DNA of 37,927 nt from a virus (taxonomy: Duplodnaviria; Caudoviricetes): positions 1 to 37,927 of the IMG/VR virus record IMGVR_UViG_3300011337_000448; one strand, 5' to 3'. A program made the position numbers and the translations under genes. The notes beneath the pieces were generated by a model, which was not told the origin of the DNA, searched no databases, and saw only the letters and a list, made by a program, of their open reading frames with translations. This document shows positions 1-37,927 of the stretch, piece after piece (position 1 is the first letter of the stretch; each line of letters starts with the position of its first letter).

Positions 1-16
1 CGCGAGGCGGAAACCT
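1..16. repeat. 16-bp terminal direct repeat (left copy) CGCGAGGCGGAAACCT
   Basis: Identical to positions 37912-37927; indicates a circular/complete contig or filled-in cohesive ends. Confidence 0.9.
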
Positions 17-68
17 GTTTTCACTAATTGGTGTAACAGGTTTCCTTCCCGGCGTACCCTCTTCACCG

Positions 69-527
69 TCAAACTATTGTAATCAACAGTTCTGGCTGAC
101 ACGTGACGATTTTAGCCCCTTTTTTGATGTTTTCGGCTGCTTTTAACGGTCGAAGGTTGCTGTAATGCCATGCTCTTTTCATGTCATTTTGATCAGTAAT
201 GTCAAAATGTGCCAGAGGCTCGATGTGATCAATGTGCCAGTATTTCCCATAGTTTTCCCATCGCATACCCTTAGTAAACTTTGACTCAATCCACGAGGCA
301 AAGAATGACCAAGAGCATCCAATCATTGTGCTTATCCCGTCTATTTTGGTTTGCTGGTAGCGTTTTAACCCTTGGCGAAATCTGCCTTTCATGCTGTTTT
401 TTATTTTAAATAGCGACTCCCTTTTACATAATTCTCTTCTATAATTTTCTATTGACTGTTCAAAAGTAATCTCTTGATCTTGGTTTGTTTGCATTTTTTT
501 TAAGTGTTTTCTTGCACCTATACCCAT
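69..527 (-). CDS. HNH-type endonuclease
   Basis: Motifs GMRWENYGKYWHIDHIEPL...WHYSNLRPL..AENIKKG; AT-rich relative to the rest of the genome. Start uncertain. Confidence 0.8.
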   Translation of the reverse strand: MGIGARKHLKKMQTNQDQEITFEQSIENYRRELCKRESLFKIKNSMKGRFRQGLKRYQQTKIDGISTMIGCSWSFFASWIESKFTKGMRWENYGKYWHIDHIEPLAHFDITDQNDMKRAWHYSNLRPLKAAENIKKGAKIVTCQPELLITIV

Positions 528-546
528 TTAGGGTATGCTATTTTTT

Positions 547-744
547 ATGCAAAGCAAAAAATTCTCCGAATCTCTTCGTAATTTTCGCTATCAACATGGT
601 CTTTCACAAACAGAATGTGCGGCCCTTATTGTCTGCCTTAGCACGCGAATGATTCAAAAATGGGAGCAAGGAATAAGCGAGCCGCCATTGTGGGCTCAAG
701 GGCTACTCCTTAACGCACTAGATAATGCGAGAAGCAGCGAATAA
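547..744 (+). CDS. XRE/Cro-family helix-turn-helix transcriptional regulator
   Basis: LRNFRYQHGLSQTECAALI..STRMIQKWEQGISEP is a typical HTH_XRE pattern. Start could be 535 or 547. Confidence 0.8.
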   Translation: MQSKKFSESLRNFRYQHGLSQTECAALIVCLSTRMIQKWEQGISEPPLWAQGLLLNALDNARSSE

Positions 745-772
745 AATTATTCGTAAAATATTGGATTATTTG

Positions 773-801
773 TTGACTGGTGTGCTCTAATAGTGCATGA
801 T
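773..801 (+). promoter_or_regulatory. Putative sigma70 promoter for the 846 ORF
   Basis: TTGACT (773-778), 17-bp spacer, CATGAT (796-801) in an AT-rich intergenic gap. Confidence 0.45.
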
Positions 802-845
802 TTTCACACGCAGCCAATCACGGCTCGCACAACCACCGCTCCAAT

Positions 846-1109
846 ATGAAAAACATCATCCTCATCACCCTGCTCGTCTCCCAAGCCTCATCACTCACAT
901 GGATCGTCAGCCTTGAAGCCCGCCTCACAGAGCGCAATCCGACCGTCTTCCTCCACCCCTACGACACCCCGGCCAGCGACACACCGATCTTCATCGCTCC
1001 GCCGCCAGACCGTCCGTCACGCCCCGTGCAGCATCACCAGACCGAAGATTCTGAATTATTGCCACGCATCGCTCTTGACACCGAGCCTGATGGTGCTCTT
1101 TTTCCGTAG
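846..1109 (+). CDS. Hypothetical secreted/membrane protein, Pro-rich
   Basis: N-terminal signal-peptide-like segment MKNIILITLLVSQASS; flanked by its own putative promoter and terminator. Confidence 0.6.
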   Translation: MKNIILITLLVSQASSLTWIVSLEARLTERNPTVFLHPYDTPASDTPIFIAPPPDRPSRPVQHHQTEDSELLPRIALDTEPDGALFP

Positions 1110-1147
1110 CCATCTGGAAAATGGGCTAGTCGTTTAGTAAAAGGGGA

Positions 1148-1182
1148 GCCCCGCTGGTCTTTTCAGGCCAGTGGGGTTTTTT
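1148..1182 (+). terminator. Intrinsic terminator between convergent genes
   Basis: Stem GCCCCGCTGGTCT / AGGCCAGTGGGGT, loop TTTC, followed by a T run. Confidence 0.75.
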
Positions 1183-1615
1183 ACGCCCTTTTCTGAAGTT
1201 CGCGCTGGGCCACCAAAACAGTTTCTGTGCGCTCGATCAGCCGGTGGTAATGATGCCTGTCTCCATGCAAGCGAGCCCACATCACAAGTTCTATGCCAGC
1301 CTTGATTCTGTGCCCGTAGTGTTTAGTGCCAAGGTCTCGCCATAAATTGCGAGAGCCTTTAGTTGGGTATTTTTGCTTTGCTTGCAGCACGAGCTGTTTT
1401 TTAGACACGAAGCCGCCCGCCTGATCCTGCACTGCGAGTTCTTGCAGCGCGCTGGCCATTGCTGGTGCCTGCTCGTCTTCCTTGGTCTTCCTAATCGCTT
1501 TAGCCGCTTTCTTGTCTTCTGCGGCCTGTAGGAGCGCCTGCACGCGCTTAGCTGATTGCTGTCTGCGTTTCTCTTTGAGTGCGTGCTGAGCGCTTTCTGC
1601 CTTGTTTTTGCTCAT
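1181..1615 (-). CDS. Hypothetical basic protein
   Basis: 144-aa ORF, Lys/Ala/Gln-rich, preceded by an A/C-rich leader like other genes of this phage. Confidence 0.65.
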   Translation of the reverse strand: MSKNKAESAQHALKEKRRQQSAKRVQALLQAAEDKKAAKAIRKTKEDEQAPAMASALQELAVQDQAGGFVSKKQLVLQAKQKYPTKGSRNLWRDLGTKHYGHRIKAGIELVMWARLHGDRHHYHRLIERTETVLVAQRELQKRA

Positions 1616-1881
1616 TGTCTTGTGCTTCTTATGGTTTGTGTTTGTCGCTCTTGTCGTCGTGGTTTTTTCGCTTTCGCGCGCTTGGATGCGGTAGAATCAG
1701 CACCACGAAGTGGTCGCGTGCTAGAAAGTTAAAGGCTCCGGAAAATCGCGGCGCTCTCGTGTAGAAATGGCATTTTCCGGAAGAGGCAAAAATGGCAAAA
1801 TGGCCTAAAAGTGCCCAATTCTAACTAAATGGTTATATAATTACCATACTTTTTATTCTAATGAGAAGGAGTGTAGTTAAT

Positions 1882-2013
1882 ATCCCGGTAAACCGGTAAA
1901 TGATACCCCATTTCTCTAACCTTTTCTAAAAAAGGGAAAGTTGTCTTTAGCTCTATAGAGAAAGGTTGCTAAAATGGGGTGCGATTTACCGGTTTACCGG
2001 GATTTACCGGGAT
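1882..2013. repeat. Long inverted repeat with iterated TTTACCGG units; candidate replication origin
   Basis: Perfect 20-bp arms ATCCCGGTAAACCGGTAAAT (1882-1901) / ATTTACCGGTTTACCGGGAT (1984-2003), extended imperfectly to about 47 bp; lies immediately downstream of the primase-helicase gene. Confidence 0.75.
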
Positions 2014-2015
2014 TG

Positions 2016-4535
2016 CTATCGGATGATGTGATCGTGGAGGACGTTTACCTTGTAGGAATCATAACCAATATCCATGCTATAAGGCGGCTGCTTGAGTGTT
2101 CGTGTGAACTTGTTGCAGGTATCGACCACGCACGTCTCGCCGGATGCGGAGCACCATGCCTTGTACTCGCTGAACAGGTCGCGCATGGCGAAGTGCGCGC
2201 CCGGTTGCGACACGATGCGTTCGGCCACGAATTGCTGCAGGCTATCCTCCTCAAGGCGGTACTCTTCGGTTGCGGCCTTAACCATTGCGGGTGGGCACAG
2301 GCCGCCGCGCTCCTCGAAGTCTAGGTAGCCGTCGATTGCGTGGTTGAGGATACCGGGCAGTTCCGCTTTGAAGGTGGCCCACATCTGCGAGCGAGGCTTG
2401 CGCTCGTTTGCTGGAATGGTCACTTCCCATGGGATAAGGTGGATGCGTCGCCAGATGCCGTGATCAACGCCAGAAATCTTTGGCTTGTGATTGCCGACCA
2501 TCCAGATCTTGTGCGTGGGCGAGAACGTGTATGGCTTCTCATATGGCCTGCGTGCCACGATGTCCTCGCCACCCAGCAGGCCTTTGACCATGCTTTCGTT
2601 AATCTTCTTATTATCTGGCAGCTCGTCGGTAATGATGAGGCGCTTGCCTTCCAACATGCTCTTCTTGTAGTCTAGGCTGGCATCGCTGCCATTAGTGCCC
2701 AGCAGGGTGTTAACGTCCACCATGGTGCTGAGTTGGTCTCCCAGCAGGAATCTTAGCACCATCAGGCCGGTACTCTTGCCGTTTGCTCCGAGGCCGTAAC
2801 AGAAAAAGAGCGCATCGTGATCGACGAAGCCGGTCATACTGTAGCCGACAATTCTCCACCAGTAGTCGATCATGTCTGGATCGCCGCCAAAGGCGCGGTG
2901 CAGGAAGGAGTCGAATTCTGGACAGGTGGCGTTGGTGTCGTAGACTACAGGACTGGCCACGCTGATCAGATCTTTCCTCTCCGTTGGGCGAACGATCTTT
3001 TTAGCGAAGTCCACGCACAACCCATTGGCCAATCCCAGCAAATGCCTGTGCTTGTCGTACTCGGTGGCGTTGCGGCTCATCGCGTCAAACCTTTGAGCCA
3101 GAGTCAGCACGTTGGTCATGTATGGCAGCTTTTGCAGGCTGCCGCACCGTTGCTTGATCTGCTGGATGTGAGCGGCGTTGTTCTTGGTGACCTCCTTGTT
3201 CTTGGCTGCTTTAGATTCTGCGTCTACGTGCGCGATCAACGTGTGGTAGGCAGTAATGACCTGTGCGGACATATTGTGGATGCTGCTGCCGATGGTGTCC
3301 TTCGTCCACAGGCCGGTGGTGGCGTTGTATTTTCGCCACATCTGGGAGAGTGGGTCGTAGGAGAAATCTTTGCTGGATGTGAGCCGGAACAACTTCGAGT
3401 CGCCAACCTGTTCCTCTGAGTAATATTTTGCAATCGTTTCAATGTCCAGCTCGTCGGATTCGCCGATAATCTCCTTGTCGGATTCACTCAACTCTGGTGC
3501 TTCTTGATCCTTTTCCAACAGGTCTGTGTGTGCTGCATCTCCATTTTCCTTGCCGAAGATGATGCGGCCCAGCCATGTTTTCCGTCTCGATGCAGCGCCG
3601 GCATCGAAGCCGTGCTGTTGCGCGTAATGGATGACCGTGCGGATGGTCACGTTCTTGAGCCTGTTGCGGTGCTTGCGCTCGTACTCGCCCGGATTCTCTT
3701 CTGGTGCCCACTCGTTTAGCACCATCACGCCGGCGGCAAGCGGTAACACGCTAAACACGCCGGAGGCGATCCGAAGCCATGTGTCGTAGTCGGGTCGCTT
3801 GGGAAGCCACTTCAGAATCTCGCGCACGTCCTCGATGCTCATGTCGTGCTGGTCTTCCTCGAACGGCGTGATCTCACGGGCCTGCTTTGCTGGCCGGATG
3901 ACCTCCTTTTCTGCTACGGCTGTGACCTGTAGAACTTTGGTCTCTTCTTGCCGACACCATGCGTCCGGATCGTAGCTGACAAAGCACAGGCGCTCCACGT
4001 CTTTACAGGCTTTGTCGATAGTCAGGCCGTATTCTTCGTGGAAGTATTCCTTGGCTGTAGCAAAGCTGGCAAGGTGCTGGCTGCCGTCGATGCGAAGGGC
4101 GCATTTAATACCGACGCCGGATGGCCCGACGAATACGGCACCGATGTGTGGGTCAGCTTGCAGGCGTGCCCGTATGTCGCTCTGTACTAGTCCAAGATTC
4201 TCTTTGCCGTCAAAGTCGCACTGCAACCACCCGCTGTGAGTGCGGGCGCGCACAGGGGCATTTTTGGAGCGACTGACCATGCTGCACGAGAGCGTGACGG
4301 CTGGCAGTTTGCGTTTGAGTAGCCCCATCTTTGCCGTGTCGGCGGCTGCTGCATACTGGCGGATCTTGATAACGAGATCTTGGTACGTGCCGGACTTACA
4401 CTGCGTGATGAACTTGTTAAGCGAGCCAATATGGATCGGTGTGACGGATGTCGCGTCCGGAAACCATGAAATCTGTGCTTCGGCTGTGCCGGCTACTTCG
4501 GCTTCTTCTAGTGTGGTGTTGTCTTTAAGAGTCAT
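2016..4535 (-). CDS. P4/D5-family primase-helicase (BT4734/VirE-N-like primase domain, PriCT-2, D5_N, SF3 helicase)
   Basis: KRKLPAVT..HSGWLQCDFD..FVGPSGVGIK..DKACKDVERLCFVSYDPDA; DYDTWLRIA (PriCT-2-like); Walker A GLGANGKST; GNHKP..DHGIWRRI. Confidence 0.9.
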   Translation of the reverse strand: MTLKDNTTLEEAEVAGTAEAQISWFPDATSVTPIHIGSLNKFITQCKSGTYQDLVIKIRQYAAAADTAKMGLLKRKLPAVTLSCSMVSRSKNAPVRARTHSGWLQCDFDGKENLGLVQSDIRARLQADPHIGAVFVGPSGVGIKCALRIDGSQHLASFATAKEYFHEEYGLTIDKACKDVERLCFVSYDPDAWCRQEETKVLQVTAVAEKEVIRPAKQAREITPFEEDQHDMSIEDVREILKWLPKRPDYDTWLRIASGVFSVLPLAAGVMVLNEWAPEENPGEYERKHRNRLKNVTIRTVIHYAQQHGFDAGAASRRKTWLGRIIFGKENGDAAHTDLLEKDQEAPELSESDKEIIGESDELDIETIAKYYSEEQVGDSKLFRLTSSKDFSYDPLSQMWRKYNATTGLWTKDTIGSSIHNMSAQVITAYHTLIAHVDAESKAAKNKEVTKNNAAHIQQIKQRCGSLQKLPYMTNVLTLAQRFDAMSRNATEYDKHRHLLGLANGLCVDFAKKIVRPTERKDLISVASPVVYDTNATCPEFDSFLHRAFGGDPDMIDYWWRIVGYSMTGFVDHDALFFCYGLGANGKSTGLMVLRFLLGDQLSTMVDVNTLLGTNGSDASLDYKKSMLEGKRLIITDELPDNKKINESMVKGLLGGEDIVARRPYEKPYTFSPTHKIWMVGNHKPKISGVDHGIWRRIHLIPWEVTIPANERKPRSQMWATFKAELPGILNHAIDGYLDFEERGGLCPPAMVKAATEEYRLEEDSLQQFVAERIVSQPGAHFAMRDLFSEYKAWCSASGETCVVDTCNKFTRTLKQPPYSMDIGYDSYKVNVLHDHIIR

Positions 4536-5896
4536 GACTGAGTAATGCGGTTTGTGAATTCGATGGCTTCTTTTGATACCCAGACGCCCTTAAAAACGTC
4601 CTTCAAGTATAATCCTGACAGGGTACGCACCCGGCTGAGTGCAACGTAGGTTTGTCCGGGCTCGCGAGTAGCGCGCACGTCGATGAGGGCGGAGTTAAGA
4701 CTGAGTCCTTGGCTCTTGTGGATAGTGGCTGCCCATGCGAGCTTTAGAGGCAATTGCTCAACGCTGCCTTTGGTGTTGTCACTTGGGTCTACATGCCAAA
4801 CGTATGGGTCAATCTCAACCTGCTTTCCGCAGTCGAGCTTTAACAGCACAGTTGGCCGTCCTTGGTTAATACCAAGCACGGTGCCCAAGCTGCCATTGAC
4901 CGCTTTGAGTGCTCCGTTGCTGCCGGGAATACTCAGGTTGGCTGTCACCATGACCCGCGCGCCGACTTTGATTTTTAGCACCTGCGGGGTCAGCATATTC
5001 TTGATCATCCAATCGCATCCAGAGTGCCCAGATGACGCCATCGTAAATGTGGACTGCGGAGTTTCCAACCCCTCCAACATCATATTGTTGTACCGGTCCA
5101 CTTGCGTGTTGTGGGTGAACAAGCGCAGCAGATCAGCGCGAGGGAATAGTGCCACGCGCTTGGCAAGAATAGCTGAATGTTTTGGCTCGATCCGGCCTTC
5201 CCTGACATTATTAAGCAGATCTTTGAATACGTCATCATTCTGCCGGTGAATGCGCTGGAGAACGACGTGCTTGAAGTTGGATCGCTGCCATGCCGAGTTC
5301 TGGAAAGCCCAGTCGTATTTGCCCGTCTTGGACACAGGCGGCAGTTGAAGAAAGTCCCCGACGCAGATGACCTGCAATCCTCCCCATGGGTTATCGTCCT
5401 TGCGGACTTGGCGGCACAACCATTCCAAGAACTGAAACGTCCTTCCCGGCAACATGCTAATCTCGTCGATGATTAGGCATTCTGCGCTGCAAACCCTTTT
5501 CCATGCGCCGGTCCTTGTGATGCTGAATGGAGGCTTCTTCATTTCAGCGCACAAACGGTCAAAGCACGATTCGTCAGTTTCGTGAGGCAATGGCCCAAGG
5601 CCAATGCCTGACCACCTGTAAATGGTGTTGGCGTTGACCGACAAACCACACTTTTCTTGGATCTGGTCGCGCAAGTTTAACGCGGCGATACCGGTTGTGG
5701 CAGTCAAGTCGGTCTTGCGTGCACCTTCAGCAATGAATTGAGTGATGACCGTGCTCTTGCCGGTGCCGGCGTTGCCTGTGAGAAACACGTTCCGTCCTTG
5801 AAGCATGGTGTTGACTGCTTCTTGCTGGGACGGGTCGAGCTTAATTGATGGTGGACCTGTTGAGTGGTCGATTTCGTTGGAAAGTTCTAGGGTCAT
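4532..5896 (-). CDS. PIF1/RecD-like superfamily 1B DNA helicase
   Basis: FLTGNAGTGKS, LIIDEISM, GGLQVICVGDFLQLPPV, QLPLKLAWAATIHKSQG, YVALSR. ATG at 5896 chosen because of its ATGA overlap with the upstream stop. Confidence 0.92.
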   Translation of the reverse strand: MTLELSNEIDHSTGPPSIKLDPSQQEAVNTMLQGRNVFLTGNAGTGKSTVITQFIAEGARKTDLTATTGIAALNLRDQIQEKCGLSVNANTIYRWSGIGLGPLPHETDESCFDRLCAEMKKPPFSITRTGAWKRVCSAECLIIDEISMLPGRTFQFLEWLCRQVRKDDNPWGGLQVICVGDFLQLPPVSKTGKYDWAFQNSAWQRSNFKHVVLQRIHRQNDDVFKDLLNNVREGRIEPKHSAILAKRVALFPRADLLRLFTHNTQVDRYNNMMLEGLETPQSTFTMASSGHSGCDWMIKNMLTPQVLKIKVGARVMVTANLSIPGSNGALKAVNGSLGTVLGINQGRPTVLLKLDCGKQVEIDPYVWHVDPSDNTKGSVEQLPLKLAWAATIHKSQGLSLNSALIDVRATREPGQTYVALSRVRTLSGLYLKDVFKGVWVSKEAIEFTNRITQS

Positions 5897-6059
5897 GATG
5901 TTCGTGGACAATTAAAAGAAAGGGAAACCGCCCCAGTGCACACGCACGAGGACGGCCAGAGTTGCCGATTCCACCTGACGTAGCAGGTGGCGCAGAATTC
6001 GGCTGGCACGAGATCCATCCGCTTGTTGAGCTGGTGGAACCATGCGATATCGCGCACCG

Positions 6060-6494
6060 TTACAGTTCCGGCTGGAGCTGCGGGTCTAGCGGCATTGTTG
6101 GGAGCTGGCCTAGCACTGGCAGTGGGAATAGAAGCAATGGCGGCATCCCATGCCTCGATAACGCGAGCCACGCGGTCTGGCTCGAATGGGCCATGATAAT
6201 CCCCATCTGGCTCTGGGGGAGGAGGCAGGCTTGATGCCACAGTTTCTCGCTGTCCGTGCTCTTCGGCGGGAAGTTGGGTATTACGTCTGTCAGGTTCTCT
6301 GTTCCGACGAGGCGCTCTTCTGGTGAGGGCGATGGGGGTGAAATGAACTGGATTGGCCGCATCGGTAACCCCATCGACTTGTACGATGCCGATTCTGAAC
6401 TTCTTATGACGAGCGGCGATGTTTTTTTTTGAGCTTCTTCCTGTCTTTTGGCCTTGGCGGCTGCGTGCGCAGCCGCTATTTCTCGCATAGTCAT
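6060..6494 (-). CDS. Hypothetical protein
   Basis: ATG 4 nt after the exonuclease stop; 144 aa. Confidence 0.55.
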   Translation of the reverse strand: MTMREIAAAHAAAKAKRQEEAQKKTSPLVIRSSESASYKSMGLPMRPIQFISPPSPSPEERLVGTENLTDVIPNFPPKSTDSEKLWHQACLLPQSQMGIIMAHSSQTAWLALSRHGMPPLLLFPLPVLGQLPTMPLDPQLQPEL

Positions 6495-6498
6495 AATG

Positions 6499-7170
6499 CT
6501 AGTAGTCGAGGTCAGCCGCCGCTGGAGTGGGTGCTTCTGTGATACCCAGCATTCGCTCCATCACTTTTGCGGTGATGGCCATGTCATTGTTTAGGTACTC
6601 AAGCGCCTTTTGGCGGTCGTTTACCCACAGTCCGGCAAACTCTTTACCGCTCCCGTTCTTGGCTGGAAGCCCAAGGAACTTGCATACGGTGTCGAGCTTT
6701 ACCCACTCCATGCGGTCACCGCACTGCCATTCCAGTGCAAGGTCGATGAATACACTTTGGTTCACGTATCCACGTGTCATGTAAACACCAGAGGGAATGG
6801 CGATGCCGTGAGCCCAGCTCCTGCGTGTTAGGAAAGGAATGTCGAATTTGTTGGAGTTAAAGCCGACAACTGCCCGACGTTCACGCACTCGATCCTCTAG
6901 CCATGCCCAAAACGCGCGCAGATTTACTGCCTCGTCGTCGTCTTGCAGGATCGTGGTCACGCCATCATAACGCAAACCAATTGCAAGAACCTTGCCGGTA
7001 AGAGCCGACAATGCCCCGCGATCGAGCCATGTGGCTTTCTGTTCTGCGATGTTTTCGGCGATCTTGGCCGCGTCTTTGTAGTTGCCCGGCGCTTTGAACT
7101 CTGGGCAGAGGTGCTCAATTTGTTCTAGCGGTAGAGCGCCGGTCTCAATATCAAACAGGGCGGTTTTCAA
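6499..7170 (-). CDS. 3'-5' exonuclease, DnaQ/PolB-exonuclease-like (DEDDy)
   Basis: ExoI FDIET, ExoII VGFNSNKFDIPFL, ExoIII YLNND. Confidence 0.88.
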   Translation of the reverse strand: MKTALFDIETGALPLEQIEHLCPEFKAPGNYKDAAKIAENIAEQKATWLDRGALSALTGKVLAIGLRYDGVTTILQDDDEAVNLRAFWAWLEDRVRERRAVVGFNSNKFDIPFLTRRSWAHGIAIPSGVYMTRGYVNQSVFIDLALEWQCGDRMEWVKLDTVCKFLGLPAKNGSGKEFAGLWVNDRQKALEYLNNDMAITAKVMERMLGITEAPTPAAADLDY

Positions 7171-7907
7171 AACAATTCCTCCCCTTTATCAGCGACTTGC
7201 GTCAGCATTTCCATGGCTTCTGCTACGGCTGCCATCAGGCGGTTGTCGGCAGCCTTTAGCTTTTGACCATGCAGGCTTGGCACCCACTTGCTGTGCAAGC
7301 TTTTAATGCCTTCCTCTGGCAGGTCCCCCAGCTCCTGCCCCTCGTACTTGCCGACATGCACCTTGACCTTCTGCCAGTCTTCGCGCCCGGTCGGCTCGTC
7401 GTCTGCTGGTGCGGTTGATGCCTTCTTGTACGTGCCGCCGGCGTCTTTCTCTTCGCGGTCTTTGACGCGGACGTATGCGCCAGATACTTTATACGGCGCG
7501 TCAGTTTTGTCGGGCTTGATCAGGCCGATTTTGGCATAGGTGCGATCATCCTTGGCTTCGTGCTCGACGATGATCTGCACAGGGAAGCCAAGCAGTTCGC
7601 CTTCGACATCAAACTGCTTTTCTTCTGCTGCGGTCAGGTCGCGTCCCCGGATCTTCTTGAGATCGCGGCGAAACGATGATTTCTCGTGCAGACTTAGGCT
7701 GTATGGCACGGAGAACATCAGGCCGGCACGTCCATTGATGTCCACGTGTTCGGTTTCGTAGACTACTTTGAACACGTTCTTGTCGCCAAATTTGGTGCTA
7801 ATCATTTTGGGAGGTGTCACGTCTACGATGACGGCCTTGATAAAGCCGTCTGATTCTGGGTGTGGGGCAAAGTTGCCTTTGGATGTATTGCTGAGTATAA
7901 AGCTCAT
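7167..7907 (-). CDS. Putative single-stranded DNA-binding/replication protein
   Basis: YSLSLHEKSSFRRDL...GELLGFPVQIIVEH...TYAKI pattern, acidic C-terminus ending EELF, position next to exonuclease and helicase. Confidence 0.55.
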   Translation of the reverse strand: MSFILSNTSKGNFAPHPESDGFIKAVIVDVTPPKMISTKFGDKNVFKVVYETEHVDINGRAGLMFSVPYSLSLHEKSSFRRDLKKIRGRDLTAAEEKQFDVEGELLGFPVQIIVEHEAKDDRTYAKIGLIKPDKTDAPYKVSGAYVRVKDREEKDAGGTYKKASTAPADDEPTGREDWQKVKVHVGKYEGQELGDLPEEGIKSLHSKWVPSLHGQKLKAADNRLMAAVAEAMEMLTQVADKGEELF

Positions 7908-7978
7908 GTTGTTATGCTGTTATGGTTTTTGGTTTGTTTGTTTTGTTGGGAGAGAAAATCTTTTTGTAATACTGTGCT

Positions 7979-8317
7979 TTACTCTTCGTACTTCGGAATC
8001 TCCATCCAAGCCCAAGGTCCGTATGTGTCGCTGGGTAAATAAATGTGAGCGCCGTGACCGGAGAAGGTAAATCTCTTTCTGTCTTCGTCGTAAATAAAAA
8101 CGTCAAATGCTTCCCCCGGCGGTAGATCTTTTGGCCCCCACACGCCGAGGAACTCTTTGTCCTTGGGCGCGGTCTCCATGGGTTGCCACGTCATGGTTTT
8201 AAGTATGTGGATGGCTTGAGCAAGCGCACTGCCATGGTGTTTGTCCAGAATCGAGTATAACCGGTGACGGTTGTAGTTCTCAAAATACTCGATCAGTTCT
8301 TCAATTGTTTCGTTCAT
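7979..8317 (-). CDS. Hypothetical protein with DUF551-like C-terminus
   Basis: WQPMETAPKD...WAWMEIP motif common in phage early proteins. Confidence 0.6.
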   Translation of the reverse strand: MNETIEELIEYFENYNRHRLYSILDKHHGSALAQAIHILKTMTWQPMETAPKDKEFLGVWGPKDLPPGEAFDVFIYDEDRKRFTFSGHGAHIYLPSDTYGPWAWMEIPKYEE

Positions 8318-8339
8318 TAGCTTGTCGTTAGCTTGGGAA

Positions 8340-8534
8340 TTAGCTAAACCACTCTTCTTTATCAACGGGTTGCGGTGGATTTTTTAGCTTGTCGATTGGC
8401 TCGATTTTGACTGGCACATGCTCGAAGCATGTCTCGGTGTGGTGGGCAAACGAATTCCACCGAGTGCACCACCCCTCCCATGGGTGATGGGTGTGCCAGT
8501 GATCGCAGGTCATGCAGATGGGTGGTGGGTTCAT
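8340..8534 (-). CDS. Small Cys-rich hypothetical protein
   Basis: CMTCDHW...GWC...C..H; ATGA-coupled to the upstream ORF. Confidence 0.55.
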   Translation of the reverse strand: MNPPPICMTCDHWHTHHPWEGWCTRWNSFAHHTETCFEHVPVKIEPIDKLKNPPQPVDKEEWFS

Positions 8535-8770
8535 GGTTTGTCTTCGTATGCGGCCTTGAGCGTTTCTGAAAGCTCAAGTGATTCAGCTCGGCATCGCAAG
8601 TAAGCTGCCCGTAGATCATTGCACCTCCACCGATGCGCCTCTATTTCCTCGTCGTTCATCTCAAAAGTTCTGGTGTTGAGCTTCATGACCCAATCTCTTC
8701 GGGCTGTAGCCGCTTTAAGATTGGCTTCGGTTCTCCGGTCGATTAGTTTTAAGTAGTCTTCGGGGGTCAT
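8531..8770 (-). CDS. Hypothetical protein
   Basis: 79 aa, ATGA-coupled to thyA and to the next ORF. Confidence 0.6.
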   Translation of the reverse strand: MTPEDYLKLIDRRTEANLKAATARRDWVMKLNTRTFEMNDEEIEAHRWRCNDLRAAYLRCRAESLELSETLKAAYEDKP

Positions 8771-10176
8771 ACAGCTACTGGCGCTTTAATCGCGGGGTGT
8801 GGGTTGTAATTCTCCAAAGTGATGTCCTCGAATTTAAAGTCGAAAATGCTTTTGATCTCGGGGTTGAGCGTAACCGTTGGAGGCGGCAGAATCGTCCTGT
8901 CCCGTTGAATGAAATAAGCGTCAACATGGTTTCTATAGAGGTGTAAATCTCCAAGGCTGTGGATGAATCGACCCGCACGGTAGCCGGTAACTTGCGCGAC
9001 CATCATAAGCAGGAGCGAATACGATGCTATGTTGTATGGAATTCCAATGTAGGCGTCAGCACTGCGTTGCATTAATTGAAGGTCCATGGTGCCATCTGTG
9101 TGGACGTATATCTGATAAAACGCATGGCAAGGAGGCAAAGCCATATTGTGTAAATCGCTTGGATCCCACGCGCTAACAATATGGCGGCGTCCGTATGGGT
9201 CAGCTTTGATGCTGTCGATTAGATTCTGGATCTGGTCGACTATTTTCCCGTCCACTGTGCGTAAATTTCTATATTGAGCACTATAAATAGGCCCAAGATC
9301 GCCGTCTTCAATCAATTTTAAACGGGGTAAAAGACCACAAAATTCAGCCACATCAAATTCCCATCCTTCAAATCGTTTGTTTGCCCCATAGGGCCTAGGA
9401 GTTCCATATTTTATGACTCTGTTTAAAGCAGATTTGGACATACCCGTCCTTCTTGCGGCTTCAGCTTGGCTAAGATATAACCTTGTTGTGCCCGTTAAGT
9501 CACGAACTAAAATAGGTTTTACGGTTCTAGTGTATATATGGTTTTCCTCAGCTTTAAGCCAAACACTAGTATTTGGTCCGTATTGATTTGCTCCGTAATA
9601 ATCTTTATCGAGGTCAAATCCTTTAGGGTTGTTGGCTCGATACCACCAATGCGGTATTTTCTGCACTCCTTTTATAAAAGACTCTACGTCGTGCCAATCA
9701 GGATGCACCGTCACTCCGACTGCCCCATAATAAGCGTACCTCGTATGGGTTGGGTCATAACACTTGTGCATCATTCTATGCCAAATAATAGAGAGGTCTC
9801 TTTCTATTGTGTCGGCCTTTGTATTAATTTTTGCGCGACTGAAATTTCCAGAATAAAGAGCTGGAACCGCTTTTCTTGGCTCAATTATTTCTATGTCGCG
9901 ATCAAGATTGTAGGGTCGACGCCAGTGATCCCAAATATGCACACCGTTATCTTGCAGATATTTGACGTTGGTGCTGCCACTGAGAAACCAAAGCAGCTCG
10001 TGGACAACGCTCTTCCAGTGAATTTTCTTTGTCGTCAGCAAAGGGAATCCGTCAGCAAGATCATAGACGACCTGCTTCCCAAAAAGCGACGACACGCCCG
10101 TGCCGGTGCGATCGGATCGCCATTCGCCTTCGGTGTAGACCTCAGCGAGAAGGTCGAGATATTTTTGTTCGTTCAT
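8767..10176 (-). CDS. thyA: Thymidylate synthase with in-frame endonuclease insertion
   Basis: DRTGTG, FPLLTTK, ELLWFL, GDLGPIY, RRHIVSAW, catalytic ALPPCH, QRSAD, PYN, HLY, C-terminal IKAPVAV; about 203 extra residues between IWDHW and EDGDLGP. Confidence 0.95.
   Translation of the reverse strand: MNEQKYLDLLAEVYTEGEWRSDRTGTGVSSLFGKQVVYDLADGFPLLTTKKIHWKSVVHELLWFLSGSTNVKYLQDNGVHIWDHWRRPYNLDRDIEIIEPRKAVPALYSGNFSRAKINTKADTIERDLSIIWHRMMHKCYDPTHTRYAYYGAVGVTVHPDWHDVESFIKGVQKIPHWWYRANNPKGFDLDKDYYGANQYGPNTSVWLKAEENHIYTRTVKPILVRDLTGTTRLYLSQAEAARRTGMSKSALNRVIKYGTPRPYGANKRFEGWEFDVAEFCGLLPRLKLIEDGDLGPIYSAQYRNLRTVDGKIVDQIQNLIDSIKADPYGRRHIVSAWDPSDLHNMALPPCHAFYQIYVHTDGTMDLQLMQRSADAYIGIPYNIASYSLLLMMVAQVTGYRAGRFIHSLGDLHLYRNHVDAYFIQRDRTILPPPTVTLNPEIKSIFDFKFEDITLENYNPHPAIKAPVAV
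9313..9921 (-). mobile_element. HNH-like homing endonuclease plus NUMOD1-type HTH inserted in frame in thyA
   Basis: W..MMHKCY.....YAYYG..GVTV...W...F, LDKD..YGPNT..W....EN, and YLSQAEAARRTGMSKSALNRVI; visibly AT-richer than the flanks. Boundaries approximate to a few codons. Confidence 0.8.
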
Positions 10177-10178
10177 AA

Positions 10179-10460
10179 TTAAGACCAAGTAAAATAAGAG
10201 TCATGAATGGCTTCGAGGGCCGTGTCATATGCCTTTGACGCAAATTGGGTATCGCTAGAATCCGCAGGCGTCCATGAAGGCACCCATTTGCCATCTTGCA
10301 ACTTTGCCCCGTGCCCTCCGCACGAGCCGCCTTCGTCGCAATACGATTGCTCTTTCTCGTCCCAAATATACGTGCGGTTAATGATATTGATCGGCTCGTA
10401 TTGATGCTCTTTATCCCAGTTAAATCGACGATGTTTGATAGTAATGGTTGGATTACTCAT
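10179..10460 (-). CDS. Hypothetical protein
   Basis: ATG (MSNPTIT) after an A/C-rich leader; stop 2 nt before the thyA start. Confidence 0.55.
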   Translation of the reverse strand: MSNPTITIKHRRFNWDKEHQYEPINIINRTYIWDEKEQSYCDEGGSCGGHGAKLQDGKWVPSWTPADSSDTQFASKAYDTALEAIHDSYFTWS

Positions 10461-10809
10461 TGTGTTTGTGTGTTGTTGTTGTTTTAAAAACGTCGCACGG
10501 CTCGCAGCACTCCGGGCAGACATACCATTGTGTCGAGCCCGGTTTACCCGCGACCACGGCTGGAGCTTCGCAACAATAGGAGATAGTAATGTTTTGTGGT
10601 TGTTGTTTTTCCCTCAGCCGCACTACTTCATCAGCCAAAATCCGGGCTGAGGCGGCGAGCTGGGGGCATACTTTCTCTCTGTCTTCATCCGTGATTTCGC
10701 GCTCGATTATGTCGCAGGCCCAGCAAAAGTTTAACTGGTTGTAGCCTGTGTAGTTTACAAAATAAAGAGCCGCTTGAACGGCGTCGGTGATTTGCGCTGC
10801 TGTACTCAT
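10453..10809 (-). CDS. Hypothetical protein with C-terminal Zn-ribbon-like motif
   Basis: SYCCEAP...YVCPECCEPC; ATGA-coupled start (MSTAAQ). Confidence 0.6.
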   Translation of the reverse strand: MSTAAQITDAVQAALYFVNYTGYNQLNFCWACDIIEREITDEDREKVCPQLAASARILADEVVRLREKQQPQNITISYCCEAPAVVAGKPGSTQWYVCPECCEPCDVFKTTTTHKHNE

Positions 10810-11057
10810 AATTGTTTGTGTAAATGTGTTCTGATTTCCGTAAAATAGTCGCACAACTTATCGAGAGCCTGCGTGTGTTCGTATCTTTCGACAATGGCAA
10901 GGTGCCACTCCCGCGAGCCATGTGGGTAGTCGCGTGCGTAGAACTCGATGGCTTCCCATGCGTCTACAAAGTCCTTGAACGCACGAGCGGCTGCGTCGTA
11001 GTCGCGAATCAGTGCGGCCCGCGATGTGCCGCCGGAATGGATGGTTGGTAGAATCAT
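10806..11057 (-). CDS. Hypothetical protein
   Basis: MILPTIHSGGTSR...; ATGA overlaps at both ends. Confidence 0.6.
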   Translation of the reverse strand: MILPTIHSGGTSRAALIRDYDAAARAFKDFVDAWEAIEFYARDYPHGSREWHLAIVERYEHTQALDKLCDYFTEIRTHLHKQL

Positions 11058-11626
11058 GCTGTTGCTCTGTTGTGGATCGGATAGTGAAATCGGTATTTTG
11101 AAACGCGCGGCACTCGCACCACATCCGCAGTAGCTGGCACATTGCCTGCACGCCCGTATTTCTTGCCAGTATTGGCGTCTACATAGTCGCACCGTGGACT
11201 CTTGCGATCGTCATCGGGGCGTCCGTCCTGACTCCAGTTGGAGGCCTTGTAGATCGTGCCTGCGTGTCCTGCTGACGGATCGGCATAACTCACCAGATGT
11301 TCAACGTCGGCATGGTGTTTTTTTATGTAGCGAATACTCTGGCCAATTAGCCACGTTTCCGCGTTGCATGGGATGTGATCGAGCAAGTAGAGCCGCGCCA
11401 GCTCCCACGTCTTGCCCTTGTATCGCTTGTCTGATTGCATGGGAGGCGCTGAGTAAAGAATGCATCCCGACAGTTGATCATTGCAGAACATCGAGAGGCA
11501 AAGAAGGACAATGGCTGGCCGCTTCTTGAGGTAGTGCAGGCGTATGAAAGTATCGACTTGAGAGACGGAAGTTTTTTCAATGCGTGAAGCGGCGGCCCAT
11601 GATGAATCAAACTTGGAAGTGTTCAT
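11054..11626 (-). CDS. Mom-family adenine-modifying (methylcarbamoyl/GNAT-like) enzyme
   Basis: HYL...WELARLYL....NAETWLI..SI...VSYADPSAGHAGTIYKASNW...KYRF matches the motif pattern of phage Mu Mom-like proteins. Confidence 0.8.
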   Translation of the reverse strand: MNTSKFDSSWAAASRIEKTSVSQVDTFIRLHYLKKRPAIVLLCLSMFCNDQLSGCILYSAPPMQSDKRYKGKTWELARLYLLDHIPCNAETWLIGQSIRYIKKHHADVEHLVSYADPSAGHAGTIYKASNWSQDGRPDDDRKSPRCDYVDANTGKKYGRAGNVPATADVVRVPRVSKYRFHYPIHNRATA

Positions 11627-11823
11627 GATTTTCCAAAGAGTTTAATGTCGATAAGTTTGTCCTCGGCTGCCGCACACCGCACCTTCCAATAGTCTCGTTC
11701 TGCTTGGTGCCGGGTGATTGCTTCCCTCCCGATTTCGTAGGCACTGCGCTCATAGGCCTGCATCCAGTTGATGGTCTCTCGCTGCTGGAGCAGGATGTCG
11801 ATAAGTGCTTGTTTGGTGGTCAT
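11623..11823 (-). CDS. Hypothetical coiled-coil protein
   Basis: 66 aa, ATGA-coupled on both sides. Confidence 0.6.
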   Translation of the reverse strand: MTTKQALIDILLQQRETINWMQAYERSAYEIGREAITRHQAERDYWKVRCAAAEDKLIDIKLFGKS

Positions 11824-12035
11824 AAAGCACTATCCCGCGCATCGTTTTCCATCTTGACTGCGACTTTCGCCACCGCTATCCAGCATCCGACGCTGACCTT
11901 GTTAAGCGGATCGCATACAAAGTCTGGCCAGCTTGTAATGCTCATCTCTGGATGATGCTCTTTGGCTGCGTTAAGGTACGCCGCATAAAGCGCGCCGGCG
12001 TGGTTCATTAGTGCGTTTGAGTGTGTTGTTTCCAT
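11820..12035 (-). CDS. Hypothetical protein
   Basis: ATG (METTHSN) after an A/C-rich leader; the longer 12239 start runs through the pentamer repeat and is doubtful. Confidence 0.55.
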   Translation of the reverse strand: METTHSNALMNHAGALYAAYLNAAKEHHPEMSITSWPDFVCDPLNKVSVGCWIAVAKVAVKMENDARDSAL

Positions 12036-12080
12036 TGGGTTGTGTTGGTTTGTTGTTCTTGCGGATGTGCCCGCCCATGT

Positions 12081-12180
12081 TCCATGCCTTGCCGAGCCGG
12101 GCCATGCCGCGCCTGGCCCTGCCAAGCCGCGCCCAGCCAAACCTGGCCCCGCCGGGCCTTGCCGAGCCTGGCCTTGCCAA
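12081..12180. repeat. Tandem array of 20 degenerate pentamers (GCCNN)
   Basis: tccat gcctt gccga gccgg gccat gccgc gcctg gccct gccaa gccgc gccca gccaa acctg gcccc gccgg gcctt gccga gcctg gcctt gccaa. Confidence 0.92.
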
Positions 12181-12296
12181 ATTCCGAGCGTTCCAAAGTT
12201 CCGGGCGGCGGATTGCCACGGCTGCCGGACCAACCGCAATATAGGGGAGAATTACCGACAAACCCTTGGCATCGCTCTCACCGCTTACGAGGGTGT

Positions 12297-12647
12297 TCAT
12301 TTCTTAGTTTTGCGTGCTGTGTAATCTGACTCACACGTCTCCTCAATCTTGAGGATCGTGTCGCAGTGCGGGTGCATGGCCATCTTGTTCCTGACCGCAT
12401 TCTGGGTCATGCTCGTCGAGAACAACTCAAGGCGCTTACCCTGCATGTCGAGGCAGGTCACCACCCAGTAACGGCGGTTCTCCTTGGTCTTGCTGATCGG
12501 CGGTTCAATCTCTTCGACCTTGATCAGGCTAAGGAAGTCCGACTTGCGTTTAGCTGCAGCGCCCGCAGCTTTCTCGCTGTAGGTGCGGTAAACGGTGCGG
12601 ATGTTCTGGCCGGTCGTGGTAGCCATGTAAACGGCGTAGTGTTTCAT
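12297..12647 (-). CDS. Hypothetical protein
   Basis: MKHYAVYM... 116 aa, ATGA-coupled to an upstream small ORF. Confidence 0.6.
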   Translation of the reverse strand: MKHYAVYMATTTGQNIRTVYRTYSEKAAGAAAKRKSDFLSLIKVEEIEPPISKTKENRRYWVVTCLDMQGKRLELFSTSMTQNAVRNKMAMHPHCDTILKIEETCESDYTARKTKK

Positions 12648-12823
12648 ATCCAAGCAAAGAAAAGGGCTGTGTAGACGATGACCGCAAAAACGGTGACGAC
12701 GAGGATGCAAAGGCATCCACCAAGGCCATCGCCCTTTTGATACTCGTATTCCTGCATCTGCCGCCGGCGTGAGGCGGCTTCGTACACTTGTTTCCAATCG
12801 TTTGGTTTCGGTTGTGGTTTCAT
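12644..12823 (-). CDS. Small membrane protein (59 aa, not in ORF track)
   Basis: MKPQPKPNDWKQVYEAASRRRQMQEYEYQKGDGLGGCLCILVVTVFAVIVYTALFFAWI; one C-terminal TM segment; ATGA overlaps on both sides. Confidence 0.65.
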   Translation of the reverse strand: MKPQPKPNDWKQVYEAASRRRQMQEYEYQKGDGLGGCLCILVVTVFAVIVYTALFFAWI

Positions 12824-12960
12824 GGTTGTTTAACGATGCGGGTTAAAACGATGCGCAGGAACACGCTGACCGGCATGTTGACTTGTTTGGCTGCATCCTT
12901 GAGCCGGTCGCGCAGCTCCTTGGTGCAGCGAATGGTGATTGTTGAATCGTTCGCTTGCAT
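12820..12960 (-). CDS. Ribbon-helix-helix (Arc/CopG-like) DNA-binding protein (46 aa, not in ORF track)
   Basis: MQANDSTITIRCTKELRDRLKDAAKQVNMPVSVFLRIVLTRIVKQP; first gene after the late-operon terminator. Confidence 0.75.
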   Translation of the reverse strand: MQANDSTITIRCTKELRDRLKDAAKQVNMPVSVFLRIVLTRIVKQP

Positions 12961-12995
12961 GTGATCAGTTGTAAACGGTTTGAATACGCCGTCAA
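12961..12995 (-). promoter_or_regulatory. Putative early promoter, possibly leaderless
   Basis: TTGACG ending 29 nt before the RHH ATG, upstream T-tract, weak -10 (TACAAC/ACAACT). Confidence 0.4.
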
Positions 12996-13016
12996 CAAAA
13001 AAAGATCACATCCCAC

Positions 13017-13055
13017 AAAAAAACCCGCACTCCCTTTTTACAGGAATGCGGGTTT
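13017..13055 (-). terminator. Intrinsic terminator ending the late (structural) operon
   Basis: Minus strand AAACCCGCATTCC-loop-GGAGTGCGGGTTTTTTT. Confidence 0.8.
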
Positions 13056-13101
13056 CTCCACCCGGCGCGGTCCCTGTTGCGGCCCGGACGGAAGATCAAG
13101 T

Positions 13102-13299
13102 CTAGCCGACTACCTCAGCATCAACTAGCGGCGCAGCCTCATCCTTGCGAAATGGAGCGCAGGCGTCGAACAGCTTTTGATGGATGCCGGACGCGACGCC
13201 AGCGACCTTGATTCCGCCAGCCTTGACGGCGATGTCGATCAAGCCGGACAGGTCAACGGCTTCGGTTTCGGTAAGCGATAGTGCGATAGTTGGTTTCAT
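13102..13299 (-). CDS. Hypothetical protein (tail-fibre associated region)
   Basis: 65 aa, LIDIAVKAGG motif; last gene before the terminator. Confidence 0.65.
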   Translation of the reverse strand: MKPTIALSLTETEAVDLSGLIDIAVKAGGIKVAGVASGIHQKLFDACAPFRKDEAAPLVDAEVVG

Positions 13300-13339
13300 G
13301 CGCCGCTATAGTAGGAGGATGGGAGGAATAATCAAGTGC

Positions 13340-13669
13340 CTACTCAGCAGGAGGTTCTGGAACCACGGGCGCATTCTGCGCTTCGATCCACGTACGCAGG
13401 GGAGCGACGCAATCAATCACGGCCTGAAAGGCGATAGCCACCTCGGGCACCGCAGCGACGGCTTCCCACAGTTTGTCGGTATGCACCGGTTGATTGAGCG
13501 TGCCCGGACCGATCTCCTGCGTGGTCGGATCGTAGGGGAGCAGTTCGATTCGCACGTTGCCGGTCGTCAGCGTGGGGGCGTGGACGACGAGATTGTACAC
13601 CCATTGCTCGGTGTATGTTTTTTCCGGGACAGCGGGGACGACGATTGGTTGTTCTGGTTGAATGGCCAT
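13340..13669 (-). CDS. Hypothetical protein, possible tail fibre chaperone
   Basis: 109-aa acidic ORF directly after the long fibre gene; function inferred from position only. Confidence 0.6.
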   Translation of the reverse strand: MAIQPEQPIVVPAVPEKTYTEQWVYNLVVHAPTLTTGNVRIELLPYDPTTQEIGPGTLNQPVHTDKLWEAVAAVPEVAIAFQAVIDCVAPLRTWIEAQNAPVVPEPPAE

Positions 13670-13693
13670 GAGTTTGTTTGGTGGGTAAATGGA

Positions 13694-15442
13694 TTAAGCC
13701 AAGGTGATTGTGCCGGTACGGACCGTGCCGTCAGTGCCTTTCAGCTTGAAGGTTAGCGTGGTGTTGGAAGTGGCTTCGACTACGAGATCGCCGTTGAGTG
13801 TTGGAGTGATCGACGCTGGCGGCTGTTCAATCACACTGCGCACGCGAAGGTCGCGGAATGCGGCTGCCGTTCCGTTATTTACTTCAACCACCCCAGCCGC
13901 GTTTAAAGCTAAGGCGGCAGATACTCCAGAAGAAGGAGTTACGGTATCCGAAAAACGATACATGCCATCGGACCCGATTCGCATACCCGAATATCCGCCG
14001 CCTCTACCAATTAAAGCGCCAACTGCTCCGTTAGCCCATACCGCAATTGCGTTAGCACTAAAATCACCAAAACCGGAGTTATTTCCTGTTTCGCCAATAT
14101 TAAGGCTTAATGTGTTAAAGGTTCCAGTAATTTTAACCGATCCGGCAGCCGCAATAGTCATCCGCGTCACCCCATCCGTCTGGAACTCCAACCCACGCGC
14201 AATGCCGCCCGTGCCTTTGTACGTCCCCAGCAACACGTTGCCGGATGTCGGTGCCGTGATCGTGAAGCGTTCCCACGCGGCTCCGGGATAGGTTCCGTAG
14301 ACGCTAAATTTTTGTCCGTTGGTTCCGTTGCGGGTGGCTAGGTGGTATGGTTCTCCGTCGCGACGAAGAATAGTGTCAGCGGCAAATCCAGCGTCCGTTT
14401 CATGTGAACCAAAACCATAATAACTGCTTGCTGTTAAAGTTATTCCTGTCAAACAGTCCCACATTGCAGAACGAACTCCTCCGTTCATCAAAGCAACAAT
14501 AGGCGCATTTAATCCTATATACTGAGGCGCTGAAAGATACAGAGAATTTGAAATCGCCTGACCAGCAATTACAAATTGTTTTAATGAAGTGCCTGTATCC
14601 CCAATCCCTACGGTTCCAGTAATCAACCCGTCGCCCGCAACATGCAACTTCGACGTGGGCGAGGTCGTCCCGATGCCGACGTTTCCTGCCGTGGTGATGG
14701 TCATCCTGCGTGCGCCCGCAGTACCAAAGTTTAATGCCCCACCTGCTGCGCCAGTTCCAAGCCCTTCAGTTTGAATATCAAAATTAGCACCGTCAAAAGA
14801 CCCTAAAACACATCGACGGTAATTGCTGGCGTTTGAATACGTAGCATATACATGAAACTTTTGATTCGTTTCGCCATTCCGCAAGGCTAGGGTGTTGGCG
14901 GCTCCGTCGCGGAGGAGAATGGTGTCGGAGGCTGACGCGGTTGGGGATGTTGAGAAACCTAATACTGACACGTTAAATGTGTCGCCAGTTAATGAAGCCG
15001 TACCTGACCCATTGAATAAAGTTGTTCCTCCTGACCCTCCGGCAGACCAGCTCAACCCAATATTACTTGCCTGCGCTTTAATCAACCATCTGCCATTGCT
15101 AAAAACATCATTATTAACAAGATTATTCGAAACGTAATGTCCAGCTTTTGAAACGTAGGCCTTTAACGTCGCCGCATTTCCAGACCAAAGCTCAAGCAAA
15201 TTGCTCGCCGCAGCCGCACCAAGCGTTTCCGTAGCCACCACCTTAAACGCCGTATAAGTCCCCGTCGTTCCCCACGTCTGGCTGATCGTGACGGGTGCGT
15301 CGGATGTGAGCGTCCCAGAGTTTAGCCACGAGTTCCGCGACACGCGCTTACTGATCGACGCCGCCGTGTCCCAGATGAACGTGTGATCGGCATCAGCGAC
15401 AAAAAGCTTCTCGGTAAACTCGGAAAGATTAAGATTGGCCAT
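13694..15442 (-). CDS. Tail fibre / receptor-binding protein
   Basis: G/T/S/A-rich 582 aa with RMTITTAGNVGIGTTSPTSKLHVAG fibre repeat and a duplicated internal module. Confidence 0.75.
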   Translation of the reverse strand: MANLNLSEFTEKLFVADADHTFIWDTAASISKRVSRNSWLNSGTLTSDAPVTISQTWGTTGTYTAFKVVATETLGAAAASNLLELWSGNAATLKAYVSKAGHYVSNNLVNNDVFSNGRWLIKAQASNIGLSWSAGGSGGTTLFNGSGTASLTGDTFNVSVLGFSTSPTASASDTILLRDGAANTLALRNGETNQKFHVYATYSNASNYRRCVLGSFDGANFDIQTEGLGTGAAGGALNFGTAGARRMTITTAGNVGIGTTSPTSKLHVAGDGLITGTVGIGDTGTSLKQFVIAGQAISNSLYLSAPQYIGLNAPIVALMNGGVRSAMWDCLTGITLTASSYYGFGSHETDAGFAADTILRRDGEPYHLATRNGTNGQKFSVYGTYPGAAWERFTITAPTSGNVLLGTYKGTGGIARGLEFQTDGVTRMTIAAAGSVKITGTFNTLSLNIGETGNNSGFGDFSANAIAVWANGAVGALIGRGGGYSGMRIGSDGMYRFSDTVTPSSGVSAALALNAAGVVEVNNGTAAAFRDLRVRSVIEQPPASITPTLNGDLVVEATSNTTLTFKLKGTDGTVRTGTITLA

Positions 15443-15446
15443 AAAA

Positions 15447-15656
15447 TTATTGGTAAACTACAAGGTCACCTGTTCCATCAACTAGCACCTTGTGCGATGC
15501 GCCAGCCTCGACAAGGACGTGGTAGGTCGGCACTACAGGAATTGCCCCGTCAGTTGTCGCCACGATTAGCATCAACAATTCATCCGTGGGCGAGTAGGCC
15601 ACCGGGATTTGCACCGGGATAGCCGGCGCGATGAATGATGTGATGCGGGAGGTCAT
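15447..15656 (-). CDS. Small putative virion protein
   Basis: 69 aa, tightly packed between structural genes. Confidence 0.6.
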   Translation of the reverse strand: MTSRITSFIAPAIPVQIPVAYSPTDELLMLIVATTDGAIPVVPTYHVLVEAGASHKVLVDGTGDLVVYQ

Positions 15657-15659
15657 GGA

Positions 15660-15902
15660 TTAAGCACCCACCACAGTCCCAACGCTCGCTGCCGTATTCA
15701 GGTCCTTCGCCTTGATCGTGATTGGCGTGTTGGTTGGGATGATGTTGACCGCATCTTTCACTCCCAGCTCCGCCACGATAGCACCATTGGTGGCCAGCAC
15801 GTAAACCGGCTGGCTCGCCTCAACACCGTAGATCGTGTTGGGCGTGACCGTCAATGATGCGCTGGTTGCACCGGGTGCTAGATTGAAGTTTTGAGTGGCC
15901 AT
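15660..15902 (-). CDS. Small putative virion protein
   Basis: 80 aa, beta-rich composition, tightly packed. Confidence 0.65.
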   Translation of the reverse strand: MATQNFNLAPGATSASLTVTPNTIYGVEASQPVYVLATNGAIVAELGVKDAVNIIPTNTPITIKAKDLNTAASVGTVVGA

Positions 15903-15914
15903 GGCTTAATGAAA

Positions 15915-17108
15915 TTAGAAGTTCTGAACGACTGATCCGTAAATCACGCCGCCGATATTAACGAAGGTGTAAACGTCAGTCTTAGCGCCAACTGTCTGCA
16001 CAGGAGCAACTCCACCAGACCATTTTAATGTCGGCGACGATGGCCAAGTGACTGTGTAGTTGGCAACCGTGTTGGTGATCGCGACTCGAATCTCTTGGCC
16101 CGGCAGTGAGTTGGCGAATGTGAACGTCGTGCTTGCTGATAGAGTCTTCGAGAACGTCGCACCAGTCGCCCAGTCAATAGCAGAAGCCGCAATGGCTGCA
16201 TCTGTACCGATGAACGCACGAGCGGTGATGTTGCCACCGAATGACGACGGCGTTGTGCCGGCGGTGACAATTGCAAAGTTGCTTGATGCTTTTGTTAATG
16301 AAGCAATATAAATTCCGGTTTGATTGGAAATAGATCCTCCTCCAATCGTGTCGGAAATAAAAGAACCATAAGCATTGGTAATCAAACCACCATATGTCTC
16401 AAGCCGACAGTAAGCCCCGTACAAGGTTGTAAGAGTGCCAGTGCATTCATGCTTTGGACGTGACTGGAATCCGACGATGTGATCAATGTTTGCACTGCCA
16501 GCCGTTATTCCTGCCGCATCAAAGCAAGCGTAAGCATACCCAGCACCTAGTGTGGCGGTGGCATCAACTCGCACCGCGCGCACATTGTTGGTGGCAGACG
16601 TTTGGAATGTTCCTCCGATGTGGAGCTTTCCATAATCACGTTCGCTGTGTAGCTCAGTCGTTACGCCAAGTGTGCCAGTAGTTGTGTTTACGTCGAGAAT
16701 TTTAGACGCTGCTGAATTGTCTACACTTAACCCGTCATCATAAAGACGAAGGTAATTTCTAGCGACAGGAACGGATGATGCGAGCGAATAATGGGCGAAC
16801 AAACATCCGCTGCCTGCCGCTCCTGATACGCCAGCCAAGAAACGGATTTCTTGTCCTTCGCCATCAATTGATCCACCTCCACGAGTGAGCCGCAACAGCT
16901 CCGATCCAGTCGTTTGAATCCGCTGCAAAACGGAAAAGGTATTTTCCGACGCCAGTAATGGAACACTTAAAGGAGAGACCACGCCAACCGAAGAGAATCC
17001 CAACGCCTTGTTGGGGTTTGCACTGCCGAGCACATTGATCCAACCGTTATCCCCGGAGGCATTGCGCTGAACGATTGCGACGTTTGTTGGTGTGGTAACA
17101 GTGCTCAT
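15915..17108 (-). CDS. Tail fibre/spike protein
   Basis: 397 aa; C-terminal IDWATG...TFTFAN...VTWP....KW.GG.AP......DVYTF domain typical of phage fibre tips. Confidence 0.7.
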   Translation of the reverse strand: MSTVTTPTNVAIVQRNASGDNGWINVLGSANPNKALGFSSVGVVSPLSVPLLASENTFSVLQRIQTTGSELLRLTRGGGSIDGEGQEIRFLAGVSGAAGSGCLFAHYSLASSVPVARNYLRLYDDGLSVDNSAASKILDVNTTTGTLGVTTELHSERDYGKLHIGGTFQTSATNNVRAVRVDATATLGAGYAYACFDAAGITAGSANIDHIVGFQSRPKHECTGTLTTLYGAYCRLETYGGLITNAYGSFISDTIGGGSISNQTGIYIASLTKASSNFAIVTAGTTPSSFGGNITARAFIGTDAAIAASAIDWATGATFSKTLSASTTFTFANSLPGQEIRVAITNTVANYTVTWPSSPTLKWSGGVAPVQTVGAKTDVYTFVNIGGVIYGSVVQNF

Positions 17109-17770
17109 TAAGCGGAAAGGACGGCGGGAACGGAATAGCTGAGACCGTTGGCGGTGACAGTCAGCACGTCGTCAATAACGACGACACTCGTGTCAATCGG
17201 ACCAAATGTAGGATCTAGCACAGCATCGAAGCTGTAGAGGATGCCATTATAAACAAAGCTGGCCACGTCATCAATCACGCGGAATGCGCTCGATGTAGTG
17301 GCTGCGCCAGCAATTACGTCAAAGCTGTAGGTGCGTCCACTGAACGTGTAAGATGCCACCTCATCGACGACGCTAAACGTAATCGAGGTGTCTGGTTGCA
17401 GCGAAAGTGCGGATGGCTTTAGTTCCAGATTTCCGGCGCGCAGCGAGTACGGAAAGCCGTTTACATCAAGCCCACCGATCACGATCCAGAAATTGTTGCA
17501 GTTGACCTGCTCGCTGAGAGTTTGGTTCATCTGCGCCGCGCTGAATGTAAATGTCACGTTTGACCCGACAACTACGCCAGATGTTGAAGCAAGTGGAGCT
17601 GCTCCAGCCACCGCGCTTTCATACGGTCGTTTCCAAAGCTCCATGCGATACACCGACATCGCCGGCCCACCAGCAGGTATCGCAGCCGTGATGATCAATG
17701 GCGTGGTTGCGAAGACCGGAGCTAGTGCGAGGTCGTCGGTCGTCGGTGTGATTGAAATGGTTCGAGTCAT
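17108..17770 (-). CDS. Putative baseplate/fibre-anchoring protein with three C-terminal repeats
   Basis: ATG at 17770 overlaps the endolysin stop; repeats FSVVDEVASYTFSGRTYSF / FRVIDDVASFVYNGILYSF / VVVIDDVLTVTANGLSYSV. Confidence 0.6.
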   Translation of the reverse strand: MTRTISITPTTDDLALAPVFATTPLIITAAIPAGGPAMSVYRMELWKRPYESAVAGAAPLASTSGVVVGSNVTFTFSAAQMNQTLSEQVNCNNFWIVIGGLDVNGFPYSLRAGNLELKPSALSLQPDTSITFSVVDEVASYTFSGRTYSFDVIAGAATTSSAFRVIDDVASFVYNGILYSFDAVLDPTFGPIDTSVVVIDDVLTVTANGLSYSVPAVLSA

Positions 17771-18327
17771 TTGGTCGCTTGAAAGTGCATCGCATCCCGC
17801 CCCCAGAACGCCCCCGCAGAGAGCCAGCCGCCGACAGCAAAGAATTCCATCACTTCGAGCGGCATCTGCGCTACAACGGGCCATTGCGTGCGATTGCCGT
17901 TTACCTGCGGCCAGAAGTCAATCGCCGCACCGCGTGCATGAAGCGATGGACGGGTGCCGTGCCGCATTAGGCGATCATTGTAACAACCGGCGTATTCTGC
18001 CGCAATATGCGGGAAGCACTCGCACACCGCCTCAAGGATGTGGCCAAGCGACCGCGCCACCTTCTTGTGGCATGTGATGCTCTTGACCTTCTTGCCGTCG
18101 TACTTCAAACAGAGATCCGCGACAGGCAGTTGAACGAGCTGACTCGGATCTCCCGGCGATCCATAGAACTTTTGCAAAGACACCTCATCTTGCGCTGGCC
18201 ACTGGTTCGGTTGCGCGACCATCTTCCGCAGGTGATCTTGGCACGCCTTGATCGAGACCGGTCCCCAGAATCCATCTGGTGTGACGCCGATCTTTTCCTG
18301 CATTAGTTGGATGTCGCGACGGGTCAT
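17767..18327 (-). CDS. Endolysin, M15-family Zn peptidase with short PG-binding N-terminus
   Basis: Q..IGVTPDGFWGP; GCYNDR...SLHARGAAID...GRDAMHFQ. Confidence 0.85.
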   Translation of the reverse strand: MTRRDIQLMQEKIGVTPDGFWGPVSIKACQDHLRKMVAQPNQWPAQDEVSLQKFYGSPGDPSQLVQLPVADLCLKYDGKKVKSITCHKKVARSLGHILEAVCECFPHIAAEYAGCYNDRLMRHGTRPSLHARGAAIDFWPQVNGNRTQWPVVAQMPLEVMEFFAVGGWLSAGAFWGRDAMHFQATK

Positions 18328-18425
18328 GGGGCAAATGATTTTAACATCCAGTAAAGCACGAGGAGCCAAGAAGCGACAAGCGCGATGGCGGTTAAAAGTT
18401 GGCCGACGTGCTTTAGCGTAGTCAT
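18324..18425 (-). CDS. Very small membrane peptide (33 aa)
   Basis: MTTLKHVGQLLTAIALVASWLLVLYWMLKSFAP; overlaps the stop/start of both neighbours. Confidence 0.5.
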   Translation of the reverse strand: MTTLKHVGQLLTAIALVASWLLVLYWMLKSFAP

Positions 18426-18733
18426 CAGATGCGCTTGGTTAGTTTGGCCACTACCCACGCGAGCTGAACGACGACGCTGGCAAAGTCGATCCCCTGCTGC
18501 ACCCATGGCGGGAGTTTGTACGTGTTCACGAAATGCGGCGAGGTCACCACGTCCCGCACGCGCATGGCTTTATCGAATCCGCTGATCGGTAGATGACTAG
18601 CGTGCTCCACCTTGTCCACAATGATCTGGAATTGATCCGTCGTCAAACCCTGCACAAGGAGCTGCGCAGTCTGTGTGGCCTTTGCGACCGCATCACGGTG
18701 CCAGAGAGTTTTGAACCATGCGAAGAATTTCAT
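18425..18733 (-). CDS. Hypothetical protein in lysis cassette
   Basis: 102 aa with amphipathic termini. Confidence 0.6.
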   Translation of the reverse strand: MKFFAWFKTLWHRDAVAKATQTAQLLVQGLTTDQFQIIVDKVEHASHLPISGFDKAMRVRDVVTSPHFVNTYKLPPWVQQGIDFASVVVQLAWVVAKLTKRI

Positions 18734-18737
18734 AAGG

Positions 18738-18902
18738 TCACCAAGGAATAGTAACGGACAAAAGCAAGCCCTCCATCATGCCGGACTTGAAGCCGTCCCG
18801 CCAGTCCTCAGACTTGTCTGGGAATAGCGAGTCGTCCGGCATCTTCTGGATGCTGACGCAGGATGTGCCAAGTAGGGCGATGAGCAGGAGGATCGGTTTC
18901 AT
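18738..18902 (-). CDS. Small lipoprotein, spanin candidate (54 aa, not in ORF track)
   Basis: MKPILLLIALLGTSC lipobox signal; ATGA-coupled to the holin-like gene. Confidence 0.65.
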   Translation of the reverse strand: MKPILLLIALLGTSCVSIQKMPDDSLFPDKSEDWRDGFKSGMMEGLLLSVTIPW

Positions 18903-19252
18903 CGCACGTTGGAGTCCTGACTGGATTTGTTGGCATCGCGTGCAGCGATCAGGCCCGCACCAGCGATAATCTCACCGAACGCAAGTTGCAAACTGTCGAG
19001 CGTAAGCGATGCACCTTCCGTTACCTGCAACAGCGATTCGACGATAGCACTGCATCCATGCAGGATAAGCGCCAGCCCCGCCAGTGTCGTCTTCCAGTTC
19101 AGCAGAAACGGAAGCAGCTTCTTCGATGCGTAGTTCATGGCAGTGCGGTTGATCAGGTTTGGCTTCTTGCGTTTCACTGCCACAGGTGCCTTGTGTGCCC
19201 AGAATGGTTTGGCCACGTTCTTGTGGATAGGAGGTTGTCCGGGACTAGGCAT
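18899..19252 (-). CDS. Holin-like membrane protein
   Basis: NWKTTLAGLALIL...IIAGAGLIAARD two-TM pattern; alternative start at 19138. Confidence 0.6.
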   Translation of the reverse strand: MPSPGQPPIHKNVAKPFWAHKAPVAVKRKKPNLINRTAMNYASKKLLPFLLNWKTTLAGLALILHGCSAIVESLLQVTEGASLTLDSLQLAFGEIIAGAGLIAARDANKSSQDSNVR

Positions 19253-19539
19253 TACGGATTCAGCTTCCTGTCAATTTTGTCGAGCTTCTCCACTATCGAA
19301 CGCAGCAGTTGCGTGTCCGCAGAATCTTTTAACTCCAAAGCGCGAATGGCTGCCACATCAGCAGTCCGCAGCTTGGCCACCTCTTCAACTTTCTGTTCGT
19401 GCGAGTTAATGCGAATCTGGATTGTAGTGACCCAGACGCCTAGACCAAAAGCGCCAAGCAGCAGCCCTTGGCCAACTTTGACCACGAGATTAAGGTCTCG
19501 CAGCCGCTCCTCCAGCTCTTCAAGTTGTGTGGGATTCAT
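19252..19539 (-). CDS. Single-TM coiled-coil protein (holin/antiholin/i-spanin candidate)
   Basis: TM VGQGLLLGAFGLGVWV followed by heptads ending EKLDKIDRKL; first gene of the lysis cluster. Confidence 0.6.
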   Translation of the reverse strand: MNPTQLEELEERLRDLNLVVKVGQGLLLGAFGLGVWVTTIQIRINSHEQKVEEVAKLRTADVAAIRALELKDSADTQLLRSIVEKLDKIDRKLNP

Positions 19540-19568
19540 GAGGTAGTTGGGCGTCCACCTCCTTGTTC

Positions 19569-19631
19569 TTAGCCAGCAGGATTTGAACCTGCTACGCAAT
19601 AGCGAAGGATTGCGTGGGCCGCCCCGGCCAA
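19569..19631 (-). ncRNA. tRNA-like cloverleaf element (non-canonical)
   Basis: UUGGCCG/UGGCUAA acceptor-like stem, GGG-CGG-CCC mini arm, ACGCAAU-CCUUCGCU-AUUGCGU arm, canonical T arm GCAGG-UUCAAAU-CCUGC. Confidence 0.6.
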
Positions 19632-19635
19632 GGTG

Positions 19636-20118
19636 TTATGGAAGGACGGTTGGTGACCCGTAAGCGACAACGCTCACCGTATAGCCGACGCCGGGAGGCG
19701 TGATGGTTAAGACTTCCGCTGCGGTTGAATTGGCCGCATTTGGGTTGTAAATGTTGAACACGCCCCCGACTCCGACATTAATTGATGTAAACGTGACTTT
19801 GCCGAACCCTGTGCAGGCCACCGCAACTGACCCATTAGCTGGCCCAGCCACGGAAATCATGTATCCCAGCACACGCGCCGGAACAATGGTTGCGCGTGTG
19901 ATAGGATCGAGCTGAACAACACTGTTGACCGTAATGTTTGCGGCACTGCCGCCAATCGTGATCGTATTAGCCGAAGCGGCAGTGAACTCAGCCGCAACGC
20001 TCCATTGATTGGCAAGCGAGACGTTAATCGGTGGCACCGAATGCGCAATCGGAGCACGGGTCGCGCTACCGGCAAACGAGTTCTGGAGGACGGTGGAAAG
20101 TTTAAATGTAGATGGCAT
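19636..20118 (-). CDS. Putative minor tail protein
   Basis: 160 aa beta-rich; paralogous to 20123-20869. Confidence 0.7.
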   Translation of the reverse strand: MPSTFKLSTVLQNSFAGSATRAPIAHSVPPINVSLANQWSVAAEFTAASANTITIGGSAANITVNSVVQLDPITRATIVPARVLGYMISVAGPANGSVAVACTGFGKVTFTSINVGVGGVFNIYNPNAANSTAAEVLTITPPGVGYTVSVVAYGSPTVLP

Positions 20119-20122
20119 GATG

Positions 20123-20869
20123 TTAAGAGCCGATGACCAACACGTTGACGTTCAGGCCGGTTGTTCCGTTAAGGTAGACGTTAAGGACGTTTCCGCTGAC
20201 CGCCTTGATTGCGGCAGGAGAAGTAAAAGCGATGGCCGCGTTCTCGCGAAGAGCAACGGTGGTAAATGTGATTCCGCCGAAGTCAGTAGATGCCACCTGC
20301 GCGCACACGATGCCGGTCACCGTCCACGAATCAATCGTTCCTGTCCCGCTAATTTTGTCCACAGTGACCACAAGTGCTCCAGTCCCGGAGGTATACCCAG
20401 ACACGACGCCTTCCATGTAGTTGGTGGCAGTGGTTGAATGCGTGATACGGACACGCATGTTCGTTACATACGCCAGCCCCGTTGCGACAGTAAAAGTTTT
20501 CGATCCTGTGCCAATGGCAACAGACGAGGTGGAGGTTGCTGTCGGTTGCACTGAAGCTGGCTCAACAAGCGGGTCGCGTTGAGTCACGCTAATAAAAAGA
20601 CCGCGAAAGTTAGTCATCACCAAGTTTGCGTTGGTGATTGGATTTGTTAGCAGAACAGCAGAGCCGCCGTTCAGAACTGAGCTGATCTGGTTGGATGCGT
20701 TAATCGTCAAAGAATTGACGGCTCCGCTGCCAAACACCTCAAACACGCCGGAAATCAAATCATTCTCAGAAAAGGACAAATCAGGAATCTGCTGGGTCGC
20801 TGCCTGCACCACTGACGATGCTGGATAAGAGTTTTGCGCCTTCAGAGTAAGTGCGAACGTGTTCGGCAT
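20123..20869 (-). CDS. Putative minor tail protein with inserted fibre-type domain
   Basis: 248 aa; contains the TSTSSVAIGTGSKTFTV...NYMEGVVSGY..GALVVTVD module. Confidence 0.7.
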   Translation of the reverse strand: MPNTFALTLKAQNSYPASSVVQAATQQIPDLSFSENDLISGVFEVFGSGAVNSLTINASNQISSVLNGGSAVLLTNPITNANLVMTNFRGLFISVTQRDPLVEPASVQPTATSTSSVAIGTGSKTFTVATGLAYVTNMRVRITHSTTATNYMEGVVSGYTSGTGALVVTVDKISGTGTIDSWTVTGIVCAQVASTDFGGITFTTVALRENAAIAFTSPAAIKAVSGNVLNVYLNGTTGLNVNVLVIGS

Positions 20870-20889
20870 AAAATGCGGCTTTGTGTCAA
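20867..20889 (-). promoter_or_regulatory. TTGACA-N14-ATG motif (copy 1)
   Basis: TAAGA TTGACA CAAAGCCGCATTTT ATG. Confidence 0.7.
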
Positions 20890-20891
20890 TC

Positions 20892-21767
20892 TTAGATGAA
20901 TGTCACGCTTGGAAGGCTTAAAAACACCGATCCGACTTGATGATGGGTGATGGTCGATCCGGATCGCGTCAGCAAGCGCAGATATGCAGTGGTCGCGCTT
21001 CCTGTGGGAGGACTTCCGTAAACCTGAAACGACGCACCCGATACCGTCCACCGGCGGATCTGCGCTGCCGCTTTCGTGTAGTTTTGAAAGGAGACCGACA
21101 ATCCGGATTCTCCACCTTCACCGTATCCGCCTTGACCTCCATCTCCTCCGTTTTCTCCACCTGATCCGGGTGAATTTGTCCCAGCCGGTCCACCAGCGCC
21201 ACCTGTGCCGGGAGAACCACTTGATCCATTAGCACCAGCCGTGCCGTTTCCTCCGTCGCCTCCTGTAGTCATTGCTCCTGCCCCACCGCCACCGCCACCG
21301 CCACCACCACCCCCCGTGCCACCGATTACGGTCAGTGTCTGCTGATCCGCAGCTGAGAGTGCCCCGATCACCGGGTTTGTTGTCGGCGTGATTGTGATCT
21401 GAAGCCAGATCGAGAAACCATCAGCCACCGCCAAAGTTGCACCGGCCACAGTCGCCACTGATTCAGTCCAGCCGCCGCTACTCGGATCGTTTGGCATGTA
21501 TGTGCTCCACGATGTGCCTAGCACTTTGCCACCGCGAATTGTCACGTCACCGCCAGAGAGCGTACCAGTAAAATCAATCACGCTGGCTGTCGTCGTCGCA
21601 CGCCCTGCTTGTGACGTGATGATTATCCCGTCGTTTGTCTCTTGCAGGATGATGCCAGCGCCTTCAATCGGCACCTGCTCATAAAGCGCCTTGCGAAACA
21701 GGTTCAGCGTCTTCCCTTTCAGGAAGTAGTGCAGATTGCCGAAGAATTTGGGAAAATCAGGGAACAA
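20892..21767 (-). CDS. Glycine-rich tail protein, paralogue 3
   Basis: MFPDFP..., poly-Gly/GGxGG block, C-terminal ITHHQVGSVFLSLPSVTFI. Confidence 0.75.
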   Translation of the reverse strand: MFPDFPKFFGNLHYFLKGKTLNLFRKALYEQVPIEGAGIILQETNDGIIITSQAGRATTTASVIDFTGTLSGGDVTIRGGKVLGTSWSTYMPNDPSSGGWTESVATVAGATLAVADGFSIWLQITITPTTNPVIGALSAADQQTLTVIGGTGGGGGGGGGGGAGAMTTGGDGGNGTAGANGSSGSPGTGGAGGPAGTNSPGSGGENGGDGGQGGYGEGGESGLSVSFQNYTKAAAQIRRWTVSGASFQVYGSPPTGSATTAYLRLLTRSGSTITHHQVGSVFLSLPSVTFI

Positions 21768-22656
21768 AGGCGCTTATGTAGGTGGTTGCTGGAAGCGTTA
21801 CGTGGTAGGAACCCGCATGGTATTGAGTCACTACGCCGCCGGTCTGTGATGCGATACGCACGTAAATGTTGGTGGCTGGCGAGGCGGTTGGCTTGGTTGT
21901 GTGTACTTCCAAGCTCGCAGACGTGATCTGCCACCTACGAAAAACCATCAAGAGCTTCGTGTACTGCGTGAAGGATTTCGCCTCGCCGTCTCCACCAGCC
22001 GCACCATTCCCGCCGTCTCCGCCTTCTGCTGCTGTCCCTGAATTAAAACTTGATGAAGGAACGGTTCCGCCGGGCGTGTAATAACCCGGATCGCCACCAG
22101 TTTGACCAGATGCTGATTGCCCGGTGTTGCCATTAGATCCAACAGATCCATCACCGCCAGCGCCGCCGCCCCCAGCGTCACCACCCGCACCCCCGCCGCC
22201 GGTTGTGACTGTGATCGTACTCGCGCCAGTCGCCGAGAGTGTGCCGTTCATTTCCACATCCGTCTGCGAGCACTGGATGCGCAGCCACACGCTTTGCCCG
22301 TCGGTCACCGTGAGCGTGGACGGTCCGACAGTAAACTGCTCCGCCAGCCAGTCTGTCGGCAATGGATCGCTCATGGTTGGCGTCCCCCACGTTGTGCCAA
22401 TCACTCGGCCTGCTGTGATGTCGAGTGAGTTGGTGGCCGGGAGCGACGCCTTAAAGTCATGGTTGATGCTGATCGTCGGCGATGTCTGGATCGCTTGATC
22501 CGCGTGGAGTAGGATGCCAGCGTTCGTCTCCTCCATCCGCAGGTTGTCGCCAGCGATTGGTGTCTGAAGTCTGATCCGCTGCACGATCCTCTCCAGCATC
22601 TTGCCGGTCAGGATGTGCACGTCGCCAAGGTTGAAGTTGGGAATGTCTGGCAGCAT
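21757..22656 (-). CDS. Glycine-rich tail protein, paralogue 2
   Basis: MLPDIP..., same architecture as its neighbours. Confidence 0.75.
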   Translation of the reverse strand: MLPDIPNFNLGDVHILTGKMLERIVQRIRLQTPIAGDNLRMEETNAGILLHADQAIQTSPTISINHDFKASLPATNSLDITAGRVIGTTWGTPTMSDPLPTDWLAEQFTVGPSTLTVTDGQSVWLRIQCSQTDVEMNGTLSATGASTITVTTGGGGAGGDAGGGGAGGDGSVGSNGNTGQSASGQTGGDPGYYTPGGTVPSSSFNSGTAAEGGDGGNGAAGGDGEAKSFTQYTKLLMVFRRWQITSASLEVHTTKPTASPATNIYVRIASQTGGVVTQYHAGSYHVTLPATTYISAFVP

Positions 22657-23534
22657 TAGGCGATGATAAAGGTGATGGCCGGTGGTGTGATCGAGATCAT
22701 GCCGACGACGTGCTGCGTAATGCTGGTGCCACTAATGGACGCCAACTGAATCCACGATGACGCCTCGCTTGCTGTGCCTTTTGATGTGTGTAGCGAGATG
22801 CCGTTGATTGTCCACTTGCGGATCTGTGCGGTTCCCTTTGTCCTGCGGGTGAATGTGACACTGCCCCCCGCACCGCCTGCACCGCCGTATCCACCTGCAC
22901 CGCCGCTCGCCCCGTAGCTGTTGCCGAGCCCGGTTACTCTAGTTGGAGGTGTTGTGGTAATATCTTCCACTATACCTCCAGCTCCGCCAATTCCGGTAAA
23001 ATCTCCACTATCTCCGCCAGAACCTAATCGCCCTTGGATATCTGGAAGCAGTCCGCTCGCCGCACCGCCGCCACCACCACCTCCCCCGCGTCCACCTTTT
23101 GCGCCCGATATGTCGTAGGTGGTTGTGCCGAGCGGCCCGGTCGTAGTGGTATCGCTCTCCGACCATAAAACCTGCAACCAGACCTGTGAGACAGTGCCGC
23201 TGAGTGAGCCTCCGATATAGTTGACCTCTCGCTGCCAGTCGCCCGGCGTTGGATTATCGCCGAGGATCGCGCCCCAGAGCGGGTAGATGATCTTGCCTGC
23301 CGCTACCACCACCGATGTCCCATCTAACGACACGGCGAAGCCTAGAGCAAAAGGAGCCACCACGCCGCCTGACCCCACGCGGTCGATAATCTGTCCATCC
23401 TTTGTCTCTGTGATTGTGACGGTCTCCGACGAGATTAACCGCTGTAAACGGATGCGATCCACCAAACGGTTGAGCAGCCACCCGGACCGCGCACCGTTCA
23501 CCTTTGGGTCGATGACTGGAAGATCTGGCAGCAT
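22656..23534 (-). CDS. Glycine-rich tail protein, paralogue 1
   Basis: MLPDLP..., same architecture as its neighbours. Confidence 0.75.
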   Translation of the reverse strand: MLPDLPVIDPKVNGARSGWLLNRLVDRIRLQRLISSETVTITETKDGQIIDRVGSGGVVAPFALGFAVSLDGTSVVVAAGKIIYPLWGAILGDNPTPGDWQREVNYIGGSLSGTVSQVWLQVLWSESDTTTTGPLGTTTYDISGAKGGRGGGGGGGGAASGLLPDIQGRLGSGGDSGDFTGIGGAGGIVEDITTTPPTRVTGLGNSYGASGGAGGYGGAGGAGGSVTFTRRTKGTAQIRKWTINGISLHTSKGTASEASSWIQLASISGTSITQHVVGMISITPPAITFIIA

Positions 23535-23535
23535 A

Positions 23536-24198
23536 TCAACCGGGCATCCATTCGTAAATATAGACCATGCTCTGCTTCACAAGATAGATGGTGGAAGACG
23601 CGCCATTGATCGTTTCAACCTCAAGACCATCCTGAATCCATCCAAATGGATAGTTGTAGATCGGAGTTGTCGGTAGCGTAGTAAACGGGTTGGTTGGCGG
23701 TGACGGCAGCGTCCCTAAAGGTGTGGCGTTTTCCGGTCTGGTGGCAGTATTGGGAAAGCTGGTGGTGACTTGATTGAACGTGCAGGAGAGGTTTATGTAT
23801 TGCCCTTGAATCTCTCCAGTTTTTGCCGGCGAACTGCCCGGCACTGTACCAAGTCCGGTCTTGTATGACTGGATCTTGCTGGAAACGGTACGCTTGACGG
23901 GTTGCGACGCATTGAGCAGTCCCGCCGCCTGCGCCTCGAACGAGTAAATGTTTGAGCCGTCCTGATTAATGCTGACGCCGTTGAAGAACATGTTGGCGTA
24001 TGCGACGCCCAACACCGTCCCGACCGAGATACCAACGTCAAAGTTTGTCTTTGCATACGCAATCGGCGTGTCCGTCCGCGCGTAGTACTTCATCGTCATC
24101 GTGTCAAATCCGCTTTCAGACACGGAAAAACGAATGCCGTTTTCCGCGAGGATTGGCGTTGTGCCGGATGGCCAGTGCGTGTGGTTTGATGTCGGCAT
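23536..24198 (-). CDS. Putative distal tail/hub protein
   Basis: First gene after the tape measure; beta-rich 220 aa; function inferred from position. Confidence 0.55.
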   Translation of the reverse strand: MPTSNHTHWPSGTTPILAENGIRFSVSESGFDTMTMKYYARTDTPIAYAKTNFDVGISVGTVLGVAYANMFFNGVSINQDGSNIYSFEAQAAGLLNASQPVKRTVSSKIQSYKTGLGTVPGSSPAKTGEIQGQYINLSCTFNQVTTSFPNTATRPENATPLGTLPSPPTNPFTTLPTTPIYNYPFGWIQDGLEVETINGASSTIYLVKQSMVYIYEWMPG

Positions 24199-24200
24199 GA

Positions 24201-25970
24201 TTAGGCTGTGGCGAGTCCTTTTAGAATGTCTTTGATGTCGATAAGCGTTGTCTCTTTAGGAAGAGCGTCTGCCCATTTTGGAGTAACTCTGCTTATTGCT
24301 TCTTCTCTAAAAGATTCGCGATCTGTTGAACCACGCTTAAGAATATCCCTGCGTTTATTGTCTTCTTCAGCCTGTTTTTTAAGTCGCGTCATTTCATCGC
24401 GCACGTCAGAATCAAACGCTTTTTTCCTCTGGCGTTTCATGTCGTTCTGATCTCTAATTTCTTGTTTTCTTTGTGCCGGCGTCATCCCAGCTTTGTCGAT
24501 AGAGCGTTGAACCGCTTCTCGGTTCTGATCCCGCAGTTCAGCCTTCCCGTTCTTGGCTTCTTCTGTGATACTCTCCTCAAGACCAAGAATCTCCTGTTTG
24601 AGCCCGACGATGCGGTTGTATTGCTCAATCTGGCCTTCGGTCACATTGCGACCGTTTTTGACGGCATCCTCAAACTGATCTTTGGTCAGCTTGTCGAATC
24701 CACCCGGATCGTCGCCCATCAAAAACTCTCCTTCTGCCTCCAGTGCTTTTTTGGCATTGGCCAGCCTTTCTTCATCCGTTCCAGCCAAGCCCTGCTGCGC
24801 AGAATACACCGCTTCCTGCACGCTTTTGATTTTGCGTACCGTGTCCTCGTGCAGACTCAGCAGTTCCTTTGCATCAGCAATGGCTTGATCGGCTGCCTTT
24901 TTGGCTTCGTCTTGTGCTTGTTTCTCCTTGGCGGCTTGCTCGTTTTTGAATTGCTCTTCCCACCGCCAACGCGCAGCGTCCAGTTCGCGATTCTCCTGAT
25001 TGCCTTTGTCGAGCTTCTCTTGCAGCTTTGCCCTTTCTTCTGCTGCCTTTAATAGGTCCGCTTCCGCTTTTTTCTGACGATCCAATGCGCGAAGGAGTTT
25101 CCTTTGATCTTCATCTTCAACATTAGGATCACCCCCGGCAGCCATCAGAGAAAATGCTTCTTCGTTAGCTTGAATCTCTTTTTGCTTTTTGATTATATAA
25201 TCCAAAAAAGACGAAAGCCCGCCCGCAATTCCTTTTGTGGCTCCAGAACTTTGCTCACCAGCCATCTCTTTCAAAGTTTCAAACTTTGCCTTAATGGCAT
25301 CAATTTGACCTCCCAACCCACGTGTCATTTTAGGCATTGCCTCAGCCATTTTTAGCAATGTCTCAGCCACTTGCTTTCCGCTCAAGTTGAGCTTCTGCAA
25401 GTCCTCGGCCCGAGCCGATCCAAATGCTTCACGCAAAAGTTTAGACGTGACTGGGAGTGCTTCCTTTAGCTGACTAAGTTCTTCGGCCAAAGGTTTTGGC
25501 GATGCGTAAAGCTGCTGTAATCCGTAGATAAAACGGCCCAGCTCTTCGCTGCCACCGCCGCCTGAAGCGATTGCATTCTGGAGTGTTCTGATCGTTTTGA
25601 ATGCGTCCGCCGCACTCATCCCAGCAGCTTGGAGTTGAAGTGTCGCTTTAGCCGCAACGCTCATATTCAAGCCAATTTCAGATGAGAGCTTTTTCAGCTC
25701 TTCATATTGCTGCATTCCAAGAATGTCGCTGCCTGAGGTAGCTTTTAACGCATTCTGGAGCTTCTCCGCTTCGATGTAGGTTGCTCCAATATCTTTTGCG
25801 ATACCAACAAAAGCCGATCCGATTGCTCCGCCGATGGCGATATTCTTGAGCATCGCAAATGAAGACGACATACTCGACACCGCCGAATTGGTCGTCTTCA
25901 TAGCTCCGCTTAGCCCAGCCGTAAATTGACTGGAGTCGAGCCTGAGTGATGCGTCTAGCGTTGCAGCCAT
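24201..25970 (-). CDS. Tail tape measure protein
   Basis: L.LDSSQFTAGL N-terminus, tape-measure domain (QLQAAG...EELSQLKEALP), long helical coiled coil; follows the chaperone frameshift pair. Confidence 0.88.
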   Translation of the reverse strand: MAATLDASLRLDSSQFTAGLSGAMKTTNSAVSSMSSSFAMLKNIAIGGAIGSAFVGIAKDIGATYIEAEKLQNALKATSGSDILGMQQYEELKKLSSEIGLNMSVAAKATLQLQAAGMSAADAFKTIRTLQNAIASGGGGSEELGRFIYGLQQLYASPKPLAEELSQLKEALPVTSKLLREAFGSARAEDLQKLNLSGKQVAETLLKMAEAMPKMTRGLGGQIDAIKAKFETLKEMAGEQSSGATKGIAGGLSSFLDYIIKKQKEIQANEEAFSLMAAGGDPNVEDEDQRKLLRALDRQKKAEADLLKAAEERAKLQEKLDKGNQENRELDAARWRWEEQFKNEQAAKEKQAQDEAKKAADQAIADAKELLSLHEDTVRKIKSVQEAVYSAQQGLAGTDEERLANAKKALEAEGEFLMGDDPGGFDKLTKDQFEDAVKNGRNVTEGQIEQYNRIVGLKQEILGLEESITEEAKNGKAELRDQNREAVQRSIDKAGMTPAQRKQEIRDQNDMKRQRKKAFDSDVRDEMTRLKKQAEEDNKRRDILKRGSTDRESFREEAISRVTPKWADALPKETTLIDIKDILKGLATA

Positions 25971-25990
25971 GAAATCACTCGTTATGTCAA
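25968..25990 (-). promoter_or_regulatory. TTGACA-N14-ATG motif (copy 2)
   Basis: TGTCAATTCA TTGACA TAACGAGTGATTTC ATG. Confidence 0.7.
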
Positions 25991-26239
25991 TGAATTGACA
26001 AGGCGGTTCGACTTCCGCCGCTGGATGTAATCCATGGCGCTGCGGATCGTCTCATCCTCCATCATGTCATGGCCGACCCACTGGGTTTCGATACCCTGTT
26101 GGATCAATGCCATGTGCAGGTAAGCCAACCCGCGCGCAAGCGGCAGCTCCCACAGAATCTCTTGTTCGGTCAGTCCCGTAATGGGTCGCACTAGCGAGAC
26201 GTAATGGGCCTGAAAGACCGGACTGGCTAACGCTTTCCC
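25982..26239 (-). CDS. Tail assembly chaperone, frameshifted (gpT-like) part
   Basis: The -1 frame from GGGAAAG reads GKALASPVFQAHYVSLVRPITGLTEQEILWELPL... open to 25982. Confidence 0.8.
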   Translation of the reverse strand, partial: GKALASPVFQAHYVSLVRPITGLTEQEILWELPLARGLAYLHMALIQQGIETQWVGHDMMEDETIRSAMDYIQRRKSNRLVNSLT

Positions 26240-26679
26240 TCGCCGCCGGCTGTAGGCACCACCTCGGATTGATTGGCTGTCGAGTCGTTCAGGATGCGCA
26301 GACCAAGGCTGATTGCGTCGCGTTCTTCCGAGATCTTAATGTTGGCGTCGATCCAATCATCGCACGCATCAATCAACGCTTGGATGCCTTGCGCTCGCAG
26401 CTTTCGGAGTTGTGCTGTTGGCGTGATGCAGACAAAGATCAGCACCTTGCTGAGTGGTGCGAATAGCGAGAACTCGTCGAAACAAGCGTCTAGCGAAGGA
26501 AAGCCTGACTTGTGGCACATCGACACCCATATGTCTTTACGCGAGCAAGACACACCCTCAAATTCTTTCCCCTTCCACTGGTACGCCGCATTGAATGCGT
26601 CCGTCCTGCGTTGCTCCTGCTCGTTTGGCAGGTCAATTAGTGAAATACCGTCGTCCTCTTGTGTTTGAATGTCGATCAT
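26227..26679 (-). CDS. Tail assembly chaperone (gpG-like)
   Basis: Ends ...GAG GGA AAG CGT TAG with slippery G GGA AAG; upstream of the tape measure. Confidence 0.8.
   Translation of the reverse strand: MIDIQTQEDDGISLIDLPNEQEQRRTDAFNAAYQWKGKEFEGVSCSRKDIWVSMCHKSGFPSLDACFDEFSLFAPLSKVLIFVCITPTAQLRKLRAQGIQALIDACDDWIDANIKISEERDAISLGLRILNDSTANQSEVVPTAGGEGKR
26233..26239 (-). other. Programmed -1 ribosomal frameshift site GGGAAAG
   Basis: Same heptamer as lambda G/T, in X XXY YYZ phase, joining two ORFs. Confidence 0.85.
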
Positions 26680-27077
26680 GGTCTGCCAGTGGCAAGGAAT
26701 CGGTCAGCCATTTCCATTCCTTTGTTGGTAATGGATTCCCGCACATAAGCCGTGCGCGTGGTGCCCTTCCTTGTAATTAGCACTTGTCGCTCTGCTGAGT
26801 CAAGTGCGCGCTTGGCAGCGTGTCTGTTTTTGATCGCCATCAGATACCCAAGAAGCTCATGGTTCGGATCAAGCTTTTGCAGCTCACCCGACATCAGCGC
26901 CTTCATCAAGTGCCCGACGTTGATCTCCGGCATTGTCACCGAAGTGGTGGAAAGATACATCGTGACGTATTCCTTCCCGCTGTCCGCCCTGACCTGCACC
27001 ACCGGCTTCATGACAACGCCCATCGTCATGAAAGCAGACGCCACATCAACGTCCGTGCATGCAATCCAGCTTTCCAT
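26676..27077 (-). CDS. Hypothetical protein between tail tube and chaperone
   Basis: MESWIACTD... 133 aa, coupled on both sides. Confidence 0.7.
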   Translation of the reverse strand: MESWIACTDVDVASAFMTMGVVMKPVVQVRADSGKEYVTMYLSTTSVTMPEINVGHLMKALMSGELQKLDPNHELLGYLMAIKNRHAAKRALDSAERQVLITRKGTTRTAYVRESITNKGMEMADRFLATGRP

Positions 27078-27078
27078 A

Positions 27079-27483
27079 TTACACAACAAATGGGTACTGC
27101 TTCACTGAGAAGGTAGTTTTGGCCATCTCGGTGTTGGTCTCCGTGCGGTTCGGGTCCATAAAGATCATGGTGCCGTCGCCCGGAACAAAACCATAAGTGT
27201 TGGCGGTAAAGTTCGCCAGCGTGGTCACTTCAGTGCCGGGATGCTGGTTTGCCAGTCCGGTCGTTTTGTTGGTGATGTAGCCGTCAAAAGCAAACGTGAT
27301 CGTCGGATTGCGGTACTCAAGACCGAAGGTAGCGCCAGCAGCGTTGAGATAAGCCTTTTCATCCCGCGCCGCAGTAATGGTCAAGGATTGGACGAGGATG
27401 TCCGGCGTTGTTGGATTGCTTTCATCCAGCAGCGTTGAAGATGGAATGTTTCCGTGTTGAATGAGTGCGGCGACGGCGGGCAT
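27079..27483 (-). CDS. Putative major tail tube protein
   Basis: 134 aa Thr-rich beta protein at the expected position; preceded by the TTGACA-N14-ATG motif. Confidence 0.65.
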   Translation of the reverse strand: MPAVAALIQHGNIPSSTLLDESNPTTPDILVQSLTITAARDEKAYLNAAGATFGLEYRNPTITFAFDGYITNKTTGLANQHPGTEVTTLANFTANTYGFVPGDGTMIFMDPNRTETNTEMAKTTFSVKQYPFVV

Positions 27484-27503
27484 AAATATCGGGCAGGTGT
27501 CAA
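27481..27503 (-). promoter_or_regulatory. TTGACA-N14-ATG motif (copy 3)
   Basis: TAAGA TTGACA CCTGCCCGATATTT ATG. Confidence 0.7.
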
Positions 27504-27505
27504 TC

Positions 27506-27991
27506 TTATTGCTGTGTGGACGCGCAGATGATCGTGAATGCGTACTCAGTCGAAAGCGTGTCGTTCTCGCTCATTCCGGGCGTCATATTGTTGCTGTGCT
27601 GTTTCAACACGTAAACGCCTTGCCCGTTGCTGATTGCGTTGATCTTCTGGCCCAGCGTGGTTGTGTTCCAGACACCAAAGAGAAGCGCGGAAATATTCTC
27701 CGCCCGCAGTTCATGCCGGGGCCGAGTGTCCGCACCTAGTGTCAGGTTGGCTTCTTGCCGATCCTCCACCATGTTCACGTTTAGCCGGCAGTGCCAGACG
27801 GTCCCGGCCTGCGGAATTTCGTCTGATTCGGTCACGCGCGCGACGATGAATGGCAGCTTCACCTCGTCGTTTTCTCGGTCGTCGCAAAGCGTAAAGCCAG
27901 TAAACGCATCAAGCGACATCAGCTCATTGTCGAGCACTTCGAGCAAGCGACGTTGTAGGCGGTCTGAAGGACAGATTGGGTAGGTAATCAT
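27506..27991 (-). CDS. Putative tail terminator protein
   Basis: Acidic 161 aa with LPFIV motif, directly upstream of the tail tube; positional inference. Confidence 0.55.
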   Translation of the reverse strand: MITYPICPSDRLQRRLLEVLDNELMSLDAFTGFTLCDDRENDEVKLPFIVARVTESDEIPQAGTVWHCRLNVNMVEDRQEANLTLGADTRPRHELRAENISALLFGVWNTTTLGQKINAISNGQGVYVLKQHSNNMTPGMSENDTLSTEYAFTIICASTQQ

Positions 27992-28665
27992 TTCTTAAAT
28001 CCTGTTTTTTTGGCAACGTCGTTCACGTCATCCCGCATCCATTGAATAAACTGACGACGCACCTCAGGAATGGATGAGCTGAATGCGTGTGGTGCTATTA
28101 TATAAGCTCCTAGGCGTTGCACGCTGGCGAAGGCATGAACCTTCCCGTTTGATGCGGGAACAGCTTTGGTGCCGATTGAGCGGCCCTTGAAACGCTTCTG
28201 ATTGCGAGGCATCCCGATCCTTGGCACGTTGAACGCCTTGTATGCGGGAATGAAGCCAGCCGCCAAGAATCCAACTGAGCGAACGCGCGCATTTACAAAC
28301 CTTTCGACAGTTTCGTAAAAGTCGCTGACGAAAGAAGCCGAGTTTGGCCCACTGCTGGCCTTTGGGAAATACCTAATCCCCTGTTTTTTCCTTATGCGAT
28401 TCGCAATGACTGCTGCCGCCAAAGTATTCGTGAGCTGGTGACGCTTTTTCTTCTCGCTTCGACTAAATCTTTTCGCTTGGCCGGTTAGCTCAATTCGCAC
28501 TTGAGCCGCTGTTGTTGATCGCTGTTTGACCTTGTTGGCAGCGAATGGAAGCCAAAACCGCATTGCCTTATTGACTACCGATGCGTCGGTCTTCTTTTTC
28601 ATCCGCTTATAATCGGCCATCGCTTTTTCAAGCAGCGACGTGTTGAATTTGACCATCAGACTCAT
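27988..28665 (-). CDS. Putative neck/tail-completion protein
   Basis: Very basic 225-aa protein in the gpZ/HK97-gp10 position. Confidence 0.55.
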   Translation of the reverse strand: MSLMVKFNTSLLEKAMADYKRMKKKTDASVVNKAMRFWLPFAANKVKQRSTTAAQVRIELTGQAKRFSRSEKKKRHQLTNTLAAAVIANRIRKKQGIRYFPKASSGPNSASFVSDFYETVERFVNARVRSVGFLAAGFIPAYKAFNVPRIGMPRNQKRFKGRSIGTKAVPASNGKVHAFASVQRLGAYIIAPHAFSSSIPEVRRQFIQWMRDDVNDVAKKTGFKK

Positions 28666-29021
28666 GCCGCCGTCGCCTCCATGTTCGGGTCGATCAGCTC
28701 CAGATCGTAAAACGGGCGGATGTGCGTAGTCGTTACGCTGTCGATCCGGTAGACCGCCGCCGTCGCCAACACCGTCCCCATCTTAATCTCGTCGTTAATC
28801 TTCGGCACGGTTGCGAATTGCGCTTTGGTCGCTATCACGCTCACCGTGTCATCTTTGACGATAATCTGCGCCATGATGTTTCGGCCATTCTTGCCTGTCG
28901 GCTGGTAGGCGTGGATCTGCACGTTGTTGTGCCACACGTACAATTGAGCGCCGCTGGCATCGGTCCCAAACTTGGATCGGATGCGGCCATGCGCGGCGGC
29001 GATGCGTTGAGCGTAGGTCAT
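28662..29021 (-). CDS. Putative head-closure / head-tail joining protein
   Basis: 119 aa, PKINDEI...YRIDSV pattern typical of gpFII-like beta barrels. Confidence 0.55.
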   Translation of the reverse strand: MTYAQRIAAAHGRIRSKFGTDASGAQLYVWHNNVQIHAYQPTGKNGRNIMAQIIVKDDTVSVIATKAQFATVPKINDEIKMGTVLATAAVYRIDSVTTTHIRPFYDLELIDPNMEATAA

Positions 29022-29023
29022 AC

Positions 29024-29061
29024 AAAAAAGCGGCTGACAAGTATGAAAACCTGTCAGCCGC
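29024..29061 (-). terminator. Intrinsic terminator after the capsid genes
   Basis: GCGGCTGACA-12-nt loop-TGTCAGCCGC-TTTTTT on the minus strand. Confidence 0.85.
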
Positions 29062-29092
29062 CCACGATGAAGACAACACCCAGCACCAAAAA

Positions 29093-29500
29093 TTAGGTCA
29101 GCACTTTGACCAAAGCAGTTCCGCCCGCGCCAGTAGTCGATGGGGTGAATTTCACCCGCAAGTACTGGAGTGTCGCCGCCGGGAGGCGAACGCGGAAACT
29201 GGTGGCAGCAGCGCCCACACCGCCAGCACCGGTCACGATGCGGGTGATGCCAAGAGCAGTGCCGGTAGGTGATGCAGCAGCGCCGTTTAGCACAACCGCC
29301 GTGACGGTGGCACCGTTAGCGAGCTGACCCACCGTAAAGGCAGGAAATGCGATTTCCAGCTCATGCTCTTCCGTCAAGAATGCTTTGCTGTTGGTGCCGA
29401 GGTTGATGTCGGCAGTGAACGCATCAACCGCAGTGGCCGGGATGGTGACCGAGACGGTCAGGTCAGCGTCCTGAATGTTTCGAGAGAATTCGTTTGGCAT
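29093..29500 (-). CDS. Capsid cement/decoration protein (Bbp16-like)
   Basis: 135 aa directly after the capsid gene and before the terminator; RLPAATLQYLRVKFT resembles the BPP-1 cement protein C-terminal strand pattern. Confidence 0.6.
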   Translation of the reverse strand: MPNEFSRNIQDADLTVSVTIPATAVDAFTADINLGTNSKAFLTEEHELEIAFPAFTVGQLANGATVTAVVLNGAAASPTGTALGITRIVTGAGGVGAAATSFRVRLPAATLQYLRVKFTPSTTGAGGTALVKVLT

Positions 29501-29519
29501 GGTCTTAGATTCTTAGAAC

Positions 29520-30461
29520 TTAGGCGGTGAGAGCTTCATCGTTGGCGATGGAGTCGGTGATAACGATTGGGATGCCGTTAGATTCGCTTGGGAGAGGAGC
29601 GAAAATTTCAGCACCGCTGGAGGTTTTGACACCATTCTGCACACTGGAAGCAGAGCGGCTGACCTGCAATTGGTAAGCACTGCGGCGGTTCATGAGCCAG
29701 TAATTCGGGCGGTAGCCCACCGGATATTTGCTGAGGAGTTCAGCAAGTTTGGCGTCGGTGACACCGGCACCAGAATCGGCGGTCGCGTCTTTGAGTCGGC
29801 CAACGCTGTATTTGCTGCCGACCTGCATGCCGACCCAAGCGGTCAGGTTAGCGACGTGCGCTGGGTACACCGAAGAGGTGCCCACATTCTCGATGCGCCA
29901 TTCGCCGAGTTCAAAGGTTGTACCAGCACCGAAGACGAGCTGAACGCCTTGCGTGTCGGTATTGATGCCGTACACAGAGGAAGCGGTTCCGCCAGTGGTT
30001 CCGCCGGCATCGACCACGAGGCCGGAGTTGAACGCGGTGTGAATGGCTTGCAGTCCGGGAAAGCCCTTCGCATCAGCGGTGGTTCCATAGATGACTTGGG
30101 AACCGAGTTCGATCATCGCTTGGCGCATGACGCCGACCGATTCAATGTCTTTCCAAGCTTGTTCGCCATCTTCATAAGCGCGAGCCACGGCCAAGTCGGC
30201 CTGAACTGCACCGCTGAGGATGTAGCACTCAATGAGTTGGTTCTCGAATTCGGACTTGGTTGGAGTTGAGCCTTCGTTCGCCGCACGGAAGCCGACGCCG
30301 GGATACGAGACGCGCGAGGCGATCTTGTACGAGGTGCCGCGAATGGTGCGGGCGGGCATGATCTGAACCTCCGGAGCGTAGGTCAGTGTTTCCTCGATGA
30401 GCCCGACAATGGTGTCGGAGCCATTGAGCTTGGCGATGTCGAGCAGGTTGGCTTGAGGCAT
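29520..30461 (-). CDS. Major capsid protein (HK97 fold)
   Basis: 313 aa; PGVGFRAANEG, YG.....KGFPGL, WLMNRR, GIPIVITDSI; follows the protease/scaffold. Confidence 0.85.
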   Translation of the reverse strand: MPQANLLDIAKLNGSDTIVGLIEETLTYAPEVQIMPARTIRGTSYKIASRVSYPGVGFRAANEGSTPTKSEFENQLIECYILSGAVQADLAVARAYEDGEQAWKDIESVGVMRQAMIELGSQVIYGTTADAKGFPGLQAIHTAFNSGLVVDAGGTTGGTASSVYGINTDTQGVQLVFGAGTTFELGEWRIENVGTSSVYPAHVANLTAWVGMQVGSKYSVGRLKDATADSGAGVTDAKLAELLSKYPVGYRPNYWLMNRRSAYQLQVSRSASSVQNGVKTSSGAEIFAPLPSESNGIPIVITDSIANDEALTA

Positions 30462-30479
30462 GGTTTTAGAAGAAAGTTG

Positions 30480-31391
30480 TTAGGATTGAGCGGAAAGATA
30501 GGAAGCCTCAGATGGGTACTTCTCAGAAAATGCGCGGGCCGCTTTGATGCGCTCCAGTCCGACCTTGCCTTCCAGCGCGGCTTTCTTGGCGTCAGCAAAA
30601 GCGATGACTGGAGCGGCGACTTCTTGCTCGTTTACTGGAGCGGAAAAGGCAGCCGGCGCAGGGGCCGCAGCAGCGAGGCGAGCTTGCAGTTCGAGGTCAA
30701 CGGCTGGCTTCTCGGCAAACGCTTTAATGTCGGCGGCGATCTTCTCGCACTCGGTCGCAAGCTTGGCTTCGTAGGCCGCCATCTGCGCGGTCAATTGTTC
30801 GATCTTTTCGGACAGTGCCGAAAATTCGGAAACAAAGGAAGGAGCTTGAGGAGCTTCTGGCACTTCTGGCGGAGTTGATGGTTCACCCATAACAGGTTCG
30901 TCGCTGTCAATCTGATCTGCCGAAAACACTCCATCCGCATTAGCTGCGGGCGTGTCTACAAAGTCTGCCGAGTAAAGGCCGCGTGGGCGGGTCATGTAAT
31001 TACCGCTCTCCTTGTCCAGCTCTGGAGAATCCGCTGCAAACATTAAGGAAACGCCGAAAGCCGCCGGGATTTCATTGATCATTTCAAGCAGCATGTCTTT
31101 TCCAGCGTGCGCTTCAAAGAGAGTGAGATCAGCCAAAAGCTTGCCTTTGCTGACCCGGAAATTCTCGTAATATCCAACCGTATCCTGCACTGAAGAGAAA
31201 TGATTCAGCTTCGCTTTCACACGTCCCTTTGCCATCGCAAGAGATTTAAACTGTCCAAGCGACTTGCGATCCACAAACACCCCGTGACCGAGTGCTGGCC
31301 CCTCTTGGATCAAGGAAACACCCATGATGGTGTTCCCTGAAACTTTCCCTTGGAATGCGGCGAACGTCTGAAGCTCTTCGGTGACTGGCAT
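30480..31391 (-). CDS. Prohead protease / scaffold fusion
   Basis: GVSLIQEGPALGHG..VD, KAKLNH, FGVS, SADFVDTPAAN..G.F, then an Ala/Glu coiled-coil scaffold; start at MPVTEE. Confidence 0.75.
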   Translation of the reverse strand: MPVTEELQTFAAFQGKVSGNTIMGVSLIQEGPALGHGVFVDRKSLGQFKSLAMAKGRVKAKLNHFSSVQDTVGYYENFRVSKGKLLADLTLFEAHAGKDMLLEMINEIPAAFGVSLMFAADSPELDKESGNYMTRPRGLYSADFVDTPAANADGVFSADQIDSDEPVMGEPSTPPEVPEAPQAPSFVSEFSALSEKIEQLTAQMAAYEAKLATECEKIAADIKAFAEKPAVDLELQARLAAAAPAPAAFSAPVNEQEVAAPVIAFADAKKAALEGKVGLERIKAARAFSEKYPSEASYLSAQS

Positions 31392-31411
31392 ACTCGCCAC
31401 CGCAATGTCAA
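31389..31411 (-). promoter_or_regulatory. TTGACA-N14-ATG motif (copy 4)
   Basis: TAAGA TTGACA TTGCGGTGGCGAGT ATG. Confidence 0.7.
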
Positions 31412-31413
31412 TC

Positions 31414-33075
31414 TTATGAGTCTTCCTCGGTGTCGCCCTCAGCAATGTCTTCAACCTCATCCTCGGCACTATCCTCAACCTCGTCAGGACTGTCGTCGTC
31501 TTCTGACTCGTCCGCCGGCGCAGCCGCTGGTGCAGCGATAGTCGGCGCATTAGGTGCCCGGCGTTCGAGCATGTAGATGGCTGTTGGTAGATCCAGCACT
31601 CCGCCAGATGCTTCCTGCACCATCTTCGCATCTTCGACAAGCTCCATGGCTTCCGCGCGCAGGAGATCGCGAATGATAGTGCGATCTTCGCCGCGATCCG
31701 CCGCAATCTGCGTTTTGGAGATGATCCCGGCCATTGTCTCGTCGATCAGCGCCTTAGATTCACGCCCAACGTCCGCCGTCACCTTTGCAGGATAGCGCCA
31801 TTCACCCGAATCAAAGTCTGGCACCGTTGGGATGTGCCCGAGCTGCATACCGCGAGCAATGACGCGCCGCACCAGAGGATTGAGCAGTTTCTCCTCCAGT
31901 GTGAGCTGCGTCATTTCAAACTCCCGCGCCGCCTGTGCCGCTTCCATCCGGACCGCAGTGCCTTGTCCCGCCCACGAGTAGATGAATCCGAACGGCAGGT
32001 TGGTCGCCATGCCGCAATTGCGAATCAGCGAGTCAAGGAAGCCGTTAAAGGTAGGACTAGGCCTGTTGCTTTCAACCGGGTTAAAACTTTCACCCTCCGC
32101 CAAGTACTCAATGGTCCCCGGCTCGATCTTCTTGAGTCGATCCGCGTCCGGATTGTAATCGTGCGAGATGTCGAGTGATACGTCTTGATCTGCCGACCCG
32201 TCCGAATTGTTGACCACGCCCGAGATGCTGGAGAGCATCTTTACCGACATTTTCTCGCACGCCAGAATCTCCATCAGATCCTTGATGTCGGTGATAGCCG
32301 CATCGAACACGGAGAAGCCACGATAGGAATCGAGCCGCGTTGGATCGAACAGGTGAAGAAAGTCCTGTGCTGGCACTTCGAGTGCCGGCGTCATTGTCTC
32401 ACCTGTCCGGCTGCGGTTGTAAATGCGGTATCGGATCGGTTTTCCTGCACCGTTGACGACTACACCAGAAAAGTCCTGCTCGTTCTTCTTCAACGGCTTA
32501 AATGGTCGCGTGTCGAGCCCTTCGCGATTTACGATAGAGCCGATTCGGTCCGCTTCAATGGCTTGGATTCGGATCGGGGAGACCATCATCATCTGCTCCA
32601 GTGGCGTCATCGGTTCTTCGAGCACGATAAAGCCGATGTCACCGTCACGCTTCATGCTGGTAACGCCCAGCCCCGCCAGCGTGCGGAAATGATGCCGCTG
32701 GCTGGCATCTGCATTGGCCATCCATCTTTCAACGTAGGCACCGATCTGCTTGTTGACTGCCTCATTGCTCGTGCGCGCGACATACTGAAGTCGACCCACA
32801 GAAAAGGTCCGATACTTCCGCAGAATCGACTTCACCACGCTGCTGTTTTCTTCCAGCCAGCGAGCTTCGCGGATCAAGGTGACCCGATCCGTGTGATTTC
32901 GCGACGAATCCGGCTGATCGAGCGTTTGACCGCTGGCTTTGCGGTTTGTGCTCGATTGCGCACCGACCCGCCAGAATCCCACCCTTTCGCCGACATCGAG
33001 AGCCGCTTTCGCACGCGCACGCTCCAAAGCGAGCTTCGGATTTACGGCGCGGATCATTGATTCGAGGTAGGTCAT
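31414..33075 (-). CDS. Portal protein, lambda family
   Basis: LIREARWLEEN, IQAIEADRI, HLFDPTR..SYRG, PGTIEYLAEGE, RPSPTF..F; acidic tail. Confidence 0.9.
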   Translation of the reverse strand: MTYLESMIRAVNPKLALERARAKAALDVGERVGFWRVGAQSSTNRKASGQTLDQPDSSRNHTDRVTLIREARWLEENSSVVKSILRKYRTFSVGRLQYVARTSNEAVNKQIGAYVERWMANADASQRHHFRTLAGLGVTSMKRDGDIGFIVLEEPMTPLEQMMMVSPIRIQAIEADRIGSIVNREGLDTRPFKPLKKNEQDFSGVVVNGAGKPIRYRIYNRSRTGETMTPALEVPAQDFLHLFDPTRLDSYRGFSVFDAAITDIKDLMEILACEKMSVKMLSSISGVVNNSDGSADQDVSLDISHDYNPDADRLKKIEPGTIEYLAEGESFNPVESNRPSPTFNGFLDSLIRNCGMATNLPFGFIYSWAGQGTAVRMEAAQAAREFEMTQLTLEEKLLNPLVRRVIARGMQLGHIPTVPDFDSGEWRYPAKVTADVGRESKALIDETMAGIISKTQIAADRGEDRTIIRDLLRAEAMELVEDAKMVQEASGGVLDLPTAIYMLERRAPNAPTIAAPAAAPADESEDDDSPDEVEDSAEDEVEDIAEGDTEEDS

Positions 33076-33347
33076 AAAACGAGTGTACTAAAGTCTGCCT
33101 TGAGGCGGTTGGAGATAGCTGGATATTTGACCGGATCGAGCTGGTGCATGCGTCGCATCACTGCGCGCATCAACGTCATAACTGGAACACCTCCGTCATT
33201 GCCGCTGGATCGCGTCTCAGACTCTCCGCCGCCCGAAGTAGAGATGACCATGGTGCCCTGACCATCAGCCAGCGCCGTGAGACACTGGTCGTAAAGCGTC
33301 TCGCAGTATTGCAGCGAGGCATAGCGTAGAATTGATGGTCCGCCCAT
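33072..33347 (-). CDS. Putative head-tail adaptor (gpW position)
   Basis: 91 aa (MGGPSILRY...) between terminase and portal; preceded by TTGACA-N14-ATG. Confidence 0.65.
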   Translation of the reverse strand: MGGPSILRYASLQYCETLYDQCLTALADGQGTMVISTSGGGESETRSSGNDGGVPVMTLMRAVMRRMHQLDPVKYPAISNRLKADFSTLVL

Positions 33348-33367
33348 AAAGTCATCCAGCCTGTCAA
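33345..33367 (-). promoter_or_regulatory. TTGACA-N14-ATG motif (copy 5)
   Basis: CTGTCAACGC TTGACA GGCTGGATGACTTT ATG. Confidence 0.7.
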
Positions 33368-35172
33368 GCGTTGACAGACTCTGCCTCGTTTGTGATAATT
33401 TCGGCTTGTCCGATGATCTTTTCAATACAGGCCGCCAGCACCTGCATGGCTTCGGCGTCGAAAGAGTGGTTCTCTCCCAGCTTTTTGAAGAACGTCTTGT
33501 TTTTGCCGGTCCGCTTGTCCTTCTCGGTGACAAAAACCTCGTTCTGGATCTCCTTGAAGTACCACTTCGGCGCATTGTGCGCTATCTGCCATGATGCACC
33601 CTGACCGGAGCGTAGGCGATGCAGCACAAGCTTGATGTAGTCGCTGCTCCAAACGATGCGGTCGCACAAGTCAGCCTGCCGAGCGTTGCGCACCTTGGAT
33701 CGTGCAAGTCCCACGCCCGAATCGACGTGCTGAATCTGCGAATAAGGACGTTTGACTGACCGACTGCGGCCTGTCCTCTTGTCCATCAGCGTCCACGTGA
33801 AGAATTGCGCCTTGTCCCCCTTGAGCGCAAACCAATCATGGGCCGCACACTGGCGGTAAACCTCCCCTTGATACCGCTCAAAGCCGCAATCGACGAAGAC
33901 GCGCCTGTCGGTGACCTCGAATTTCTTCTGTAGATCACGCAGTTGCGCCCATGTGTGTAACTCACCCGCATAAAACAGTCGAGATTCTCCGTTTTGCGCC
34001 CATAGGCGAATGATGACGCGGAAATAGTCACGCTGAACGTCCACCGTCATGTAACGCCGGTATTCCTGATCCCATGGCTCCTCCATGGCAAATCCACCCG
34101 ACAAATTGACCTCTTCGGACTGGAACTCCCGCATGTCCCAGAACTCACCCAGCCTTTTCCGTACAAACTCCGCGAGCGGCGAGTAATCGCCCAGCTTCCG
34201 TGCGTGTTCGGCCTTGAGGAACTCGCTCGCGATTGTGTCCCACGCCACCCATGGCACGGTCAAAGCGTTCCAGTGGTAAGACTTTACGCGCGGGTCTGGT
34301 GCTGAGTTTTGATTCTCGTAGAACCCGCTGTTTGCAATCTGTCGGCGCACCTGCGGCTCGTCCTTTAGATGCACTTTGCACGATGGGCACTCGTATCTGA
34401 CCGTGTTCTTGATCCGCGCGAGGTCGTATTTGCCGTCGGCCAGCTTAGCCCCTTCACCGTCCCACTTGAGCTGCCCGAGCACCATCGGCCACTTCTCTCC
34501 ACAGGCGGGACAAGCGACGTGCCATTCGCTGCATGACCCAGCGGAAAAGCTCTCGTAGAACTCGCCGTTGTTGTTCATCGGCGTCGATACGTAAATGCGC
34601 TTGGAGTTCCGCGCATCGAACGAGGTTGTCCGCTTGCGTGATTCGTCGATGTGTCCGTGCGTCCAGTAAGCGGCTTCGTCACCGATGACATAGCGCGCCG
34701 CCTTGGACTGGAGGTTGTGGATGTTGCTCGCACCCATCACGTACTGGGTCATGTGGGCGAATGCCACCGTCCTCTTCTGTATGCTCTTGTCCCCTTTATT
34801 GAGCATCGCCCGTACTGGCTTACAGTCTAGAATGCGATGCTTGAACCGCGTATCAAGGAACTCATCGGCGTGCTCATCGGTCTGGAGGTAGAGACACATG
34901 TCACCGCCTTCCTCGGCGATCAGGTAAAGCATTGCACCTTCGGCTAAAGCGGTCTTGGCGCTCTGCACCGAGCACGCGCAGATGATTTCCCTTGTCTCGT
35001 GGTTGCGCAGTTCTTCGAGCGGCGCTTTGATCCATGGCGAGTTTCGCACGTCGAAAGATCCGAGAATCGGACCGCGCTCGAATCTGACGTGCGTTCGCAG
35101 CCACTCATCCACCGGGAGCTTGGGCGTTGGCCTCCAAACCTCCGCCATCAGCGAATAGATAGAGAACGCCAT
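33364..35172 (-). CDS. terL: Terminase large subunit, lambda GpA family
   Basis: SVQSAKT (GpA-type Walker A), VIGDE, YVSTP, CPACG/CPSC Zn motifs, MTVDVQ, FVDCG, LKG, NHSFD. Confidence 0.92.
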   Translation of the reverse strand: MAFSIYSLMAEVWRPTPKLPVDEWLRTHVRFERGPILGSFDVRNSPWIKAPLEELRNHETREIICACSVQSAKTALAEGAMLYLIAEEGGDMCLYLQTDEHADEFLDTRFKHRILDCKPVRAMLNKGDKSIQKRTVAFAHMTQYVMGASNIHNLQSKAARYVIGDEAAYWTHGHIDESRKRTTSFDARNSKRIYVSTPMNNNGEFYESFSAGSCSEWHVACPACGEKWPMVLGQLKWDGEGAKLADGKYDLARIKNTVRYECPSCKVHLKDEPQVRRQIANSGFYENQNSAPDPRVKSYHWNALTVPWVAWDTIASEFLKAEHARKLGDYSPLAEFVRKRLGEFWDMREFQSEEVNLSGGFAMEEPWDQEYRRYMTVDVQRDYFRVIIRLWAQNGESRLFYAGELHTWAQLRDLQKKFEVTDRRVFVDCGFERYQGEVYRQCAAHDWFALKGDKAQFFTWTLMDKRTGRSRSVKRPYSQIQHVDSGVGLARSKVRNARQADLCDRIVWSSDYIKLVLHRLRSGQGASWQIAHNAPKWYFKEIQNEVFVTEKDKRTGKNKTFFKKLGENHSFDAEAMQVLAACIEKIIGQAEIITNEAESVNA

Positions 35173-35876
35173 CAGCTTTTGCGCGGTCTTCCTCGCTTTA
35201 TTGGCTCGGTTGGTGCGATCTCGACTTCCATCATCTCAACGTCCACCTTCTTCGCCTTCAACTGCTCCTCAATCTTGATGTAATCTTCCTGCTCCATTTC
35301 CAGCAGAATTTTGTCGATGCAGGTTAAAAGTCGCTCTTCAGCCTCCGCAGGTGTTACGCCGCTCACCTCATATGCCATCTCTGGAGGGATACGCTTGATC
35401 TTCTCTTTGATCGCATACATCACTGCCCGCACTTGAGCCAGTACCTCGTCCACCGAGACGTATTTCGCCTGTAGAATCTCGATCTGCGTCGCCAGCTTCT
35501 GACATTCCAGATGAATCTTGCGCGCCTTCAGCGTTGCCACATCCTGCACACCCTCGACGTTAATTGTGTCCCCGTCGTTCAGCCGCGTATAATTGCTGCT
35601 GGCTAGAAACTGCTGCCTTGCGGCTTTGATCTTCTCGATGTCGTAGCCATTTGGACCTTTGACGAATGCCTCGGGATACTTCTCTTCCCACCGACGCAGG
35701 GCAGCGGGAGTGATCGCAAAGAAGGCGGCGACATCTTTCTGCGTCTGGTAGCGTGGCTCTGTGTTGCGTTGCTTCAGAAACTCACTTTCCGCATAAGACA
35801 ACGGATGGCCCGCTTTCACCCGCGCGAGCAGGTCTTGCAGCTTCTTCTGTGTGTCCTCGGCGGTGGTTGCATCCAT
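35172..35876 (-). CDS. terS: Terminase small subunit, Nu1-like
   Basis: HTH QTQKDVAAFFAITPAALRRWEE...YDI, coiled coil, YVSVDEV; directly upstream of terL. Confidence 0.8.
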   Translation of the reverse strand: MDATTAEDTQKKLQDLLARVKAGHPLSYAESEFLKQRNTEPRYQTQKDVAAFFAITPAALRRWEEKYPEAFVKGPNGYDIEKIKAARQQFLASSNYTRLNDGDTINVEGVQDVATLKARKIHLECQKLATQIEILQAKYVSVDEVLAQVRAVMYAIKEKIKRIPPEMAYEVSGVTPAEAEERLLTCIDKILLEMEQEDYIKIEEQLKAKKVDVEMMEVEIAPTEPIKRGRPRKS

Positions 35877-35880
35877 GCTC

Positions 35881-36075
35881 TTATGAATTCCGCATTGACG
35901 CACGGCTGCGCTCGATCAATTCCGCAGCATGTGCAGCGCGTCCAGTGCTCTCGCACCATGAAATCCATTCACGCAACAGCACGCCCGTGTCACCGAGCCG
36001 CTCCTGTGAATCAGCGACCGTCTCCCGTGTCACGGCCATGGTCTGCTGTATCCGCTTTGGCGTTTCGCCCAGCAT
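35881..36075 (-). CDS. Hypothetical protein
   Basis: MLGETPKRIQ... 64 aa, fills the gap. Confidence 0.5.
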   Translation of the reverse strand: MLGETPKRIQQTMAVTRETVADSQERLGDTGVLLREWISWCESTGRAAHAAELIERSRASMRNS

Positions 36076-36079
36076 GATT

Positions 36080-36649
36080 TCACTGTCCACCTTCGGCGGG
36101 CACGGTGGTTTCGGGAATCTGTTTCTTGAGGTCATCGTAAATGGAAATAATGAATTGCATGTCTTCGAGGATCTCGGTGATCATCTCCTCATCAAGCGTA
36201 TCCAGCACTGTGCCTTCCCTCCACCACCGCCGAATGCACCCGAGTGATGCCATCAGGTTTTGAAACTTGTAGACATCGGTCTTCCTCGGTGTCGGCTTTG
36301 GCGCTGTTTCGCCACCAATCGCAATTTGAAGCTGCTTGTACTGGCTTGATCCAGATTTCTGAAGAGGCGGCGCTTCCGGCGACATACGCGCCAGTCGCAT
36401 GCAGCGGTAGACCGCATAGTAGTCACCGCCACCGATGTTTTGCGATGCGTACTCCTCCCACTTGTCCTCGCCAACGGCATCCTTGAGTTTGACGCACGCC
36501 TTGCCCACCGCCCACGCGCGACTAAATGCCGTCGCGGAAATACCAGCCGCCATCTCCGCCTCATTCCGCATGATGCCCAGTTCTCTGGCCGCATACTCTT
36601 GAAGCTGATCGGAGTTGAACGAATCAAAATTAGGTAGTGCGAGTTGCAT
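36080..36649 (-). CDS. DUF3102-like hypothetical protein
   Basis: AWAVGKACVKLK..VGEDKWEEY...N......YRCMRLA pattern. Confidence 0.55.
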   Translation of the reverse strand: MQLALPNFDSFNSDQLQEYAARELGIMRNEAEMAAGISATAFSRAWAVGKACVKLKDAVGEDKWEEYASQNIGGGDYYAVYRCMRLARMSPEAPPLQKSGSSQYKQLQIAIGGETAPKPTPRKTDVYKFQNLMASLGCIRRWWREGTVLDTLDEEMITEILEDMQFIISIYDDLKKQIPETTVPAEGGQ

Positions 36650-36650
36650 A

Positions 36651-36854
36651 TTAGGATTCACGTCGGATCTGGTATGGTGGTCCTTGCTCGTTCATTGAGT
36701 ATGTCTCGCCGGGATGCAGTTTCATCCGATGGCGAATCATCCCCTTTAAGGCTGATAGGGTTTTAGTGTTGACTTCGCGCACTTCTCCAACTTGTAGATC
36801 CTTGAAGACCTTCTGAGTTTTGCGCGTTCCTGTTGCTTCGATTGGTGTGAACAT
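36651..36854 (-). CDS. Small basic hypothetical protein
   Basis: MFTPIEATG...FKDLQVGE... 67 aa. Confidence 0.55.
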   Translation of the reverse strand: MFTPIEATGTRKTQKVFKDLQVGEVREVNTKTLSALKGMIRHRMKLHPGETYSMNEQGPPYQIRRES

Positions 36855-36859
36855 GATGA

Positions 36860-37318
36860 TTAGAGTTGTTTTTCCTGTGCGTAGGCCAGCAGCAGCAGAG
36901 CATCCGCAGTTTTGAGCGTGACCTTGAGATGCGGATAGCGCCGCTGCGCTTCGGCCTTGAGTTTGTTTTTCCACTCGGTGGTTCCGCTGGTGTCTCCTTT
37001 GGTGCCGAGTCGGAAATGCTTCTGCCAGTCCTGCGGGCGGACGAGGATGACCGGCATCCGAAGCGATACCGCAATCCCACGGATCAGGCCGCAGTTGAAG
37101 GCAAGAGGGAAGATCGCGCTACCCGGTAGCGCCTTGCCAACAAACTTGGGAACGTCCTCGATGACACATTTGACGCCGGGCCGCATACTGTAGAGCAGTC
37201 CGATCTCCTCCGCTGTCTCAGTGTCGCTCGCCGGCATTCCCATACAGGATGCAAGTGCCGCGCCGTCCCATGCGATGCCGCCGTTCACGCCGGGGTCGAT
37301 TGTGATGTAGGTGGTCAT
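36860..37318 (-). CDS. RuvC-like Holliday junction resolvase
   Basis: ITIDPGVNGGIA, CVIE, VRPQDWQK, ADALLL. Confidence 0.85.
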   Translation of the reverse strand: MTTYITIDPGVNGGIAWDGAALASCMGMPASDTETAEEIGLLYSMRPGVKCVIEDVPKFVGKALPGSAIFPLAFNCGLIRGIAVSLRMPVILVRPQDWQKHFRLGTKGDTSGTTEWKNKLKAEAQRRYPHLKVTLKTADALLLLAYAQEKQL

Positions 37319-37770
37319 GATCTTGGTGCGTCTTGTTCGATATATCCCCATTTCGCGACGTGGACTGACTCGTACACATGGCGCTGCTGAACGGGTCTCA
37401 TGCCGTTTTGTGGAGGAAGGTGAAAATCCTGAAGAAGCTTATCCACGCGCTTGCTGAACGCCTGCTTGCTGAGGCGATGCCGCTTGGCGATCTGCTCCAT
37501 GGACTCCTCCGCCCGCCCGATCAGACCGTAGCAATAGAGCACCACGTCCAGTTCCAGTAGTGGACTGGCTGAATCCGAGATGTGAGCCAGCACCGCCGAA
37601 AGCCCTCGGTCGTAGGATGGATGATCGAGTCCGGCGCGCTTGTCGATCTCAAGGTGCAGTCGGACAAACTCCTGTTTAACAATGTCGAGCGCCTGCTGTC
37701 GGCTGAGATCAGCGACCGCACGCCAGCGCAGAGCCACCCGTTCGGCGAGGATGTCCTCGGGTGCCTCCAC
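37315..37770 (-). CDS. HTH protein resembling sigma region 4
   Basis: EESMEQIAKRHRLSKQAFSKRV helix-turn-helix; start uncertain (GTG). Confidence 0.6.
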   Translation of the reverse strand: MEAPEDILAERVALRWRAVADLSRQQALDIVKQEFVRLHLEIDKRAGLDHPSYDRGLSAVLAHISDSASPLLELDVVLYCYGLIGRAEESMEQIAKRHRLSKQAFSKRVDKLLQDFHLPPQNGMRPVQQRHVYESVHVAKWGYIEQDAPRS

Positions 37771-37836
37771 GTATTCGGGAGCCGCGACTTGAAAAACTGG
37801 ATGGTCGGTGTCGATGAACCAACATTATTCTTCAAC

Positions 37837-37910
37837 AAAATAATGCAAGTTTATTGCATTAAAATAATCAAAATACTAATGCAAATAATTTGCAACAGTG
37901 CAAATAATGC
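37837..37910. repeat. AT-rich cluster of TAATGC(AA)/TGCAAATAAT repeats
   Basis: TAATGCAA at 37841 and 37877, inverted TTGCATTA at 37854, TGCAAATAAT at 37880 and 37899. Confidence 0.65.
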
Positions 37911-37911
37911 G

Positions 37912-37927
37912 CGCGAGGCGGAAACCT
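37912..37927. repeat. 16-bp terminal direct repeat (right copy)
   Basis: Identical to positions 1-16. Confidence 0.9.

Follow-up and report, generated by a model that had tools for sequence, protein, structure and literature searches.

A compact tRNA-like element in two alternative forms at the tail/lysis boundary of a group of aquatic phages

At a site between their tail and lysis genes, related aquatic phages share a compact tRNA-like cloverleaf that is conserved in structure and occurs in two alternative forms (here A and B). The window analyzed here is the entire viral record IMGVR_UViG_3300011337_000448 (37,927 bases), and the element it contains is neither a canonical tRNA nor a tmRNA nor a member of an Rfam family. 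While tRNA mimics and phage substrates of RNase P are already known, a family of them that shows covariation, comes in two alleles and keeps its loop fixed at the tail/lysis boundary is new; no bacterial-virus RNA of the compact mascRNA layout was found in Rfam or in the literature searched, which lay mostly outside subscription papers. In the explanation that we consider best, with a probability of about 0.4, RNase P releases the element from the late mRNA and the exposed loop acts as bait for a tRNA-binding host protein, the bait role being the weakest of the inferred parts.

Phage Genome and Position of the Element

The annotated genes of the window lie on the minus strand in the order terminase, portal, major capsid, tape measure, tail block, lysis cassette and replication genes, with an M15 endolysin in the lysis cassette between the tail block and the replication genes. 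The capsid protein had a single match among 50,697 GenBank phages, Akkermansia phage Chantilly (33%), and its best match in genomes was to a Verrucomicrobiia MAG (40%), followed by a planctomycete (36%). Because of the matches to Akkermansia phage Chantilly and the Verrucomicrobiia MAG, a host within the Verrucomicrobia is likely. The original prediction placed the element before the lysis genes. The cassette itself stands as lytic, but a holin label for the first gene (95 aa) is unsupported; this protein had no Pfam or PHROG match, and an atlas search named no family for it. The 160-aa gene upstream of the element likewise had no family match (Pfam/PHROG). The features of the region are as follows.

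19636..20118 (-): 160-aa gene, last of the tail block (by position), upstream neighbour of the element
19569..19631 (-): mini-cloverleaf, form A, 63 nt (69.5 bits, joint model R2)
19625..19631 (-): acceptor-like stem, 5' strand; first pair U1-A72 in forms A and B
19616..19624 (-): D-like mini-hairpin, 9 nt, 3 bp; loop GG invariant, preceding base variable
19594..19615 (-): anticodon-like arm, 22 nt in forms A and B
19600..19609 (-): 10-nt anticodon-like loop, holding CU-UCG, invariant in 16/16 form-A loci
19576..19592 (-): T arm, stem of 5 bp and tRNA-type loop of 7 nt
19569..19575 (-): acceptor-like stem, 3' strand; pairing kept via G-U in variants
19568..19568 (-): position 73, G in the window; C, G or U across form A
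19540..19561 (-): leader hairpin (predicted), running up to the 95-aa gene's start codon
19252..19539 (-): opening gene of the lysis cassette, encoding a 95-aa protein with a single predicted membrane segment
17767..18369 (-): endolysin ORF, M15 peptidase (phrog_17001, E 1.9e-22; PF13539)

Several other genes of the window have features of their own. The endolysin (17767-18369, minus strand) and its relatives fall into two deeply split alleles, independent of element form. A Mom-like DNA modification protein (phrog_1384; 11054-11626, minus strand) is a possible second counter-defence gene, and the thymidylate synthase (8767-10188, minus strand) carries an in-frame HNH-like segment at residues ~122-260, which may be an inserted homing endonuclease, either intein-like or fused. 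Within the tail block are three tandem paralogous glycine-rich genes of 291-299 aa without a family match (20892-23534, minus strand). The 150-aa gene upstream of the tape measure has a terminal GGGAAAG (26227-26250, minus strand), which we take to be the slippery heptamer of lambda G-T. An ORF in an overlapping frame comes next (25982-26191, minus strand), and a tail-chaperone -1 frameshift is likely here.

Anatomy and Detectability of the Element

The 63-nt tRNA-like cloverleaf was confirmed in both coordinates and anatomy (19569..19631, minus strand). It begins 4 nt past the upstream stop codon (19636-19638), within a 96-nt gap, and is single-copy in the window according to joint model R2. 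The acceptor-like stem has 7 bp (19625-19631 with 19569-19575), two of them G-U pairs, and the anticodon-like arm has 6 bp and a 10-nt loop, to which form A adds a seventh pair, leaving 8 nt unpaired. A single 1-nt linker lies between this arm and the T stem in the window. Compared with canonical tRNA, the full D arm, the 8/9 linker, the variable loop and the 7-nt anticodon loop are missing, and the dimensions differ accordingly (9-10-nt D hairpin, 0-1-nt linkers and an 8-10-nt loop). The canonical tRNA T arm (5 bp, UUCRANY loop), stacked on a 7-bp acceptor, is shown by all 16 form-A loci.

Both the minimum free energy and the centroid fold gave the four-arm cloverleaf, in a register of 6+6 bp rather than 7+5, with a modest folding energy (z -2.15; 7 of 200 shuffles equally good). 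A descriptor of the T arm and 7-bp coaxial stem, designed after the element had been seen, matched the window once, at the element; 3 of 1000 dinucleotide-shuffled whole windows matched it, and 1 of 1000 when the inner hairpin was also required. That tRNA finders would overlook the element had been anticipated, and ARAGORN at default settings called nothing there, while at a relaxed threshold the element was one of 11 calls in the window. An Rfam scan of the element gave no match at gathering cut-offs, the best sub-threshold match being tRNA-Sec (18.6 bits vs. a cut-off of 47), and no family model of tmRNA, YrlA or tRNA-Sec matched at the element in Rfam or ARAGORN. The canonical tRNA model (RF00005) had no match in four of four genomes, and the mascRNA-menRNA model (RF01684) had none at the element in four genomes. 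A coding role was also considered and rejected, since a 115-aa extension from a TTG start across the element is broken by changes of leader length in relatives.

Conservation in Related Phages and Two Forms

Using the upstream protein as query, loci were collected from IMG/VR (17) and metagenomes (28); 2 of these 45 stop short of the tail-gene stop, and 43 are informative. All 43 have a mini-cloverleaf a few bases past the upstream stop, which is of form A in 16 and form B in 27. These loci are non-independent, with one identical to the window over the stretch and one duplicating another contig, and the distinct sequences including flanks number 9 for form A and 13 for form B. An exact-pattern search recovered form A in 7 and form B in 10 viral contigs, all within the 43-locus set, and the copy number was one in each of five genomes searched (one of them to base 40,000 of 40,349).

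Form B differs from form A in most of its sequence but shares its geometry, and its encoded 3' end is RCCA. Anatomy was compared in 16 A and 26 B loci, the window replacing its twin and the duplicate being dropped. Both forms open with the U1-A72 pair and have a D hairpin of 3 bp whose loop holds GG, an anticodon-like arm of 22 nt, a T stem of 5 bp and linkers of 0-1 base. The RCCA end was present in 26/26 form-B loci (six of them by hand reading) and in 0/16 form-A loci, and the absence of an encoded CCA from the window's element, as originally described, holds. Acceptor and T stems of 7 and 5 bp were found in 16/16 A and 6/26 B loci, and the other 20 B loci have six acceptor pairs after U1-A72. 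In both forms the T-loop varies at positions 57 (a purine) and 59 only, and variation of the T-loop and D-loop is confined to what tRNA rules permit.

Within form B alone, 99.4% of cells were paired, compared with at most 48.6% in slid controls, and 4 of 21 pairs had changed on both sides. Of 500 shuffles used as a control, 113 had as many covarying pairs, so that this count is not exceptional, and none equalled the cell-level pairing measures. RNAalifold predicted the cloverleaf from form B unprompted. A covariance model built from form B only, run with filters off, found 12/12 A loci at 15-21 bits, its remaining matches being antisense reads of B elements only; with default filters, just 1 of 10 A sources was recovered. 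The two forms were not aligned in register by MAFFT. A joint alignment (A8) gave 15 of 20 covarying pairs, which are not independent evidence because the model itself shaped the alignment, in which the acceptor drifts out of register. Arm length and a loop ending in UA suggest a possible common ancestor of the two forms. The proposal of a conserved tRNA mimic, for which homologue and covariation analysis had been put forward as one of the checks, is thus borne out by synteny, covariation and tRNA-type loop constraints, with the structure conserved at every informative locus, and the element is under selection.

No third form was found in 26 loci from distant-homologue scans of the next gene (~16 of which truly encode a homologue) or in Akkermansia phage Chantilly and three genome loci. 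The same was true of 5 distant loci scanned without filters and of 28 loci scanned with filters at default, among which the close relatives did not extend as far as the site. Matches to the element in GenBank phages were all short and weak.

Linkage to the Next Gene

Homologues of the 95-aa gene occur in 14 other viral contigs directly after a CHAP amidase gene, which they overlap (the CHAP identity was confirmed at one locus, the 13 others being alike by eye), and in two loci of a sister phage group, 3 nt after the preceding gene and with an endolysin homologue downstream. The element is absent from the 14 CHAP-group contigs and both sister-group loci; because homologues of the 95-aa gene lack it there, the cassette does not need it, and the element is a clade-specific addition rather than a requirement of the lysis cassette.

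When mapped on gene trees, the form label changes at least five times on the upstream gene, as alternative alleles would. It changes once on the 95-aa gene when its N-terminal part is used (100/100), twice on the holin-like gene (where strong branches force only one) and three times on the endolysin. By these counts the element and its leader move as a single module with the beginning of the next gene, a linkage that may come from function or simply from where crossing-over is possible.

Two codon positions in the 95-aa gene were also conserved. CTG CGA at codons 13-14 (19498-19503 of the window, minus strand) is invariant in 14/14 form-A ORFs, and the rare codon ATA, at codon 82 in the window, is found at the homologous C-terminal position in 14/14 A and 14/19 B ORFs.

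Invariance of the Anticodon-Like Loop

Differences in the 10-nt loop within each form were 0.000 for both A and B, while four-fold sites of the next gene differed by 0.365 (14 A loci) and 0.325 (19 B loci), and the 7 nt past the form-A acceptor vary freely. The loop triplets, each after a U, are UCG in form A and CAU, followed by A, in form B. By eye, the inner four stem pairs and UCAUA of the form-B arm are common to some Verrucomicrobiia CAU tRNAs. Pattern matches for host tRNAs that share the form-A anticodon stem did not rise above control level.

An invariant 10-nt loop is not explained by a pure processing signal, and we therefore infer a binder for it. The binder is favored by comparison with mascRNA, a processing by-product of like shape whose anticodon loop is described as not conserved (PMC9976931). 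Complements of the loop (7-10 nt), searched genome-wide, gave no target that is conserved and specific to one form. In the sense direction, the A loop recurs at unrelated sites in two of three A genomes, and the B loop in neither of two genomes. Three candidate interactions, namely pairing of the loop with the ribosome-binding region, pairing of the D hairpin with the leader, and short repeats of an anticodon-arm strand in the next gene, each fit some variants and never both forms, and were rejected.

In the window, an exact second copy of the form-A 10-nt loop lies at 26491-26500 (minus strand), inside the chaperone gene, with its last 9 bases kept in 2 other A loci and changed in 6 B loci. 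A second copy is in a different place in another A genome and absent from a third, and is probably due to chance.

Proposed Release by RNase P and Role as Bait

Substrate recognition by RNase P involves the T-loop, a 12-bp stack and RCCA, according to PMC10731613. The features kept in the element are those that RNase P reads, and release by this enzyme can therefore be proposed. An RNase P-type T-loop with a stack of ~12 bp is seen in both forms, with 12 bp in the A loci and 6 B loci; in the other 20 B loci the stack has 11 bp, or 11 bp and one unpaired base (just 11 bp in 7/26). The fit to the determinants of RNase P is imperfect in places: position N-1 is C in 16/16 A loci, which are without RCCA, and +1 is U in both forms, the reported optimum being G at +1 (PMC10731613). 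The encoded RCCA of form B, a form unseen in the original prediction, strengthens the case for RNase P.

Since a simple scan predicted no promoter or terminator in the 96-nt gap, the element would be co-transcribed with the tail and lysis genes. The GG of the D-loop would form an elbow with the T-loop, and host RNase P would cut 4-11 nt past the tail-gene stop, splitting tail from lysis mRNA as a by-product. The 3' end would be trimmed to the encoded CCA in form B, and in form A trimming would be followed by CCA addition. A step involving RNase Z is doubtful, since none of 61 genomes from the presumed host class passed the family cut-off for this enzyme, and the form-A 3' end would for this reason need another route. 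The expected product is an RNA of 63-67 nt that displays the invariant anticodon-like loop and is unlikely to decode, because the four-way junction has 0-1 linker nt and the loop has 8-10 nt. Its target would most likely be an anticodon nuclease or a similar defence effector, to which the loop would appear UCG-like (A) or CAU-like (B). A location in the late block is perhaps late for counter-defence, and the perfect linkage to the 5' part of the next gene may fit a role in cis equally. Two RNA-labelled runs (X1 and X2) contained 0.18 and 0.13 of the words, as contigs that give neither ends nor levels.

A more specific version, which we consider rather unlikely, is that of a mascRNA-shaped, non-decoding decoy family whose two alleles (Arg-UCG-like and Met/Ile2-CAU-like) would neutralize different tRNA-targeting defences and be kept as a balanced polymorphism.

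Alternative Explanations

We favor the bait over control of lysis expression in cis, a close rival that is only slightly less probable. Here the RNase P cut would uncouple lysis from tail mRNA, and the loop, bound by a factor of phage or host or paired with the mRNA, would time translation of the first lysis gene. The element lies exactly at the tail/lysis boundary, 29 nt upstream of the start codon, its form tracks the 5' portion of the 95-aa gene rather than the upstream gene, and a hairpin is predicted over the initiation region in both forms. The invariant form-A codons 13-14 are complementary to four loop bases, but 6 of 26 four-fold columns are invariant anyway, and no long-range pairing is kept across variants or common to both forms. 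The linkage may merely mark where crossing-over is possible, and the 95-aa gene homologues in the 14 other contigs and the two sister-group loci are without the element.

A working minimal tRNA, reading a rare codon (CGA in A, AUA or AUG in B) or four bases, appears improbable. The D and anticodon stems could stack to ~10 pairs as in tRNA, form B could have a 7-nt loop U-CAU-A if one A bulges and encodes its CCA, and CGA is present at codon 14 in all form-A ORFs. However, neither ARAGORN nor RF00005 identified a tRNA, an L-shape is unlikely without the 8/9 linker or variable loop, the discriminator base is variable in both forms, and CGA and ATA usage did not differ by form (18 loci, by eye).

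Still less probable is a decayed tRNA gene or attachment-site remnant without present function, a reading already largely refuted by the purifying selection on the element. Ancestry from a tRNA is nonetheless likely. In 48 of 301 genomes the form-A T arm and next bases match a host tRNA end with a single mismatch, and in none exactly; the match is generic (Arg, CAU and Leu tRNAs). Form B had no match in the 301, which represent the presumed host class and may not contain the true host. The form-B 3' half weakly matches a phage tRNA-Met (E 0.3). Neither form was found in 151 Verrucomicrobiia genomes, of which 106 had weak matches (maximum 31.7 bits); 34 candidates were scored per genome, and the top 30 among the matches listed were ordinary tRNAs, with 91 further matches beyond those listed. 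Of eight short genome matches checked, seven were inside called tRNAs and one resembled a tRNA remnant. No integrase was present among the 54 scanned ORFs of the window, nor by eye in the extra ORFs of four relatives. The element's conservation far above that of synonymous sites, its compensatory changes and the joint conservation of its 5' and 3' halves argue against decay. The original prediction had named a lack of conservation together with a lack of processing, a decayed tRNA and an attP site as outcomes that would speak against it; what was found instead is a conserved structure that is neither a decaying tRNA nor an attP site, with no integrase among the scanned ORFs and no exact tRNA end in the 301 genomes.

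Least probable is a structure or site that acts as DNA, such as a cruciform or a signal for recombination or packaging, and merely resembles tRNA. This would suit the location at a recombination boundary between modules, but variants keep their pairing via G-U on the mRNA strand, where the opposite strand would have A-C, and the loop constraints obey tRNA elbow rules.

Comparison With Known Systems

Lambdoid phages have Ile2-CAU and Arg-UCG tRNAs upstream of their lysis genes, the same two anticodons; these are full-length canonical tRNAs, unlike the mini element. Organellar t-elements are loosely conserved, whereas the loop of the phage element is fixed. YrlA and tmRNA are characterized by a Ro60-binding stem and a tag reading frame, respectively, and the phage element, at 63 nt in all, has neither. 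The tRNA-like folds of t-elements show where long transcripts are to be cut (PMC4919922), and in bacteria YrlA Y RNA and the tRNA-like domain of tmRNA mimic tRNA and are acted on by its enzymes (PMC10424219). The available portions of PMC10424219 and PMC7609411 describe no element such as the one reported here.

The closest layout is that of mascRNA/menRNA (MALAT1, NEAT1; RF01684), with ~60 nt (a 58-nt sequence is given in PMC5824348), and RNase P and RNase Z are reported to free mascRNA from a longer transcript (PMC4919922, PMC12941219). By eye, the likeness extends to the 7-bp terminal stem, the D hairpin of 3 bp whose 4-nt loop contains GG, the tRNA-type T arm, the near absence of linkers and the compact four-arm layout. 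In contrast to the phage element, mascRNA is a vertebrate lncRNA product, its second hairpin has 17 nt rather than 22 and, as described, its anticodon loop is unconserved; together with the lack of a match to the RF01684 model, this makes the likeness at most a convergent layout. Small phage RNAs processed by host RNase P include phi80 M3 RNA and the C4 antisense RNA of P1/P7 (PMC11143913, PMC10731613); the four-arm layout, the position and the two-allele pattern are not seen in the accessible descriptions of these RNAs, by which, rather than by their sequences, they are set apart.

The two alleles separate the needs of shape (the elbow and the 11-12-bp stack) from the content of the loop and are a convenient starting point for experiments on how a minimal tRNA mimic works. 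If the bait role is true, phages would counter tRNA-targeting immunity with non-decoding decoys besides replacement tRNAs, and such decoys would escape annotation tools and tRNA finders. If the role in cis is true, the element would represent a lysis timer based on tRNA enzymes.

In the sister phage group, a 105-nt gap follows the probable major capsid gene (L246:6268-6372 and L244:7223-7327; also in L245 and L248). It contains a long irregular hairpin ending in ACCA without a T-loop and then a GC-rich, terminator-like hairpin; its core is identical in four of four loci and is possibly another tRNA-end mimic.
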